From Escherichia phage pEC-M719-6WT.1: a DNA stretch of 64,000 nucleotides. The DNA is taken from sequence record OQ845957.1. One strand, 5' to 3'. Shown here one piece after another: positions 1 through 64,000 of this stretch (its first letter is position 1; every line of letters begins with the position of its first letter). Both the position numbers and the translations under genes were made by a program. Under the pieces are notes generated by a model that saw only the letters and a list, made by a program, of their open reading frames with translations, was not told the origin of the DNA and made no database searches.

Positions 1-692
1 AGCGCGACAAACCAACACCTGCTGAATTGGGGGCTTATACTAAAGCTGAAACTGACCAGAAGATTGCAACAGCTATCACAAACTCTACAGACCTTAATAT
101 GATTTACCCTGTGGGTATGGTTACACTTTTTGCCTCTAATGTCAACCCTAACGTAGCCTTTGCAGGAACTACTTGGACTTACTTGGCAAATGGACAGTTC
201 AGAACTATTAGGGTAGCTGCTGAGGATGGTTCAGATGTTGGTTCAATTGGTGGTTCAGACTCTAGAACACTTTCTGTAGGCAACATCCCAAGCCATACAC
301 ATAGCTTCTCTGCAACCACAAGCTCATTTGACTATGGTACAAAAACATCTAATACAACTGGTGCTCACACTCACACAGTAAGTGGTAGTGCAGGTTCTGC
401 TGGTGCTCACACACACACAGTTAGTGGAGTATGGACAAGTAGTACAAAACGTAGTGGTGGTTCTGATTGGAATACTCCTTCTACTGTTAGTACTGTAACG
501 TCATCATCATCTGGTGCTCACACTCACTCCGTTAGTGGTACTGCTGCAAGTAATGGTAACCATGCTCATACAGTTAATATTGGTGCTCACGACCACACTT
601 TCAGTGGTAATACTGATGGTACGGGTTCTGGTGCAGCATTTGACGTCACTAACGCATTCATTAAATTGATGGCATGGGTTAGAACTGCGTAA
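1..692 (+). CDS. tail fiber-like protein, C-terminal fragment (5' end lies outside window)
   Basis: Reading frame open to window edge; Gly/Ser/Thr-rich with repeated GAHTHxVSG-type His-x-His boxes typical of phage fiber tips. Confidence 0.45.
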   Translation, partial: RDKPTPAELGAYTKAETDQKIATAITNSTDLNMIYPVGMVTLFASNVNPNVAFAGTTWTYLANGQFRTIRVAAEDGSDVGSIGGSDSRTLSVGNIPSHTHSFSATTSSFDYGTKTSNTTGAHTHTVSGSAGSAGAHTHTVSGVWTSSTKRSGGSDWNTPSTVSTVTSSSSGAHTHSVSGTAASNGNHAHTVNIGAHDHTFSGNTDGTGSGAAFDVTNAFIKLMAWVRTA

Positions 693-778
693 TCAACTTA
701 TTGACTAATTGTTAAGATGGTGTTAATATTTCTTAGTAGGTATTCTCACCATCTTGGCTTAAGAAGTAAGGTGATTAA

Positions 779-973
779 ATGCCAACTATCCTAGCAATCC
801 TCTTAAAAAACCTTGGGGCATTCTTCTGGAAGCTTGCACTTTCTCTTCTAAGTGAATACATGATTGAAAAAGCGTTCTTCAGACTTGCAAGATACCTTGC
901 GAGTAAGACTCACACGCCTATCGATGATGAATTTGTAGATAACTTGGAAAAAGCTTTTAAAGGTGAGAAATAA
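779..973 (+). CDS. hypothetical small protein
   Basis: 64 aa ORF, stop overlaps next start (ATGA). Confidence 0.25.
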   Translation: MPTILAILLKNLGAFFWKLALSLLSEYMIEKAFFRLARYLASKTHTPIDDEFVDNLEKAFKGEK

Positions 974-1347
974 TGAAGTGGTTAGAAGATGCTTTCAAGA
1001 ATAATATCGGTGCAATTGTTGTAGGTATTTTCAGTGTAATTGGGATGTACACTACAATGCAGGTCTCTGACGGAAAGCAGGAAGTTTCCGTTTCGACAAA
1101 GTTACAACAGCTTGATAGTTACAGCAAAGGCAACTATTCAGCTATTCGTGATTTACAATCTGACATGAAACTCCTGCAATTAGGCATGGAGAACCAGAAG
1201 GTTCAGTTAGAGAATGTAAAGGGTGAAAACGCCAAGTTGACCAAAACCCTTGATAAATTCTCTGACAGTGTTAACAACCTAGCACAGTCTGTATCAGCTT
1301 TGCAAGCAATCACTGAACAGAACACTCAAAATGCTAAGAAAAAATAA
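973..1347 (+). CDS. membrane-anchored coiled-coil protein
   Basis: N-terminal hydrophobic helix then heptad-like Q/L-rich region; intrinsic terminator follows. Confidence 0.3.
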   Translation: MKWLEDAFKNNIGAIVVGIFSVIGMYTTMQVSDGKQEVSVSTKLQQLDSYSKGNYSAIRDLQSDMKLLQLGMENQKVQLENVKGENAKLTKTLDKFSDSVNNLAQSVSALQAITEQNTQNAKKK

Positions 1348-1353
1348 GTTTAA

Positions 1354-1378
1354 GGCTCCCGTAAAAAGGAGCCTTTTT
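1354..1378 (+). terminator. intrinsic terminator
   Basis: GGCTCC..GGAGCC hairpin followed by TTTTTT between convergent genes. Confidence 0.55.
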
Positions 1379-1386
1379 TGTATCTA

Positions 1387-2283
1387 TCAACCTACTGACA
1401 AGGGAGCTTCAATCTTCCCTGCATGTCGATAGTCTTTGAAACCACCGATAAAGTCACTTGCAGTCATATGTTTGAGGTCATCCAGACATTTCAAATCTTG
1501 AACAATCTCAAACTTCGGTGCAGGAAACTCTTCATTACCTAAAAGCTGGAATACCTGATTCATGTGGTTCTGGTAAATCTGAGTATCACCAAAAGTACCA
1601 ATCAGATAACGAGGTGTATATCCAGTCATCTTGCAAAGCACTTCTAAGATAAAACCATAAGATGCAATGTTAAATGGCAAACCTAAGAAGCTGTCTACAG
1701 AACGTTGATACCATTTTAAATCCACTTCACCAGTATTCGAGATGTAAATCTGGAAAAGCACATGACAAGGTGGTAAAGCCATTGCATTAGCTGAGATATC
1801 AGCAGCATTCCAAGCATTAACCAGCATGTAACGGTCTGTAGGAGACTTTTTCATCTTGGTAATCAGATTGTCTAGCTGGTCAACTGTAACACCACCATGA
1901 CCTTCTGAGGCTCTCCACTGTACACCGTAGATACGTCCACCTGCATCATCTAACCAATCTTGCTCGCTTGCATACGTTGTTTTAAGCCAGCGTCTAAAGT
2001 CATTTGTCCAGATTGTCCAACGCTCTCCATCGTTTTCTCCCCAAGTACGATAACGAAGATGACCAAGTTTATTCTCACCGTTCAAGAACCATAAAGCTTC
2101 CCCGATAACTTGTCTGGTCAGAACCTGTTTAGAGGTCAGTAAAGGGAAACCAGTACGCATATCAAAACGAAACTCTGGAGGTGAGAACGTTGAAATTACA
2201 GAACCAGTTCTGGTTTTACGTTGCTCACCAACTGTTAAAACGTGGTTCAAGATATTTTTGTAGCTTACATCTGCTTGTGACAT
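1387..2283 (-). CDS. thyA: thymidylate synthase
   Basis: 298 aa; ThyA-like active-site region ALPPCH and overall ThyA-like sequence. Confidence 0.85.
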   Translation of the reverse strand: MSQADVSYKNILNHVLTVGEQRKTRTGSVISTFSPPEFRFDMRTGFPLLTSKQVLTRQVIGEALWFLNGENKLGHLRYRTWGENDGERWTIWTNDFRRWLKTTYASEQDWLDDAGGRIYGVQWRASEGHGGVTVDQLDNLITKMKKSPTDRYMLVNAWNAADISANAMALPPCHVLFQIYISNTGEVDLKWYQRSVDSFLGLPFNIASYGFILEVLCKMTGYTPRYLIGTFGDTQIYQNHMNQVFQLLGNEEFPAPKFEIVQDLKCLDDLKHMTASDFIGGFKDYRHAGKIEAPLSVG

Positions 2284-2284
2284 A

Positions 2285-2830
2285 TCAGAATCGTCCTCTT
2301 ACTTGTGGAACATAAATGTTGAATACAACGCTGTCATCCTTCGATGGTTTTGACTGTATTCTAGCAAAGGTTGACTCATCATACAAGTACTCAAAGAAAC
2401 CCTTGTAAGGAAGCTTCACAGTTGCTTCTTCAGTGACTTCACGAATATATGTTTGGCAAACTGCATCTGCATATGGTAAAGCTTGGATTAGAATGCTTAC
2501 CCCGCCAATTATACAAACATCTTGCTCGATACTATTATCAAGATGTTTTAAGAATGCCCCAAAAGCGTCTGAATGAACCTTAGCAAACATTACATCTTCT
2601 CTACCAAAATCTATACCTTCATACGGTAATGAGTTTGTCAGAACAAGATTATCACGGTCTGGTAAAGGTTTGCTTCCAAGACTCTTGAAAGTGTCATTAC
2701 CCATAACTACCAATTGACCTGTGGTAATCTTTTTGAACTCTTGCATGTCTTGCTTATTACGAGGCCAAGGCATACCAGAAGGGCAACCAAACTCCCCGTT
2801 AAGGCCATTTGCAAAAACTAATTTAATCAT
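2285..2830 (-). CDS. folA: dihydrofolate reductase
   Basis: 181 aa; DHFR-like N-terminus (GxPW, VVMG..T..S); immediately upstream of thyA in same operon. Confidence 0.75.
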   Translation of the reverse strand: MIKLVFANGLNGEFGCPSGMPWPRNKQDMQEFKKITTGQLVVMGNDTFKSLGSKPLPDRDNLVLTNSLPYEGIDFGREDVMFAKVHSDAFGAFLKHLDNSIEQDVCIIGGVSILIQALPYADAVCQTYIREVTEEATVKLPYKGFFEYLYDESTFARIQSKPSKDDSVVFNIYVPQVRGRF

Positions 2831-3099
2831 TGTGTGAACCCATTTACAATAAACCAGTTAGCAATATTCTTCACAGTTCTTACTGGATGGAACACTAAAC
2901 GTGGTTGTGGTTGATAACTACCATAAGCCCAGAAAGAGATGATGTTATTACAATCAGTGCAACGTGTGTACTCTTCTGCTACATTACCTGTGACAATCTC
3001 TGTAACCTCACCTTGGAAATTTGTACCCCCACAATGGGGGCATTTTAAAGGTTCGCCGTCTTGACTGTAGCATTGCTCAAACTTCTCAAACAGTTTCAT
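2827..3099 (-). CDS. zinc-ribbon protein
   Basis: CPHCGG ... CTDCNN paired Cys motifs. Confidence 0.3.
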   Translation of the reverse strand: MKLFEKFEQCYSQDGEPLKCPHCGGTNFQGEVTEIVTGNVAEEYTRCTDCNNIISFWAYGSYQPQPRLVFHPVRTVKNIANWFIVNGFTQ

Positions 3100-3617
3100 T
3101 TTTTATTCACCTTAAAAGTTTGCTGGATATCAACTACAAAATCTAAGTCATCATGTTCACTTGAACAGAAATCTGTAAAGTGTTTTGGAACAAAGCTTAG
3201 GAACTCCATAGAGCCATAATCACCAGTTAAGGTAATTGAATAGCCATTAGGACATTCAGCGTTTACCACATGTCTTCCAGCAATAGGCTTAACAATCTCT
3301 CTGATATCCTCTATGAAGATATTCAGCAGTGCTTTAAAGCTTTTAGGGTACTGTGTACCAGTGTACAACTCAATGCTTGCATCCAAACTCACAGTTATGG
3401 ATTTAGAATCTCTCAACTCAGTTGTAAACAAATGAGATGGAAGAATGCACAGTGAGTCTCCAGTATCTGAATCAACAAAATCTATAGTTCCAGCATCATA
3501 GTTTGTCTCTATCAAAAACTCACCTTCAAGCAAGTTACGATTTTTTAAATGGCTAAGAATCGTACTTTTAAGCAAGACTGCTTCGGGTTGCTCTAGTGTA
3601 GTTCCTATCTTCTGCAT
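3096..3617 (-). CDS. hypothetical protein
   Basis: 173 aa ORF in operon-like minus-strand block. Confidence 0.3.
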   Translation of the reverse strand: MQKIGTTLEQPEAVLLKSTILSHLKNRNLLEGEFLIETNYDAGTIDFVDSDTGDSLCILPSHLFTTELRDSKSITVSLDASIELYTGTQYPKSFKALLNIFIEDIREIVKPIAGRHVVNAECPNGYSITLTGDYGSMEFLSFVPKHFTDFCSSEHDDLDFVVDIQQTFKVNKK

Positions 3618-3618
3618 A

Positions 3619-4122
3619 TCAAACCTCTACAAATGTTTGCTTCACGTTATCGTATGAGTAGAATTTTATACACTTTTGAGTATTCCAGTCAACCTTTTCT
3701 TTGTAAGAGATACCTTTTGAGATTCTCTTACCAAGAGTTTGATAGATGATATCTCGCAGCTTTCTGTACTCAGGTGCATCATCTAAAACTTTTGCATCTG
3801 TAGTTGCCTTGTAACCATCTATAGAACGTTGATTCCAATCCTGCTGAGTTGGTGACATTGGCTTGTAAAGCTGTGGTAGATGGTTGTAAAGCATGTTACC
3901 TTCTTCTAAAGCAAGCTTCAGTTGGTGAAGATACTCATTCAAACGACCATCCTCTTCAAGCCATTCATACAGAGACTGTAAAGCTCCTAGATTGTTATTG
4001 TAATGTGCAGCACGTTTCACAGAACCTTTGTCAGTACGATAAGGTGACTTTGGCAGACTCAGTATCTGACCTTTCAACACATTAAACCCAAAGACCAAAT
4101 CTATTTTCATGGGAAGAGACAT
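3619..4122 (-). CDS. hypothetical protein
   Basis: 167 aa ORF, tightly packed with neighbours. Confidence 0.3.
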   Translation of the reverse strand: MSLPMKIDLVFGFNVLKGQILSLPKSPYRTDKGSVKRAAHYNNNLGALQSLYEWLEEDGRLNEYLHQLKLALEEGNMLYNHLPQLYKPMSPTQQDWNQRSIDGYKATTDAKVLDDAPEYRKLRDIIYQTLGKRISKGISYKEKVDWNTQKCIKFYSYDNVKQTFVEV

Positions 4123-4466
4123 TTGATATCCTCATTTTTAAATACAAAAGTTGTGTAGTTAGTACCTTCAACATCTAACCAGATAGCAGTAGCATCAACA
4201 CCATCAAGGTTGTTGAAAAGTTCTTTGATGAACGAGTTACGAACATCCTTTGCACAGGTTGTCTCAAGTTTAATGTTTGAGATTGCTGAACCAATTGCCA
4301 TATAGCCTTTGACACGATTCTTCTCAGAATGCTTGATATCACCTTTCTGTAGTTTAGCAATCATCTCTACAAGAATCCCATGCCCCCATACCTTCTCAGC
4401 CTCTGTAGGCTTACTATAAAAACCAATTGCAAAGTTGCCTTTAAAGATTGCATTTTCACGTTTCAT
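4107..4466 (-). CDS. hypothetical protein
   Basis: 119 aa ORF. Confidence 0.3.
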   Translation of the reverse strand: MKRENAIFKGNFAIGFYSKPTEAEKVWGHGILVEMIAKLQKGDIKHSEKNRVKGYMAIGSAISNIKLETTCAKDVRNSFIKELFNNLDGVDATAIWLDVEGTNYTTFVFKNEDIKCLFP

Positions 4467-4467
4467 A

Positions 4468-4767
4468 CTAATCTACCTTACTTAAGTTGAAGTTTAAGCC
4501 AAGTTTATCACAAACACTAATCATGTAGTCAAGAGATACTTTCCCACTACCATTCAGAATGTTTGAGACTCTGGCTTGAGATATTTCACAAATCTTTGCT
4601 ACCTGAATCTGTGAAAGGTTGTTTCTTTTCATGTGGATGTTTAACTTTTCAGAGATGTAAAACTTCATCTCATCAACATCCATTCCTGCTATATAAGCTT
4701 CCATTTCAGCCTCTCTATCTGCCCCCCAATCATCTTGAGGTGCATAAGGGTCAAAGATACTATTCAT
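4468..4767 (-). CDS. HTH (XRE-like) DNA-binding protein
   Basis: C-terminal helix-turn-helix-like segment LSQIQVAKICEISQARVSNILNG. Confidence 0.4.
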   Translation of the reverse strand: MNSIFDPYAPQDDWGADREAEMEAYIAGMDVDEMKFYISEKLNIHMKRNNLSQIQVAKICEISQARVSNILNGSGKVSLDYMISVCDKLGLNFNLSKVD

Positions 4768-4963
4768 CTTTCTTTCTCCGTTTACGAGAAGTGTCGATTA
4801 ACGAATCAAGGTTAGTAGCTCTAACTTGTTCACGAGTACCATTGATGTAGTTATCAAGGGACTCTACAACAGTGTTGAAGTCTTTAGCCCAAACTCTGTA
4901 AATAACTACGCCGTCATCGTCAATAACTTCACCATAGTCTACTCTACAGATACTCTTCTTCAT
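4760..4963 (-). CDS. hypothetical protein
   Basis: 67 aa ORF with basic C-terminus. Confidence 0.25.
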   Translation of the reverse strand: MKKSICRVDYGEVIDDDGVVIYRVWAKDFNTVVESLDNYINGTREQVRATNLDSLIDTSRKRRKKDE

Positions 4964-5340
4964 TGTGGAAGACCCATGCAGTGACGGTTAATGATAAAGT
5001 GTTCAACACCGTCTAAAGCACCCTGAGAAACGTGCTCTTTCACAACTTCAATTTCAGCAATCTGCTCAGGGTTAAGAACGTCAATGTTTTCTGTAACCAT
5101 CATATCAGAAACATCAAGGTAGTACTGCCCCATTGTGTGGTAATTGAAATCAATTATCTTGTCAGTTAATTCATAAACAGTGTCTTGAGAAATTGGCTTG
5201 GTCAATTCTCCAGCTTTAGAAACAACCTTTTTAGCAACCTGACAAGCTTCTACTCTGACGTTGTTGTAATCAATCTTTGGCATATCTGCATAAGCATTGA
5301 GGCTTAGTGCTGCAAAGAGACATAATGTAATCTTTTTCAT
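4960..5340 (-). CDS. secreted/periplasmic protein
   Basis: N-terminal signal peptide MKKITLCLFAALSLNAYA. Confidence 0.4.
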   Translation of the reverse strand: MKKITLCLFAALSLNAYADMPKIDYNNVRVEACQVAKKVVSKAGELTKPISQDTVYELTDKIIDFNYHTMGQYYLDVSDMMVTENIDVLNPEQIAEIEVVKEHVSQGALDGVEHFIINRHCMGLPQ

Positions 5341-5515
5341 AACTTACTCCTATATAATATTTTGTATATCTACGAGTATAAAAATAAGCTATAACACCTG
5401 ACTTGTCAACAGATTTTATAGCTTATTTGGCAGATTTTTTATAAGGCTACTGCCATCCTTCCATACCTTACCACACAAGACCAAACCATGCCGTACTCCA
5501 CTTCACAGTACCAAG

Positions 5516-5731
5516 CATCACTTAAAAATCCTCTTAAAGACCCTTAAGTGATGTAAGTCTCATTTTAATGTAGCTGAGACTAACTACCCATACCATGCCT
5601 TACACCACCGAACCACACCAAACCACACCAAACCATACCAAACCATACCAAACCATACCATACCAAACCAGAGCCTACTATACCATACCGAACCTCACTT
5701 AAAAACCCTCTTAGAAGACTCTTAAGTGATG
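5516..5731. repeat. composite repeat: two ~36-bp palindromic elements (CATCACTTAA-N18-TTAAGTGATG) flanking tandem decamer repeats (CCAAACCATA x5-6)
   Basis: Direct reading of 5516-5553, 5607-5675 and 5695-5731; intergenic. Confidence 0.7.
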
Positions 5732-5795
5732 CTGGTGAGTACCCGTTGGTTTATGCTGCTCAGTATACTCACCAAATTTTCTATGTCAACAACTT

Positions 5796-6896
5796 TTATT
5801 CATAATCTCGAATAACTAACCCAACAGGGAACTGTAAAGAACCCTTACGAGTCATCTTCTGGAACTGAACCGTTAAAGGTTTCCCGATAAACTCTTCAGG
5901 ATGTTCAGCAAGATACTGTTTCTTCTCATGGGTAGTCTTCCATGAAACATCTACAAAGACATTAGGAAGAGTCTCTACAACGAACTTACCATGACCACGC
6001 TTATCAGTCTTCACACCAGTTACTTTAAATTCCTCTGTGTGCATCTTCTTATGTTTAATCAGGAAGTAAGAACGGTGACCACACTCATAGAAAGAATCTG
6101 CTGAAATGGAACGGTACATTGCCCCTTCAAACTTCAGCTTAACCCAATTATCATGGGCTTTGTCAAACTCTTCCCAAGAGTTAACACGTATAGTTTGAAC
6201 AGGTACAACCTTGCAAGCATCGCCAAGTTCAACGATTGGTGAATTATCAATGATTTCACGTCGCTCAGGCCAAGACTTAGTGCTATCACAGATATCATAC
6301 CAGTAGAACTTAAGAAGGTGACGGTCTGGATTGTCAGCATTCTTAATCATTGAAACAATATCTTCCAAATCCCAACCATGAGCATAAATCTCACCATCGA
6401 AGTCTGCAACTTGTGGATGGCATTTAAGCAGTAAAAGTAAGTCTGGAATTAACTCTTCAGGTACGTTGTACACAGTATTTTCACGGGAATAAGCTGTGAA
6501 GTTCACTGAGTCAACATCTCTTGAAATCCTGCAACGAACACCATCAAGTTTTGGTTGAGCGTCAGCAGGGAATTTCAAATACTTTGCATGACTAACCTTG
6601 GAAGCATCATGAGCAAGCTGTACACCTACCTTTTCAGTATTCTGTGCAGACTCTTTTGTGTAAGCATAACCTTTGCGGTCAACTTGCTTCTTGTACTTAG
6701 CAGCAACTTCAAAGAGAGCTTGCTGTTCAGCGTTACGCTCATTCTTTTTACCGATGTTTTTCGGTTCTGCTGTGTACTCTTCAAACATCATCTTGCCATT
6801 CTCTTTACCATAGGTGGTAACAACTTTGTCACCTACAGCAACACATGACCAGACGTTAAAGGAACCATCTTTATTTTGTTTGTACAGAATTGTCAT
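5796..6896 (-). CDS. ATP-dependent DNA ligase
   Basis: 366 aa; adenylation motif KLDGVRC (KxDG). Confidence 0.7.
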   Translation of the reverse strand: MTILYKQNKDGSFNVWSCVAVGDKVVTTYGKENGKMMFEEYTAEPKNIGKKNERNAEQQALFEVAAKYKKQVDRKGYAYTKESAQNTEKVGVQLAHDASKVSHAKYLKFPADAQPKLDGVRCRISRDVDSVNFTAYSRENTVYNVPEELIPDLLLLLKCHPQVADFDGEIYAHGWDLEDIVSMIKNADNPDRHLLKFYWYDICDSTKSWPERREIIDNSPIVELGDACKVVPVQTIRVNSWEEFDKAHDNWVKLKFEGAMYRSISADSFYECGHRSYFLIKHKKMHTEEFKVTGVKTDKRGHGKFVVETLPNVFVDVSWKTTHEKKQYLAEHPEEFIGKPLTVQFQKMTRKGSLQFPVGLVIRDYE

Positions 6897-6987
6897 TTAT
6901 TTCTTTCCTCACAAGCTATGCAGCCTTTTGAATAGAAGGAGTGCCAAGCACATCCACCAAAGTCTTCTTCAATGATACTATAAATCT

Positions 6988-7194
6988 TCATTGCCATTTA
7001 CCCTTTAAGTGTACATTAACAATTTGGTGGTCGTAGCCAGTTTTCAGTTTGTGTTCAATAAATTCAACTTTGTGCTTCCAACCATCAATTTCAACAATCT
7101 CACCTTCTCGTGGGATTACCGGATTTCTTTGAGCAACGGTTGTAGTAGAGTGGACAACATCATAACGGTAGATATAGTTTACTAAAACTTGCAT
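6988..7194 (-). CDS. hypothetical protein
   Basis: 68 aa ORF. Confidence 0.25.
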   Translation of the reverse strand: MQVLVNYIYRYDVVHSTTTVAQRNPVIPREGEIVEIDGWKHKVEFIEHKLKTGYDHQIVNVHLKGKWQ

Positions 7195-7203
7195 AGGTTT
7201 TCC

Positions 7204-7431
7204 TTAAAAGAATAAGTCAGATGCTTTTGGAGAATCTTGCACAATACTCCAACCAGTCTTCTGCCAATCATACCCACAATACCATGAAGCCATTGGGTAA
7301 CCCATCTCACATACAATCTTTCCATCTTTCATTTCAAAGAACTCATCAGATGTGAAGTTCTTGTTACGAACTTTCTTACCTTTCTTCATTGCTTCAACAG
7401 CTTCTTCATAAGTCATTTTTGGTATCTCCAA
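7204..7431 (-). CDS. hypothetical protein
   Basis: 75 aa ORF. Confidence 0.25.
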   Translation of the reverse strand: MEIPKMTYEEAVEAMKKGKKVRNKNFTSDEFFEMKDGKIVCEMGYPMASWYCGYDWQKTGWSIVQDSPKASDLFF

Positions 7432-7738
7432 TATTCAATATCAATAAGTTCTTGTGCAATGCTTTTCAGATTACCTTTCGTAGTCTAAGCCCCTGCTCCA
7501 AGCGTCAGCGATTAAGGCTGTAGCTTTATCTTTGCTTCTGATAACTTCATCAGATTTTTCAATCTTACTGTTCACGATGCTCTACCTCTCTGTATGTTTG
7601 TCGGTAATTTATAATAAGTTGTGCCAACTCGTTACTCTTGACGTTTGAACGTAGAAGTTGCCAATCAAAGCCTTTACCAACCCTGCCATATAAGCTAAAC
7701 AGTTTTACCTTGCGTTTCATTTTTGGTATCTCCAATAC

Positions 7739-7951
7739 TCAAAAGTCAATATTAATACGCTCACCCTTAAGGACTCCTGTACGGTCTCTTGCAATCTTAC
7801 CGTCAACAATAAGGATATGTGCAGCCCTTAAAGAGTCACGATTAAAACCTTTTACAAACTTACTAGTCATCACCACAATAAGCATCTCCTGAATTAAATC
7901 TGGAGTGTAGCAGTTGTCGTGGAGTTGTTGAATAACGTCTGCAAGTGTCAT
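7739..7951 (-). CDS. hypothetical protein
   Basis: 70 aa ORF upstream of DNA polymerase. Confidence 0.25.
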   Translation of the reverse strand: MTLADVIQQLHDNCYTPDLIQEMLIVVMTSKFVKGFNRDSLRAAHILIVDGKIARDRTGVLKGERINIDF

Positions 7952-8012
7952 ATGGCCTCCTATATAAGTTATTGTATAAGGTACTCTTCCATGAGCACCT
8001 TGTCAATACCAA

Positions 8013-10718
8013 TCAGTGTACCTCATACCAGCTTTTACCAACCTTACCAGTGCCAGTTACAAGCGTCTCACTCTTCAAACCTAAATTCTTAGATGCCTGA
8101 CCATACATCCAGTCAGTTATAGCTTTAACTTCTTGAGTCATACTTTCTGGGCATTCCCAACTGTTTTCATCGTGGTATGCCAGCAAAAGTCTAGCACCGA
8201 TTGCTGGTTTTCGTCCATTTAATTTTGTCAACCCTTCTTCACATGCCCTTCTACAAGCAAGGTTAATTGCCTCGTTCTGAATCTGGCTTTCCGAACCCAT
8301 GAGCAAATAATTCAATAACTTATGTGGAGATTTACACCACAACCACGCTCCAGCAACCTGAACAAACCCACCTTTAGCAATTGCAGCAGTCTTCCCAAAG
8401 ACCTCTTCAAGAGCCTTCTTAGTCGCTTTAAAATCAGCTTCTAAGTTATCAATCAGTTTCTTAATCTTCGGCAAACGAACAAAGTAAGTCTGCTTAGTCA
8501 ATGCACCTTCCTGAGTAGTTGCTGCTTTAATGGTCTTAGCAAACTTCTCATCACCTGCACCGAACAGCAGTGCATAGATACCATTCTTAGCTTTCTTACG
8601 ACCCTTACTAATCTCGTGAAGAAGATTTTCATCCTGTGTCATACGACAAGTCAAGATATCCTGCTCATCATTCAAGCTAAAGTAAATACTGTTCAGCGTG
8701 TGAGCATCAGTACCTGAATAAACTACGTACAAGTCGTTTTCAGAGTCATAACGCAGATACTTGTCAATTTCTGGATTAAGGTATTCGTCAAAGTGTTTGC
8801 AGTAATAGCGACCATCTTCTTGACGAATAAACTCAACCTCTTCCTTACCTTCTGTTACCGCTTTGGTGAACTCTTTGTCACCCATAAAGTTACACAGTAG
8901 AACAAGCTGTGCAGAGTTCATATCAACAGATACTACGTTGGTTCCCTCTTCACAAATCCAGACTGCCCTCATTGGTTCACCGTAAACAGCAGCACCAGAA
9001 GGTACGTTTACAATACCATATTGTGTCATACGACCAGTTGAAGTACCAAACACCATTGCACCAGCACTTAAACGACCATCTGGACGAATCTGGTTCAACC
9101 AACCTTTCTCATCATCCTTTGAGTTCTCAATAGTTCTGCGTCGGTGCATCAAAGTATAGTACTTCGCAATCTTCTGCCCAAGTTCACCTTCGATGGTATC
9201 ATAAGAAGATTCAGTCAGTTTTGGTGAAGTACGAATCAAGCAAGGTTCAAGCACATCTGTGTATTTCTTCACAGACCAATTATGCTCGATGTACTGTACC
9301 CCTTCATGCTCAACATAGTTTAAACCGCAGCGTTCAACCATTTCATCCCACTTAGGATGTTTACGAATCATCTTCTTATTATCTTTGAAGCGACAAACCT
9401 TAACAGGACGACCATCTGAGTCTTTCTTGTAGTTCCAATCATCAGGAATCCAACCAACAGATTTCAGATACTCTTTAACTACTGCAACCTGAGTCATGCG
9501 TGAAACTTCAAACTCAATTGGTGTATATGGTGCATCAATCAAACCTGTGTAACGACTTGACTCAAGTTCAAAGTGATTAACAACATGATTGTTGTAGTAC
9601 TTGACAGTCTTAACAGTTTTAACTGGCTTCCAATCTTTGCACTTCTTGTCAACCTTCGCATTTAGCTCATTACATACTGCACGAGCATCTTTCATTGCCA
9701 CGAAACCTTCTTTGTACTCTTCTCCGGTTACCGTGTTAGTTGGTGTGTAGCAGTTACGTTTCTCTACGCTGAAAATCTTGGTAGTTGGTTTACCAAATGG
9801 CTTAATAGGATAACTTTGCATTTCCCCATTACGAACCTGCTGACGATACTTTGTCTTAGGATACTTGGTAATGCGTTTCAAACCATCTGCTTCACCAAAA
9901 GTTTCAACATACTCATTCCAAGCTTTTGCAAATTCTTCACCAGTAACTTTCCCTTTTGTCTTGATAGTTGGTGGTAAGAATGGCTCAACATCTGAAGCAA
10001 GGTCAGCAGTCATCTTATCAAGCTCTTTAACACAACTCTTCATCATGTTAATGTCAGCTTTCCAACCATTGATAGCTTGCTGGCTCATCCAGAAAGATGT
10101 TTCTTTAGCTCGCATGTAGGTTTCGTAGGTATCCACACCACACTTCTTCAGCTTCACATACTCATTATCAAGGGCACGTTTAGTTTTGGCGTTGATTCGA
10201 ATATCCTCAACAACACGAGTTAAGATTTCAGCGTTCCAAACTCCCCACTCTTCAATCTCAGGCTTACGGACACCGACACGAGCACCCCATGCAGCCAAAC
10301 CATGAGAACCTTTGTAACCTTTAGGTGTAGGTCTGTCCATCCACTGAACACGAGATTGGATAAGTGAATCTTGTAAGAAATTACCCCAAGGTTTGCATTT
10401 AGGGTTATCAAAGTTCCACAGGTCAGGTGCAATGTGGTTGAACACCCACCAGTCATAACCAAGACCATTGTGAATGCAAAGACGTTTCGCCTTTAAAGCA
10501 AACTCAACACCTTCTCTCAAGCCACCCTTGATATACTTGGTGTACTTGTGACCAAGAATAGGCTCATCAGTGAATACCCACACAGGTGGTTCGTCACTGT
10601 CATCTTTGTAATCTGCAAAAGCCATTACGTGAGCTTTAGTGAACTCAAGCAGTAATCCGTCAGTTTCTGTATCGCCTACCAGATGCAAATTTTTAAAGTC
10701 TACGTTTTCCATTTCCAC
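8013..10718 (-). CDS. DNA polymerase, family A, with 3'-5' exonuclease domain
   Basis: 901 aa; N-terminal Exo motif VGDTETDGL and HNGxxYDWWVF resemble T7 gp5/Pol I exonuclease motifs. Confidence 0.85.
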   Translation of the reverse strand: MEMENVDFKNLHLVGDTETDGLLLEFTKAHVMAFADYKDDSDEPPVWVFTDEPILGHKYTKYIKGGLREGVEFALKAKRLCIHNGLGYDWWVFNHIAPDLWNFDNPKCKPWGNFLQDSLIQSRVQWMDRPTPKGYKGSHGLAAWGARVGVRKPEIEEWGVWNAEILTRVVEDIRINAKTKRALDNEYVKLKKCGVDTYETYMRAKETSFWMSQQAINGWKADINMMKSCVKELDKMTADLASDVEPFLPPTIKTKGKVTGEEFAKAWNEYVETFGEADGLKRITKYPKTKYRQQVRNGEMQSYPIKPFGKPTTKIFSVEKRNCYTPTNTVTGEEYKEGFVAMKDARAVCNELNAKVDKKCKDWKPVKTVKTVKYYNNHVVNHFELESSRYTGLIDAPYTPIEFEVSRMTQVAVVKEYLKSVGWIPDDWNYKKDSDGRPVKVCRFKDNKKMIRKHPKWDEMVERCGLNYVEHEGVQYIEHNWSVKKYTDVLEPCLIRTSPKLTESSYDTIEGELGQKIAKYYTLMHRRRTIENSKDDEKGWLNQIRPDGRLSAGAMVFGTSTGRMTQYGIVNVPSGAAVYGEPMRAVWICEEGTNVVSVDMNSAQLVLLCNFMGDKEFTKAVTEGKEEVEFIRQEDGRYYCKHFDEYLNPEIDKYLRYDSENDLYVVYSGTDAHTLNSIYFSLNDEQDILTCRMTQDENLLHEISKGRKKAKNGIYALLFGAGDEKFAKTIKAATTQEGALTKQTYFVRLPKIKKLIDNLEADFKATKKALEEVFGKTAAIAKGGFVQVAGAWLWCKSPHKLLNYLLMGSESQIQNEAINLACRRACEEGLTKLNGRKPAIGARLLLAYHDENSWECPESMTQEVKAITDWMYGQASKNLGLKSETLVTGTGKVGKSWYEVH

Positions 10719-10908
10719 TCCCTCTCAAACATATGACTCCATACCTTACTGCAAAACGACACAAAAAGCAAGTTGACAAATCACTTGACAGGGTGTTAGT
10801 CTTGTATGCAGTGGGTTTTAACTTAAAAGACTCCCTTTACAGATTAACTATACAGATTCTTTAAAACCCTTAAAAGACTTTTAATAGCTTTTAAAAAGCT
10901 TTAAAGTA

Positions 10909-10927
10909 TTACGTATAGAATACGTAA
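10909..10927. promoter_or_regulatory. palindrome TTACGTATAGAATACGTAA in divergent intergenic region
   Basis: Perfect inverted repeat between divergently transcribed polymerase and plus-strand genes. Confidence 0.3.
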
Positions 10928-10969
10928 AGAAAGAGATTAAGACTTAATAGAAACTATAAAGAGGCTGCC

Positions 10970-11392
10970 ATGCAGAGAATGTTTGTTCACCCTGACGTAG
11001 CAAATTTCCTAAAAGCTTTGGAGAAGTTAGAAGAACTTGACATAGCTGCTCAGAAAGAATATGCTTACCATCATCGTCGAATGGTTGATGTTCAACACGA
11101 GATAGAACTTTCAGAAGGTTACGACGAAGATTTGAAATGCTCTGTTTTCGAGCATATGAAAGAGATTGCTTCTGATAGGCGTAAAGCAAAAGATACATGT
11201 TTTTTGATAGATGCCTTAAAAAAGAAGTTGCAAAGTGGAACAGACTTGTGTAGTCTAGCAACACTTCTTCAGGATGTTGAGAGTTCTTGGGATAGACATT
11301 ACTTCCCAAGGTCTGAAAAGACACTTGACTTCTCTTCACCGGAAGGATTAAAATTATCACGACTTACATTAAACAAAATGAGAGAGAAATAA
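10970..11392 (+). CDS. hypothetical protein
   Basis: 140 aa ORF. Confidence 0.3.
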   Translation: MQRMFVHPDVANFLKALEKLEELDIAAQKEYAYHHRRMVDVQHEIELSEGYDEDLKCSVFEHMKEIASDRRKAKDTCFLIDALKKKLQSGTDLCSLATLLQDVESSWDRHYFPRSEKTLDFSSPEGLKLSRLTLNKMREK

Positions 11393-11393
11393 T

Positions 11394-12194
11394 ATGAAAA
11401 CTGTAAATGAAATGCTGGCAGAAAAGAACATCAACGAACAATTCCTATTAACTACTGTGGAAAGCCTTGCTGTAATTTTCCGTAGCAATACTTTCACTTC
11501 TGGCTTTATGCCAGAATCACTTAAAGTTACAGATATTGACAGTGACGAATCTTTCCGCTCAACTGTAGAGTTGCTTACCAGCAATCGTAAAATTGCTCTG
11601 GCCTCTATCGTTGTTGGTGTTGACTCTCTGGCTAAATTTCTGTTTGAGAACATGCAGAGTGGTGATTACTCTAGCATGGATGAACAAAGCATTAATATGC
11701 TGCTTAACGAGATGACTGAACAGCAAATGGTAATGGGTATTGTTGGTGGAGTATCAAGTGTCATGGCTATGCTGGAAAAGCGTATGGAAGATAAATCTTC
11801 ACGCTATGACAAACTTGATTGGGGTTTCAATGTAATTTCTGAACGTGCTAAAGCGCTGGCTATTGAAACTTACCAGAAACTGGAAGACTTGACTAAACAG
11901 GATGTAGACATTAAACTTGATGACATTCAGGTGATGGTCACTGCTCTGACGCCTGCAATTATGGTTATCATGAATATTCACGCAATTCTTGAAGTTGCAG
12001 ATTTGCTGAAGTCTCCACCTTCTTTCATTGAAGAAGTCAGTGGTGGTGCAAGTGTATCTGCTTTACAAGATGTTCTTATGCAGACTAACGTAGCAATTGT
12101 ACGTGAGAAAATTGCCATTAACTTTGGTGATGAGTTCTTGCAGCAGATTGAAGCAATGGCTGAAAAGAACGGTGAAGCTATTACAATCCACTAA
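11394..12194 (+). CDS. hypothetical protein
   Basis: 266 aa ORF, good RBS. Confidence 0.35.
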   Translation: MKTVNEMLAEKNINEQFLLTTVESLAVIFRSNTFTSGFMPESLKVTDIDSDESFRSTVELLTSNRKIALASIVVGVDSLAKFLFENMQSGDYSSMDEQSINMLLNEMTEQQMVMGIVGGVSSVMAMLEKRMEDKSSRYDKLDWGFNVISERAKALAIETYQKLEDLTKQDVDIKLDDIQVMVTALTPAIMVIMNIHAILEVADLLKSPPSFIEEVSGGASVSALQDVLMQTNVAIVREKIAINFGDEFLQQIEAMAEKNGEAITIH

Positions 12195-12211
12195 TTGTTA
12201 ATACCCAAATA

Positions 12212-12235
12212 GCCTCCTTAATTGGGGGCTTTTTA
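12212..12235 (+). terminator. intrinsic terminator
   Basis: GCCTCC..GGGGGC hairpin plus TTTTT. Confidence 0.45.
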
Positions 12236-12252
12236 TTATGGAGAGACTAAGT

Positions 12253-12993
12253 ATGAAAAGTATTATTGCATTCACTGGTAAGGCTCGTTCTGGAAAAGAC
12301 ACTTCCTGTACTCTGGTAAGAAATGCCTTGACTGAGAAAGGTTACGAAGTTAAAGTTTTTGCGTTTGCAGATAACCTTAAAAACACTGCTGGAGATATCT
12401 TCAACCTGACTTGGGAAGATTTGTATGGAGACACAAAAGAAACTCCACAGGTCTTCACACTGACTCATGCAGCACTGTCTTCACAGGTTATTTGGGCTTT
12501 TTTCAGACACATGCAAGATAAGAATATCCATAAGGATTCAAAACTGTGTGGTGAATTAACCGATAAACTAATCAAAGAACTGAAAAAGGTTGGTAAACCA
12601 ACATTACTCACCAGACTCGGCTTGCGTAATGAATATAAAGTCTCTTCACGTCAAATCCAACAAGTTTGGGGAAGTGAAGTTGTCCGTAAAATCTTGGGTG
12701 AAAGGTTCTGGATTATTGACTTAGCAGAACGCATGGAGAAGTTCTTTGGTGAATGCCATACAGAAGACCATGAAGGTATTGCACTAATCTGTGATTTAAG
12801 ATTTGACATTGAGGCTGAGTTTCTGCAAAGTTATGACAGTCAAATCATTGAGGTGAAGAGAAGCAACGCTACACAAGTTGCTTCACATCATTCTGAGAAA
12901 GGTATTTCAACCTTATTTGAGCGTGACATTATTCAAAACAATGGCACAGTTGATGAGCTTGAAAGTAAATTAAAAGCTATCGTTGGAATTTAA
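12253..12993 (+). CDS. deoxynucleoside monophosphate kinase-like P-loop kinase
   Basis: P-loop FTGKARSGKDT at N-terminus; start placed at internal ATG after GGAGAG RBS. Confidence 0.5.
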   Translation: MKSIIAFTGKARSGKDTSCTLVRNALTEKGYEVKVFAFADNLKNTAGDIFNLTWEDLYGDTKETPQVFTLTHAALSSQVIWAFFRHMQDKNIHKDSKLCGELTDKLIKELKKVGKPTLLTRLGLRNEYKVSSRQIQQVWGSEVVRKILGERFWIIDLAERMEKFFGECHTEDHEGIALICDLRFDIEAEFLQSYDSQIIEVKRSNATQVASHHSEKGISTLFERDIIQNNGTVDELESKLKAIVGI

Positions 12994-13201
12994 AAAGAGA
13001 GATATTAAGATGAGAGTAGATAATTTAAAAGTAATTGACCACCGTTCTGTAGAACTCTCATCTCTTTCTAAAGAAGTAATGATGGAGCGACTTGAAAGGG
13101 TCGCTTCACGAAGGAAAGAGATTGCTGAGGAAATTCATGAACTAGACAAGATTGAAAATGGTTTAAAAGCTGAACTGCAACGTAGAGGTGCTAATGTCTA
13201 A
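12983..13201 (+). CDS. hypothetical coiled-coil protein
   Basis: 72 aa ORF. Confidence 0.3.
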   Translation: MEFKKRDIKMRVDNLKVIDHRSVELSSLSKEVMMERLERVASRRKEIAEEIHELDKIENGLKAELQRRGANV

Positions 13202-15110
13202 AGGTCGTAAATTGAAAGAAGCTGGTCAGTTTGTTGGTCACTGTGCATGTCCTAAGTGTGGTTCATCAGATGCAGGGTCTATCTATCATCATGACGATGA
13301 TTCTTATTCGATGACTTGCTTTAGCTGTAACAAAGGTTTTCCAGAGTGGGATTTTGATAAGGGTCAGATTGTGAGCACATATTCTACAGGTTCTGATAAT
13401 AAGAATCGTACTTTCCGTGGTATGGATTTAGATGAAGTAAAAGAAAACCTTGAAGCAATGGATTTAAAAGACCGAAAGATTCCTGCAAAGGTTCTTGAAC
13501 GTCTTGGTATTAAGGTTGACATTGATGAAAACGGTGATATTGACGCTCACTTTTACCCAACTTATAAGAAAGATGAAAATGGGAAGTTGAAACATGTTGG
13601 TTATCGTGTTCGCCACAAATACCCTGAAGACCACCCTAAAGAGCATCTTCGTGGCAAGTTAAAAGACTTCTCAGGTGGTGTAGGAGACATTAAAGGTGAA
13701 CTGGCTATGTTCGGTTCATGGATTGCTCCAGAAGGTGGTAACCGTCTTTTCATTTGGGAAGGAGAGATGGAATGTGCTACAGCAATCTATATGACTTCTT
13801 TGGCAATCAAAGATAAGTCACGTAGAAAGAATTACTGTCACGTTTCTGTACCATCTGGTGCAAACATTAAGTCTATCAAAGAAAACTATCAGTACATTAC
13901 ATCGTTTGATGAGATTTACCTGTGCTTTGATAATGACGAAGCTGGAGCCAAAGTAACTAAAGAAGCTGCTGGTATTCTGCCTATCGAAAAGGTTCGTTTA
14001 TTCCAGTATCCAGAAGGTGTTAAAGACCTTAGCGAGTGGTGGACTAAATTCTTCAAAGACAAAGATACAGTCCTTGAAGGGTTTAAGCAGAGAATTTACA
14101 ATGCACCTCGTTACTGCCCTGCTGGTATCAAGAACTTCGCAGATGGTTTTGAGGCTATGAAGAATCGTGGTCAGATTCCACTGATTCCCTTCCCAGATTC
14201 CTTCGGAGACCTTAACAGGTTGACTTATGGAGGTTATGGTTTAGGGGAAATCACAACTCTGGCTGCACCATCTTCAGTTGGTAAATCCGCATACACTCGT
14301 GAAATGATTTACACAGCTTGGAAAGAAACTGACTACAATATCGGTGTAATTCCTGTGGAAGACACCTATGAAGAGTTAATGGAAATGCTCTGTGCAATTC
14401 ACCTGAGTAAGCAGATTTCAGAAATTCCTTATGATGAACGTAATTGGGATGAAATCAAGGTTGCACATGCTGAATTGTCTGCTGGTCGCCGTATCCATAT
14501 CGTTGACCACCAAGGAGCAATTGACCAAGATAACCTTCTGGAGTTTGTTGACTATCTGGTTAACAGTCTAGGTTGCAAGATTATTATTCTTGACCCTATT
14601 ACGTTGGCACTGTCACGTTCTGATACAGATGAAGAAGAAGTTCTGTCTGAGTTACTTCGTCGTTGCAAGCGTTACCAATATGCACAGGTAAACGTCTGTC
14701 ACGTTCGTAAGAGTGCAGGTGGTCAGAAAGCTAACTCTGAAGGTGGTGATATTTCTGAAGAGGATATCAAGGGTTCTGGTGCATACTTCCAGATTTCCAT
14801 GAACAACATTCTGTTAATGCGTAACAAGGTTGACCCAGACCCTGTGAAGAAAAACTTGACCAAAATCAAGTTAACTAAATGTCGTCGTCATGGTAAGTCA
14901 ACTGGTATTGCTGGTCACACTTGGTATAATCCAGATACAGGCCGTCTTATCAAGGCTGCTGGCAGTGGTGTTGATATTGATGGTGCAGCAGAGAATATTC
15001 GTCAGCAGTTTGGTATTGGTGAAGCCGATGACCACTATGATGATTCTATGTCACATTATGATGATGAAGCCTTTGACCGTGATACTGGAGAAATTTATAC
15101 TCAAGAGTAA
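13188..15110 (+). CDS. bifunctional primase-helicase (T7 gp4-like)
   Basis: N-terminal Cys4 zinc ribbon (CPKCGS...CFSCNKG), TOPRIM-like acidic motifs, helicase Walker A (SSVGKSA) and Walker B (IIILD). Confidence 0.8.
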   Translation: MLMSKGRKLKEAGQFVGHCACPKCGSSDAGSIYHHDDDSYSMTCFSCNKGFPEWDFDKGQIVSTYSTGSDNKNRTFRGMDLDEVKENLEAMDLKDRKIPAKVLERLGIKVDIDENGDIDAHFYPTYKKDENGKLKHVGYRVRHKYPEDHPKEHLRGKLKDFSGGVGDIKGELAMFGSWIAPEGGNRLFIWEGEMECATAIYMTSLAIKDKSRRKNYCHVSVPSGANIKSIKENYQYITSFDEIYLCFDNDEAGAKVTKEAAGILPIEKVRLFQYPEGVKDLSEWWTKFFKDKDTVLEGFKQRIYNAPRYCPAGIKNFADGFEAMKNRGQIPLIPFPDSFGDLNRLTYGGYGLGEITTLAAPSSVGKSAYTREMIYTAWKETDYNIGVIPVEDTYEELMEMLCAIHLSKQISEIPYDERNWDEIKVAHAELSAGRRIHIVDHQGAIDQDNLLEFVDYLVNSLGCKIIILDPITLALSRSDTDEEEVLSELLRRCKRYQYAQVNVCHVRKSAGGQKANSEGGDISEEDIKGSGAYFQISMNNILLMRNKVDPDPVKKNLTKIKLTKCRRHGKSTGIAGHTWYNPDTGRLIKAAGSGVDIDGAAENIRQQFGIGEADDHYDDSMSHYDDEAFDRDTGEIYTQE

Positions 15111-15159
15111 CGTCAGAGTTCTACCATCCCACCAGTGTTAAACGAAGACGGAGAAGACG

Positions 15160-15438
15160 ATGACTGCCCGTTTGAAACTGACTGATACGTATCTTAAGGA
15201 GGGCTTTACACCCTTCTATGAAGAAACAAATTCAGTAAAATTTAAAAAAGAGTGCTTGACTCGTATAGACGATTTCTGTAAAGTACTCATCAACAAAGGA
15301 CATACGGTTGAGTTAGAATATAGAGAACTTGAGAGTGTCCTTGATGGAATCTTAGTTTCTGTTGATAATGATACCGGATATATGTTTAGGTTAACTGACA
15401 AAACATTTGAATACGAAATTTATCGGAGAGTTGTATGA
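15160..15438 (+). CDS. hypothetical protein
   Basis: 92 aa ORF. Confidence 0.3.
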   Translation: MTARLKLTDTYLKEGFTPFYEETNSVKFKKECLTRIDDFCKVLINKGHTVELEYRELESVLDGILVSVDNDTGYMFRLTDKTFEYEIYRRVV

Positions 15439-15591
15439 AACATTCTAAAGCGTTTGAAAAAGTATTTGGCGATTCACTGAAAGCAACTGCTGGTAAGTCT
15501 GCTGCACATTATGAAGCAAAGCGTGTTCGCACTGGTAAGACAGCACGTAAAGCAGCTAAGAAAGCTGCTTAAAAAGATTTGACAAAGGAGT

Positions 15592-16509
15592 ATGAAGTCT
15601 GTAACATTGTACTCCTTCAAGTTTGAAAGAAATAATTTTGAGAAAGAGGATTTAAGAATGTCTAAAGTTGTTAAAATGAAATCTCCGGTAGAAAAATACA
15701 ACGGTACTGAACGTCAGACTCTGCGTTACTTGCTGAAAGATGTTTGGTTCTACTACCTGAACACTATTCCACGTCCGGGAAAAGGTAAGTCAGTTGACAA
15801 GAAATTCCCAGGCAAAGACTGTAACTACAGCGTTTCGATTCTGGCAAAAGACGGTAACAAACTCTTCAAAGAGTTCACCAAGTCTAAAAAGAATCCTGAT
15901 GGTTGGGACAAGGTTACAACTGAAGCAGTTGATGCAGATGACTTCGAAGAGAAGTTTGGTTGCAAACCACCATTTGAAGCAGATACTTATCACATTCTGA
16001 AAGTAAGTCGTGCTGCTGCTTATAAAGATGGTGCAGTCTGGACAGCGAAACAGTCATTCCCTGTTATGCTGATTGAAGAAGTTAATGGTAAACGTGTTGC
16101 AGTTAAACAGCCGATGAAGAAAATCAAGGCTCAACATTCTGACAAACACGATGACGACAAAACTTATGATATTATTCACCCAGATATCGCAGTCGGTAAC
16201 GGTTCATTTGGTAGTGTGATTCTTGCAACTCACTTCTACACTTTTGAAAGCAACGTTCTGACGAAGCCGATTCAGGAACAGTTTATCATTGATACTCTGG
16301 TTCCGTACACTGGTGGTACAGGTGGTAACGGTGAGCCTGAACTGGATGAAGATGAACTGGCTCTGCTTGGTCTGGATGGCGTTGAAGATAACGGTGAAAT
16401 TACCGAAGAAGATGCGAAGGATTCTGAAGATACTAACTCTGACGATGACGACGATGATATGCCAGACCCAGATGACTACGACGAAGAAGATTTCGATACT
16501 GAAGATTAA
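15592..16509 (+). CDS. putative ssDNA-binding protein
   Basis: 305 aa with strongly acidic C-terminal tail (DDDDDDMPDPDDYDEEDFDTED) as in T7 gp2.5/T4 gp32; AAGGAG RBS. Confidence 0.4.
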   Translation: MKSVTLYSFKFERNNFEKEDLRMSKVVKMKSPVEKYNGTERQTLRYLLKDVWFYYLNTIPRPGKGKSVDKKFPGKDCNYSVSILAKDGNKLFKEFTKSKKNPDGWDKVTTEAVDADDFEEKFGCKPPFEADTYHILKVSRAAAYKDGAVWTAKQSFPVMLIEEVNGKRVAVKQPMKKIKAQHSDKHDDDKTYDIIHPDIAVGNGSFGSVILATHFYTFESNVLTKPIQEQFIIDTLVPYTGGTGGNGEPELDEDELALLGLDGVEDNGEITEEDAKDSEDTNSDDDDDDMPDPDDYDEEDFDTED

Positions 16510-16529
16510 TTCTCAGTAGTTACTACAAA

Positions 16530-16555
16530 GCCCTGTACTTAGTATGGGGCTTTTT
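16530..16555 (+). terminator. intrinsic terminator
   Basis: Hairpin plus TTTTT after putative SSB gene. Confidence 0.45.
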
Positions 16556-16571
16556 CGTATTGGAGATACAA

Positions 16572-17612
16572 ATGGAAAAGTACACGTTAACAAAACTCCC
16601 AGATACTGTGACACATGTCTTTATTGACTCTGACAGCATCGCTTACAAGGGAGCCTGTGTCGTTGAGAAAGCAAAGTACAAGTATGTGAATAAACTCACT
16701 GCTGAAGGGTCTGATGCCTTTGAAAGTGCTAAAGATGCTAATCAATGGCTATCTGACCAGAGAGTTCTGACAGAGGAACTTGGTCTTGCATTCGATGAAG
16801 ATGAATGGGAAAGACAATCTTGGAAAGAAGCAAAGAGTGAGAAAGAAGCTATTATGGCAACTCAACAAGTTCTTCAGGAATGGTTGAAAGTTGTCGGTAA
16901 AGAACGAACTTGGATGGGATACCTCACTGAGAAAGGTGTACATAAACACAAAGACATTAAAGGTCTTGAACACCAGTATCAAGGTAACCGTAAAGAATCA
17001 GTAACCCCTACGCATTTAGTTGCTTGTCGTGAGTATCTTCTGTCACGACCTGAGTTTAAGCTTCTCAAAGGTGGCTTTGAAGCTGACTCCATTGTTATTG
17101 CAAAAGCTGAGAAGATGGGTAAGAAGGCTGCTCTTATGAGCATTGATAAAGACCTTCGCCAAGCGGAAGGAACTTACTGTATTGATATGACTTACGAGAA
17201 AGCCCCTCTTATTTTCATTGCAGATGGTAACGTAGGTAATATTTGGGATTGCCCTATCAAGTCTAAGCCGAAAGCTAAAAAGACTGTTGGTGTAGGCTTC
17301 AAATTCCTCTGCTATCAAGCTGTAGCAGGAGATAACGCAGATAACTACTTTGGCCTTAAGGGTGCAGGGAAAGTTGCTGTAATGAATGCTCTGGAAGGTA
17401 AAGAGACCTATAAAGAATGCCTTGATGCTATCTATGAACTTTACGCTAAGAAAGAGTCATACACTTATGAATCGTGGGATGGTCAGGTGATTACAAGAAC
17501 ACCTCTTGAACTGATGCACCAGCACTTCTGGATTGCCTATCAAGAGCGTAACCCTAAAGATGATTTCACCTTTGCTAAATATGGTTGGGAGCCTGTTATG
17601 AATGAAGATTAA
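16572..17612 (+). CDS. flap endonuclease / 5'-3' exonuclease
   Basis: FEN-like segments VFIDSDSIAYKG, SIDKDLRQ and GDNADNYFGLKGAG; start at ATG after GGAGA RBS. Confidence 0.55.
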   Translation: MEKYTLTKLPDTVTHVFIDSDSIAYKGACVVEKAKYKYVNKLTAEGSDAFESAKDANQWLSDQRVLTEELGLAFDEDEWERQSWKEAKSEKEAIMATQQVLQEWLKVVGKERTWMGYLTEKGVHKHKDIKGLEHQYQGNRKESVTPTHLVACREYLLSRPEFKLLKGGFEADSIVIAKAEKMGKKAALMSIDKDLRQAEGTYCIDMTYEKAPLIFIADGNVGNIWDCPIKSKPKAKKTVGVGFKFLCYQAVAGDNADNYFGLKGAGKVAVMNALEGKETYKECLDAIYELYAKKESYTYESWDGQVITRTPLELMHQHFWIAYQERNPKDDFTFAKYGWEPVMNED

Positions 17613-18102
17613 AGGTTTTGGCAATTGCCCTGAATATGGACATTGGATTTCACTGTGCGGGGAGATTGACCCCGCTAAGTATTTTGGTTTCGTTTACTTA
17701 GTGTACTGCAAAAAGACTGGACAGTACTATTTGGGTAAGAAGCAGTTTAACAATGTCACCAAGAAGAAAGTAGCTGGAAAGACCAGACGTAAGATTGTGA
17801 CAAAAGAGAGTGACTGGATGGTTTACCAGACCTCTTCTGAATACATTAAGAAAGATATTGAAACTTTCGGTGAAAAAGAGTTTGACTTCTATATTGTCCA
17901 AACTTATTATACGCGAGGTGGGTTGGTCTACGGAGAAGCTAACCTTCAGCATAAGTTTGACGTCATGACAAAAAGGATTGACTCCAAGCTTCGACTCTTC
18001 TACAATGCAAACATTGCAGCAATCAAGTTTCTGACTAAAGAGACTTATGAAGATGCTGAGAAGAGAATCCATAAAATCATGAAACTTAATGAGAGAGAAT
18101 AA
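17602..18102 (+). CDS. GIY-YIG-like endonuclease (possible homing endonuclease)
   Basis: FVYLVYCKKTGQYYLGKK resembles GIY...YIG motif spacing. Confidence 0.35.
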   Translation: MKIKGFGNCPEYGHWISLCGEIDPAKYFGFVYLVYCKKTGQYYLGKKQFNNVTKKKVAGKTRRKIVTKESDWMVYQTSSEYIKKDIETFGEKEFDFYIVQTYYTRGGLVYGEANLQHKFDVMTKRIDSKLRLFYNANIAAIKFLTKETYEDAEKRIHKIMKLNERE

Positions 18103-18316
18103 TATGATATTTAACAAAATTAATAATGACCACGTAGCTAAGATTGACAGCCACATTGCAGCACTGAAAGATGCAATCGTAAAAGCGAAAGCAGCTACGG
18201 AGTCCGAAATGGAGGCTCTTGAGTCCCAGATTCAGCACCTGATTAACAAACGTGTTGAACTGAAAGGCCGACTGGATTATATTGAGTCTCAGCAGAAACT
18301 GTTTCAGGAGGTTTAA
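18089..18316 (+). CDS. hypothetical coiled-coil protein
   Basis: 75 aa ORF. Confidence 0.3.
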   Translation: MRENNMIFNKINNDHVAKIDSHIAALKDAIVKAKAATESEMEALESQIQHLINKRVELKGRLDYIESQQKLFQEV

Positions 18317-19071
18317 TGTTTAATTCCAGAGAATCCGTTTTAACTTGGAATCAGCGTTGTGGTAATACCCCGTTGACTCCTTATACACCTGAGTATTGGT
18401 CTTCAATGCATAGTCAAGCACTTTGCATGTTAGAAGAGGCAAAAGAGCTTTTGAAAGCCATTGATGAAAAAGACCCTATTGAGGCTCTTGATGCTCAGGC
18501 AGATTTACAGTATGTTCTTGATGGACTGATTTACCTTTCACAGCATGACCATGACGGAGCTATGAAAGCAGTCTGTCAGAATAACAACCTGAAGTATACC
18601 GATAACTACGAAGAAGCTTTGAAGCGTCTTGCAGATATCGAGAAGCGTACTGGTGATGAATGTCGTGTACGTGCTTCAATGATTGACGGAAAAGAATGGT
18701 ACGCCATTGTCCGTGAATCTGATAAGAAGATTATGAAGCAGTCTAATCTTCCTAAAGTACAGCTTGCAGAGTTCATCGCGGAACTTGAAAGCAAAGAATT
18801 GTTCGTGGTAACATCTGACACATGTGTTATCTGTAAAGGTCTTGTAGGAAGTTTGAAAGACCTTGGATTGAGTGACTTCACAGAAGTTCGACCAATCAGT
18901 TCGAAAGCAGACAAAGACTTCTGCCGAGAAAACGGATTATGGCTTGCAGATATTGTTTACTATGACGGTGAGAAGTTCCATGTGACCTCATACCCGAAAC
19001 TGAACTATGATGCAAATAACCTGAAGAATTGGTTAAAAGGGGTTGGTTATAATGGATTCACAGAACATTAA
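18316..19071 (+). CDS. hypothetical protein
   Basis: 251 aa ORF; CxxC (CVICKG) in C-terminal part. Confidence 0.3.
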   Translation: MFNSRESVLTWNQRCGNTPLTPYTPEYWSSMHSQALCMLEEAKELLKAIDEKDPIEALDAQADLQYVLDGLIYLSQHDHDGAMKAVCQNNNLKYTDNYEEALKRLADIEKRTGDECRVRASMIDGKEWYAIVRESDKKIMKQSNLPKVQLAEFIAELESKELFVVTSDTCVICKGLVGSLKDLGLSDFTEVRPISSKADKDFCRENGLWLADIVYYDGEKFHVTSYPKLNYDANNLKNWLKGVGYNGFTEH

Positions 19072-19375
19072 TACTGAAGAGGTGGCTCCAAAGAGCCATT
19101 TCTCAAACTATAATCTCTCTATGACAGTGTTTATGAATGATTCACTGCTAGAGAAATATGGTGAGACTCCAGATACTATTCTGGACAATGAGCAAGTCTT
19201 ACGGGCAGTTCTTTACAAATATGGGCTAGATATTGATAAAGACTACTCTTATGAGATTTGTCAGCACAGAAACACTTTTGGTAAAGTTGTTCTGGCTCCA
19301 CTATTCATGGGTGTTGAGCGCGTCGATGAACAGTGGACTTACTTAAAACGTAACTTGGATAGATACCATGTCTAA
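19043..19375 (+). CDS. hypothetical protein
   Basis: 110 aa ORF. Confidence 0.3.
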   Translation: MVIMDSQNINTEEVAPKSHFSNYNLSMTVFMNDSLLEKYGETPDTILDNEQVLRAVLYKYGLDIDKDYSYEICQHRNTFGKVVLAPLFMGVERVDEQWTYLKRNLDRYHV

Positions 19376-19703
19376 AACTAAAAAGTTGACAGTAGAAGAA
19401 ATCAAATCGGGTGTTGAACTCGGTGTCGATAAGTTTGGAGAATCAATTCATTTCGGTGACTTTGTAATGTACACTCAGGACTGTAAAGGCCGTAGTAACA
19501 TTTGCTTTGGTAGAGTTGTCTGTAAAGTTCGTGGTAACTTTGCAATAGCCAGAATTGATGACAACATTTACGAGAAGCTTGATAGGGTTATGGGTGAGAA
19601 CTACGGATACTGGTATTGCAATGCAATGTCAAAAGGTTCTATCACCAAAGTCTCTCAGAAGTTTTATGAACTCTGGGAAAATAAAAAGATTTTTAGCATT
19701 TAA
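19368..19703 (+). CDS. hypothetical protein
   Basis: 111 aa ORF followed by terminator. Confidence 0.3.
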   Translation: MSKTKKLTVEEIKSGVELGVDKFGESIHFGDFVMYTQDCKGRSNICFGRVVCKVRGNFAIARIDDNIYEKLDRVMGENYGYWYCNAMSKGSITKVSQKFYELWENKKIFSI

Positions 19704-19711
19704 TCTCTAAG

Positions 19712-19734
19712 GGGTCTCTTCGGAGACCCTTTTT
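19712..19734 (+). terminator. intrinsic terminator
   Basis: GGGTCTC-TTCG-GAGACCC hairpin plus TTTTT. Confidence 0.6.
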
Positions 19735-19755
19735 CACCTGTAGGACTCTAAAATA

Positions 19756-21990
19756 ATGATTAAGACCATTCGCAAATCTGACGGTACAATCGTACCGTTC
19801 GAACCAGAACGTTTAAACAAATGGGCTTCATGGGCTGACAAACGAGGAATCATTTGGTCAGAAGTCACTATGGAAGCTATGAAGCATATCTATGAAGGTT
19901 GCTCTACCAAAGAGATGCACCAAGCTATGATTGACGTTTGTATTGATAAGCAGACTCAAGAATACTCTGATATGGCTGGTCGATTACTTCTTGGTATCAT
20001 CTACAAAGAAGCTTTTGGGGGTTTCACAAAAGTTCCTCAACTGTTTAACTTCGTCATGAAGATGGAGCAGATGGGTTTGTGGGAACACATGGATTACACT
20101 GAACAAGAGATTGACTATTTACAAGGTCACATTGTTCACTCAAAAGATATCTCTTACGGTTATGCAGTACTGAAACAGTTCCGTGACAAATACGGTATCC
20201 GAGATATCAAGTCAGGTCGTCTGTTTGAGTCTCCACAATTTATGTTTATGGGTATGGCTATGAAAGCCTTTGAGAGACAACCTAAGCACCGTAGACTGGA
20301 AGATGTTATCAAACTGTACACTTACCTGTCTGACCTGAAGATTAACGCTCCTACGCCTTATCTGAATGGTTTACGTGCTACTAAGTCAGGTTATGCGTCA
20401 TGTTGCTTAATCAAAGCTAATGACACTGCTGAGTCTCTTGGCATTGCTACTAAGGTAGCTTATGATATGACCACGAAGCAAGCTGGTATTGGTATGCTGA
20501 TGGAGACCCGTACAATTGGTGACGGTATTCGTCAAAACACCATTGAACACATGGGTAAGCTGCCTTATTACAAGCTTGTACGTGCTGCTGTAGAGGCCAA
20601 TAAGCAGAAGAGTCGTGGTGGTTCAGCTAACAACTTCTACACTGCCCTAGACCCGCAGATTGAAGATTTACTACGTTTGAAGCATCCTACAACGGTTCTT
20701 TCGAAGCGTATTAATGAGATGGACTATTCATTTGGTGCAAATGACTATTTCTGGCAGTGTGTGCAGTACGATACAGATTGGTTGCTGTTCTCTTACAAGG
20801 ACGCTCCAAAGCTTTATGACATGTTCTACACAGCATCTGCTGATGAGTTTGCTATGGCAGTTGGTCACGCAGTTCATTCAGGTGTTAAGCATAAGCGTGT
20901 TAAGGCTCGTGAAGTTGCCAAGCTGTTCATCCAGCAACGTTATGCTACAGGTCGTGTGTATCCGTTCTTTACGAACAATGCAAACACTCACACACCGTTT
21001 AAAGAACCTTTGAAAATGTCTAACCTGTGTATGGAGATTGTATTGCCAGTTCATGGATTCGAAGATGAACGTGACCTTTACAGTTACACAGCACCTAAAG
21101 AAGATGGTGAAGTTGCTCTTTGCTTCTTGGCTAGTCTGGTAGCAGGGAGAATCACAGAAGATGAATACGCTGACGTTGCTTATTATGCTCTTGCAATGGT
21201 TGACTCCGTTATTGACCTTATGGACTATCCGTATCCGTCAATGCGTAACCACGTTCAGAAACGCCGTTCTGTTGGGATTGGCCTTACGAATGTGGCTCAC
21301 TACCTTGCGAAGAACTACGTGAACTATTCTTCAAGAGCAGGTAAAACGAGACTGCATGAACTTGCAGAGATGCACTCTTACTATCTGCATGAGGCATCAT
21401 TAAGACTTGCAAAAGAACGTGGTGTACCTGAGTATATGCAGTTCACCAAGTATCCTGAAGGTTGGGTTCCTCCGAAGACAGCTAACAGGAAGATTGATAC
21501 AAAACACGATGCAAAACTTCGTTATGATTGGGATGACTTAGCAGACCGTATTAAGGCAAACGGTGGTATCAGAAACTCTGTGCTTGAGGCTTACATGCCT
21601 AACGAGAGTTCTTCACTGGCAACTAATACAACAAACGGTTTGTACCCAATTCGTGACTTCATCTTAACCAAGAAGTCAGCAACTGGTAACGTACTGTTTA
21701 TCGTTCCAGACTACGAAGAGTTGAAGTATATCTATGAAATTGCTTGGGATATTGACACCTTTGATATGATTGATTGCTATGCAATTGTTCAAAAATTCAC
21801 TGGTCAAGCTATCTCTTCAGATTTCTATGTTGACTATTCAAAATCAAAAAAGGTATCATTAGAGCAAGCTTTGAAGTACATGATTTATGCTAACTCAGTT
21901 GGGATGAAAACTATGTACTACCTTAACAGTCGTATTGGTGTTGGTAAGTCAGCACTTCAAGATGCTTACTGTGAAGGTTGTGGCGTTTAA
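19756..21990 (+). CDS. nrdA: ribonucleotide reductase class I alpha subunit
   Basis: 744 aa; ATP-cone-like N-terminus; co-located with nrdB and glutaredoxin. Confidence 0.8.
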   Translation: MIKTIRKSDGTIVPFEPERLNKWASWADKRGIIWSEVTMEAMKHIYEGCSTKEMHQAMIDVCIDKQTQEYSDMAGRLLLGIIYKEAFGGFTKVPQLFNFVMKMEQMGLWEHMDYTEQEIDYLQGHIVHSKDISYGYAVLKQFRDKYGIRDIKSGRLFESPQFMFMGMAMKAFERQPKHRRLEDVIKLYTYLSDLKINAPTPYLNGLRATKSGYASCCLIKANDTAESLGIATKVAYDMTTKQAGIGMLMETRTIGDGIRQNTIEHMGKLPYYKLVRAAVEANKQKSRGGSANNFYTALDPQIEDLLRLKHPTTVLSKRINEMDYSFGANDYFWQCVQYDTDWLLFSYKDAPKLYDMFYTASADEFAMAVGHAVHSGVKHKRVKAREVAKLFIQQRYATGRVYPFFTNNANTHTPFKEPLKMSNLCMEIVLPVHGFEDERDLYSYTAPKEDGEVALCFLASLVAGRITEDEYADVAYYALAMVDSVIDLMDYPYPSMRNHVQKRRSVGIGLTNVAHYLAKNYVNYSSRAGKTRLHELAEMHSYYLHEASLRLAKERGVPEYMQFTKYPEGWVPPKTANRKIDTKHDAKLRYDWDDLADRIKANGGIRNSVLEAYMPNESSSLATNTTNGLYPIRDFILTKKSATGNVLFIVPDYEELKYIYEIAWDIDTFDMIDCYAIVQKFTGQAISSDFYVDYSKSKKVSLEQALKYMIYANSVGMKTMYYLNSRIGVGKSALQDAYCEGCGV

Positions 21991-21997
21991 CTAAACA

Positions 21998-22018
21998 GGG
22001 GGCTGTAAAGCCCCTTTT
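21998..22018 (+). terminator. intrinsic terminator
   Basis: GGGGC-TGTAAA-GCCCC hairpin plus TTTT. Confidence 0.5.
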
Positions 22019-22027
22019 GGAGAAACC

Positions 22028-22303
22028 ATGTTAGAACTCATTCAAGATGCAAGGAGCAGAGAACCAAACTGTGCTTTGTATCTGTATTATATTCCAAGGG
22101 AGTCTCTATATTATATCGCAGACTATCACCTGAAAGTTAAAATGCCAGATGGTTCTTGGAAAGAGCATCTCCGTTACATTGATTGCTTTAATCCAAGCAA
22201 CACTTATGCAAGGTCTCTTGACATGTTTAAAGTTGACCGTTGGCAAGTTTTAACAGCGTCAGAAGCCAGAGAATTTTATGAAACAGGAAACCTACCATTA
22301 TGA
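22028..22303 (+). CDS. hypothetical protein
   Basis: 91 aa ORF between nrdA and nrdB. Confidence 0.3.
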   Translation: MLELIQDARSREPNCALYLYYIPRESLYYIADYHLKVKMPDGSWKEHLRYIDCFNPSNTYARSLDMFKVDRWQVLTASEAREFYETGNLPL

Positions 22304-23373
22304 TTAACCAACATCCAATCTTTTTAGGCGGTGAGCGAAAAACTTTTGACTCACTCAACAAACACTATCCAAAAATCTTTGAACTGTACAAACAGCAGAA
22401 AGCACAAGACTGGTCTGAAGATGAGTTCCCATTTGAGCAGTCACGATTAGATTTTGAAAGTGTTCCAGAATCAATGTCTGGTGTAATGCTTGAGATTCTT
22501 AAGTGGCAGTGGGAAGCTGATACACAGGTTGCTAAGAGTTTGGCATTTGCTTTTGCACCATTCATCTCTGATGATATCTACGCAACGGCAATTATGAAGC
22601 AATCTGAAATTGAGAACCTTCATGCCTTAACTTATTCAGAGATTGTTCGTCAGTGTATTAAGAATCCTGAAACAATCCTTGATGAGATTAACCAGAATGC
22701 TGCTGTACAAGACCGTCTGAAGACTGTGAACAGAGCACTGGAAGAACTACTTGACGAAGGTATCAACTATCGTCTAAGTTATGTTCGTGATTCACTGCTT
22801 GATAAAGACCCTTTACACTTCCACAAAGTGATTTTGAAAGGTCTCTTTGCAGTAACAGCCTTGGAAGGTGTATCCTTTATGGCATCCTTTGCATGTACCT
22901 TTGCACTTGATGCACAAGATAAGTTCCAAGGTATTGCTCAGGCAGTACAGAAAATTATGCTTGATGAAATCCTTCACACGAAGATTGACATTGAAGCACT
23001 GAAAGAGACTTTGAAAGATGAAGAATGGCAAGAAGCTTTCCGTCAGGTTCTTCCAGAAATCAAAGTAATTCTTGATGAAGTAGTTGAAAGTGAAGAGAAA
23101 TGGTCTTATTATATTTTCTCTGAAGGTCGTGCCGTAGTTGGTTTGAATACAAAACTTCTGCATGAGTGGGTTTACTATAATGCTGCACCATTGTATGATA
23201 TGTTTGGTATTCCAAGAGACTTCGTAGCTCCTAAAGAACCACCTTTGAAATACATGATTAAGAAGATGGAAATTGACAAAGAGCAGAATGCTAACCAAGA
23301 GCAACAAAACGGTGCGTACTTGTTGAATACCGTTGTAGATGATTTAAACTCAGGATATTTAGAGGTTCCTTAA
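22300..23373 (+). CDS. nrdB: ribonucleotide reductase class I beta subunit
   Basis: 357 aa; position and size next to nrdA; helical ferritin-like composition. Confidence 0.7.
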   Translation: MINQHPIFLGGERKTFDSLNKHYPKIFELYKQQKAQDWSEDEFPFEQSRLDFESVPESMSGVMLEILKWQWEADTQVAKSLAFAFAPFISDDIYATAIMKQSEIENLHALTYSEIVRQCIKNPETILDEINQNAAVQDRLKTVNRALEELLDEGINYRLSYVRDSLLDKDPLHFHKVILKGLFAVTALEGVSFMASFACTFALDAQDKFQGIAQAVQKIMLDEILHTKIDIEALKETLKDEEWQEAFRQVLPEIKVILDEVVESEEKWSYYIFSEGRAVVGLNTKLLHEWVYYNAAPLYDMFGIPRDFVAPKEPPLKYMIKKMEIDKEQNANQEQQNGAYLLNTVVDDLNSGYLEVP

Positions 23374-23615
23374 TGACTTACGTAATTTACTCCAAAACTG
23401 GTTGCCCTCAGTGCGAAACTGCAAAGAACTTTGCGAAGGCTCGTGGTATTGACCACGTTGTAAGAATGTTGGGGCAGGATTATGAACTGTCAGACCTGAT
23501 GGATATTGCACAGATGCCAGTTCGTCAGATGCCATTCATCATGAAGACTGACGACACTGTTCTGACTCCGGTTGGAACACTACAAAACTTTATGGCAGAG
23601 GTGAACAATACTTAA
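23373..23615 (+). CDS. glutaredoxin-like protein (NrdH/Grx)
   Basis: 80 aa; CPQC redox motif near N-terminus. Confidence 0.6.
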   Translation: MTYVIYSKTGCPQCETAKNFAKARGIDHVVRMLGQDYELSDLMDIAQMPVRQMPFIMKTDDTVLTPVGTLQNFMAEVNNT

Positions 23616-23619
23616 GCGT

Positions 23620-23814
23620 TTGTGGGAAGGTTTCACAGTTGATGCACCGATGATTGTACTAGGTTTCTTCTTTGTGAACCTGTTTATTGATATCAAACAA
23701 GGTGCTTTGTTTGGTGCTATGTTAGTATGGGTAATCTTTGAGATTCTAGAAATCCATCTTGACATTAGCGGAAAACTTAAAAAGTTTGTTGAGAAGATTT
23801 TCAAAAAGAATTAA
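23620..23814 (+). CDS. small membrane protein
   Basis: 64 aa, mostly hydrophobic. Confidence 0.3.
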   Translation: MWEGFTVDAPMIVLGFFFVNLFIDIKQGALFGAMLVWVIFEILEIHLDISGKLKKFVEKIFKKN

Positions 23815-23819
23815 TATAA

Positions 23820-23842
23820 GGGTCTCTTCGGAGACCTTTTTC
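23820..23842 (+). terminator. intrinsic terminator
   Basis: GGTCTC-TTCG-GAGACC hairpin plus TTTTT. Confidence 0.55.
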
Positions 23843-23861
23843 GTATATAAAGGAGCACAAA

Positions 23862-26002
23862 TGGTCAAAGTACAAATTATTAAAAAGAATGGCTCACTTG
23901 AAGAACCAGATATTAAGAAAGTCCTAGCAGCAGTTACAAAATCAGCTAACCGAGTTGGCTATAAAGAACTCCCGTTAGAAGTTGTTCATGCTCTTGAGTC
24001 AGCTTTTATGCGGATTCTTGTAAAGGCTTCTAACCAGAATGCTTTGCTGATTTCTGTAGATGATATTCACAGCATTGTTGAAGGGACTTTAGCAGAAGTT
24101 AATCACGAGATTTATGAATCTTATTCAACCTATCGTAACTACCGTAAAGAGGTTGCACAGAATTGGGATGAACTCTATCAGAAGACTAAAGACACCCTCT
24201 TCTTAGGTGACCGTGAGAACGCTAACTTTGACAGCAGTTTAATCTCTACAAAGGGTTCTATCATTCGTGGATATCTGACTAAAGAAATCTTCAAGCAGTA
24301 TCACTTGACACCAGAAGAACTCGAAGCTATTGAAGCAGGTTTCATCTACATTCATGACCTGAGAGATTTGGTATTTGGTGGTATTAACTGCTGCCTGTTT
24401 GACATTGGTAAAGTCCTGAAAGGTGGCTTTGAAATGTCTGGTATTGAATACTGTGAACCAAAGTCTGTTCTGTCAGCTTTACAGGTTATTGGTGATGTTG
24501 TATTGTCAGCAACTGCACAGCAATTTGGTGGATTTACTTTAGCAGAGATTGATAAGGTGCTTGTACCGTATGCTAAGAAGTCTCTACGCTATCATGCTGA
24601 GAAAGCAGCATCTTACGGTATCCCTAAAGAACATTACCACAATTATGTCATGGAGCAGCTACAGATTGAATTAACTCAAGGTTTTCAGTCACTTGAGATG
24701 AAACTGAATACTGTACCTTGCAGCCGTGGTGACTTTGCATTCACAACTTTAACATTTGGTTTACTTGACTCAGACATGTCTAATGAAGACAACCGACTAC
24801 AATACATGATTGCAAGCACTCTCCTAGATGTTCGTATGAATGGACAAGGTAAGAGCAAGAAGCCTGTTGTATTTCCTAAACTGGTTTATATCTATGACCA
24901 GAAGAGACATGATGAAAATATCTGTCAAGGACACCTGTACAGTAAAGCTATTGAGTGTTGCTCTAAAGCAATGTATCCAGACTTCTTAAGCGTATCTGGT
25001 CATGGTGCTGTAGCAGAAGCTTTTGAGCGTTCTGGCAAGGTAATTTCACCGATGGGTTGCAGAGCGTTTTTATCACCATATCTTAACGAAGATGGTGAAG
25101 AATTTTATGTAGGTCGTGCAAACATTGGTGCAGTATCTTTGAACTTGCCAATGATTTACCAGTATGCTAGAGAGAATGGTTTAGACTTCTGGAGAGAGAT
25201 TGACAAATACCTTGAAATGATTCGCAGTTTTCATAAGAAACGTTATGAGATGATTGCTAACATGCCAGCAAGTTCAAACCCTCTAGCATTCACACAAGGT
25301 GGATTGTACAAAGGGAATAAGAAGCCAACTGATAAGATTGGTTGGGATACTGTGAAATCCTTCACAGCATCTTTCGGTGTAACTGCACTTGATGAGCTTT
25401 CTGTACTGGCTGGAGAAGGTAGACTGCATGAGTCTCAGAAAGTGATTGCACAGCAAGTTCTAGACTACCTGAATGACCGTCTGGCATACTTTAAAGAGCA
25501 AGATGGCTTCTTGTATGCCCTTTATGGTACACCTGCTGAGAGCCTTTGTGGGACGCAATTGAAGCAGTTCCGTAATATGTTTGGTGTTGTGAAAGATGTG
25601 TCTGATAAAGAATACTTCACTAACAGCTTCCATATGAACGTTGCAGCAGATATTACTCCGTATCAGAAGCAAGACTTGGAAGAATCTCTGTTCCATAGCT
25701 GTAATGGTGGTCACATCCAGTACATTCGTCTGGCTAACCCAGAGAACCATAAAGCTATCAGGGCTTGTGTCTCAAGAGGCATGGGTAAAGGATTCTATCA
25801 AGGGGTTAACTTTGACTTAGCAATCTGTGAGAATTGTGGTCATCGCCCTAATTCAGATGTTGAAGAGTGTCCTAAGTGTCATTCACATGATATCTCAGTT
25901 ATCAACCGTGTCTGTGGTTACCTTGGATGGACTAAGATTAAAGGAACCTCAAGAATGAATGATGCAAAAATTGCTGAGATTCGTGACAGAAAATCTATGT
26001 AA
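23862..26002 (+). CDS. nrdD: anaerobic ribonucleoside-triphosphate reductase
   Basis: Start at ATG after AAGGAG RBS; C-terminal Cys cluster (CENCGH...CPKCHSH) and glycyl-radical motif RVCGYLG. Confidence 0.8.
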
Positions 26003-26157
26003 GTAGTTGACAAGGTAGTGTAGGTCTTGATAGGCTTGCACTACCTTTTTTATTGGATGTTAGATATGGCAGAGAACATCATTGGACTATTCATAGTTTC
26101 AATCTTACTAGGGTTCTTTTTAGGACTCCTTTATTGTGAATTAAGAGGAAAGTTAAA

Positions 26158-26556
26158 ATGTTTAAAATCTCAAAAGCGTTAATGGAAGTGCTGAAAGAAT
26201 GCACGTTAGATGATGGAAAGTGTGAGAAAGAGCATCGTCGTGGTTCAAGCTTTTATCTCACCAGTGAACTCACAATCACTCAAGAGCTAATTGACTCAAT
26301 CAAAGAGGATGAAAACTTAGTAGTGCCTGATTGGTTACTTGATAAAATCATTACCATAACAGGTACTTGGGACGGTGATTGGGGAACTGAGATTTTTGAT
26401 ATCTCATTCTACAGCTACATCCAGAAGATGAATCCTAAGTATGTGGCCTTGATGACTGCTGCGCAAGATAGTAAAATCTTGCAAGACTTCATTTACAAAC
26501 ACTGTCCAGAATATGTTATATCTTACGAAAAGATTGAAGTGGAGGTAGTAGAATGA
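26158..26556 (+). CDS. hypothetical protein
   Basis: 132 aa ORF between nrdD and nrdG. Confidence 0.3.
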   Translation: MFKISKALMEVLKECTLDDGKCEKEHRRGSSFYLTSELTITQELIDSIKEDENLVVPDWLLDKIITITGTWDGDWGTEIFDISFYSYIQKMNPKYVALMTAAQDSKILQDFIYKHCPEYVISYEKIEVEVVE

Positions 26557-27038
26557 ATTTTATGGAAATTCGAGGATTCGATACAGCTAATGGTGAAGGT
26601 GCTCGTGTGAGTATCTTTGTAGCTGGTTGCAAGCATCACTGTGAAGGTTGTTTCAACAAAGAATCTTGGAAATTCAATGCAGGTAAAGAGTTTACTGATT
26701 TTGATATGGCTGATATCTTAGCTATGTTGAAAGATGATGGTATAGAAGGTTTGTCAGTGTTAGGTGGGGAACCTTTAGAAGAACGAAACATTGACACTGT
26801 AGCGTATATCTGCAAGACTGTTAAAGAGCATTATCCAGAGAAATCTATCTGGCTTTGGACAGGTTTCCAGCTTCACCAAAAAATTCACCATGAAGTAATG
26901 GAATATGTTGACGTGGTGATTGATGGTAAGTATGATGCTTCTAAACCAACGAACAAACCGTATCGTGGTTCTGATAACCAAAACCTTTGGAGAAAAGAAT
27001 ATGGCTGGCAAGGCGATTGTCAATGGCGTACAGAGTAG
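26553..27038 (+). CDS. nrdG: anaerobic RNR activating protein (radical SAM)
   Basis: 161 aa; CxxxCxxC cluster (CKHHCEGC). Confidence 0.65.
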   Translation: MNFMEIRGFDTANGEGARVSIFVAGCKHHCEGCFNKESWKFNAGKEFTDFDMADILAMLKDDGIEGLSVLGGEPLEERNIDTVAYICKTVKEHYPEKSIWLWTGFQLHQKIHHEVMEYVDVVIDGKYDASKPTNKPYRGSDNQNLWRKEYGWQGDCQWRTE

Positions 27039-27321
27039 TGGTGGATTCAAACGTGGCGAGATTGTTATGGTAACCTGTAACATGTCTCTGTTTGGTAGCT
27101 ACAAAGTCAATCCAGAAACTCTCGAAGAGTGGAGAAACTACACAAAAAGCCTATTTGATTCCACTGGAATGATAGCCTTGAAGCAGATTGAGGACGCTGG
27201 AGTATTTAAAGTAAAATACAAAGCACATTTCTCAAACTTTTACGCGACAAACTTGAGAGTTGATGATAAAGTTGTCGCAGTTACCGAAGAAGAACTGAAT
27301 AAGTTCTGTATTAAACTTTAA
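27001..27321 (+). CDS. hypothetical protein
   Basis: Start moved to internal ATG (MAGKAIVNG) preceded by GGAG; overlaps nrdG end. Confidence 0.3.
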   Translation: MAGKAIVNGVQSSGGFKRGEIVMVTCNMSLFGSYKVNPETLEEWRNYTKSLFDSTGMIALKQIEDAGVFKVKYKAHFSNFYATNLRVDDKVVAVTEEELNKFCIKL

Positions 27322-27337
27322 TAAGAGAGATATTAAA

Positions 27338-27595
27338 ATGGGAATTTTTAGCAATATGAAAGCTGGTTTCTTAGCGGCACTGGCAAAAGCAGCAGCAATT
27401 GTTTCTATGACAGGTAAGCAAGTTGGTGTAGATGCTTCAGCAGTTGCACAGGTTCTTGCAAGCCAGATTGAAAACCAACCTTACATTCACGTTGGACGTG
27501 GTAAAGGTGGTAAGAAGCAAGCTCACCGTCAGTCTGGTGCAGCAGCAATTAAACGTGCAGCTAAGAAAGCACGTAACCGTAAACGTAACAAGTAA
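27338..27595 (+). CDS. small basic protein
   Basis: 85 aa, Lys/Arg-rich C-terminus. Confidence 0.3.
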   Translation: MGIFSNMKAGFLAALAKAAAIVSMTGKQVGVDASAVAQVLASQIENQPYIHVGRGKGGKKQAHRQSGAAAIKRAAKKARNRKRNK

Positions 27596-27606
27596 GGAAA
27601 ATTGTC

Positions 27607-27918
27607 ATGAGCAAGATTTATAACACTCGTAAAATTCAGATTTTAGCACTGTGCCAGTTTATGTATGACAAACACAATGCACACTATTGTGGTACAGGCT
27701 TTCAATCTTTTAGTGGTGAGTACACACCATTTAAAAAGGCTGTTGAGATGTACAACACTCAGGATGAATCTGATAAAGAACTGCATCAACTGAAGCTGAC
27801 TTATGACAAAAAGCACAAGAAGATTGTATGCACAAACAACCTTGTCAAGCCATCTGAATCACTCAAGATGGATGTAACCCAAGAAGGGTTTGTAAGAGTC
27901 TTGAAAAAGCTTCAGTAA
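27607..27918 (+). CDS. hypothetical protein
   Basis: 103 aa ORF followed by terminator. Confidence 0.3.
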   Translation: MSKIYNTRKIQILALCQFMYDKHNAHYCGTGFQSFSGEYTPFKKAVEMYNTQDESDKELHQLKLTYDKKHKKIVCTNNLVKPSESLKMDVTQEGFVRVLKKLQ

Positions 27919-27931
27919 TTCGTTATGATTA

Positions 27932-27958
27932 GGGAACTGTAAAAGGTTCCCTTTTTAT
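27932..27958 (+). terminator. intrinsic terminator
   Basis: GGGAAC..GTTCCC hairpin plus TTTTTATTT. Confidence 0.6.
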
Positions 27959-27970
27959 TTTGGACAGAAA

Positions 27971-28486
27971 ATGTACTTATCTAACTTGAAACGTGCTGCT
28001 GCAATGTCTGTTCTAAGACTTGACTTTGATGAACGTCAAGAGTTCATTGATTCCCATCAGTACGACCCTTCTAATTCTAATCACATGGTTCTTTGGAATC
28101 GTGGGAAGTTTCGTGACAGTTCCCTCTTTGCATACTACCCTCATTATACAATTGACAATCTTTATGAGTACTGTGTTGTCAAGAACACTATTGCAACTCT
28201 TAACAAGCTTTGTCATTATTCTGGCAAGCAAGCCTTTACATTAGGCCACCACAAACCCGTCACAAAGGGTGGTGAACATCATTGCTCTAACTGGTTTATC
28301 CAGACTCAGCTTGATAACCAGAAGCAGGGAGAAACTATTCTGGACACTCCTAAGATGACTTATGAAGAACAAAAGGCTTATCTTAAAAATAATATGCCAC
28401 CAATGCTTGACAAAGAATATGCAACTCTGGCAATATCTCTCTTGTTGAAGTTCGAGACAGTTTATAGGGCAACTTATCATGGCTAA
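27971..28486 (+). CDS. HNH endonuclease-like protein
   Basis: GHHKPVTKGGEHHCSNWFIQTQLDNQKQG resembles HNH motif spacing. Confidence 0.35.
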   Translation: MYLSNLKRAAAMSVLRLDFDERQEFIDSHQYDPSNSNHMVLWNRGKFRDSSLFAYYPHYTIDNLYEYCVVKNTIATLNKLCHYSGKQAFTLGHHKPVTKGGEHHCSNWFIQTQLDNQKQGETILDTPKMTYEEQKAYLKNNMPPMLDKEYATLAISLLLKFETVYRATYHG

Positions 28487-28766
28487 AGAGAAATGGGAAA
28501 TCTTACAATTAATTAGTGATGCTGGCAATGGTTGTGAGATGTATATGATTCGTGGTCATGTACCAGACTCATTAGCTCTTGAGATGCTTGACCATCACAC
28601 AAACGGATTCTACAAAGAACTATGTGAACTTGGTGAACCACGTATCCAACGCACTTGGACAAAACCAGTACCAGATGGCACAGGCAACTGTTCAGTCATC
28701 TATCACATTGTGAATCCACAAAAATGTAAAACAGCTATGGCTGTGACCTTTGTAACTTTTGATTGA
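28479..28766 (+). CDS. hypothetical protein
   Basis: 95 aa ORF. Confidence 0.3.
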   Translation: MAKEKWEILQLISDAGNGCEMYMIRGHVPDSLALEMLDHHTNGFYKELCELGEPRIQRTWTKPVPDGTGNCSVIYHIVNPQKCKTAMAVTFVTFD

Positions 28767-28778
28767 GAGAGATTAAAG

Positions 28779-29660
28779 ATGAAAACTATTATTAGCGTAC
28801 TGTTGCAATCACAGAAAAAAGGTGCTTACCAAGAAGAGTTCAACATTATCCAGTTCCCGTCTGGAGAAATTGGTGGTAACTTCCCTGAAGACCTTGTAAC
28901 CTATGCTGAAGAGAACGCTTCCCAGATTGAGAACGTAATCTTCACTGTACGGGGTTACGACAAAGACACTCTGTTTGCTTTAGCTCTGGCAAAAGAGGCA
29001 ATCGACAAAATGATTCCTCAGAAAGCAACTATGAAGACTGTCATCTTTGCTTATCTTCCAAATGCTCGATATGACCGTCACATGTTTAAAGGTGATGCAG
29101 CAGCACTGAAAGTGTTTGCTAATCTGGTTAATGCAATGGATTTTGATGCAGTATGTGCTCTGGATGCTCACAGTGACGTTGCAGACAACCTGTTCAAATG
29201 CTTCCAGAACATCCATCAAAAAGATGTTGCAGCACACTATGCCAGTGAGCCTACCATTGATTTCTTGGTAGCACCAGATGCAGGGGCAGCTAAGAAGATT
29301 GCAGAGACCGCTAAAGAGGTTGATAAGCCTTATGTAACAATGGCTAAGGTTCGAGACCTGAAGACTGGTGAGATTACGGGTATGCGTCTCCTTGATGATG
29401 TAGACCTGACTGGTAAAACTGTGCTAATCATTGATGATATCTGTGATGGTGGTCGTACATTCATCGAAGCAGCTAAGTATCTACGTGAAGCTGGAGCAGC
29501 TAAAGTTGAATTGTATGTAACACATGGTATTTTCTCAAAAGGTGTTGAAAACCTGCTTGACAATGGGATTTCACACATCTACACTACAGACTCTTTAGGT
29601 AGTGCAAAAGACCGTGGCATTACTCATTTCGGTCAAGTAACTGTAGCAAACATTGAATAA
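28779..29660 (+). CDS. ribose-phosphate pyrophosphokinase family protein (Prs-like; candidate ADPR-pyrophosphate synthetase)
   Basis: 293 aa; PRPP-binding loop VLIIDDICDGGRT; directly upstream of Nampt-like gene. Confidence 0.7.
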   Translation: MKTIISVLLQSQKKGAYQEEFNIIQFPSGEIGGNFPEDLVTYAEENASQIENVIFTVRGYDKDTLFALALAKEAIDKMIPQKATMKTVIFAYLPNARYDRHMFKGDAAALKVFANLVNAMDFDAVCALDAHSDVADNLFKCFQNIHQKDVAAHYASEPTIDFLVAPDAGAAKKIAETAKEVDKPYVTMAKVRDLKTGEITGMRLLDDVDLTGKTVLIIDDICDGGRTFIEAAKYLREAGAAKVELYVTHGIFSKGVENLLDNGISHIYTTDSLGSAKDRGITHFGQVTVANIE

Positions 29661-29670
29661 AAACTTTAAA

Positions 29671-29694
29671 GGGGCTGCATAGCCCCCACTTTGA
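29671..29694 (+). terminator. hairpin, weak terminator
   Basis: GGGGC-TGCATA-GCCCC hairpin with poor U-tract. Confidence 0.3.
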
Positions 29695-29707
29695 GAGAGA
29701 CAAGAAG

Positions 29708-31534
29708 ATGACTAAATCAATCTACGCAGTTCCAGCAGGTCTTAATGCAGATGCCTACAAAGCAGGTCACGTCTACCAGTATCCAAGTGCTACACAGTAT
29801 TTGATGCTGAACCTTACACCTCGTGGTGATAAGTGGTTTAACAGCCCCTTAGAAGTTGACGGTGTAGTTGCTTTCGGTATTCAACGTTTCGTTAAAGATT
29901 ACTTAGTAGACCATTGGAACGAAACTTTCTTCGAACGTGATAAGAAAGAGGCTGTTGATGAAATCTTGGAAATCATGAATGGTGTTCTTGGTGCAGATGC
30001 TATCAAGCGTCATCATTGGGAAGAACTTCACGACTTGGGTTATCTGCCAGTTGCAGTGTACTCTGTTGAAGAAGGTACAATCGTTCCTATGCGTGTTCCA
30101 ATGATTATCTTCAAAAATACCGTTGAAGGTTTCCATTGGGTAGCTGGTTATCTGGAAGATGCTTTCTCTGCTGAAATCTGGAAAGCTTGTACCATTGCCA
30201 CTATTGCACTGCATTACAAACGTATCTGTAAGTCTTGGGCTGAGAAGACCTGTGACAATGACTTCCATCTTCCTTGGCAGTGTCATGACTTTGCAATGCG
30301 TGGTATGTCTGGCTTCACAGATGATGCTTTCAATGCTGTAGGTCACCTGACCAGCTTTAAAGGCACTGATAGCTTCCCTGCTGTGTATACTGCTAAACGT
30401 GCATATGGTCAGTTCATGACTGTAAGTGATATTGGTAACTCTGTTCCAGCAACTGAACATTCCGTTATGTGTGCAAACATTTCATGGAATATGAAAGACC
30501 TGACAGAAGATAACATTCACTCACAGTACATCATGCAGTCTGATAGCTTGCTGGATGCTAAACGCTGGCGTGGAGAGGTTCAAACCTTTAAGCACCTGCT
30601 GGTAGATGTTTACCCAACTGGTATTGCAAGTGTTGTGTCCGATACTTACAACTTCTGGCGTACAGTTACAGAGATTCTTTCAGAACTCCGTGAAGTAATC
30701 TTGAATCGTGATGGTAAGCTGGTAATCCGTCCAGATTCTGGTGACCCTGTACACATTGTTACTGGTTATCGTGCAATTGAATGGGAAAATGCTAAGAGCA
30801 TGTATTACAAACACATGGCAACCATTTCTCCTGACAATACTTATCTGCTTGATGCAATCTTGAATTGTAACATGACAGATATGGGTTACGGTTTCTCTGC
30901 TTGGCTAATCTCTGAAGGTTATGAGTTAGTTGTTGATGCAGAAGACTTTAACGTTGCCGATACAGTTAACCTGAAAGAGACTTACAAGACTGGTAAAGTT
31001 GTTGTTAAACGTATGCTGACAGCAGAAATTGATGGTGCTATCAAGACTCTGTACAACATCTTTGGAGGCACTGTAAACTCTAAAGGTTACAAAGTTCTTG
31101 ATGAACACATTGGCTTAATCTACGGTGATTCTATCACTCTGGAACGTGCTGAAGAGATTCTTAGCCGTCTTGCTGAAAAGGGCTTTGCAAGTTCTAACGT
31201 TGTCTTTGGTGTTGGTTCATACACTTACCAGTACCTGACTCGTGATACCTTTGCATTCGCTGTTAAAGCAACTCTTGCACAGATGGATGGTGAAGAAATC
31301 ATGCTGGCAAAAGACCCTAAAACTGACAGTGGTCTGAAGAAGTCTGCTTTTGGTGGTGTAGTCCCTATGTGGGATGGTGATAAGCTGGAAGCTGTAGATG
31401 GTTTTGGTTTTGCAGAGTTTGAAAGTGTACTGGATAACCCTCAGTGTGCTCTGAAGCTGGTATTCTGTGACTCTCAGCCATATGGCTACGTTAACCTTTG
31501 TGATGTACGAAATGTTATTGACAGAGAGCTTTAA
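29708..31534 (+). CDS. nicotinamide phosphoribosyltransferase family protein (Nampt/Namat-like)
   Basis: 608 aa; N-terminal DAYKAGHVYQYP and FGVGSYTYQYLTRDTFAFAVKAT match Nampt signature regions. Confidence 0.7.
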   Translation: MTKSIYAVPAGLNADAYKAGHVYQYPSATQYLMLNLTPRGDKWFNSPLEVDGVVAFGIQRFVKDYLVDHWNETFFERDKKEAVDEILEIMNGVLGADAIKRHHWEELHDLGYLPVAVYSVEEGTIVPMRVPMIIFKNTVEGFHWVAGYLEDAFSAEIWKACTIATIALHYKRICKSWAEKTCDNDFHLPWQCHDFAMRGMSGFTDDAFNAVGHLTSFKGTDSFPAVYTAKRAYGQFMTVSDIGNSVPATEHSVMCANISWNMKDLTEDNIHSQYIMQSDSLLDAKRWRGEVQTFKHLLVDVYPTGIASVVSDTYNFWRTVTEILSELREVILNRDGKLVIRPDSGDPVHIVTGYRAIEWENAKSMYYKHMATISPDNTYLLDAILNCNMTDMGYGFSAWLISEGYELVVDAEDFNVADTVNLKETYKTGKVVVKRMLTAEIDGAIKTLYNIFGGTVNSKGYKVLDEHIGLIYGDSITLERAEEILSRLAEKGFASSNVVFGVGSYTYQYLTRDTFAFAVKATLAQMDGEEIMLAKDPKTDSGLKKSAFGGVVPMWDGDKLEAVDGFGFAEFESVLDNPQCALKLVFCDSQPYGYVNLCDVRNVIDREL

Positions 31535-31548
31535 ATAAGTATTATAAG

Positions 31549-31571
31549 AGGCTCCTACTGGAGCCTTTTTA
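31549..31571 (+). terminator. intrinsic terminator
   Basis: GGCTCC-TACT-GGAGCC hairpin plus TTTTT. Confidence 0.6.
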
Positions 31572-31587
31572 ATTTCTGGAGAATGTT

Positions 31588-31923
31588 ATGAAAATTAAGC
31601 AGATGAATGTCAATCTTGTCTTGGAAGAGAATTGGGATGACATTAAGCGTCCAGAGGATGGTCACAAGTTCATTAACAGCCTGATAGTAGCAGCCAGAGA
31701 TGAGCTACAAAGTGATATCCTTACCACAGTCACACTGAAAGTGTTTATTAAAGGTTTACCACAAAATCACCAATTAGCACTTGACCAATTCTTAGACGGG
31801 TTCTATAATCCGAACAAGAAAATACTTGAAGACAGTTTTGCAGTTTCTTCAAGCATTGTCCATGACAGAAGCTTCACACTTTATAAAACTGTTGGAGAAA
31901 AGTTATGCAAGGTTATTGGTTAG
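31588..31923 (+). CDS. hypothetical protein
   Basis: 111 aa ORF. Confidence 0.3.
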   Translation: MKIKQMNVNLVLEENWDDIKRPEDGHKFINSLIVAARDELQSDILTTVTLKVFIKGLPQNHQLALDQFLDGFYNPNKKILEDSFAVSSSIVHDRSFTLYKTVGEKLCKVIG

Positions 31924-32084
31924 AAGTTGCTCTTTCACTAGGTTGCATTGTTGCTATTGCAGTGGTACTTTGTAAGTACTTTGCAGAGACCGAACCTTGT
32001 GAAGAGTGTGAAGGAACTGGTGTAGTAGGTATGGGGCATTGTTGCCCTCACTGTAATGGTTCGGGAAAGAAATTTAAAAAATAA
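31905..32084 (+). CDS. small membrane-anchored zinc-finger protein
   Basis: 59 aa (below ORF-track cutoff); hydrophobic helix then CEECEGTG...CPHCNGSG (DnaJ-like CxxCxGxG pair); GGAGAAAAG RBS. Confidence 0.3.
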   Translation: MQGYWLEVALSLGCIVAIAVVLCKYFAETEPCEECEGTGVVGMGHCCPHCNGSGKKFKK

Positions 32085-32148
32085 TTTGACAGGGCTATAC
32101 AGTTTTCTGCATAGCCTCTTAACCAAAACAACATAGAGGAATATAGTT

Positions 32149-34524
32149 ATGCGCATGGTAAATGACCACGCAGAAGTAATTAAGAGTTCAACCACGTTAG
32201 AGACTGCTCAAGCATCGATTACCATGACTCCTGAGATGTTTAGTCTTCTGAGTTCTGGTGTATACACACATAAGGAACGTGCTGTAATTCGTGAGCTTTC
32301 CTGTAATGCTGTAGATGCTCATGTAGAAGCTGGAAATCCAGATAAACCATTCAGGGTTCACTTACCAACTCGTTTTGAACCTTACTTTGAAGTACGAGAT
32401 TTTGGGACTGGTTTAACACACGATAAAGTAATGTCTCTGTATCTCAACTACGGAGAATCAACAAAGAATGATTCTAATGATTACATTGGTGCAATGGGTA
32501 TTGGTTCAAAGTCACCCTTTGCAATTGCTCAATCATTCACTGTGTCAAGCTATGTAGATGGTGTTGTAAACAAGTATTCTGTATATCTGGAAAACGGTAT
32601 TCCGAGGGTTACTAAACTGACAACTAACCCTACTGTTGAACCAAACGGATTAGCTGTACGTGTAGCAGTTTCTGACCAACGTATCAGCAAGTTTGCAGAT
32701 GAAGCAAGTAACGTATTCTCTTACTTCAAAGTAAAACCGGAATGTAACATTAAGTATCGTGATATCCTTGCAGAGATGACTTCAATCTCTCGTGAAGCAA
32801 ATGTCTACGATGCTATGAAGTACAAAGAGAACTGGCGTTCAAGCAACAACGTAGTTAACTTTAACGTGGTCATGGGTAATATTGCATACCCTGTTGATGT
32901 ACCAACTTTGTTTGAAGGTAACTATGCAGATGCTGTTCCACAGTTCTTCAGGAATGCAGTAGACCTTGTTAACATCTATATGCCAATTGGTTCAGTAGCT
33001 ATTGCTGCATCTCGTGAAGCACTACAGATGAATGAGGCAACTAAACAGAAGATTATTGATGCTGTTAACCGTATCACAGAGACTATTGTTGCAGACGTTA
33101 TTAAGGCTGTTGCTGATAAGCCAACTTTGCTGGATGCTGCACAAGCTTATAGTGACATGTTTAAAGATTCTCGTGAAATCTTCATGCACGTTCAAAACAA
33201 GCTTGAGTGGAATGGTCAGAACTTAGCAGAACTTGACAGAAAACTTAACAGTATTCGTCGTGGTCAGTTAACTGAAGCAGATGGTTCACCGTCATTTATG
33301 AAGAATGATGCAGGTGATTTCATGCTTGATAAAGATGGTAATAAGATTCCTAACATTGGGAACCTATATGAACCAGTAGCTTATTATAAGTTTAGCAGTC
33401 TTGAGAACCGTATACGTGCAACTTCAGCAACTTATACACAAGACTCTTCAATGTTCAATATCTTCAGTGGTATGAGCAAAGATAAACTGTATAACTACAT
33501 GTTTATGATTAATGACCGTCGAAACAAAAACGGTACTGAGAAGACAACTGGTAAGAATCAGATTATCCGTGGAGCTTGCCGTGACCGTGAACTTGAAGAA
33601 CCTAAGTTCCGTCGCTACAATGGTATAGTTTTCATGTTTAGTTCTGAAGAACAATTGGATGACTTTATCAAGCTTCATATGCTGGATAAGAGCTTGCTTA
33701 ATATTGTCACAATGTCTTCTAAAGAGCACCACTATGTTAAGCGTACCGTTGTACGTGGTGTTGTTAAGCTGTATAAAGCATTCATGGATAGTACACCACG
33801 GATTGCCTATACAGAAGTGAAAGAGAACTTTGATGATATTGAAGAACCTCAATATTACATCAAGGCACAAAGTGATACTGTTGTGGGTGATATCTTCAGT
33901 TGTTCCCCAGAGACAGCAGCAAAACTGACTGCTCAACTTATTGGACAACCTGTGTATGTCTTCCGTAAGGCTAACTGGAAGAAAGTACCTGAAGATTGGA
34001 TTGAAATCAGTGACCAAGTTTTCAAAGATTTTATTGACAGCAGTTATTGGGTTGATTATAATCGCTACCTCACTCACCAGTACATGAGTGGAAGTAAAGG
34101 TACTAGCATTCTTGACTGTAATGTTATCTCAAGAAACTTCACATTTAAGGATAAGAAGATTTCTAAAGGTTACGTGTACAGCAAAGACTTTGAGAAGGTA
34201 ATGTTCCTTGAAGGGAATGAAGAAGCAATTGAGGATGTATTCGGTCGAATCGCCTACACTGCTGCACCTATTGCTTACATGTTTGAGACAAGTGTTTTAA
34301 ATGACATTCGTCGTCACACAAAGAGTGGAAGCAAAATTAACAAGAGTCTAAAGAAAGCTAAGAACCATATGGAGAAGAAACTTGAAGTTTATTTCTCTAA
34401 AAGAAAGTCAAAAAACTTCTTGCTTTCACATCTTGATTGGGGTAAAGTAAGCCCTGTTGAAGTGAGTAACTTCTTAGGTCACCAAGTCCGGTCAATCCCT
34501 TCAGATACAACTGCTTGGGACTAA
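32149..34524 (+). CDS. GHKL-type ATPase protein, rIIA-like
   Basis: 791 aa; Bergerat-fold motifs ELSCNAVDAH, DFGTGLT, GAMGIGSKSPF at N-terminus. Confidence 0.45.
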   Translation: MRMVNDHAEVIKSSTTLETAQASITMTPEMFSLLSSGVYTHKERAVIRELSCNAVDAHVEAGNPDKPFRVHLPTRFEPYFEVRDFGTGLTHDKVMSLYLNYGESTKNDSNDYIGAMGIGSKSPFAIAQSFTVSSYVDGVVNKYSVYLENGIPRVTKLTTNPTVEPNGLAVRVAVSDQRISKFADEASNVFSYFKVKPECNIKYRDILAEMTSISREANVYDAMKYKENWRSSNNVVNFNVVMGNIAYPVDVPTLFEGNYADAVPQFFRNAVDLVNIYMPIGSVAIAASREALQMNEATKQKIIDAVNRITETIVADVIKAVADKPTLLDAAQAYSDMFKDSREIFMHVQNKLEWNGQNLAELDRKLNSIRRGQLTEADGSPSFMKNDAGDFMLDKDGNKIPNIGNLYEPVAYYKFSSLENRIRATSATYTQDSSMFNIFSGMSKDKLYNYMFMINDRRNKNGTEKTTGKNQIIRGACRDRELEEPKFRRYNGIVFMFSSEEQLDDFIKLHMLDKSLLNIVTMSSKEHHYVKRTVVRGVVKLYKAFMDSTPRIAYTEVKENFDDIEEPQYYIKAQSDTVVGDIFSCSPETAAKLTAQLIGQPVYVFRKANWKKVPEDWIEISDQVFKDFIDSSYWVDYNRYLTHQYMSGSKGTSILDCNVISRNFTFKDKKISKGYVYSKDFEKVMFLEGNEEAIEDVFGRIAYTAAPIAYMFETSVLNDIRRHTKSGSKINKSLKKAKNHMEKKLEVYFSKRKSKNFLLSHLDWGKVSPVEVSNFLGHQVRSIPSDTTAWD

Positions 34525-34602
34525 ACAAAAGCTTGACGGGGGCTGAAAAGCCCCTTAGGATACGAAACACAAACTTTTAAACAATAAAGAGAGAGATTTA
34601 AA

Positions 34603-35712
34603 ATGACTACTAAGACTAAAGCACAAATTGATGCAGAAATCTATGCACTGGTTCAGGAAGGTAAACTGACCAAAACCGCCATTGCAATGAAGTATAACAC
34701 TTCTACTCGTTCCGTTGGTCGTGCTGTAGAACGTCACGAAGCAACACTGAAAGGTGCTAAGAAAGCAACTTCCAAGCCAGCTAAACAGACTCTGAAACAG
34801 ATTGCAAAGTCTGCTAAGAAGACGGCTACTAAGCCAGTTGCCAAGGCTGTTAAAGAGGCAGTGAAGAAAGAGCCTGTTAACCAACTGCACGAAGCAATGC
34901 AGAATGGTAACCAGATTGAGTACATGATTACTGGTGATTCTGTTATCATGACTTTCGGTGCAGATTCTGAAATCGTAGAGTCTACCCATCCGAACTACAA
35001 AGAAATCGTGATGGCTGTTGTAGGTGGTGAGTACAAGAAAGCTTTCGAACTGATGAACATTCGTAAGTCTATCGAGAACTTCACTCAGGGTGCAATCACT
35101 ATCAAAGGTGATAACCTGTACTACGGTGCTGTTCAAATGCGCTCCACTCTGGTAGACCGTATTCTGGACATGATGAAAGTTGGTGATGATGGCTTTAAAC
35201 GTCTGGTAGCATTCTTCGAAAAACTGATGGAAAACCCATCCAAAGATTCTGTAGAACAACTTTGGGGTTTTGTGTCTCACCTCGATGTTGAGATTGATGA
35301 AGAAGGTTATATCATCGGTTGGAAGAAAGTTACAACTCGTGGTGGTAAGCTGTTTGACTCCCGTACCTGCAAAGTTCCTAATGATTTGGGTAACGTTGTA
35401 GAGATGCCACGCTGGATGGTTGATAATGACCGTACAGTAACTTGCTCTCAAGGTCTGCACGTTGGTGCTTGGGGTTATGTACGTAGCTTCTCTGGTGATA
35501 CTATCCTGAAAGTTCGTGTACATCCACGAGACGTTGTATCTGTACCAACTGACTATAAAGATATGAAAATGCGAGCTTCCCGTTATGAAGTTGCAGCAAT
35601 CGTGAATGGTCAGCGTCAGGTTGTCAAAGAGTGGGATGGCAAATCTGAAGCACTGCATATTGTTGTAGGTACTGCTGGTGAACTGATTTCTCAGCGTAAA
35701 CGTGAAATCTGA
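34603..35712 (+). CDS. hypothetical protein, possible rIIB-like partner
   Basis: 369 aa directly downstream of GHKL ATPase; assignment by position only. Confidence 0.25.
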   Translation: MTTKTKAQIDAEIYALVQEGKLTKTAIAMKYNTSTRSVGRAVERHEATLKGAKKATSKPAKQTLKQIAKSAKKTATKPVAKAVKEAVKKEPVNQLHEAMQNGNQIEYMITGDSVIMTFGADSEIVESTHPNYKEIVMAVVGGEYKKAFELMNIRKSIENFTQGAITIKGDNLYYGAVQMRSTLVDRILDMMKVGDDGFKRLVAFFEKLMENPSKDSVEQLWGFVSHLDVEIDEEGYIIGWKKVTTRGGKLFDSRTCKVPNDLGNVVEMPRWMVDNDRTVTCSQGLHVGAWGYVRSFSGDTILKVRVHPRDVVSVPTDYKDMKMRASRYEVAAIVNGQRQVVKEWDGKSEALHIVVGTAGELISQRKREI

Positions 35713-35728
35713 TAAGTAAATTCTTAAA

Positions 35729-35752
35729 GGGCTGCTTCGGCAGCCTTTTTTA
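35729..35752 (+). terminator. intrinsic terminator
   Basis: GGCTG-CTTCG-GCAGCC hairpin plus TTTTTT. Confidence 0.6.
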
Positions 35753-35812
35753 TTTGTGTTTTGTGCAGAGTAGTGTATAATTACCCCTATGTTTAATAAA
35801 ATAGGAGAACCA

Positions 35813-36361
35813 ATGAAGAAATTCATTTTAGGTTTGTGCTTACTTTTTACAGCACAAGTAGCTGTGGCAACTGACTGCCCTGAGTTAACTATCGGCCAGA
35901 AAGTAAACATGCTTAAAGCTTACAACTATGGCGAAAACAAAATGGGAAAAGGTTGGGGCATTACACTTGCAGCTATAGCCTTACAAGAGTCAGAGTTAGG
36001 TCTTAACCTAGAAAATAGAAAGACACATGATTATGGCATCTTCCAGAATCACTTGAAGACTGTTGTAAAGCGTAACAAAGTTAACCCTAATGTAGCTAGG
36101 AAGAAGCTTATCAGAGACTTTCAATATGCTGCACAGGAGACTCACAAAGAACTTGAATTCTGGACTAAGGTACATGGTACACCAAAAGGGAAGAAGTCTC
36201 TTAAAAAGGTGTTAGCCTCTTACAATGCAGGATATAGCTACAGCATCCCAAAAGCTAGACAGTACTCTAAAGATGTGTATAATAATATGAAAGTGCTTGC
36301 TCAATGTGAGTTTGCAACAAACATTCAAAAGGTAAAACATGAGCGTATTAAGTCAATCTGA
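35813..36361 (+). CDS. secreted lytic transglycosylase-like protein
   Basis: Signal peptide MKKFILGLCLLFTAQVAVA; ALQESELG ... YGIFQ resembles SLT-domain catalytic region. Confidence 0.4.
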   Translation: MKKFILGLCLLFTAQVAVATDCPELTIGQKVNMLKAYNYGENKMGKGWGITLAAIALQESELGLNLENRKTHDYGIFQNHLKTVVKRNKVNPNVARKKLIRDFQYAAQETHKELEFWTKVHGTPKGKKSLKKVLASYNAGYSYSIPKARQYSKDVYNNMKVLAQCEFATNIQKVKHERIKSI

Positions 36362-37034
36362 TAGTGTCCTGTGTCATGCTTATGACATTCAACCACTTGA
36401 CTTAGGTCTGAGTGCAGCAAGCTGGGCAGACTGGATGAAGGAAGATTTTGCAGACACCGCAAGGCTTGTTGAGTGTGAATTTGAAGAGTTCCATTCACCA
36501 AAATCTTTTGTCTGTTGTATAGATGTGACAACTAGAAAGGTTGTATCTGTAAAGCGTGACAGTTTGATACTTGTCGCAAAAGAATTTGACGTTAAACGTA
36601 AGATGGTGCTTACTGATATTGACGGTGTGCTAACACGATTTGATAAGTCACTGAATGCAACTTACTTGCAAGATGGTACTAAATCACAGTACACCAATCT
36701 GGTTGATTCTGTTCATGCAGAAGCTACTTATGTGTTTAACATCCTGAGAGCTATCTCAAAGAATGCTGATATTGGTGTATTAACTGCTCGTGGTGATTCA
36801 CAAAGAATCCCTACTGAGTTGTTTTTAAACGAACATCTTGACAGCATGTACTCACTCTTTATGCGAGGCTTTGGATGCAATAAGATGAGTGCAGAAAGTT
36901 TGAAAGTTCGTATGATTCAGTCTTGCATTCTCCCATACTATGACGTAGAATGTTTTATAGAAGATACAGTAAGGAATGTGCAGAAGGTTAATAGAATCCT
37001 TCCACATATTAAAACAATGATTGTTAAACACTAA
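36339..37034 (+). CDS. HAD-family phosphatase-like protein
   Basis: Motif MVLTDIDGVLT (DxDG[VT]) typical of HAD hydrolases/nucleotidases. Confidence 0.4.
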   Translation: MSVLSQSDSVLCHAYDIQPLDLGLSAASWADWMKEDFADTARLVECEFEEFHSPKSFVCCIDVTTRKVVSVKRDSLILVAKEFDVKRKMVLTDIDGVLTRFDKSLNATYLQDGTKSQYTNLVDSVHAEATYVFNILRAISKNADIGVLTARGDSQRIPTELFLNEHLDSMYSLFMRGFGCNKMSAESLKVRMIQSCILPYYDVECFIEDTVRNVQKVNRILPHIKTMIVKH

Positions 37035-37044
37035 GAGAGAAATC

Positions 37045-37509
37045 ATGCAAAACATTATCACTGTAGCAATTGATGCAACTGGTAACAAATCACAAGTTGT
37101 ACGTAACATCATCAAGGAAAACTTTGATGGTAAAATCTTTCGTGCAGTAAACGTTAAAGCTGACGGAGAAATCCGTGAATATCGTGCAATGCTTAACGTT
37201 ACTAAGCATGTCAAAGGTGTCGGTTCTACTACAGCACATAAAGAAAACCTGATGACCATCTATGACATGGGTATGGCTTCAGAGTTGGGTGCTAAAGGAA
37301 TTGTACAGTCCGGTGCTCCGTACCGCTCTTTCAATCTGGAAACTGCTCTTATGCTTTCCTTTACAAGTGGTTCACAAACTACCACATATCTCTTTACTGA
37401 TGCTGCAACGGTATCTGCCATTAAGGATAGCACTATCAAGGCTGGTGTAGCTGCTGCTGCAAAAGCTTCAACGATGGCTGCAAATGTCCTTGCTAAAGTC
37501 CTCGGTTAA
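37045..37509 (+). CDS. hypothetical protein
   Basis: Start at internal ATG (MQNIITV); Ala-rich C-terminus. Confidence 0.35.
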   Translation: MQNIITVAIDATGNKSQVVRNIIKENFDGKIFRAVNVKADGEIREYRAMLNVTKHVKGVGSTTAHKENLMTIYDMGMASELGAKGIVQSGAPYRSFNLETALMLSFTSGSQTTTYLFTDAATVSAIKDSTIKAGVAAAAKASTMAANVLAKVLG

Positions 37510-37522
37510 GGTTACTATATAG

Positions 37523-37543
37523 GCTCCTTCGGGAGCCTTTTTC
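37523..37543 (+). terminator. intrinsic terminator
   Basis: GGCTCC-TTCG-GGAGCC hairpin plus TTTTT. Confidence 0.6.
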
Positions 37544-37849
37544 GTTTATGTAAGGGGGTACATTATGATTAAAGTTATCAAGATAATACCATCATTGGTA
37601 ATGCTTATAGTAGGAGTAGGTATAATACTTATGCTTTGCCCTGCTTTTTGGCCTTTTATCTTATAAGATTCTAGGAGATTATTATGAAGTACAAAGTCTA
37701 CATTGTAATACAAGGTGTTGAGATTGCTATTGATATCTACTCTGACACAGATTCTGATGATGCTTATGAGCTTGAAGAAGAACTTAGAATGAAAGCCAAA
37801 CTATTATTCCCACATGCAGAATGCTGTTATCTTTAAGAGGGTGAGTTAA

Positions 37850-38197
37850 ATGACATTTAAAGAATTTTGTCAAGCTGCTTTCATAGTTGTTTTTCTGATT
37901 GGTGTAGGTGTCTGGGGAGGTTATTCTTACAAGGATTACCAAGTCACTCAGACAGAGTTGGCTAATCAGAAACTTATCAGTGTTGCTAAGGATGCTTACC
38001 AAGAGGGTTTAGCAAATCTTAGCTCCAGTTACAAAAATGATTTGAAAGACGTGCTTGCTAAAAACAAACACACAAAAGAGGTATTGACATATGAAAAGAC
38101 TAAGCCAGAGTTTTATAACATTTGTGCTACTGATACTTATGTCAGGGTGTTCAACGAACAAAGCGAACTTTACGTTCAAAAACTCCCAAGTAAGTGA
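37850..38197 (+). CDS. i-spanin-like protein (membrane anchor plus periplasmic coiled-coil)
   Basis: N-terminal TM helix; 3' end overlapped out of frame by a lipoprotein ORF (Rz/Rz1-like architecture). Confidence 0.35.
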   Translation: MTFKEFCQAAFIVVFLIGVGVWGGYSYKDYQVTQTELANQKLISVAKDAYQEGLANLSSSYKNDLKDVLAKNKHTKEVLTYEKTKPEFYNICATDTYVRVFNEQSELYVQKLPSK

Positions 38198-38360
38198 AAG
38201 TGATAAGTACACTCAAGAAGAATCACGCTATGTTGTCAAGGGTAATACAGGCACAGACCTGTCACAAGCCCTTGAATTTTATCGTGATGGGTACTATCAA
38301 TGTACGATGAAAGCAAATAATTTGATTGATATGATTTTGTTAGGGAATAAGCAGCAATGA
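38091..38360 (+). CDS. o-spanin-like outer-membrane lipoprotein
   Basis: Signal peptide with lipobox LMSGC (MKRLSQSFITFVLLILMSGC); embedded in 3' end of upstream gene in another frame. Confidence 0.4.
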   Translation: MKRLSQSFITFVLLILMSGCSTNKANFTFKNSQVSESDKYTQEESRYVVKGNTGTDLSQALEFYRDGYYQCTMKANNLIDMILLGNKQQ

Positions 38361-38626
38361 GTCAAGAGACAGAACTGTTCTACACAGAAGGTTATCTACT
38401 TCTTCCAAGACCAAAAGATACTTACATGCGCATTGACTTTATGCCGATGGTTATGGATGATGTGATGTGCCATATCTTTATGAAGGGTATCACAACACAG
38501 TTGAAAGATACTGGAAGAGATTGCAAATTAAAGATTGACACTCATCCAGAAATCAAAGAGAATCACTACACATGGTTCTTAGAAGATAGCAAAGAAATTA
38601 TGGCAGTTCTCAAAACGAGGAAGTAG
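38357..38626 (+). CDS. hypothetical protein
   Basis: 89 aa ORF. Confidence 0.3.
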   Translation: MSQETELFYTEGYLLLPRPKDTYMRIDFMPMVMDDVMCHIFMKGITTQLKDTGRDCKLKIDTHPEIKENHYTWFLEDSKEIMAVLKTRK

Positions 38627-38784
38627 CATGTCAAGCAAAGAGAAGTTGATTAAACTCATTAAAGAATACGGTCAAGCACGTTACAACGTTGCTGGAGAAA
38701 GCTGTTGTGGTGATATTGACAGTATGATGATGTGGGAAGAAACTTCAGAAGCAATTCTACAACAAATTGAAGAGGTAATCTCTG

Positions 38785-39111
38785 ATGGAGTTGAACGGTA
38801 AAACCTTTGTAGCTGTCATTCAAGATAGTGAAAAAGATATTGGTGTAGCACAAGTCACATATGGTAACGGTGAGTTCCTTTATGGTGTTGTGGCAATGGT
38901 TGGTACAAGAGGTGACACACCAACCTTTCATGATTGTGTAGATAAACTCGAAGAGTCTGTCAGGAATTATTGGTGTCTTATCTGGATGAATGAGAAAGAT
39001 ATCAAAGAGCGATATGCTAAACTCGGTATTGACATTGCTGGCATAGAACATGTAGACTTGTATGAGTTGACAGAGAAAGTTCTCTTTGAAAAAGGTAAAG
39101 AAAATGGCTGA
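38785..39111 (+). CDS. hypothetical protein
   Basis: 108 aa ORF. Confidence 0.3.
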   Translation: MELNGKTFVAVIQDSEKDIGVAQVTYGNGEFLYGVVAMVGTRGDTPTFHDCVDKLEESVRNYWCLIWMNEKDIKERYAKLGIDIAGIEHVDLYELTEKVLFEKGKENG

Positions 39112-39304
39112 TTTTTGCAAAGACTGCTCTATCGAAATGTTTGGACGTGACACAGGAGACTTGAAAGGTCTTATCTCTGAAGAAGAGTTCAAAGCTGGTT
39201 ATGCTATGCCAACACTCTGTGAAGGTTGTGGTGGAATCTGGGTAGACCACGAAGGACAGCGCGTGAAGCCTTCTAAAGATAAAGAATCATGGGAGAAATG
39301 GTAA
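39086..39304 (+). CDS. small zinc-ribbon protein
   Basis: CKDCS...CEGCGG. Confidence 0.3.
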   Translation: MKKVKKMADFCKDCSIEMFGRDTGDLKGLISEEEFKAGYAMPTLCEGCGGIWVDHEGQRVKPSKDKESWEKW

Positions 39305-39305
39305 A

Positions 39306-40088
39306 ATGGGTATTGTAAAAGTCATCAAAGGTGATATCTTCGCAGACTTTGAGAAAGGTAAGTTTGATATCATCGGTCACGGTTGTAACTGTATGAATCT
39401 GATGGGTGCAGGTATTGCTGACAAGATTTCTAAGGGCTACCCAAAAGCCTATGAAACTGATGCTGAAGTCTACCGTGTAGCAGGAGGAAGAGAGCATAAA
39501 CCTTGTCAGAAACTGCTTGGTAAACTCTCTGTAGCACGTCTTAAACAAGGCCGTATTGCTAACCTGTACACTCAGTTGAAGACTGGTAAAGATGCTCGCT
39601 ATGATGCTCTTGAGAGCGCTCTGTTGAGCCTTAACCAGTACTGCAAAGTGAATAGACTGAAGAAAGTTGGGCTTCCAATGATTGGTGCAGGGATTGGTGG
39701 GCTTGACCCGAAAGCTGTTGTGGTGATTATGAATCACATCCTGAAAGATGTTGATGTTTACCTTTACGTGTTTGAAGAGGCAATGTTTAATACTCTGTCA
39801 ACATGGGGTAATCACAGTGAGCCACAATACTTTGCAGGTGTAGCCGTTGTCAACGAAGATGGAGTTACCCTCTTCAGGCATCGCCAGTACAAGGTACATC
39901 GGAGTAACCCTCCGGTTGAGCGAATGTCTCTAAGTAACGCTCAAGTTACCCCGCCGTTGAAAGGTAGTATGCAACGTGCAGTGACATTTGGAAGTGAACC
40001 TGATGTGTACATTCTTGCAGCAAATGAGAAAGATGCTGAAGCAATTATAGACATTTCTAATATCAAGTTCTTAGCTGCAAAGAACTAA
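39306..40088 (+). CDS. macro-domain protein (ADP-ribose binding/processing)
   Basis: N-terminal VIKGDIFADF...FDIIGHGCNCMNLMGAGIADKI matches macro-domain core; C-terminal extension. Confidence 0.6.
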   Translation: MGIVKVIKGDIFADFEKGKFDIIGHGCNCMNLMGAGIADKISKGYPKAYETDAEVYRVAGGREHKPCQKLLGKLSVARLKQGRIANLYTQLKTGKDARYDALESALLSLNQYCKVNRLKKVGLPMIGAGIGGLDPKAVVVIMNHILKDVDVYLYVFEEAMFNTLSTWGNHSEPQYFAGVAVVNEDGVTLFRHRQYKVHRSNPPVERMSLSNAQVTPPLKGSMQRAVTFGSEPDVYILAANEKDAEAIIDISNIKFLAAKN

Positions 40089-40157
40089 GAAACTCTGTAG
40101 CATATTCACAATAGACTAAGCCTTTCTTATCTGGTGAATTTTCAGGTAAGGAGGGCT

Positions 40158-40338
40158 TTTTCATTTTAAAATTGTGCAGGTAAAAGTCTGGACAGAAATC
40201 TGTAGAGAAAATTTTGAACTCCAAAGGGAAAATTCATTTTCAATTTGTGCAGGTGGACTCCAAAGAGATTTTTCATTTTCAAAACGTGCAGTCCCGGCGA
40301 GTGTCGGGCAAGAAAAATCATTTTAGAATTGTGCAGGT
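40158..40338 (+). repeat. four direct repeats of TCATTTTNNNAANTGTGCAGGT
   Basis: Copies near 40158, 40229, 40268 and 40314 in the intergenic region ahead of the small-gene array. Confidence 0.7.
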
Positions 40339-40516
40339 AGGTGGGTGCAGGTGGGGATGCCACCATTTCTCACAAGGCTACCACATCTGAAAAGAAAAGT
40401 CAACAGAAAAATTTGTAGTGGATTGAAAAATAATTCTTGATTGTAGTTCTGTTTTGTGATAGTTGCATGTGCCCGTCTCATTACAGTTTTTGCAAAAAAT
40501 ATTTTTAAAAATTTGC

Positions 40517-40545
40517 TTGACCTGTAAAACAAAGGCGTTTAGTAT
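40517..40545 (+). promoter_or_regulatory. sigma70-like promoter (TTGACC-N17-TAGTAT)
   Basis: Hexamers with 17-bp spacer, followed by GC hairpin and CCTAAACTGGAGA leader. Confidence 0.5.
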
Positions 40546-40594
40546 TTGCATCAGACGGGCAAGCAAGCCCACTTCCTAAACTGGAGATTCCAAA

Positions 40595-40801
40595 ATGTTA
40601 TATCAACGCCAATTGATGATTGTAGACAATAACAAGACTAAAAAGCGCCGTTTCTTTATGCTTATCTGTGACGTGTGGCAAAGAATATCAGAAAAAGATT
40701 TTGATAAGTATGTTGATACGTCTATCAAGTCAGATTGTTACTTGACAAATCACACAAGACAGTTTACAAGACATACAGCAATTTACTACTATGACGTTTA
40801 A
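40595..40801 (+). CDS. small hypothetical protein (leader-cassette gene 1)
   Basis: 68 aa; ATG 8 nt after conserved CCTAAACTGGAGA. Confidence 0.4.
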   Translation: MLYQRQLMIVDNNKTKKRRFFMLICDVWQRISEKDFDKYVDTSIKSDCYLTNHTRQFTRHTAIYYYDV

Positions 40802-40813
40802 AAGGTCTTGACA

Positions 40814-40975
40814 ATGATTAAAGAAGACTATGTAATAAAATACAAAGGTAGTGACGGATACACAAAAATAGGTCGCGTCTTCTACCTTTACAAGTCAGTT
40901 ACGGGTAATGACTGCATAGCTCTAACAAATGGCGACAAAATAACCATGAAAGATTTTATAAAAATTATTTCATAA
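40814..40975 (+). CDS. small hypothetical protein
   Basis: 53 aa ORF below track cutoff; no own cassette. Confidence 0.2.
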   Translation: MIKEDYVIKYKGSDGYTKIGRVFYLYKSVTGNDCIALTNGDKITMKDFIKIIS

Positions 40976-41059
40976 AGTACTTTACATGGGGTTTAGAGTT
41001 CGATAGTATAAGCCCCAGATAAAGAGCTTTACCAACAATCCTAAACTGGAGAATCTAAA

Positions 41060-41443
41060 ATGAAAAAATACTACATGCCTAAATTCATCAAAAAAGAAAA
41101 CTTTCGTGGTGCTCTGGAAAAATCTATGGGCGAACAATTCAAAGGCAAAATAATTGTTGTACACGCATATAATTTTAAGTATGATGTAAATGGTAACAAG
41201 ATAAACCACTATAAAGCTACACTGTTAGATGGTACACTCTCAGGAGAAAAGGCTGTTATCCATGCACTTGCAGGACGTGGTAAGACGCTAATCCGTTGCG
41301 ATAAACGCCGCTATCAAGGTAGTGCTTACGGTTATGAGGATGCAATCTATCATCTTGATAATATGGGTTACAACGTGGTAAAAGCTGGAGTATCCCAAAT
41401 GATTGGTAGTGATGGTTACGTAACAATCTTTGAAATTAACTAA
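41060..41443 (+). CDS. small hypothetical protein (leader-cassette gene)
   Basis: 127 aa; conserved leader at 40977-41059. Confidence 0.4.
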   Translation: MKKYYMPKFIKKENFRGALEKSMGEQFKGKIIVVHAYNFKYDVNGNKINHYKATLLDGTLSGEKAVIHALAGRGKTLIRCDKRRYQGSAYGYEDAIYHLDNMGYNVVKAGVSQMIGSDGYVTIFEIN

Positions 41444-41531
41444 TAAAGTGCTTTACATGGGGTTTATAAATTGCTAGTATAAGCCCCAGATAAAGAACTT
41501 TATCCAACAACCTAAACTGGAGATTCAAAAA

Positions 41532-41789
41532 ATGGCTACTATCAAAAACATCATTGTTACTGCAAAATCTCGTGATGATGCTCGCGCAACTGCTAAAAAA
41601 TTAAATGGTAAAGTGGTTGACAATGGTAAAAATTCTAATGTAAGATGGGGTGTAAAGACAGACAAAGAATTAACCTTGAAACATAGCTCTAAAAACCTGT
41701 TTAAAGGTGTACAGACTATCGGTAAAACAAATGTATTTACAAAACAAGGTTACAAAATGCACTTGGCATTAACTGACAATTTAATCTAA
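41532..41789 (+). CDS. small hypothetical protein (leader-cassette gene)
   Basis: 85 aa; conserved leader at 41447-41531. Confidence 0.4.
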   Translation: MATIKNIIVTAKSRDDARATAKKLNGKVVDNGKNSNVRWGVKTDKELTLKHSSKNLFKGVQTIGKTNVFTKQGYKMHLALTDNLI

Positions 41790-41879
41790 AAGTACTTTAC
41801 ATGGGGTTTATAAATTGCTAGTATAAGCCCCAGATAAAGAGCTTTACCACTAAACAATCCTAAACTGGAGAATCTAAAA

Positions 41880-42392
41880 ATGAAATTTGTTGAAAGTACC
41901 TTTGAAGTTCAAAAAGAAAAATTCACCATTATCTATGAGGCAATGAATATTTGTGAGCCTTCCCATTGTGTGGATAACTGGCAATTTACTGATGAGCATA
42001 AAGGCGGGGTTACAATCAAAGTTAAGAATGCAGAACGTAACAGCTACAAATATGCAATTCCCACACATTACACGCTTTCACAGCTTGCCAGTGACTACGC
42101 AAAACAGGGAAGGGATAACCCATCATTGGAAGCTTACAAGAGCTTACAGGATGAGCTAGAAAGGGATTTAGAAGCTAATAGCTATATCTTATATGCCTCA
42201 GTAATTGACGCAGAAGGAAACACGGTTTTAAATAGCTTTTCTCTTGCTTATGCCTTTGATTGGTGCTATCTTGACGGTGAAGATTTAGAGGAAAGATTAA
42301 AAGAGGAAGTAAGCAATTCAGACTCTGAAAAGGAAGTTTTAGAGCACTTGGAAGATTTAAAAGACAGTGTGATGAATATCTTTAATATCTAA
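41880..42392 (+). CDS. small hypothetical protein (leader-cassette gene)
   Basis: 170 aa, acidic C-terminus; conserved leader at 41790-41879. Confidence 0.4.
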   Translation: MKFVESTFEVQKEKFTIIYEAMNICEPSHCVDNWQFTDEHKGGVTIKVKNAERNSYKYAIPTHYTLSQLASDYAKQGRDNPSLEAYKSLQDELERDLEANSYILYASVIDAEGNTVLNSFSLAYAFDWCYLDGEDLEERLKEEVSNSDSEKEVLEHLEDLKDSVMNIFNI

Positions 42393-42485
42393 AATAAATT
42401 GCTTTACATGGGGTTATCAGGCTGATAAGATAGCCCCAGATAAAGGAGATTTATCACTAAACAATCCTAAACTGGAGATTCTAAA

Positions 42486-42782
42486 ATGTTTATCGCTGCA
42501 AATGTACGTTCCAAATTGAGCAAGCTTTTACAAGATATCAAATTTGTAGAATCTATGCGCCGCACTCATGGAGTAACGGAGTGGTATCATGGGAAAATAA
42601 ATGGTAAAGAAGTTGTTATTTGTATTTGGAATTTTTGTAAAGAATACAAAAAGCCGTTGCTTCAGGTGGATATCTATGATAATGCAAATAAAAGTTCTGT
42701 TAAGTCTACAAGGGATATGATAGATTCTTTTGAGATTAGCCACACTGGTAGACTATTTCACAAAGGAAAATCATCATGCTAA
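42486..42782 (+). CDS. small hypothetical protein (leader-cassette gene)
   Basis: 98 aa; conserved leader at 42395-42485. Confidence 0.4.
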   Translation: MFIAANVRSKLSKLLQDIKFVESMRRTHGVTEWYHGKINGKEVVICIWNFCKEYKKPLLQVDIYDNANKSSVKSTRDMIDSFEISHTGRLFHKGKSSC

Positions 42783-43099
42783 TTTCTGGAGTTGCCTTAC
42801 TCATTGCTATTTTAGCACTGTATAAATCATGTAAAGCACATCATGCGGCAAGTGATGCAATCACAAGACAAATCAATAATAAACTTGTGACGTCCTTTCT
42901 AGAGCGTTTAAACGTGGAACAATTGAAGCGCTTAGAGATGGGCTTCAGATTCAAGGCTGATACGTATCAGGTGGGCGACATTCTAAGCGGTGATTTTCAA
43001 TTGATTGATGATTATAACGCTTTATTAAATGCTTTAAATATCAGTGACTTGAAAGATTATCATGCTGTTATTGTTCACGAAATAAGCAAACGAAAATAA
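42776..43099 (+). CDS. small membrane-anchored protein
   Basis: 107 aa, N-terminal hydrophobic helix; overlaps upstream stop. Confidence 0.35.
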   Translation: MLISGVALLIAILALYKSCKAHHAASDAITRQINNKLVTSFLERLNVEQLKRLEMGFRFKADTYQVGDILSGDFQLIDDYNALLNALNISDLKDYHAVIVHEISKRK

Positions 43100-43114
43100 A
43101 TTACTAAAAAGGGA

Positions 43115-43143
43115 TTGCAAGACCAAACCAAAATAAGTAAAGT
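43115..43143 (+). promoter_or_regulatory. sigma70-like promoter (TTGCAA-N17-TAAAGT)
   Basis: Conserved -10 block TAAAGTACT shared across cassettes. Confidence 0.45.
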
Positions 43144-43194
43144 ACTTATCAACGGGGCAAGCAAGCCCCAATAACCTAAACTGGAGATTCAAAA

Positions 43195-43596
43195 ATGACT
43201 ACTAATCATGATATCGCTATTCTGAAAGCACGTTTGACCGTTAACCGCATTAATGCTATCACGTCAACCGCACCGGATGAGGTTTTACATAGCATTATCG
43301 GTAAAGTTCAAGGTGTAATTTTAGACGTAGAAAACATCAAAAATTCACTTGCAAACGTTGCAAATGGTGATACACTTGACGGCGCACAATATGAAATGGC
43401 TGATATGTTATCCAAATCAAAAGTGCTGAATAAAGAACTTGACTTGAAAATGTTTAGATTTGCTGTGAAAGTGTGGTTATCTGTTGAGTTCGGTGCAAAT
43501 TTTGCAATTTCTGATTTCTTTGCAACATGGTTGCAACGTAACCTGTCAAAACAAGACTTTGAAGATATCTGCGACACAATTTACGCAGAACTTTAA
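43195..43596 (+). CDS. small hypothetical protein (leader-cassette gene)
   Basis: 133 aa. Confidence 0.4.
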   Translation: MTTNHDIAILKARLTVNRINAITSTAPDEVLHSIIGKVQGVILDVENIKNSLANVANGDTLDGAQYEMADMLSKSKVLNKELDLKMFRFAVKVWLSVEFGANFAISDFFATWLQRNLSKQDFEDICDTIYAEL

Positions 43597-43603
43597 AAAA
43601 CGT

Positions 43604-43632
43604 TTGACACTAATTTTTAAATAGATTAAAGT
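43604..43632 (+). promoter_or_regulatory. sigma70-like promoter (TTGACA-N17-TAAAGT)
   Basis: Consensus -35 with 17-bp spacer. Confidence 0.55.
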
Positions 43633-43684
43633 ACTTATCAACGGGGCAAGCAAGCCCCAACAATCCTAAACTGGAGATTCAAAA

Positions 43685-44242
43685 ATGAAATGCTTTCATG
43701 GAACTACTCAAGAAAACTTTGCAAACCTGCTAAGTGGTGGAGAAAAACCTTCAGGGGCTTGGAATTGCACTGATAGTGATGGATGCTTTTATGTTTATCC
43801 TGAAAGCAAGCTTGACGACGTGGAAAACTTGGACGCAGAACAAATAACTGATGAGGGTATTAGAAACGCTCTGGATAGTGCAAGTATCACAGCGGCTTTC
43901 CAGATGAAATCACAAAAAATAGTTATCTTAGAGCTTGACATTCCAGAGGATGAATTACAAGATGACTGGAGTTGTGAGAACATGAGCGATGTTGCAAGCT
44001 TTACAGAATACTTTGATAAAGCTTGGATTAAAAAGATTTACACAACTGAATTTAATGCTATGTATGCACCGTTTTTTGTACCTAACTTGAACAATAGAAA
44101 TCTTGGCTATGTGCCTGATGAATTACGTAACATTGCTGTAATGGTTCAACGTAGCGATGAGATGAATAATGTCTATTGTGGCATTTTCGAAAATATGCAA
44201 TCTAACATCACAGAAAGCAATATAAACGACTTTACAGCATAA
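43685..44242 (+). CDS. small hypothetical protein (leader-cassette gene)
   Basis: 185 aa. Confidence 0.4.
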   Translation: MKCFHGTTQENFANLLSGGEKPSGAWNCTDSDGCFYVYPESKLDDVENLDAEQITDEGIRNALDSASITAAFQMKSQKIVILELDIPEDELQDDWSCENMSDVASFTEYFDKAWIKKIYTTEFNAMYAPFFVPNLNNRNLGYVPDELRNIAVMVQRSDEMNNVYCGIFENMQSNITESNINDFTA

Positions 44243-44305
44243 ACCATAGAATCATACCAGATAACCATAAAAGCCCCGCATAGGGGCTTACAGGAGCTTT
44301 AAAAG

Positions 44306-44536
44306 ATGCTTACAACAATCTATCTTATCCTTTCCTTGTCTAATGGTGCTGAATGGGACTTCAAAGGGCTTGAAGAGTTCACAGGAAGCAAGGAAAACGC
44401 CATCGCAGCCTGCCAAATAGCAAGACTTGACTACCCCGCCAGTGATGATATACAATGCTACTTCAAAACAGAGGATGAGGATTCTATTTATTTTGATAGT
44501 GTAGATGGTCAATATGAAATTCTTATAGAAAAATAG
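44306..44536 (+). CDS. small hypothetical protein
   Basis: 76 aa; preceded by hairpin and CAGGAG RBS rather than the conserved cassette. Confidence 0.35.
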   Translation: MLTTIYLILSLSNGAEWDFKGLEEFTGSKENAIAACQIARLDYPASDDIQCYFKTEDEDSIYFDSVDGQYEILIEK

Positions 44537-44565
44537 TTGACACTGAAAAACAAAACAAGTAAAGT
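44537..44565 (+). promoter_or_regulatory. sigma70-like promoter (TTGACA-N17-TAAAGT)
   Basis: Consensus -35 with 17-bp spacer. Confidence 0.55.
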
Positions 44566-44618
44566 ACTCATCAACGGGACAAACAAGCCCCTAACAATCC
44601 TAAACTGGAGATTCTAAA

Positions 44619-44960
44619 ATGGCATACGTAACAGTTATTACTGACAAAGAAAATTCCTCTTGGTCTACTCAGGTTAGCGACAAAATGACACCTATGCAGT
44701 GTCTCAAGTACTTTGAACAATGGAACCGTGGAGAAGACGTAAGCCCATTTCAAGTAATGAAAGTTGTACACGTTGATAATGACGGCAACAAAACAACTCT
44801 TAACACTGAATACTATACAACACGCTTTGAAACTAGAGCGGAAACCATGAAACAATTACGTGAAAAGGGTTATAGCCATATAGCGGGGTTAATCTGGAAT
44901 GATTTACTCCAACAACAAAGATTAACCTATGTCAAGCCTGAAAAAATCTTTATAAGCTAA
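44619..44960 (+). CDS. small hypothetical protein (leader-cassette gene)
   Basis: 113 aa. Confidence 0.4.
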   Translation: MAYVTVITDKENSSWSTQVSDKMTPMQCLKYFEQWNRGEDVSPFQVMKVVHVDNDGNKTTLNTEYYTTRFETRAETMKQLREKGYSHIAGLIWNDLLQQQRLTYVKPEKIFIS

Positions 44961-45144
44961 TCAGTAACTTACAAAAATCTTTGAAAAAACTGTTGACATT
45001 ACCCCTTGACAATAGTACATTTGTTCGAGGGGGTTTATCTAAAAGGATTCACTTAAAAGATTCTTTATAGATAAGCCTTGCAATTGCTTAAAAGATTCTG
45101 TATAGTTCTCTCAGTTGGTTAACTTCCTAAACTGGAGACATAAA

Positions 45145-45264
45145 ATGATTATCCTGTATATGATGGTACTCTCAGTAGTGACACCTTTCCTGCTTTTAGT
45201 AGCTAGTGAAATAGATGATAAAATCTTTGATAAAAAGCTTGCAAAGGTAAATCAAAACAAGTAA
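45145..45264 (+). CDS. tiny hydrophobic protein (leader-cassette gene)
   Basis: 39 aa, below ORF-track cutoff; ATG 7 nt after CCTAAACTGGAGA; single predicted TM helix. Confidence 0.3.
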   Translation: MIILYMMVLSVVTPFLLLVASEIDDKIFDKKLAKVNQNK

Positions 45265-45267
45265 AGT
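45239..45267 (+). promoter_or_regulatory. sigma70-like promoter (TTGCAA-N17-TAAAGT)
   Basis: Hexamers with 17-bp spacer. Confidence 0.45.
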
Positions 45268-45330
45268 ACTCATCAACGGGAGGGAATAAAACCTCCCAAT
45301 CTGATAAAATCCTAAACTGGAGAATCTAAA

Positions 45331-45858
45331 ATGAACAAGTCCACAGCAATCAACACTATCCGCTCGAAAGATGTAATGAAAAAACCTGTGAAAGACACTT
45401 TCGAATTTACTCTTAAAGATAAGTTGTTTGCAGTCATCACAAGAGGGGAAGATAAGAAATATTACATACATCGCCCAAATCAACAAATGTTAACAGCTAA
45501 CAACTTTATGAAAGCTGTTGCAATGATTCTACCGGACTATCTGGCTATTGTTGCAGAGATTCACGAAATGGCTATCAAATCAACTAAAAACGAGCTAAAC
45601 CGTTACAAAATGGCTTACGAGCGCTCTATCAAGTCTCATAATCTTTTTATTGCAATTCATCATACAGGGATGTATGCTATGGGAACGGGTAACCAACAAT
45701 ACCCGCTCTATGATGTAGAAAATCTCTTTACGGGGGATTATCCAACAACTAGATTCAAAGTAACGTTAGGGGAAGCATTGACTAGAGGCATCCGACTTTA
45801 CGAACAATCTCTAAAAAACTTAGAAAATTCACTTGACGAAACGCTAGCGAGTCTTTAA
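45331..45858 (+). CDS. small hypothetical protein (leader-cassette gene)
   Basis: 175 aa. Confidence 0.4.
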   Translation: MNKSTAINTIRSKDVMKKPVKDTFEFTLKDKLFAVITRGEDKKYYIHRPNQQMLTANNFMKAVAMILPDYLAIVAEIHEMAIKSTKNELNRYKMAYERSIKSHNLFIAIHHTGMYAMGTGNQQYPLYDVENLFTGDYPTTRFKVTLGEALTRGIRLYEQSLKNLENSLDETLASL

Positions 45859-45861
45859 AGT
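45833..45861 (+). promoter_or_regulatory. sigma70-like promoter (TTGACG-N17-TAAAGT)
   Basis: Hexamers with 17-bp spacer, overlapping 3' end of upstream gene. Confidence 0.45.
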
Positions 45862-45918
45862 ATCTATCAAGGGGAGGGAATGACCTTCCCCAACAATCCT
45901 AAACTGGAGACTTGAAAA

Positions 45919-46182
45919 ATGGAACACGTAGAACTGATTGAACTGTTAAAGATTGCCACCGTATCAGAAGATGTTTCTTTATTCCACCGTGTAGAATCCG
46001 ATATGTTTACAGGTGACTTTATCAAAGAGTCTTACGAAGTAGTCGGGTTTAAAGATAATCAAGTATTTGGGTTTTATGACTTGACAAAATCACAAGCAAT
46101 TGTTAAATATGACGTTTTATCTTGTGAGATTATCACAAAATATAATGAGAAAAGACTTGCAACCTATGCAGAGATGAATTAA
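45919..46182 (+). CDS. small hypothetical protein (leader-cassette gene)
   Basis: 87 aa. Confidence 0.4.
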   Translation: MEHVELIELLKIATVSEDVSLFHRVESDMFTGDFIKESYEVVGFKDNQVFGFYDLTKSQAIVKYDVLSCEIITKYNEKRLATYAEMN

Positions 46183-46246
46183 TATTATTTTCAACGGGGA
46201 GGGTAAAACCTCCCAATCTAAAAATCCTAAACTGGAGACTTCAAAG

Positions 46247-46498
46247 ATGGCAACTATCCGCGCAACTGTAAACACTTTTGGTTTTAACGTGTTAGATGTT
46301 AAGTTCGACATGGTAGGCACTGGTGATGCTTTTGGAATGGTTGAAATGTGCCTAAAGGCAACTATTCAGGACTATAAACCAACTGAAAACTTCTGGAAGG
46401 GAGTAAAACAGGAAGTCTTAAAAGATGGCGTGACGTCTTACTATTGGGGTGATTCTCTTATCACGCTTTACCATCAAAAATTTGGTTATAATGACTAA
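46247..46498 (+). CDS. small hypothetical protein (leader-cassette gene)
   Basis: 83 aa; last gene of array. Confidence 0.4.
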   Translation: MATIRATVNTFGFNVLDVKFDMVGTGDAFGMVEMCLKATIQDYKPTENFWKGVKQEVLKDGVTSYYWGDSLITLYHQKFGYND

Positions 46499-46540
46499 CA
46501 AGACGCCGCAACGGGGCAAATAGCCCCAGACCCTATACAA

Positions 46541-46561
46541 GCCCCTTCAATGGGGCTTTTT
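46541..46561 (+). terminator. intrinsic terminator closing the small-gene array
   Basis: GCCCC-TTCAAT-GGGGC hairpin plus TTTTT. Confidence 0.6.
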
Positions 46562-48089
46562 AACGTCTATCTAAACCCTTCCTAGAATCTTACCAGACAT
46601 TTAGAGCAATAACTCTATAGCTTACTCTATAATCCCTTATCAAATCAACTAAAATATAAGCCCATAACCCCAGAAAGGGGATGGCATTCTAATTGGTATT
46701 GTTACCAATCCCTTAAACGCTCTATAACGCTCTATAACGGCTTATCATCTCAACTTAAGCAATCATATTAACCCGCTCTTAAAAGCCCTTTATAGAGCTT
46801 CCTAGAGCCTTAAAAGAATCTTATAAGGGTGTAAGCTTTATCATCTCGTTAGTCTCTTGTGAATATCTAAACGGGGCTATGAGATAGGACTCTATAGTGG
46901 TTATAAAGTATCGTAAAAGCTAGCCCCCTTAACATTTCTTTAACAAAATCTTAACAATCCCTACATAGTTATGCTTATTAGCAACTTGTTAGCACCTTGT
47001 TAAATCCTTGTTAAGACCATGTTACAACCTTGTTAGACTCTTTGGAGTACCCTTAAAAGCCCCTGTAAAGGGCTATAAAGAGCTATACAGTCAGTTGGGC
47101 TATAGTTACTATGGAGAACCTTAGAAATAGCTGTATAGAGCTATACAGGGCTTTTAAGAGGTATGTTTAGAGAATCACTGAGAGGGATAGGGAGCGATAA
47201 GAGAAGAGATAGTGACCATGTTAATAGACTGTTAAAAAGGTTAAGAACTTATTAGCCACTTGTTAATTATCTTAACAAAATAACTTTTAAATTTAACATG
47301 TTAGCATCTTGTTAGACCCTTGTAAGAACTGTTAAGCTCTTGTTACATCCTTGTTAGTTCTGTTAAGAGACTGTTAAGAACTATCGAGACTTGTTAGAGA
47401 CTTGTTAGAGACTTGTTAGAGTTGTAAAGAAATTGTTAATGATATTTTAAAATTTTGCAAAGGGTATGTTACAAGGCTGTTAAGGGCTACCAAGCAGATA
47501 TACACCCTTTGTAGATATTTTTCAGATTCTCTACAAACCCTAAATAAACACTTGACAACTCTATTTTATAAAAATTTTATAGAACTGAATAACTATCTAT
47601 ACACTATCTTCTATAAAACAGGTAAATACAGGCTTATAAGATACCTTGTTAATACCGTGTTAGACCTTGTAGAATAAGCCTTAGAAGGGAATACCTGTTT
47701 AGTGCTATATAACAGTCTATATAGAGGGTTAGTAGAACCTAGTGAACATCCTATAGAGAGTCACATAGCTTACATAATGGGTTACTGTTAAGTAACACAG
47801 ATAACCTAGAGATTAAGATGGGTATAGGGGCTTCTAAGGGGCTATGAAGAGATGGTTAAGGTGATTGTATAGGTTTGGAAGAGGATTGCTTAGAGGGCTA
47901 TTTAGAAGGGTTATACAGAGAGCTATAGAGACTCACTGTTAAGGGACTAAGATACTATATAGTACTATATAACTATATAGAGAGTAAGGTTAAGTAGGTT
48001 GTTTAGAAGGGCTAGATATTTTATCACATATCATGGTGACCCAAGATGAACGAAGTGAATCCAAATTTTATAAAAATATTTTACTCAAT
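46562..48089. repeat. ORF-free repeat island with phased YTGTTAR motifs, GCTATACAG-type palindromes and a tandem CGCTCTATAA duplication
   Basis: No ORF of 60 aa or more on either strand; tandem 11-bp units at 46985-47040; 12-13 phased units at 47296-47432; bounded by convergent terminators. Confidence 0.75.
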
Positions 48090-48124
48090 AAAAAAGCCCC
48101 TATGAGACAGACTCTATTAGGGGC
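48090..48124 (-). terminator. intrinsic terminator for minus-strand block
   Basis: Hairpin GCCCC..GGGGC with T-run on minus strand (A-run on plus). Confidence 0.5.
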
Positions 48125-48133
48125 TGTATAGTT

Positions 48134-48817
48134 TTACATCACTTCTCGTAACATTACCTGTAGAGAAGTTTTAGTCGTCTGGAAGAAGTGTGTGAATCCA
48201 TTGTGACGTTCTCTTACCTGAAGCATTATCTGGTCACCCTTAATTGGATGTGAACTAATGTGATACTCATTCAGGTTCAAGACTGCACTTCCACCTTCAA
48301 AGATGTGGCTCAGGTACGTAGCATCAATAAACTCTTCTTTATCTGTGACCTTGATACAGATACCTCTGTTAACTCGTTTAGGATTGATATCTTCCATCAC
48401 AAGCATTTGTTGTCCACCAAGAGAAATCATAGTGAACTCTTTACGGTTCTGCTGTTTAACGTACATTTCAAGTTTCTGCAAAGTATCTTTATAGAACGGA
48501 TAAGACTCCTTAACAAAGATACCTTTAAGTTGCTCTTTACCATCTACAAACTCTCTTGAATGTCTCAGTGACATTACAATCTGTTGAAGCTGGTCTCTGC
48601 ATTCCGGTGAAAGATAGTTATCAATATCTTCCAAACTCAGTATCAAGTACTTTCTCTCTAGCTCAAATTGTTTTTCCATATCTATCAAATCCTGAAAACA
48701 TTTCTTAGTGACTTTTGACCACTCTTCAGAAGCAATCTTTTTCTTCCTCTGAAGGGGAATCATATCTTTCAAGTTCATCCAACTCTTCTTGAGAAGGTGA
48801 GCCATAGCTTTCTTCAA
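48134..48817 (-). CDS. hypothetical protein
   Basis: 227 aa ORF. Confidence 0.35.
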   Translation of the reverse strand: MKKAMAHLLKKSWMNLKDMIPLQRKKKIASEEWSKVTKKCFQDLIDMEKQFELERKYLILSLEDIDNYLSPECRDQLQQIVMSLRHSREFVDGKEQLKGIFVKESYPFYKDTLQKLEMYVKQQNRKEFTMISLGGQQMLVMEDINPKRVNRGICIKVTDKEEFIDATYLSHIFEGGSAVLNLNEYHISSHPIKGDQIMLQVRERHNGFTHFFQTTKTSLQVMLREVM

Positions 48818-49013
48818 CGTACAACTTCATAGCGTGGCACACCAAATATATCACCATAATCTCGTATCAAATCTTCTTTAGAAATGATTAAACGATACCC
48901 ACGAAGGTGAGCATAAGATTTGGCATATTGATAGATGACAACTTTTTGGTCTTCTTTCAGATTTAAACTCATTTCCGCTACCTTATAAAGAGGGGCTGTT
49001 ACACCCCTTTAAA

Positions 49014-49250
49014 TCACTCTTCAGTCTTCTTCTCATCAGACTTTTTAGTTTTCTTATCATCTTTCTTAGGCTTCTCTTCAACCTTAGCTTCTGGTTCATT
49101 TTGAGTTGCCTGAATAGCAATGTCCAGAAGTTTTGCCAAGTCTGATTTAATCACCGTAACAGGTTGCTCATTGTAGTAGCTCTTGTCAAGGTGCTCTTTC
49201 AGTTCATTAAGAGAGTTAAAGCCGAATGGCTGGATAGGTGTCTTAATCAT
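49014..49250 (-). CDS. hypothetical protein with Lys/Glu-rich tail
   Basis: 78 aa ORF. Confidence 0.3.
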   Translation of the reverse strand: MIKTPIQPFGFNSLNELKEHLDKSYYNEQPVTVIKSDLAKLLDIAIQATQNEPEAKVEEKPKKDDKKTKKSDEKKTEE

Positions 49251-49324
49251 TCATTACTCCTTATAAGCATCTTTCAAAATTGCCTGATTAATCATCTCTG
49301 CGATTGCATAACGAATACAGATAA

Positions 49325-49831
49325 CTAGAATTTTAGGTTGCATTCTTTACTCACTTCTTCAAATTTCTGTTCATGTTCCAAGGCTTTCTTCCTGTGGAAC
49401 CTCATTCTCAAGTAGGCTGCAATCATACCACCTACAGGAAGCACATACAAGAACCAAATTTCTTCGATTTTGTTTATTGACTGCTTAATAGTCATTTCTT
49501 GACCGTAAAAAGCTGTTATAGCCACTGCACAGACCATGATAAAGAACATTGCCAAGAATACAATCATTCCTGCATAGGCTCTTACGTGCTGTTCTGATAA
49601 AGTCTGCTTGTTCTTTGCATCAATCAGTCCGTTGTAGTCATTTGAAAAGTCCCTGTAGAAAGCTTTCAAGTATTCTCGGCTATAACCTTCAAAACAACCT
49701 GTGCCAAACCAATCATCCCCTCCAAAGTGGGAAATTACACCTGTTTCGCCATTTGCTTTAACAATCTTGATAGAAACGTGGTGCTTAGATTTTGTATGAG
49801 AAATCTGGTCTCTTTCTTCTAACATAATCAT
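49325..49831 (-). CDS. membrane protein (2 predicted TM helices)
   Basis: Hydrophobic segments VFLAMFFIMVCAVAITAF and FLYVLPVGGMIAAYL. Confidence 0.35.
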   Translation of the reverse strand: MIMLEERDQISHTKSKHHVSIKIVKANGETGVISHFGGDDWFGTGCFEGYSREYLKAFYRDFSNDYNGLIDAKNKQTLSEQHVRAYAGMIVFLAMFFIMVCAVAITAFYGQEMTIKQSINKIEEIWFLYVLPVGGMIAAYLRMRFHRKKALEHEQKFEEVSKECNLKF

Positions 49832-50049
49832 TGTTTAATCCTCTCTAAACGTGCATTCCACTCAATGTCAATCATTTTCTTAAAAGTTTTTCCCCTTGGG
49901 GTTACATTTGGAATGCCTTCATCTGCTGTGCAGTAAAGAATATCCCCTCTTGCTGCTTTACCGTAGCACTGTTTGATTTTCTTGGCTCTCCTGTATGACT
50001 CTGCTGCTGCAATCATCCAGTACTCGCCTAAAGTTGTAAACTTTTTCAT
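49828..50049 (-). CDS. hypothetical protein
   Basis: 73 aa ORF. Confidence 0.3.
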   Translation of the reverse strand: MKKFTTLGEYWMIAAAESYRRAKKIKQCYGKAARGDILYCTADEGIPNVTPRGKTFKKMIDIEWNARLERIKQ

Positions 50050-50762
50050 TCGTTCACCATTGCGTTGTAAAACTGTCTTTGAATTTCTTCAGCAATTTGA
50101 TGAGGTGTCAAACCAGCTTTCAGCATCATTCTAACGGTGTATTCAATATCTCCGTGGTTTACTACTCTGTCAGCGATAAAGGCAGCCTCTTTAAACTCTT
50201 CAGCTTTCTTCTTAGCATCTTCACAAGCACCTGTCAATAACGAAGATAACTTCTGTTGAGGCGGTAACCAATAATGATGTGTATTGTTGGAAGCAAATGC
50301 TTTGAAGAATTCTCCAACATGGTCAACAACTCTTGAATCTCCACCTTTTGCATTCAGTTCTGAACTGTAACGTTTTTCATGCTTTGGTAAATCTTCAATC
50401 TGAAGAATCTTATGTGTAGGTTCAATAGTCACGTCTACAGAACGAATCTTTGGAGTTGTCTGAGATTCTTCGTGACGAATGAACAGAATGTCTTTAAACT
50501 GACCTGTGAACTGACCACTTGAGTACTCATCAGTAGAGTAGATAATCCCTGCGTGTAACACTCCGAGAGTACCTTGTGGGTTATGTCGATAGTCTTTAAA
50601 CATCAGTCTCTTAAGTGGTCTGAAAAAGATACGTCCAGATTCTGCTACGTGCGTAATCTCAGCCTGAGTAGACTCTTGACCATTATAACGGTTTCCTAAA
50701 GAAACCTGAATAGTAATCTTGTCACCAGCTTTTGGTTTAGTGTTCATTTTCTTTCCTCGCAT
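50046..50762 (-). CDS. hypothetical protein
   Basis: 238 aa ORF. Confidence 0.35.
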   Translation of the reverse strand: MRGKKMNTKPKAGDKITIQVSLGNRYNGQESTQAEITHVAESGRIFFRPLKRLMFKDYRHNPQGTLGVLHAGIIYSTDEYSSGQFTGQFKDILFIRHEESQTTPKIRSVDVTIEPTHKILQIEDLPKHEKRYSSELNAKGGDSRVVDHVGEFFKAFASNNTHHYWLPPQQKLSSLLTGACEDAKKKAEEFKEAAFIADRVVNHGDIEYTVRMMLKAGLTPHQIAEEIQRQFYNAMVNE

Positions 50763-50820
50763 ATGAAAAAGGGAACTACCTTTCGATAGCTCCCATGTTA
50801 TACGTTTTTATGTATCACTG

Positions 50821-51423
50821 TCAAGTGTGTTTTTTAGGCAGTAATGCACTTCTTTTATCCCTGACATTATCAAGAATACCAATAAAGGTATCTTTAGCAC
50901 CCTTCCAAGGGCTGAAGTCTGGGATGTGCTCTCGAATTCCTTCAATAACAACCTTCAAAGCATTGTTCTTCATCCACCAATCAGGACTTGAAGCAGACAT
51001 GACATAGAACTGCTTATCATCTGTCAAAATAGGTTCTTTAGTCATTGGTGAGATGTAAGTTGTAACAACTGCACCACTATTCATGTAGTAAGTACGTTTT
51101 GTAACCTTGCTCAATGTTTTGTGCAGGTCTGCAAACAGTGTCACAACATCTTTGTGGTCAATGTCTTTTTCAAGGTCAACACGATACTTCAATAGAGCCT
51201 CATCAACCTCTTTATCGGTAAACTTGAAGTACTGTACCTCATCAACAAGGCAAACAGATACGTTGTTTACGTTAAAGGTTTGTTTAACAACCTTTGCAGG
51301 TGACGTTATAGTTGGCTGAAAAGCTGCAATCAGACCTTCAATGTTTCCGTAGAAACTTACAAGCTGAACTTGAGGCTGTTGAATGTACTCATCAGGGGCA
51401 TTTTTATTTTCTATTTCTGACAT
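50821..51423 (-). CDS. hypothetical protein
   Basis: 200 aa ORF. Confidence 0.35.
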   Translation of the reverse strand: MSEIENKNAPDEYIQQPQVQLVSFYGNIEGLIAAFQPTITSPAKVVKQTFNVNNVSVCLVDEVQYFKFTDKEVDEALLKYRVDLEKDIDHKDVVTLFADLHKTLSKVTKRTYYMNSGAVVTTYISPMTKEPILTDDKQFYVMSASSPDWWMKNNALKVVIEGIREHIPDFSPWKGAKDTFIGILDNVRDKRSALLPKKHT

Positions 51424-51424
51424 G

Positions 51425-51769
51425 TTACAATTTCCTTACAAGATATTTCTTAAGTGGGGTGTTAGGCTTTTCGAAGACCTCCAGAGAATCTATCTTAATA
51501 TGTTCACCTCTCATTCCTGTGGTTTGGTAGATGTAATATTCAAGCATACCAACCTGTTTAGCTGGTAGGTCATGTTTTACAAAAACAACAACTTTATCTC
51601 TGGATTTATAGATGATTGTGCCATCTTTGAAACTTAGCTTCTTAGGTCTCTCATAATCACCTAGCTCACACATGATGAAGAGTTTTGACAGACAGTTGTC
51701 AATTTGTGAAGTCAAAGCTTCTGGGATATCTGCAAAACTCTTGTAAACGACCACATGCAACTTAATCAT
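51425..51769 (-). CDS. hypothetical protein
   Basis: Start set at internal Met (MIKLHVVVYK) to give 8-nt overlap with upstream gene. Confidence 0.3.
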   Translation of the reverse strand: MIKLHVVVYKSFADIPEALTSQIDNCLSKLFIMCELGDYERPKKLSFKDGTIIYKSRDKVVVFVKHDLPAKQVGMLEYYIYQTTGMRGEHIKIDSLEVFEKPNTPLKKYLVRKL

Positions 51770-52055
51770 CGCGGTATTCCCTGACGAAGAAGTAGTTAAC
51801 CTTGTTGCCACCAACTAAAAGGTTAAAGCAGGTGTTTTCAAACTTGACGTTTGCTGCATCGTATGTGTTATACGGGTCTGCAACCTGCTCTGTTGAGACT
51901 TTCTTATTTTGGGGATTCAAGAGGCCACCATAAAGTTTCTTGATAGACTCTGAAACAACTTCCCAAATCATCTCATCAGTAATTTCTTCGAACAGGTCAA
52001 ATTCACGTTCAAGACGAAAGTCACAAATCGGGAATACAACCTGTATCTTACTCAT
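51762..52055 (-). CDS. hypothetical protein
   Basis: 97 aa ORF. Confidence 0.3.
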   Translation of the reverse strand: MSKIQVVFPICDFRLEREFDLFEEITDEMIWEVVSESIKKLYGGLLNPQNKKVSTEQVADPYNTYDAANVKFENTCFNLLVGGNKVNYFFVREYRDD

Positions 52056-52441
52056 TAGCGGATTACCTGAGATACCTGAATAGCTTCTGTTACAGAAATG
52101 TCACCGACCTTTTCTTCAGTAATAAAAGTGAAGGTAACAAGAGCTTCTTCAGCTTTTTCTTCTTCAAGTGGTACTCCGTTCAGTTCGTCACGGATAGATT
52201 GTGTAGTCCAATCTTCCTGACCGTCTGGGTAATGGATTGCATACAGAGGGAAGTCTGTACCATACCAACCAAATACCGGACAACCATCTTCATCATCACG
52301 AGTGTGTGAAAGAATGCTTCCAGACACTTCAAAACGAAGGCGTAGATTACCTTGATATTGATAGATGACAGCATCTGCCAGATTGTGTGTGTCATGACCA
52401 TGACGTGAAGTATCAACTTTTACATGAATCTCTTTATTCAT
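52055..52441 (-). CDS. hypothetical protein
   Basis: Start set at internal Met (MNKEIHV) after GAGAGG RBS. Confidence 0.3.
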   Translation of the reverse strand: MNKEIHVKVDTSRHGHDTHNLADAVIYQYQGNLRLRFEVSGSILSHTRDDEDGCPVFGWYGTDFPLYAIHYPDGQEDWTTQSIRDELNGVPLEEEKAEEALVTFTFITEEKVGDISVTEAIQVSQVIR

Positions 52442-52832
52442 AATAACCTCTCTCAGCTTTCTCAATTTTGTCCAGAAGTTTGATGCACTGGTTGTTGTGA
52501 TAAGTTGCCTCACGGTTGTGCATCTCTTTCTGTCTCTCAAGTAGAGTTTTATAGTAACCTGCTAACTGCTCTCTTGTCAAGGGTTGCTCTGAAATAATAT
52601 CTAAAGAACTTTCTCCAAGTGAGCAAAACATACCGTCATCGTTGACTTCATAGAGTTCATTTGTAAAGAAACCCTTGTTAGCCATCGTGATAGGTGAACG
52701 ATTGATAACCTCAATGATAAACTTGGTAACAACCTTCTCACCATAAGTGATTAGCTTGCTTCCATAGATACGTACCTTCATACCACCTCTCGTGTACTTG
52801 AAAGTCCCAACATCACTAGCCCAAATCTTCAT
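52434..52832 (-). CDS. hypothetical protein
   Basis: 132 aa ORF. Confidence 0.3.
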   Translation of the reverse strand: MKIWASDVGTFKYTRGGMKVRIYGSKLITYGEKVVTKFIIEVINRSPITMANKGFFTNELYEVNDDGMFCSLGESSLDIISEQPLTREQLAGYYKTLLERQKEMHNREATYHNNQCIKLLDKIEKAERGYYE

Positions 52833-52849
52833 AACTTTTCTCCATAGAA

Positions 52850-52880
52850 ATAAAAAAAAAAAGGCTCCCGAAGGAGCCTC
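52850..52880 (-). terminator. intrinsic terminator downstream of endolysin gene
   Basis: GGCTCC-TTCG-GGAGCC hairpin with long T-run on minus strand. Confidence 0.55.
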
Positions 52881-52888
52881 TGAATATA

Positions 52889-53353
52889 TTACTTTGGATA
52901 TACAGCGTCAAGATAAATTTTTGCTTCCATTCTACGTCTGTTTGTCAGACCCTTAGAAGGTACTTTCTTACCTTTGACCGTAATCTTGTTCCACCATTGC
53001 ATAGCTTCTGCACATCCAACTTTATCTCCAGCATTATGACGCTTGATAAATGTTGAGGTTTGCATAGCTGCAATACCAATGTTATAAGTCTCAATGACAA
53101 GAGCATCAAACTCATTCTGTGTAGTAGGAACTTTAATCGCTCTTGCTACAGCACCAATGTAGTTTTCAACATCTGCCAGAAGATACTGTTCAGCTTGTTC
53201 AGCAGTAATCTTCATACCCATAGTTACTGGTTTTCCGTGGATACGGATTGTACCATACCCGATTGTAGGAATCCCAGCGGAGTCTGGATATGCTTCTAGC
53301 TCAAGCCCTTCAAAGAACTTGATAGCATCAAGACCTTTCTGTGAGAGCCTCAT
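52889..53353 (-). CDS. endolysin, lysozyme-like
   Basis: 154 aa; FEGLELEAYPDSAGIPTIGYG resembles catalytic region of T4/lambda-type phage lysozymes. Confidence 0.65.
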   Translation of the reverse strand: MRLSQKGLDAIKFFEGLELEAYPDSAGIPTIGYGTIRIHGKPVTMGMKITAEQAEQYLLADVENYIGAVARAIKVPTTQNEFDALVIETYNIGIAAMQTSTFIKRHNAGDKVGCAEAMQWWNKITVKGKKVPSKGLTNRRRMEAKIYLDAVYPK

Positions 53354-54240
53354 TATTCACCTCCAACTACATTAACGACAACTGTTGCGGTATTTGAAGT
53401 AACACTTCCACCAGCACCAGTTACAACACATGTGTAAGCTCCTGCATCATCAGCAGTTGTTGCATTTTCTTTAGTATACGTTGCAGATGTAGCAGAAGGG
53501 ATGTTCACATTGTCTTTCTTCCACTGGTAACCAGTTGCACCAGTAGCTGTGATACTCAGGTTAAGAGTTTCACCTTCGTTGATAGTCTGATTAGTTGGTT
53601 GGACAGTGATTACAGGTAGTGCATTTACAGTTACTGTAGCTGCATCAGAAGTTACACTTGAGCCACCTTCACCGGAAACTACACAGGTGTATGAACCAGC
53701 ATCATCAGGAACTACAGAGTTTTTTGTGTAGGTTGCAGAAGTTGCACCGGAGATGTTAGAAGCACCCTTCTTCCACTGGTAACCAGTAGCATTTGAAGCA
53801 ACAACCTGTAGAGTCAGGGTATCACCTTCATTAACCGTCTGGTCAGTTGGCTGTGTAGTAATTGTTGGAGGCACTACAGCATCTTTCAACTTAGCATTCA
53901 GCATAGAGAAAGGTTTAACTCTTGCAAGCCATTCACAGTAAACGGTGTCAACATCTTTACCATTGATAATTGCATATTGCAAATCCATGAAGAAGTCAGC
54001 AGTCCTCATCTGTGAGCCAATTGCATATAGCAACTCTTCATTAAATGGAACGTCATAGTCTGGAACGTATGTGAAGTTTGTCACTTCAGCAATATCAGCT
54101 TCAGGCCAAGGTGAACTGTATGTGAGTGGCAATACAGCAGCTTGGTAAGTTCTGAAGTCATATCTTTTACCAGCTTTAACATTCGCAATAAAAACTTTCA
54201 CGAATTCTTTAAAGTCTGGATATGTTTTTGCTTTAATCAT
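53353..54240 (-). CDS. protein with two Ig-like domains and N-terminal domain paralogous to upstream gene
   Basis: Two repeats containing GYQWKK...ATYTK...DAGxYTCVV (Ig I-set-like); N-terminal ~110 aa aligns with ORF 54237-54605. Confidence 0.45.
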   Translation of the reverse strand: MIKAKTYPDFKEFVKVFIANVKAGKRYDFRTYQAAVLPLTYSSPWPEADIAEVTNFTYVPDYDVPFNEELLYAIGSQMRTADFFMDLQYAIINGKDVDTVYCEWLARVKPFSMLNAKLKDAVVPPTITTQPTDQTVNEGDTLTLQVVASNATGYQWKKGASNISGATSATYTKNSVVPDDAGSYTCVVSGEGGSSVTSDAATVTVNALPVITVQPTNQTINEGETLNLSITATGATGYQWKKDNVNIPSATSATYTKENATTADDAGAYTCVVTGAGGSVTSNTATVVVNVVGGE

Positions 54241-54605
54241 TTATTAGCCTCTAATCTAGCATTTAATCTAAAATAACCTCTGTGGCGAGGGGAAGCATCA
54301 CCAACCACAATGCCACCAATCTTATAACCTTTCCCCATGACGTATTGAATATCCATTAAGAAAGTCCCAAGGCCAACAATGTGAAACATTGGGTAAAGTA
54401 ATTCTTCAGAATCTGGTAAGTCAATTACAGGGGTATAATTAAAGGTGTTTAGAGTGGGGTTGATATCTTCTTCAGGCCATTGGCTATCACGCCATGTTAA
54501 GGGTGTTGGAAGTACATCATCAAGATTATACCTTTCACCTTTTTGAACACTTTGAACATAAGATTGTAGGAAGCAGTAAAAGTCCTTTCCACTCTTTGCT
54601 TTCAT
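54237..54605 (-). CDS. hypothetical protein, paralog of N-terminal domain of downstream Ig-like protein
   Basis: Shared blocks (PDSEELLYP/PFNEELLYA, FLMDIQYVMGKG/FFMDLQYAIINGK). Confidence 0.35.
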   Translation of the reverse strand: MKAKSGKDFYCFLQSYVQSVQKGERYNLDDVLPTPLTWRDSQWPEEDINPTLNTFNYTPVIDLPDSEELLYPMFHIVGLGTFLMDIQYVMGKGYKIGGIVVGDASPRHRGYFRLNARLEANK

Positions 54606-54648
54606 TATCTTTCCTTAACAAAGAAAAGGGGCTTTCACCCCAAATCAC

Positions 54649-55239
54649 TTAAGCCATAGTCTTAAGCATGTTTTTAAGTTTTTTGAGATTCATAGCCTCA
54701 TCTAACTCAAATCCAAATCCATTGACATACTCAATGAAATCAGATTTCTTACTCAGAGAGAGTGCATAACTCATATCAAAGTCATTACTAGGAGTTGACT
54801 CTGGAGAAGTGTTCACATCGAAAGAAATCTCAGTGGCTGTTGATTCTTCATCTCTCATGTTATCAATTACAACACATGTATAGTTGGCTGGAGAGAAGTT
54901 TGTTGAACCTTCCACATAGCTATACTTTTCGTTGTGAATAAGGTTTGAGAATACCTTGAAGAAAGTTTCAGAATCGTGGCAGACGAGTTTAAATTCACTC
55001 TTTCCACCAAGAGCCATAAGTGAATATGGGTTTTCACCATCAATGTTATAAGCAGGGTTCATACACTGAACTGTCACACGCATGAGGTTGTTTGTGATAG
55101 TCTTCTGTTTAAAAGAATTAGGAACGTAGTGCATACCTCTTCCACACTGATTAACTAATTCTTTTAGAAGGTCATCGGAGTATGGCGAAGTGATAGATAC
55201 AGACCCATCACCATTATAATTAAAACTTACATTTAACAT
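54649..55239 (-). CDS. hypothetical protein
   Basis: 196 aa ORF. Confidence 0.3.
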   Translation of the reverse strand: MLNVSFNYNGDGSVSITSPYSDDLLKELVNQCGRGMHYVPNSFKQKTITNNLMRVTVQCMNPAYNIDGENPYSLMALGGKSEFKLVCHDSETFFKVFSNLIHNEKYSYVEGSTNFSPANYTCVVIDNMRDEESTATEISFDVNTSPESTPSNDFDMSYALSLSKKSDFIEYVNGFGFELDEAMNLKKLKNMLKTMA

Positions 55240-55466
55240 TTGTTAGTTCTCCTACGATTAATAATTTTGCTGCAATAGAGAAATGAAGCAAATTCACTGG
55301 AAGAAACCATTAAAACTTGTTCACTAGATTGAGCTACAGCCCTGAAGTAAATTGCTGTCAAAGCATCATAGTGTTTATTCTTTCCTACTGAAGTGAAATA
55401 TCCATGACTCTTTGCAGTTTGATACAAATCTATAATATCTGTGATTTCTAATTGGGAGCTACACAT
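55233..55466 (-). CDS. hypothetical protein
   Basis: 77 aa ORF. Confidence 0.3.
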   Translation of the reverse strand: MCSSQLEITDIIDLYQTAKSHGYFTSVGKNKHYDALTAIYFRAVAQSSEQVLMVSSSEFASFLYCSKIINRRRTNKC

Positions 55467-55675
55467 AATAAATCCTCTTGTCTTCTATAATTCTGGAAGT
55501 ACAGGTACAAACCAATTTCAGAGGACGAATAGTGGATTGCTTCCACACGTTTTGATTCCTTACAGTGATTGGTATTATTACCTTTCTTCTTTTTGGTAGT
55601 TTTTCTCATTAAGTCTCCTTTGTAGAAAGGCAGACCTACAGCTTTAGTAAGATGGTACAGTAATCCATACAACAA
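55448..55675 (-). CDS. hypothetical basic protein
   Basis: 75 aa ORF. Confidence 0.3.
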   Translation of the reverse strand: MLYGLLYHLTKAVGLPFYKGDLMRKTTKKKKGNNTNHCKESKRVEAIHYSSSEIGLYLYFQNYRRQEDLLCVAPN

Positions 55676-55706
55676 GTCAAGAAAAATTACAATATCAAAA
55701 TTTTAC

Positions 55707-55735
55707 TTGACAAACCTCTTGACAAGGTGTAAGTT
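55707..55735 (+). promoter_or_regulatory. sigma70-like promoter (TTGACA-N17-TAAGTT), second TTGACA 12 bp downstream
   Basis: Divergent intergenic region. Confidence 0.35.
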
Positions 55736-55858
55736 AATAAAACACTTAGAAGATAACTTAAAAGACTCTTCTAAAAAGGCTATTTAAACAGATATCTTTC
55801 TGGATATCTATCTCTTATCTTAAAAGCCTTTTAAGAAGTCTTCATAGTAGGAGTCCCA

Positions 55859-56233
55859 ATGACCAAAAGAACAAACAAAGGCCAATTCAAAAAAGGCCAA
55901 TCTGGTAACCCATCAGGGAGACCAAAAGGTTCCCGTAACAAGAGTTCTCTTGTAAAAGCCCAATTAACCATTGACAACTCAGCAGAGTTTGCTGCAAAGT
56001 TGTTTGAAGCAATCGTCACCAGAGACCCTGTAAAGCTTGCAGAGTTTGGTCTTTCACCAAATGATGTTCAGCTAAAATCCATGATGGAGGCTGGTAAGGT
56101 CATCATGACCCACTCAGCAGGTGAGATGAAAGCTATTGCGGTTGATAACAAGAAGAACCCTGATAATGTCGGGGGTAATACTCCACAGGAGAATAAACCA
56201 ACGTTCTCTCCAGTGGCAGCGATTAAAAGATAA
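55859..56233 (+). CDS. hypothetical basic protein
   Basis: N-terminal KGQSGNPSGRPKGSRNK motif; 124 aa. Confidence 0.3.
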   Translation: MTKRTNKGQFKKGQSGNPSGRPKGSRNKSSLVKAQLTIDNSAEFAAKLFEAIVTRDPVKLAEFGLSPNDVQLKSMMEAGKVIMTHSAGEMKAIAVDNKKNPDNVGGNTPQENKPTFSPVAAIKR

Positions 56234-56245
56234 TTTAAAAAGGTG

Positions 56246-56274
56246 TTGACAGACTTTACTTGTTACTTTAGAGT
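56246..56274 (+). promoter_or_regulatory. sigma70-like promoter (TTGACA-N17-TAGAGT) embedded in 8-bp inverted repeat GACAGACT/AGTCTGTC
   Basis: Consensus hexamers; palindrome arms at 56248-56255 and 56272-56279. Confidence 0.55.
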
Positions 56275-56313
56275 CTGTCACATCAAACAACAAATGAGAG
56301 AAGAGAGATAAAC

Positions 56314-57729
56314 ATGAGCGAATTATTTAACCACTCAAACCTTCATCAAGGTCGTACTGAAAATGGTGCTGTAAACCACACCTCTTCAATGTCAGCCTTG
56401 GTAGACTTCTACAAAGCTGCTGGCTCTAGCCGCAACTACGTAGAGAAACTTCCAAATCTTTTCTACAAAGCTTTACGGGAAGATATTGATGTTGCTGTAC
56501 GAATCCTGCTTCATATGCGAGATGCACGAGAAGGTATGGGTGAGCGTAAAGCGTTCAGAACTGTTTTGACTGAATCCATCAAAAGCAACATCCTAGACTC
56601 TTTCCAAGTTCTACGTATCATGGAAAAGATTTCTGAACTAGGCCGTTATGATGACTTTAAAATCTTCGTAGGTACTCGATACGAAACAGATGCTTTCAAA
56701 CAACTTGAAGCAGCACTGTTAGACCCTAATACTGCACAGTTAGCTGCAAAGTGGTTACCAAGGGTTAAGCGTCGTCATATGAACTTTGTAAACCGCTTCT
56801 GTAAGTTTGCAAAGCTAAGTCAGAAAGAGTACCGACTGTTACTGTCAGCCTTGTCTGATACAGTTGAGCAGAAGATTTCTGCAAATGCTTTTGGAGAGAT
56901 TGATTACAGTAAAATCCCTTCACTGGCTGCTGCACGTTACCAGAAGCTTTTCGGTCGTAAAGATGGTGAGCGTTACAAAGCATACATTGAAGCTCTTACT
57001 AAAGGTGAGACCAAGATTAATGCTGGTGCAGTTTACCCATACGATGTGATTAAGTCAGTAAATTACGGAAACGCTACAGTTGCCAATGAACAATGGAAAG
57101 CTTTACCAAACTGGATGGCAGATGGTGAAAACATTCTCTGCATGACAGACGTATCAAGCTCTATGACTTGGGAAAGACACGGTGCAGTTACTGCTTTAGA
57201 CATTGGTGTATCACTTGCATTGTACGTAGCAGAACGCAACACAGGTTGTTTTAAAGATGAGTTAATGGTTTACTCCAGCAGACCTCACTTTATTACACTG
57301 AGTGGAGATTTAGCACAACGTAAGCGTCAGGTAATGTCTCATGTTGAGTATGGTTCAACTAACCTTCAAGCAGCATTTGACAGAATTCTTGAAATTGGTG
57401 TTAAAAATGGCTTGACACAAGAAGCTATGCCAAGTAAGCTTATTATCTTCTCTGATATGGAATTCAATCAGGTTGATGGTGCAAATGGCCTTACTAACTT
57501 TGAAGCAATTCAGAGTAAGTACAAAAAAGCTGGATATGAGATGCCACAACTGGTATTCTGGTACTTAGCTGACCGTAACGGTAATTGCGAAGTGTCTGTA
57601 AAGGATAACGGAGTAGCAATGGTTTCAGGTTTCTCTCCAGCCACCTTAAAAGCTTTGCTTGGTGGTGAGAAGTTTGACCCAATTAGCGTTATGCTTAAAG
57701 CAGTTATGATTGAGCGTTACGACTGGTAA
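56314..57729 (+). CDS. vWA (MIDAS) domain protein with N-terminal helical domain; possibly Ro60/TROVE-like
   Basis: C-terminal MIDAS-like motif CMTDVSSSM; ~270 aa helical N-terminal region; domain order matches Ro60-type proteins (architecture only). Confidence 0.45.
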   Translation: MSELFNHSNLHQGRTENGAVNHTSSMSALVDFYKAAGSSRNYVEKLPNLFYKALREDIDVAVRILLHMRDAREGMGERKAFRTVLTESIKSNILDSFQVLRIMEKISELGRYDDFKIFVGTRYETDAFKQLEAALLDPNTAQLAAKWLPRVKRRHMNFVNRFCKFAKLSQKEYRLLLSALSDTVEQKISANAFGEIDYSKIPSLAAARYQKLFGRKDGERYKAYIEALTKGETKINAGAVYPYDVIKSVNYGNATVANEQWKALPNWMADGENILCMTDVSSSMTWERHGAVTALDIGVSLALYVAERNTGCFKDELMVYSSRPHFITLSGDLAQRKRQVMSHVEYGSTNLQAAFDRILEIGVKNGLTQEAMPSKLIIFSDMEFNQVDGANGLTNFEAIQSKYKKAGYEMPQLVFWYLADRNGNCEVSVKDNGVAMVSGFSPATLKALLGGEKFDPISVMLKAVMIERYDW

Positions 57730-57746
57730 GAATTTTAAAAAGGGTA

Positions 57747-57775
57747 TTGACAAAGTGTTTAATACCCTTTAATAT
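57747..57775 (+). promoter_or_regulatory. sigma70-like promoter (TTGACA-N17-TAATAT) inside 10-bp inverted repeat AAAGGGTATT/AATACCCTTT
   Basis: Direct reading; palindrome overlaps -35 and spacer. Confidence 0.5.
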
Positions 57776-57837
57776 GTTCTACATAGAAACGAAAAAGAGT
57801 TTTTCTAAAATAAATTGAAGAGATTTTAAAAAATCTC

Positions 57838-57867
57838 TTGACAACCACTAAAAAATAGTGCTATAGT
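57838..57867 (+). promoter_or_regulatory. sigma70-like promoter (TTGACA-N18-TATAGT) for tRNA cluster, with flanking palindromes
   Basis: Palindromes AGAGATTTTAAAAAATCTCT upstream and CACTAAAAAATAGTG in spacer; first tRNA starts ~28 nt downstream. Confidence 0.5.
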
Positions 57868-57894
57868 GGTTACATAGATTGTTAAAAAGATTAT

Positions 57895-57971
57895 CTCTGT
57901 TTAGCTCAGTTTGGTAGAGCGTTCCGTTTGGGGCGGTAAGGCCAGAGGTTCAAGTCCTCTAACAGAGACCA
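57895..57971 (+). tRNA. tRNA-Pro (anticodon TGG, tentative)
   Basis: 7-bp acceptor CTCTGTT/AACAGAG, T-arm AGAGG-TTCAAGT-CCTCT, encoded CCA. Confidence 0.55.
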
Positions 57972-57978
57972 AATTAAT

Positions 57979-58053
57979 GTCGTAGAAGGCAAATGGTTAG
58001 CCACCTGACCTTCAATCAGTTGCTCGCGGGTTCGAATCCCGTCTACGACTCCA
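57979..58053 (+). tRNA. tRNA-Glu (anticodon TTC, tentative)
   Basis: Acceptor GTCGTAG/CTACGAC, T-loop TTCGAAT, CCA end. Confidence 0.5.
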
Positions 58054-58138
58054 AATTTGACAGAAGACCAAATACAGCAAACAACTTTTACTTTTCGCGC
58101 ATAGAAAACATAAAAAGCTTGGTCTGGTCATTAAGAAT

Positions 58139-58215
58139 TGCGGGTATAGAGAAAGGGCGTCTCACATGTCTCATTAGCATGGTATCGGCAGGTTCGACTC
58201 CTGCACCCGCCTCCA
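58139..58215 (+). tRNA. tRNA with CAT anticodon (Met/Ile2/initiator unresolved); 1:72 mismatch
   Basis: Anticodon arm CATGT-CTCATTA-GCATG, T-arm GCAGG-TTCGACT-CCTGC. Confidence 0.5.
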
Positions 58216-58296
58216 AATTTACAGAAGACCGTTTACAGCAATTCAAACAATTTTATCGGAAAATTAAAATGAATACGGTCTGGTAATGTTAAACAT

Positions 58297-58373
58297 GGTT
58301 AGGAAGCACATAAGGCATGTGCGGTCGGCTGTTAACCGAATGGCACAGGGTTCGAATCCCTGACTAACCGCCA
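58297..58373 (+). tRNA. tRNA-Asn (anticodon GTT)
   Basis: Anticodon loop CTGTTAA, T-arm CAGGG-TTCGAAT-CCCTG, CCA end. Confidence 0.6.
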
Positions 58374-58383
58374 AAATTTAAAT

Positions 58384-58471
58384 GCGTCGTTATCCCGTAG
58401 ATGGAAGCGGTGGTGACTGTAAATCACTTGTCATTACGACTCGGTAGGTTCGACTCCTTCACGGCGCACCA
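58384..58471 (+). tRNA. tRNA-Tyr (anticodon GTA), class II
   Basis: 88 nt with long variable arm; anticodon loop CTGTAAA. Confidence 0.6.
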
Positions 58472-58477
58472 AACAAA

Positions 58478-58555
58478 GGTTATGTAGTTTAATTTGGTTA
58501 AAATACCTCCCTGTCACGGAGGAAGATGTGGGTTCAAGTCCCATCATAACCGCCA
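58478..58555 (+). tRNA. tRNA-Asp (anticodon GTC)
   Basis: Acceptor GGTTATG/CATAACC; anticodon arm CCTCC-CTGTCAC-GGAGG. Confidence 0.65.
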
Positions 58556-58975
58556 ATTTTGAGAGGGCTTTTTAGCCCCTCCCTTAAAGAGTTCTTACGA
58601 GTATTCTTTAAAGGAGCAGAAGACCAAATTCAGCAAGTTACTTAAAATTTCAAGCCAATTTAATTTTGAAAAATTTAAAACTTGGTCTGGTTCCAACAAA
58701 TTTACAGAAGACCGTTTACAGCAATTTAAATCTATTTCTCTCAAAAAGAAAAGGTGAAGGTTCGATTCCTTCACACGTTACGGCGTGTTGGTGTAATGGA
58801 AGCACTTTAGATAATAACGGTCTGGTAATCCTCTTTGCAGTGACTTATGGAGCTAATATATCGTCCCATGAGTGCCGATGAATTTCCTTAGCATGATTCT
58901 AGATTAGCTTAATAGGAAATGACTCTACAAGCCCTTTAGCAAGGTTTGCGTAGGTTACTGCAAAGATGATTTAAT

Positions 58976-59051
58976 GGGAGTGTAGCAGAATGGTGATGCG
59001 GCAGACTTTTAATCTGACAGGCGACGGGTTCGAATCCCTCCACTCCTACCA
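58976..59051 (+). tRNA. tRNA-Lys (anticodon TTT)
   Basis: Anticodon loop CTTTTAA; T-loop TTCGAAT; weak T-stem. Confidence 0.5.
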
Positions 59052-59055
59052 ATAT

Positions 59056-59132
59056 GGTTCAGTCGCAGATAAGGTAATGCAAGGGTTTCATAAGCCCTAT
59101 GAATGTGGGTTCGATTCCCACCTGAACCTCCA
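59056..59132 (+). tRNA. tRNA with CAT anticodon (Met or Ile2)
   Basis: Perfect acceptor GGTTCAG/CTGAACC; anticodon arm AGGGT-TTCATAA-GCCCT; T-arm GTGGG-TTCGATT-CCCAC. Confidence 0.65.
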
Positions 59133-59134
59133 AT

Positions 59135-59209
59135 TGTGGGTTAGCATAAATGGTAATGCAAACGGCTGATAACCGTTAGAAGAGGGTTCGATACCCTCAC
59201 CTACAACCA
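59135..59209 (+). tRNA. tRNA-Ile (anticodon GAT)
   Basis: Anticodon arm AACGG-CTGATAA-CCGTT; T-arm GAGGG-TTCGATA-CCCTC. Confidence 0.65.
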
Positions 59210-59224
59210 ATTTCAATAAAGTTG

Positions 59225-59253
59225 TTGACATTGAGATGTGACTACTTTATAGT
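59225..59253 (+). promoter_or_regulatory. sigma70 consensus-like promoter (TTGACA-N17-TATAGT) inside tRNA cluster
   Basis: Near-consensus hexamers with exact 17-bp spacer. Confidence 0.6.
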
Positions 59254-59486
59254 TACCTTAGTTTTCGTTAGCGTAGCGTCTATTTTGCAAACTTAAAAAT
59301 AAATGCAAACGATAATGTTTTTCTGGCAGTAGCTTAATAGGCTAAACACCAGTGAGGTCTTCCAATCCCTCATCAAAGAATTTGGCGTACTAGCCCACGG
59401 TATGATTAATAAAGTGGGCAACATTCTAAAGGGTATCCCTTATGGGGCTTGGCTTAAATGCAATGAGTACCCTTTAAAATGTTAAT
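59254..59486 (+). ncRNA. candidate structured ncRNA downstream of internal promoter
   Basis: ~230 nt with no ORF and no canonical tRNA fold; nested stems GCCCAC..GTGGGC and AAGGGTA..TACCCTT. Confidence 0.3.
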
Positions 59487-59563
59487 GCACCCTTAGTTCA
59501 ACTGGACAGAGCAAATGACTTCTAATCATTGAGTTACAGGTTCGAATCCTGTAGGGTGTTCCA
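59487..59563 (+). tRNA. tRNA-Arg (anticodon TCT)
   Basis: Anticodon arm AATGA-CTTCTAA-TCATT; T-arm ACAGG-TTCGAAT-CCTGT. Confidence 0.65.
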
Positions 59564-59623
59564 ATTTAATGGTCAAGACAACACTAGTAAGTCATCTTCG
59601 ATACATGTTAAGAGATGAACGAA

Positions 59624-59691
59624 AGTCGGAAAGTTGCTGAAGGTTAGCTACCTTCGATAGTAAGTAGGTTCGACTCCTACCTTGGCTGCCA
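59624..59691 (+). tRNA. aberrant tRNA-like element (~68 nt; D-arm not resolvable)
   Basis: Good T-arm GTAGG-TTCGACT-CCTAC and CCA end, stem GAAGG-TTAGCTA-CCTTC, but no standard D-arm or full acceptor pairing. Confidence 0.3.
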
Positions 59692-59833
59692 AATAGTTAG
59701 CAGATTGCTTAGACGACCTTAACGGGTCTCCGTGTAAGGAGGTGGTCTGTATCTCATGTTTCCAGAGCATGTAAAATATTCTGAGAAGGGGCTTTACAGT
59801 GTTGTGATAATACGGTAAGCTTCGAATTATAGT

Positions 59834-59916
59834 ATGGGACGATGTTAAGACACTAAGGCATGTGCGTAAGCCTCCAAAACTTACTCAAAGGGGTTCGAAT
59901 CCTCCGTCCCATGCCA
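59834..59916 (+). tRNA. atypical tRNA-like element (possible anticodon CCA/Trp; ~8-nt insertion between acceptor and D-stem)
   Basis: Perfect acceptor ATGGGAC/GTCCCAT, T-loop TTCGAAT, CCA end; body 83 nt without a class II variable arm. Confidence 0.35.
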
Positions 59917-59929
59917 AAGTCTTATTAGG

Positions 59930-60017
59930 GGTAGGTAGCGGCTAATGGAAGCCAAACTGTCTTGAAAACAGTTGCCACTGTAGAGATACGGTGAGGGTTC
60001 GACTCCTTTACTTACCG
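59930..60017 (+). tRNA. tRNA-Ser (anticodon TGA), class II
   Basis: Anticodon arm ACTGT-CTTGAAA-ACAGT; long variable arm; CCA not encoded. Confidence 0.6.
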
Positions 60018-60019
60018 CC

Positions 60020-60272
60020 TAATAAGATTTGAAATCCACGCTACTGTTATTACGTGCGTTCGGTTTCCTCTAACGTGTATTGGCGTACACGGCACTGATG
60101 GAGCACCTAGTAGGTGTCACGGAGAAGAGATAGTATCAAGCTCTCCAAAGGTTCTAGTCACCGGATTAAACAAGACTATGCAAAGACTGATTAGGTCTTT
60201 TTAGAGAACTTCTGAGGCAAACTATACCATTGTTGCTTTGGGGTCTTGGAAGTTCTCTACAAAGATTTTAAT
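60020..60272 (+). ncRNA. candidate structured ncRNA / spacer within tRNA cluster
   Basis: ~250 nt without ORF or tRNA fold between two tRNAs; multiple local stems. Confidence 0.25.
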
Positions 60273-60350
60273 GGGAGATTGACGGTAATTGGTAAACCTA
60301 CCATCCTTAGAAGTTGGTGTTTGAGGGTTCGAATCCCTTGTCTCCTACCA
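60273..60350 (+). tRNA. tRNA, class I length, anticodon TAG (Leu anticodon; isotype uncertain)
   Basis: Acceptor GGGAGAT/GTCTCCT, anticodon arm CCATC-CTTAGAA-GTTGG, discriminator A. Confidence 0.45.
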
Positions 60351-60357
60351 AATTAAT

Positions 60358-60433
60358 GCAGGTGTAGCAAAATGGTTATGCGGCTGACTCTTAATCAGTA
60401 AGACGATGGGTTCAATTCCCTCCACCTGTACCA
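60358..60433 (+). tRNA. tRNA-Lys (anticodon CTT, tentative)
   Basis: Anticodon arm GCTGA-CTCTTAA-TCAGT; T-loop TTCAATT. Confidence 0.5.
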
Positions 60434-60439
60434 AACATT

Positions 60440-60515
60440 GGGGATGTAGTTTACATGGTTAAAACGTAAGTTTTGCAAACTTAAGTACAGGGTTCAATTC
60501 CCTGCTTCTCCACCA
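60440..60515 (+). tRNA. tRNA-Ala (anticodon TGC)
   Basis: Anticodon arm TAAGT-TTTGCAA-ACTTA; T-arm CAGGG-TTCAATT-CCCTG. Confidence 0.6.
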
Positions 60516-60521
60516 ATTAGT

Positions 60522-60596
60522 GCATCCATAGTTTAAACGGGAAAATTACAGTCTTCCAAACTGAGGTTGAGGGTTCGATTCCCTCTGGATGCTCCA
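60522..60596 (+). tRNA. tRNA-Gly (anticodon TCC)
   Basis: Perfect acceptor GCATCCA/TGGATGC; anticodon loop CTTCCAA. Confidence 0.6.
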
Positions 60597-60610
60597 AATT
60601 AAGGTGTGAT

Positions 60611-61024
60611 ATGAAAATATGTAGTACTTGCAGAATACCAAAAGATGAAAGCTTATTCCATAAGAATAAGAACAAGAAAGATGGTCTTCAAAGTCAATGC
60701 AAAGACTGTGCAAGACTTCGTGATGCAAAGAGTTATCAAGCAAATGATAGAAGGAAAGAGTCTATTAAAAGCACTCGTAACTTCAAGAGAGAGTATAACA
60801 AGGCTCTAGCTAGAAGGTACAAAGCTTTATGTAAATGTCATATATGTGGTGAGAAAGAGCCAGTTGCACTGGATTTACACCATACAGACCCTTCCAAGAA
60901 AGATTTGAATCCTGCATCGCTTTATTCATACTCCACAAAAAGATTAAAAGATGAAATCAGAAAGTGTATTGTCTTGTGCGCTAACTGTCACAGAAAAGTA
61001 CATGCTGGTATTATTAAAGTTTAA
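60611..61024 (+). CDS. HNH endonuclease (zinc-finger type), inserted between tRNA genes
   Basis: HNH core LDLHHTDPSKK...CANCHRKVHAG plus CxxC pairs. Confidence 0.6.
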   Translation: MKICSTCRIPKDESLFHKNKNKKDGLQSQCKDCARLRDAKSYQANDRRKESIKSTRNFKREYNKALARRYKALCKCHICGEKEPVALDLHHTDPSKKDLNPASLYSYSTKRLKDEIRKCIVLCANCHRKVHAGIIKV

Positions 61025-61025
61025 T

Positions 61026-61102
61026 GCTGCTTTCGTATAATTGGCTATTACACATCCCTTGTAAGGATGGAGATGCGGGTTCAAGTCCTGTGAGCAGCAC
61101 CA
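61026..61102 (+). tRNA. tRNA-Thr (anticodon TGT)
   Basis: Anticodon arm CATCC-CTTGTAA-GGATG; acceptor GCTGCTT/GAGCAGC. Confidence 0.6.
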
Positions 61103-61198
61103 ATTTTGAGGTCAAGTGAAAGACCGCTTGAGTCAACTGAAGACCGTAACAAATTCCACGGAGTTGAGTTAGCGGCACAACTTCAGACCTCTTTCAAA

Positions 61199-61273
61199 GC
61201 TCGCTTAGTTTATATGGTAAAGCCCCATCCTTACAAGTTGGTGAAGAAGGTTCAAGTCCTTCAGCGAGTACCA
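61199..61273 (+). tRNA. tRNA-Val (anticodon TAC)
   Basis: Anticodon arm CCATC-CTTACAA-GTTGG (same stem as 60273 element); T-arm GAAGG-TTCAAGT-CCTTC. Confidence 0.55.
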
Positions 61274-61274
61274 A

Positions 61275-61352
61275 GTTCCAGTATCCCAATTGGCAGAGGA
61301 TGCAAGCTCAAACCTTGTATTAGTGACGGTTCGAATCCGTCTTGGAACACCA
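61275..61352 (+). tRNA. tRNA, class I length, anticodon CAA (Leu anticodon; isotype uncertain)
   Basis: Anticodon arm GCAAG-CTCAAAC-CTTGT; T-arm GACGG-TTCGAAT-CCGTC; discriminator A. Confidence 0.45.
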
Positions 61353-61369
61353 AATTTTAGGAGATTCCT

Positions 61370-61582
61370 ATGAAGCCTTATGGTAGACACGGTAAAGTTG
61401 AAATTGCAAGTTGTGGTTGCTGTGCTTCTCACGATGGTGAAGAAGATTACTACAAGTGGCGTACAGACCATCGTAGACGCTTTCTCAGAAGAGATAAGAA
61501 GAAAGCTAGACAGGAATCTCGAAAAGATATTGCAGAATTAGTTCAAATGGATAGAGCAGCAACCTACGAAGTTGTCTGTTAG
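61370..61582 (+). CDS. small Cys-rich basic protein (doubtful; 3' end overlaps tRNA-Arg)
   Basis: 70 aa with GGAGA RBS but ~50-nt overlap with a well-formed tRNA. Confidence 0.2.
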   Translation: MKPYGRHGKVEIASCGCCASHDGEEDYYKWRTDHRRRFLRRDKKKARQESRKDIAELVQMDRAATYEVVC

Positions 61583-61608
61583 GGGTTCGAATCCCTTATT
61601 CTGCACCA
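61532..61608 (+). tRNA. tRNA-Arg (anticodon ACG)
   Basis: Perfect acceptor GCAGAAT/ATTCTGC; anticodon arm GCAAC-CTACGAA-GTTGT. Confidence 0.65.
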
Positions 61609-61628
61609 ATTTTAAAGAGGCTATTTAA

Positions 61629-62186
61629 ATGAGATATTTGAAGTATGCTTCATGGATTTTCCTAGCTTTGCTAGAGCCATTTGCAGCAATCTTAGCAGTT
61701 ATCTTAGCACCTTTCGTAGTTCCATTCTACAATGAGAAGAAAGGTCACTTACCTTTTGGATTCAGATGGATGGAGACTTATGATAATCCAATTGACGGTG
61801 ACAAAGGCCACGTTGAACGATGGGCTAAGATTCGAAAGATTGGCAAGCTCGGTGTTTATATGCAGAGAGTTGGATGGCTCTGGAGAAACAAAGCTTATAA
61901 CTTCTCTTACCATGTATTAGGGAGAGATGTAAAAGATGTTACTAAGTGGAAAGGTAATATCAACGTAAGTTCTAACCCTGAAGATAATCAGACAGGTTAT
62001 CTCCTGATGTGGAACAGTAATGCTTGGGGATTATTCGCTTTTATACCGTCAATTAAAATCTTTGGTAAACAGTTTTACTGGAGAATTTATGTTGGATGGA
62101 AGCTTAAAAGTGTTGTCCCAGAAGAAAGAGCATTCTCAAGGGAAAGAATTATGTTGGCATTCTTTATTCATCCACTAAGAAAGTAA
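61629..62186 (+). CDS. membrane protein
   Basis: 185 aa; N-terminal hydrophobic segment IFLALLEPFAAILAVILAPFVVPF; AAAGAGG RBS. Confidence 0.35.
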   Translation: MRYLKYASWIFLALLEPFAAILAVILAPFVVPFYNEKKGHLPFGFRWMETYDNPIDGDKGHVERWAKIRKIGKLGVYMQRVGWLWRNKAYNFSYHVLGRDVKDVTKWKGNINVSSNPEDNQTGYLLMWNSNAWGLFAFIPSIKIFGKQFYWRIYVGWKLKSVVPEERAFSRERIMLAFFIHPLRK

Positions 62187-62194
62187 AGATTTAA

Positions 62195-62270
62195 AGGGGA
62201 TTAGTTTACAAGGTTAAAACCTCGGTCTTTGAAATCGAAGAAGTTGGTTCAATTCCAACATCCCCCGCCA
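62195..62270 (+). tRNA. tRNA-Gln (anticodon TTG)
   Basis: Anticodon arm TCGGT-CTTTGAA-ATCGA; perfect T-arm GTTGG-TTCAATT-CCAAC; 1:72 mismatch. Confidence 0.6.
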
Positions 62271-62272
62271 AT

Positions 62273-62351
62273 GCTCCATTACTCCAATTGGCAGAGAGGC
62301 CAGACTTAAAATCTGTGTTATGTATCGGTTCGAATCCGATATGGAGTACCA
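62273..62351 (+). tRNA. tRNA, class I length, anticodon TAA (Leu anticodon; isotype uncertain)
   Basis: Anticodon loop CTTAAAA; T-arm ATCGG-TTCGAAT-CCGAT; discriminator A. Confidence 0.45.
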
Positions 62352-62357
62352 AATATT

Positions 62358-62433
62358 AGCAGTGTAGCATAACTGGCAATGCTCCAGCCTCTGAAGCTGA
62401 AAGATTAAGGTTCAAATCCTTACACTGCTGCCA
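62358..62433 (+). tRNA. tRNA-Gln (anticodon CTG, tentative)
   Basis: Perfect acceptor AGCAGTG/CACTGCT; anticodon loop CTCTGAA. Confidence 0.5.
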
Positions 62434-62464
62434 CTTCTAAGGGTTCTTACGAGAGTCCTTAAAT

Positions 62465-62541
62465 GTGGCCTTATCATAAATGTATAATGACCCATGCTGT
62501 GAACATGGTCTATACGGGTTCGATTCCCGTAGGTCACCCCA
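62465..62541 (+). tRNA. tRNA-His (anticodon GTG)
   Basis: Anticodon arm CCATG-CTGTGAA-CATGG perfect; T-arm ACGGG-TTCGATT-CCCGT. Confidence 0.65.
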
Positions 62542-62548
62542 ATTTTAA

Positions 62549-62623
62549 TAGCTCAATTAGCTTATATGGTTAAAGCGCGTGTCTGAAAAACATGAGAACA
62601 GGGTTCAAATCCCGATGGGCTAC
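62549..62623 (+). tRNA. tRNA-Phe (anticodon GAA)
   Basis: Acceptor TAGCTCA/TGGGCTA; anticodon loop CTGAAAA; weak T-stem. Confidence 0.5.
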
Positions 62624-62650
62624 CAATTATATAGGTGCATAATGAAAGAG

Positions 62651-63376
62651 ATGACAGGACAAGGTAAAGAGATTTTCAGTCTCCTTAAATCCGGTAACGG
62701 GTTCTCTAACCCTCTTATTACTGGTGCAGCAGTTCTTGGTGGTACAGTTGCTGCTTCTCAGTTATTAATCACTTCAATTAGCTCTGTATCAGACCCAGCT
62801 ACCCAGCAAATCCTTATTGCTGCTGGCTTGACAACTGCCTTACTAAGCAGCTTTACAACAAGCCTTGGTAGCACCACTTCAACGACAACTACTTTAACTG
62901 ACTATGGACAGAAGTCTGTAGATGAGTTTTCACAGCGTATGCAAGTAGCTAAAGGTTACTCTAACGTTATGGGAGCAGCAGGTGAACAAGTTGGCTGTAC
63001 ACCGTTTAGTGGAATCATGGGAGTTGCTACTGAATACGGTAACAAGGCTATGGATTTGATTAACACCTCCATAGATGCCGTAAACAGCGTTCTAAGCGAC
63101 TTACAGGATGCAATTGATAAAGGACTAGCAACTATCTCTGACCTCGCTACACAAGCTGTTACAGCGATTAATGAAGGTATGGCAAAGATTACTGCCTACG
63201 CTAATGAAGTGGCTCAGATGATTGCAGATGAAGCAGCAATGATTGCAGAGTATCTAAAAACCAATATTAATGGTTTCCTTGCAAATGTTTTACCAGATTG
63301 GTTTAACGATGATTGTAAGACGGGTGTAATTGATACAATTGCAACTCCAGAGATGAAAGAAGCTCTAAACAAATAA
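62651..63376 (+). CDS. hypothetical membrane-associated protein
   Basis: Track ORF 62579-63376 trimmed to internal ATG past tRNA-Phe; hydrophobic segments LITGAAVLGGTVAASQLLITSI and ILIAAGLTTALLSSF. Confidence 0.35.
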   Translation: MTGQGKEIFSLLKSGNGFSNPLITGAAVLGGTVAASQLLITSISSVSDPATQQILIAAGLTTALLSSFTTSLGSTTSTTTTLTDYGQKSVDEFSQRMQVAKGYSNVMGAAGEQVGCTPFSGIMGVATEYGNKAMDLINTSIDAVNSVLSDLQDAIDKGLATISDLATQAVTAINEGMAKITAYANEVAQMIADEAAMIAEYLKTNINGFLANVLPDWFNDDCKTGVIDTIATPEMKEALNK

Positions 63377-63379
63377 TTT

Positions 63380-63472
63380 GGAAGATTAACCCTAAAAGGT
63401 AAGGGAGCAGTTTGCTAAACTGCCAGTAGCTGAGAAATCGGTGTACCAGTTCAAGTCTGGTATCTTCCTCCA
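63380..63472 (+). tRNA. tRNA-Ser (anticodon GCT), class II
   Basis: 93 nt; perfect acceptor GGAAGAT/ATCTTCC; anticodon arm GCAGT-TTGCTAA-ACTGC; long variable arm. Confidence 0.65.
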
Positions 63473-63478
63473 AATTTT

Positions 63479-63554
63479 GCATTGGTGTCAGAAATGGATA
63501 TGTACCTGTCTGCAAAATAGGTTTATGAGGGTTCGAGTCCCTTCCAATGCTCCA
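63479..63554 (+). tRNA. tRNA-Cys (anticodon GCA)
   Basis: Perfect acceptor GCATTGG/CCAATGC; anticodon loop CTGCAAA; T-loop TTCGAGT. Confidence 0.6.
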
Positions 63555-63590
63555 ATTTACTTTAATATCTCTCTCTCTCAAAGTATATAT

Positions 63591-63650
63591 GCCCTGCTAT
63601 GAGTATTCTCCCTTTCGCTACCGGAGAGTATTTTTAGACAGGGCTTTTTT
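63591..63650 (+). terminator. long hairpin plus T-tract terminator closing tRNA cluster
   Basis: GCCCTG...CAGGGC outer stem with inner stem, followed by TTTTTT; preceded by (CT)5 microsatellite. Confidence 0.5.
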
Positions 63651-63717
63651 GTAGAGTTATACTTTATAGGAAAGACCTATACAGTATGTCTCTGGCATAC
63701 ATTGTGGTTTCTCCTTG

Positions 63718-63742
63718 ACGGTCTCTGCGCCGTCTTTTTTCA
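63718..63742 (+). terminator. intrinsic terminator
   Basis: GACGG-TCTCTGCG-CCGTC hairpin plus TTTTTT. Confidence 0.5.
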
Positions 63743-63778
63743 GAGGAACCATTAACTTATTATCTTTGGAGAAATACA

Positions 63779-63979
63779 ATGAACGAGACTAACATTTATA
63801 AAGATTTTTACGAAGCACAGCAGCAAGTTAATCTGCTGAAAAATACTATCATGTCTATTGCTGAACGTCTAATTACGGCTACTGGTATTAAACCAGGAGA
63901 AGCAACAATGGACAGTCTTCTTGATGCTGTAGATGCCAAGTTTGGTGTATGTAAAGAAGAAGAAGCTAAACCTGAATAA
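63779..63979 (+). CDS. hypothetical small protein
   Basis: 66 aa ORF with GGAGAAA RBS. Confidence 0.3.
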   Translation: MNETNIYKDFYEAQQQVNLLKNTIMSIAERLITATGIKPGEATMDSLLDAVDAKFGVCKEEEAKPE

Positions 63980-64000
63980 TTCTATTTGCAGAGGTGCTTA

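Follow-up and report, generated by a model that had tools for sequence, protein, structure and literature searches.

Three tRNA genes of a Felix O1-like phage (Ounavirinae) carry leucine anticodons and lack the long variable arm. Very probably they encode working leucine tRNAs that are charged by the host LeuRS and supply decoding of UUA, UUG and CUN codons for an AT-rich phage. In the window, i.e. the whole stretch of 64,000 nt that was analysed, the tRNA-Leu calls made by ARAGORN and by RF00005 of Rfam are these three, all class I and on the + strand: tRNA-Leu(UAG) (60273..60350, 78 nt, Rfam 40.0 bits), tRNA-Leu(CAA) (61275..61352, 78 nt, 44.0 bits) and tRNA-Leu(UAA) (62273..62351, 79 nt, 47.5 bits). 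Coordinates and anticodons coincide exactly with the sequence-only reading, which had described three tRNAs of class I length with TAG, CAA and TAA and with A73. In the 7-kb stretch searched with Rfam, E-values range from 6e-6 to 5e-8, well beyond chance, and each match spans the full model (positions 1-71 of 71). A73, an encoded CCA and a canonical T loop are common to all three genes.

By standard numbering, the variable loops are TGTTT (5 nt) in Leu(UAG), ATTAGT (6 nt) in Leu(CAA) and GTTATGT (7 nt) in Leu(UAA); by ARAGORN's own count they have 4, 5 and 8 nt, respectively. The earlier description of the variable regions as short thus holds. No variable stem appears in the ARAGORN drawings and bracket strings of the three genes or in the RNAalifold fold of their family. 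With stemless loops of 5-7 nt, the long class II arm is absent from all three, and each falls into the short-armed (type I) class of tRNA-Leu, defined by a leucine anticodon and a variable loop of 4-7 nt. The anticodons sit in a stem-supported loop, and the position of this stem and loop is fixed by covariation in 89 members of the family. An error of hand folding, one of the options raised before, is excluded by ARAGORN (same anticodon positions, no long arm), Rfam, RNAalifold and the pair counts. The absence of a class II tRNA-Leu, first claimed for the tRNA cluster, extends to the entire window as searched with ARAGORN.

The three genes differ in their D arms. That of Leu(CAA), of 'type A' (TCC-C-AATTGGCAG-A-GGA), aligns with that of E. 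coli leuX, leuW and leuZ position by position. Leu(UAA) also has a 'type A' D arm, and its G1.U72 pair is like that of E. coli tRNA-Leu(UAA). Leu(UAG) has a 'type B' D arm, canonical-Leu-like with one extra nucleotide 5' of A14 and one mismatch. It also has G1.U72, an anticodon stem with mismatched U30.U40, and A37 in place of the G37 of E. coli tRNA-Leu(UAG). The irregular D stem, the U.U mismatch and A37 of Leu(UAG) are points against its being a working leucine tRNA.

The three Leu genes are kept in >250 related phages, and in relatives they are annotated as tRNA-Leu. Several relatives have 'tRNA-OTHER' labels in the cluster, labels that are not tied here to particular genes. Isotype models that expect a long arm may mislabel short-armed Leu genes, a warning to annotators. 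Orthologues of Leu(CAA) occur in FelixO1, mistaenkt and Erwinia phage EAP4, and the FelixO1 orthologue of Leu(UAG) is 88% identical. Leu(CAA) and Leu(UAA) are paralogues with 77% identity. Across 215 phage records, Leu(UAA) shows an identity of at least 99%, whereas the surrounding region is 86-92% identical (flanking divergence 8-14%). This near-invariance argues against decaying or non-functional genes that are merely tRNA-like, as do Rfam scores above the gathering threshold (29) for all three genes, the encoded CCA, the canonical T loop and covariation at each stem pair of the family. Such decay is highly improbable, even though the cluster does hold degenerate elements (a tRNA-Tyr that the FelixO1 record lists as a pseudogene, and a remnant at 58711-58780) and Leu(UAG), with stem mismatches, scores lowest of the three.

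Judged by base pairing, the short-armed genes are a strongly covarying leucine family. In an alignment of 89 diverse phage members, 98.3% of cells are paired, changes occur on both sides in 20 of 20 stem pairs, and the covariation score is 1.03, versus 0.23 after shuffling and at most 0.17 after sliding. RNAalifold returns the same cloverleaf for the family. The D loop CCAATTGGCAGAG in phage tRNAs goes with a leucine anticodon in 123 of 131 cases, which cover all six leucine anticodons and have lengths of 74-79 nt. Among unique short-armed Leu tRNAs (n = 177), A73 is found in 165, U48 in 174 and a 3-bp D stem in 161; the corresponding counts for tRNAs of other isotypes (n = 862) are 426, 360 and 206. 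Short-armed Leu tRNAs comprise two D-arm types, one with G9/R13, which is class II-like, and one with A9/C13. Related short-armed Leu tRNAs with the phage-type D loop also occur in many Actinomycetota genomes and sit alone in actinomycete chromosomes.

Leucine identity elements are retained throughout. All three genes contain A73, U48, A14, A15, G18G19, A20a and a 3-bp D stem, can be aligned position by position with E. coli leuZ, leuW and leuX, and have U8-A14, the A15-U48 pair and the expected placement of G18G19. The E. coli leucine identity set compiled in the 2023 review of Giege & Eriani consists of exactly the elements kept in the phage genes (PMC9976931). A73, U48 and the 3-bp D stem are also typical of class II Leu tRNAs on the same phage contigs. 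The D loop was rejected as a unique leucine marker, since tRNA-Trp of Vibrionaceae has the same D loop, a point that also counts against the assignment of the three genes as leucine tRNAs. The argument for leucine therefore rests on the D loop, A73, U48 and the 3-bp D stem taken together.

The Vibrionaceae tRNA-Trp bears equally on the proposal that the genes derive from other isotypes whose anticodon mutated to a leucine triplet, for instance Val(UAC) to UAG, so that they would carry the original amino acid or remain uncharged. The sequence-only reading had offered this option and noted that the TAG element shares the stem CCATC/GTTGG with an adjacent tRNA-Val(TAC). The shared stem is real; the adjacency is not, as tRNA-Val(UAC) (61199..61273, + strand) lies ~850 bp away and adjoins Leu(CAA). 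Its anticodon arm, CCATCCTTACAAGTTGG, differs from the Leu(UAG) arm only at anticodon position 36, i.e. 19 of 20 nt match, the U30.U40 mismatch included. Outside the anticodon arm, however, Leu(UAG) and Val(UAC) are no closer than unrelated tRNAs (68% identity overall), while Leu(UAG) is 83% identical to the class I Leu(UAG) of the T5-like phage PMBT29, which has the same U30.U40 feature. The alleles of the two anticodon arms assort independently among relatives. Together with the match of the arms, this points to exchange of the anticodon arm or to its shared descent; a whole-gene switch from Val to Leu was rejected. Nor are the established requirements of other synthetases satisfied, i.e. 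C36 for ValRS and CCA plus G73 for TrpRS (PMC9976931). The tRNA bodies are not foreign bodies with only the anticodon changed; all three have the leucine features A73, U48 and the 3-bp D stem found in the same-contig class II Leu tRNAs. Origin by anticodon switching is thus very unlikely for the bodies, only the anticodon arm of Leu(UAG) being Val-like. The other option put forward at the outset, that of non-canonical leucine isoacceptors, gains support from the leucine D arm, U48, A73, conservation and the covarying family.

Loss of the arm turns out to be confined to leucine and common among phages. In viruses sampled without selection on Leu, 29 of the 77 tRNA-Leu genes are short-armed, but none of the 47 Ser genes and none of the 17 Tyr genes. 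In the present phage, tRNA-Ser(UGA) (59930..60019, 90 nt) and tRNA-Ser(GCU) (63380..63472, 93 nt), both on the + strand and called by default ARAGORN, are class II and keep the long arm. The class II tRNA-Tyr(GUA) (58384..58471, + strand, 88 nt), ~84% identical to a T4-like tRNA-Tyr, is called by ARAGORN only with relaxed settings and scores 22.8 bits in Rfam. The class II assignment of Ser and Tyr made earlier is therefore upheld. Bacterial TyrRS makes use of the long arm. SerRS requires it (PMC9976931), and the arm characterises tRNA-Leu, yet E. coli LeuRS does not require it (PMC9976931). We propose that the arm was lost in Leu, and not in Ser or Tyr, because LeuRS alone tolerates its absence.

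Arm loss might instead be a selected trait, an escape from a host factor (a defence nuclease or a regulator) that recognises or cleaves class II tRNA-Leu by its arm, so that leucine decoding would survive a tRNA-targeting defence during infection. The frequency of the loss and its occurrence with two D-arm types, G9/R13 and A9/C13, are in line with this idea. Type II tRNAs are cleaved by the mammalian RNase SLFN11, and papers on this enzyme deal, according to their titles, with tRNA-Leu and type II tRNAs. A bacterial defence directed at tRNA-Leu by way of the long arm is not known to us and did not turn up in this analysis. The pattern follows, with no added assumption, from tolerance by LeuRS and the bias of phage genomes towards deletion; the Ser and Tyr arms are kept, and actinomycete chromosomes, too, contain solitary short-armed Leu tRNAs. 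Escape is thus improbable as the cause, although an anti-defence role has been suggested for tRNAs of phages and arrays (PMC12803027). If it were true, E. coli-type LeuRS would charge type I tRNA-Leu in vivo, contrary to a published statement.

In the favoured explanation, based on tolerance by LeuRS, the host enzyme (of E. coli or Salmonella) would add leucine to the three tRNAs guided by A73 and by how the D/T elbow is shaped (A14, A20a, the pair A15-U48 and the position of G18G19); neither the anticodon nor the long arm would be read. Armless engineered E. coli tRNA-Leu, from minimalist constructs and in vitro selection, is charged by E. coli LeuRS, given intact A73 and D/T tertiary contacts (PMC9976931). 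An objection comes from type I tRNA-Leu(CAA) of Streptomyces coelicolor, which E. coli LeuRS failed to charge, this enzyme being described as acting on type II only (PMC6614811). The S. coelicolor tRNA has C48 and hence no A15-U48 pair, which weakens the objection and does not remove it. In addition, the C-terminal domain of E. coli LeuRS touches long-arm nucleotides 47f-47i in the crystal structure (PMC6614811), so that charging of short-armed tRNAs may be less efficient.

The three genes belong to a tRNA cluster on the + strand (57895..63554; ARAGORN, Rfam and Pfam) with 24 tRNAs by default ARAGORN, plus tRNA-Glu (57979-58053) and the tRNA-Tyr, and with small interspersed ORFs, one of them HNH-like. 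Neither a LeuRS nor a tRNA enzyme is found among the cluster ORFs, in which the Pfam hits are limited to domains of unknown function and a weak match to HNH. The best match to a sigma-70-like promoter, TTGACA-18-TATAGT with a TG extension (57838..57867, + strand), sits immediately upstream of the tRNA that opens the cluster and is identified by consensus only; the number of promoter-like sites in all is not above chance, and only the position of this best site is suggestive. The protein encoded at 56314-57729 has no solved relative by sequence. The three Leu tRNAs would be transcribed together with the other genes of the cluster, and host enzymes would process them. We infer that they are expressed, charged with leucine and used in translation. 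The UAA anticodon would read UUA and UUG, CAA would read UUG, and UAG would read CUA and CUG, possibly also CUU. Leucine codons in the 68 ORFs of the window include UUA (19.8%), UUG (16.6%), CUU (29.3%) and CUG (20.1%). In E. coli, CUG accounts for about half of the leucine codons. The phage, with 39% GC, uses the codons assigned to the three tRNAs far more than CUG.

Comparison with known systems places the phage genes close to class II tRNA-Leu (E. coli leuZ, leuW and leuX; phages T4 and T5), with which they share leucine anticodons, A73, U8-A14, A15/U48, G18G19 with a 4-nt alpha region, A20a, a 3-bp D stem and unpaired positions 13/22, as well as G1.U72 as in leuZ. They depart from it in the variable region (5-7 nt versus 13-15 nt with a stem) and, in Leu(CAA) and Leu(UAA), in the combination of A9 and C13, a D-arm type absent from the class II Leu tRNAs sampled. 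Leu(UAG) of phage T5 is class II (85 nt). The type I tRNA-Leu(CAA) of S. coelicolor is likewise a tRNA-Leu of the bacterial world with a 5-nt variable loop, and is found alongside class II Leu tRNAs where there is only one LeuRS (PMC6614811). Its variable loop, however, is ACAGC (C48), and its own LeuRS does not use A73 (PMC6614811), whereas the phage genes keep U48 and A73, the E. coli-type set, and their hosts have a LeuRS described as charging type II only. In animal mitochondria, tRNA-Leu(UUR/CUN) likewise has a variable loop that is short, and A14 and A73 serve as its identity elements (PMC9976931). The mitochondrial tRNAs, however, are served by a dedicated LeuRS and have degenerate D and T loops, whereas the elbow of G18G19 and T loop is fully canonical in the phage tRNAs. 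The armless E. coli tRNAs mentioned above are laboratory constructs; the phage genes are natural and conserved, with exactly the same set of elements.

Known cases of type I tRNA-Leu come from animal mitochondria and Streptomyces; in the full-text literature searched, no paper describing such a tRNA in phages was found. A 2019 paper treats the single Streptomyces exception as rare and E. coli LeuRS as specific for the long-armed type (PMC6614811). Here, phages of E. coli and Salmonella bear only short-armed Leu tRNAs, against the textbook expectation of a long arm in bacterial tRNA-Leu. The phage genes are ready-made substrates for testing E. coli LeuRS on type I tRNA-Leu in vivo. Arm loss restricted to leucine represents a natural experiment that mirrors the rules of the synthetases, SerRS and TyrRS using the arm and LeuRS not needing it.

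ARAGORN, run on the whole window, predicts 24 tRNA genes, all of + orientation, in the interval 57895-63554. Among them are tRNA-Leu(tag) (60273-60350), tRNA-Leu(caa) (61275-61352) and tRNA-Leu(taa) (62273-62351), called at the same coordinates and with the same anticodons as in the sequence-only reading, which had folded them by hand. These three + strand genes score 40.0, 44.0 and 47.5 bits, respectively, with the Rfam tRNA model (gathering score 29 bits). Structure drawings and bracket strings display 7-bp acceptor stems, canonical TTCGAAT T loops, an encoded CCA, and the discriminator A and short variable region already described; the variable region is stemless, with loops TGTTT, ATTAGT and GTTATGT (5, 6 and 7 nt in standard numbering). 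No class II tRNA-Leu is called by ARAGORN in the whole window. Its only long-armed tRNAs are Ser(tga) (59930-60019), Ser(gct) (63380-63472) and the class II Tyr(gta) (58384-58471; Rfam 22.8 bits), the last under relaxed ARAGORN settings only, and the earlier opposition of class II Ser and Tyr to Leu stands. Short-armed tRNA-Leu is thus a real feature of the window. The FelixO1 record labels its Tyr(gta) orthologue a pseudogene; this orthologue has ∼84% identity to T4-like tRNA-Tyr. Likewise, tRNA-Glu(ttc) (57979-58053) is missed by default ARAGORN and found by relaxed settings and by Rfam (53.7 bits). A weak tRNA-like match at 58711-58780 (Rfam 29.9 bits) is probably a tRNA remnant: its T arm (GTGAAGGTTCGATTCCTTCAC) is intact, and neither a D arm nor an anticodon arm can be made out convincingly.

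Leucine identity in E. coli relies on A73, the A15-U48 pair, G18G19, A20a and D/T tertiary contacts; neither the anticodon nor the long arm is crucial, and armless variants are still active (Giege & Eriani 2023, PMC9976931). The D arms of the three window genes correspond position by position to those of leuZ, leuW and leuX from E. coli MG1655. Common to all are U8, a 3-bp D stem with position 13 unpaired, A14 A15 Y16 Y17 G18 G19 Y20 A20a R21 A22, U48 directly 5′ of the T stem, and A73. Therefore, the window genes keep the nucleotides required according to this review and are without only the part it treats as dispensable. Leu(caa) and Leu(taa) are paralogues (77% identity); for Leu(tag), a short-armed counterpart with 83% identity is present in PMBT29, a T5-like phage of Salmonella. 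A G1·U72 wobble pair, as in E. coli tRNA-Leu(UAA), occurs in window Leu(tag) and Leu(taa), which are among the 38 members with this pair (columns 1 and 76) in an alignment of 89 short-armed phage tRNA-Leu.

From sequence, which supports this mechanism well, we infer that the window tRNAs would be charged with leucine. Against charging by the host enzyme, E. coli LeuRS is reported to leave type I tRNA-Leu(CAA) of Streptomyces uncharged and has been called a type II-only enzyme (PMC6614811). However, this Streptomyces tRNA has C48, so that the A15-U48 pair is absent, which may account for the failure. In a crystal structure, the C-terminal domain of E. coli LeuRS touches the long arm (PMC6614811), and efficiency on an armless tRNA could thus be lower.

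Short-armed tRNA-Leu are also found in FelixO1, Erwinia phage EAP4 (caa, aag and taa), mistaenkt, where the tag gene differs from that of the window, and PMBT29. A scan of viral contigs sought the D loop CCAATTGGCAGAG with a T loop 25-50 nt downstream, a spacing that admits either class, and returned at least 120 loci. Among the matches listed, 123 of 131 motif-bearing tRNAs carry Leu anticodons, with all six represented and lengths of 74-79 nt. The loci listed hold 177 unique short-armed tRNA-Leu, with A73 in 165, U48 in 174 and a 3-bp D stem in 161; they resemble in these traits the 28 class II tRNA-Leu from the same loci, and 71 of the short-armed genes listed are without the search motif and follow the same pattern. 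The corresponding counts for 862 tRNAs of other isotypes among these loci are 426, 360 and 206. The loop by itself is not diagnostic of leucine, since in a scan of genome contigs it belongs to tRNA-Trp(cca) at 53 loci in Vibrionaceae (Vibrio, Photobacterium and relatives). In the alignment of 89 diverse members, which has the three window genes as its first entries, 98.3% of stem cells are paired and all 20 pairs undergo changes on both sides, with a covariation score of 1.03 versus 0.23 for shuffled and ≤0.17 for slid partners. RNAalifold independently yields a cloverleaf without a variable stem. Given the conserved E. coli-type identity nucleotides, the short-armed family and the covariation, non-canonical Leu isoacceptors, first among the options of the sequence-only reading, prove the right one.

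Short-armed tRNA-Leu fall into two D-arm types. Those with G9 and a purine at position 13, including window Leu(tag), share this type with class II tRNA-Leu and probably reflect recent arm loss; the A9/C13 type, to which window Leu(caa) and Leu(taa) belong, was never seen among the class II tRNA-Leu sampled. In phage T5, unlike in the window, Leu(tag) is class II. It lies (85 nt) between tRNA-Lys and a Gln-Gln-Gly tRNA group, where the Leu(tag) of PMBT29 is class I (77 nt). The two genes share 68% identity outside the arm; within this one phage family, the arm may have been lost or the gene replaced.

A second option, anticodon-switched derivatives, was weighed for Leu(tag) and Val(tac) (61199-61273), whose shared anticodon stem had been pointed out. 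Both contain CCATCCTTA-N-AAGTTGG, including a U30·U40 mismatch, and 19 of 20 nt of their anticodon arms are identical. Among relatives the two arm alleles are not coupled: one FelixO1-like contig has the window's Leu(tag) arm with a different Val arm, and mistaenkt has the window's Val arm with a different Leu(tag) gene. An isotype switch from Val to Leu is rejected on this ground. The anticodon stem is fully paired in FelixO1 Leu(tag); in the T5-like Leu(tag) the stem reads CCGTC/GTCGG, and U·U is at the same position. The likeness is read as anticodon-arm exchange or shared descent in a mosaic cluster.

The tRNA region has matches in 307 phage records, the closest being Suspvirus and Felixounavirus members (90-92% identity); FelixO1 has 87.6%. 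A terminator-like hairpin comes after the last tRNA, and the best promoter-like site is found immediately ahead of the first; both are consensus matches only. Between tRNA-Gly and tRNA-Thr, an ORF (60611-61024) gives a weak match to HNH endonucleases (19.1 bits, under the Pfam cut-off); in relatives, HNH ORFs lie elsewhere within the cluster, and these shifting positions suggest homing-endonuclease mosaicism. A 70-aa ORF (61370-61582) without a Pfam match overlaps the 5′ half of tRNA-Arg(acg) (61532-61608), an overlap annotated likewise in mistaenkt. Just upstream of the cluster, a 471-aa ORF (56314-57729) matches DUF2828 and DUF7788 and has, by sequence, no solved relative. At 62487-62611, a very weak Y RNA-like match (YrlA) reaches 21.5 bits, far under threshold.

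The window has 39.3% GC, and 68 window ORFs use CUU for 29.3% of leucines, CUG for 20.1%, UUA for 19.8% and UUG for 16.6%; in E. coli, about half of leucines are encoded by CUG. The three anticodons cover UUA/UUG and CUA/CUG, and would cover CUU too, should U34 carry the modification of the host tRNA. Across 215 phage records, the Leu(taa) gene keeps ≥99% identity in a surrounding region of 86-92%, which indicates purifying selection.

In GenBank, the FelixO1 record lists these three genes as tRNA-Leu (78, 78 and 79 nt), and so the genes themselves are not new; their architecture has so far drawn no comment. In the literature searched, short-armed tRNA-Leu of phages is nowhere described. Type I tRNA-Leu has precedents in animal mitochondria and S. 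coelicolor, described in the latter, in the literature consulted, for the CAA isoacceptor only (PMC6614811). The genome scan located short-armed tRNA-Leu with D loop CCAATTGGCAGAG as lone genes in many Actinomycetota chromosomes and, in planctomycetes, cyanobacteria and others, within tRNA arrays. The lone Actinomycetota genes include a Leu(taa) of ∼75 nt in many chromosomes, e.g. of Amycolatopsis, Corynebacterium and Mycolicibacterium. The window genes are natural type I tRNA-Leu with the E. coli-type identity set retained, and the hosts of these phages have a LeuRS that is said to reject type I.

Arm loss appears confined to leucine. A second viral sample, drawn on a generic T arm and CCA and thus not selected on Leu, contains 29 short-armed genes (in 17 contigs) among 77 unique Leu genes, and none among 47 Ser and 17 Tyr genes. 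This matches synthetase biology: arm loss is tolerated by LeuRS, and bacterial TyrRS contacts the long arm. SerRS requires that arm (PMC9976931). Such Leu-only, phage-wide arm loss runs against the textbook generalisation and is directly testable.
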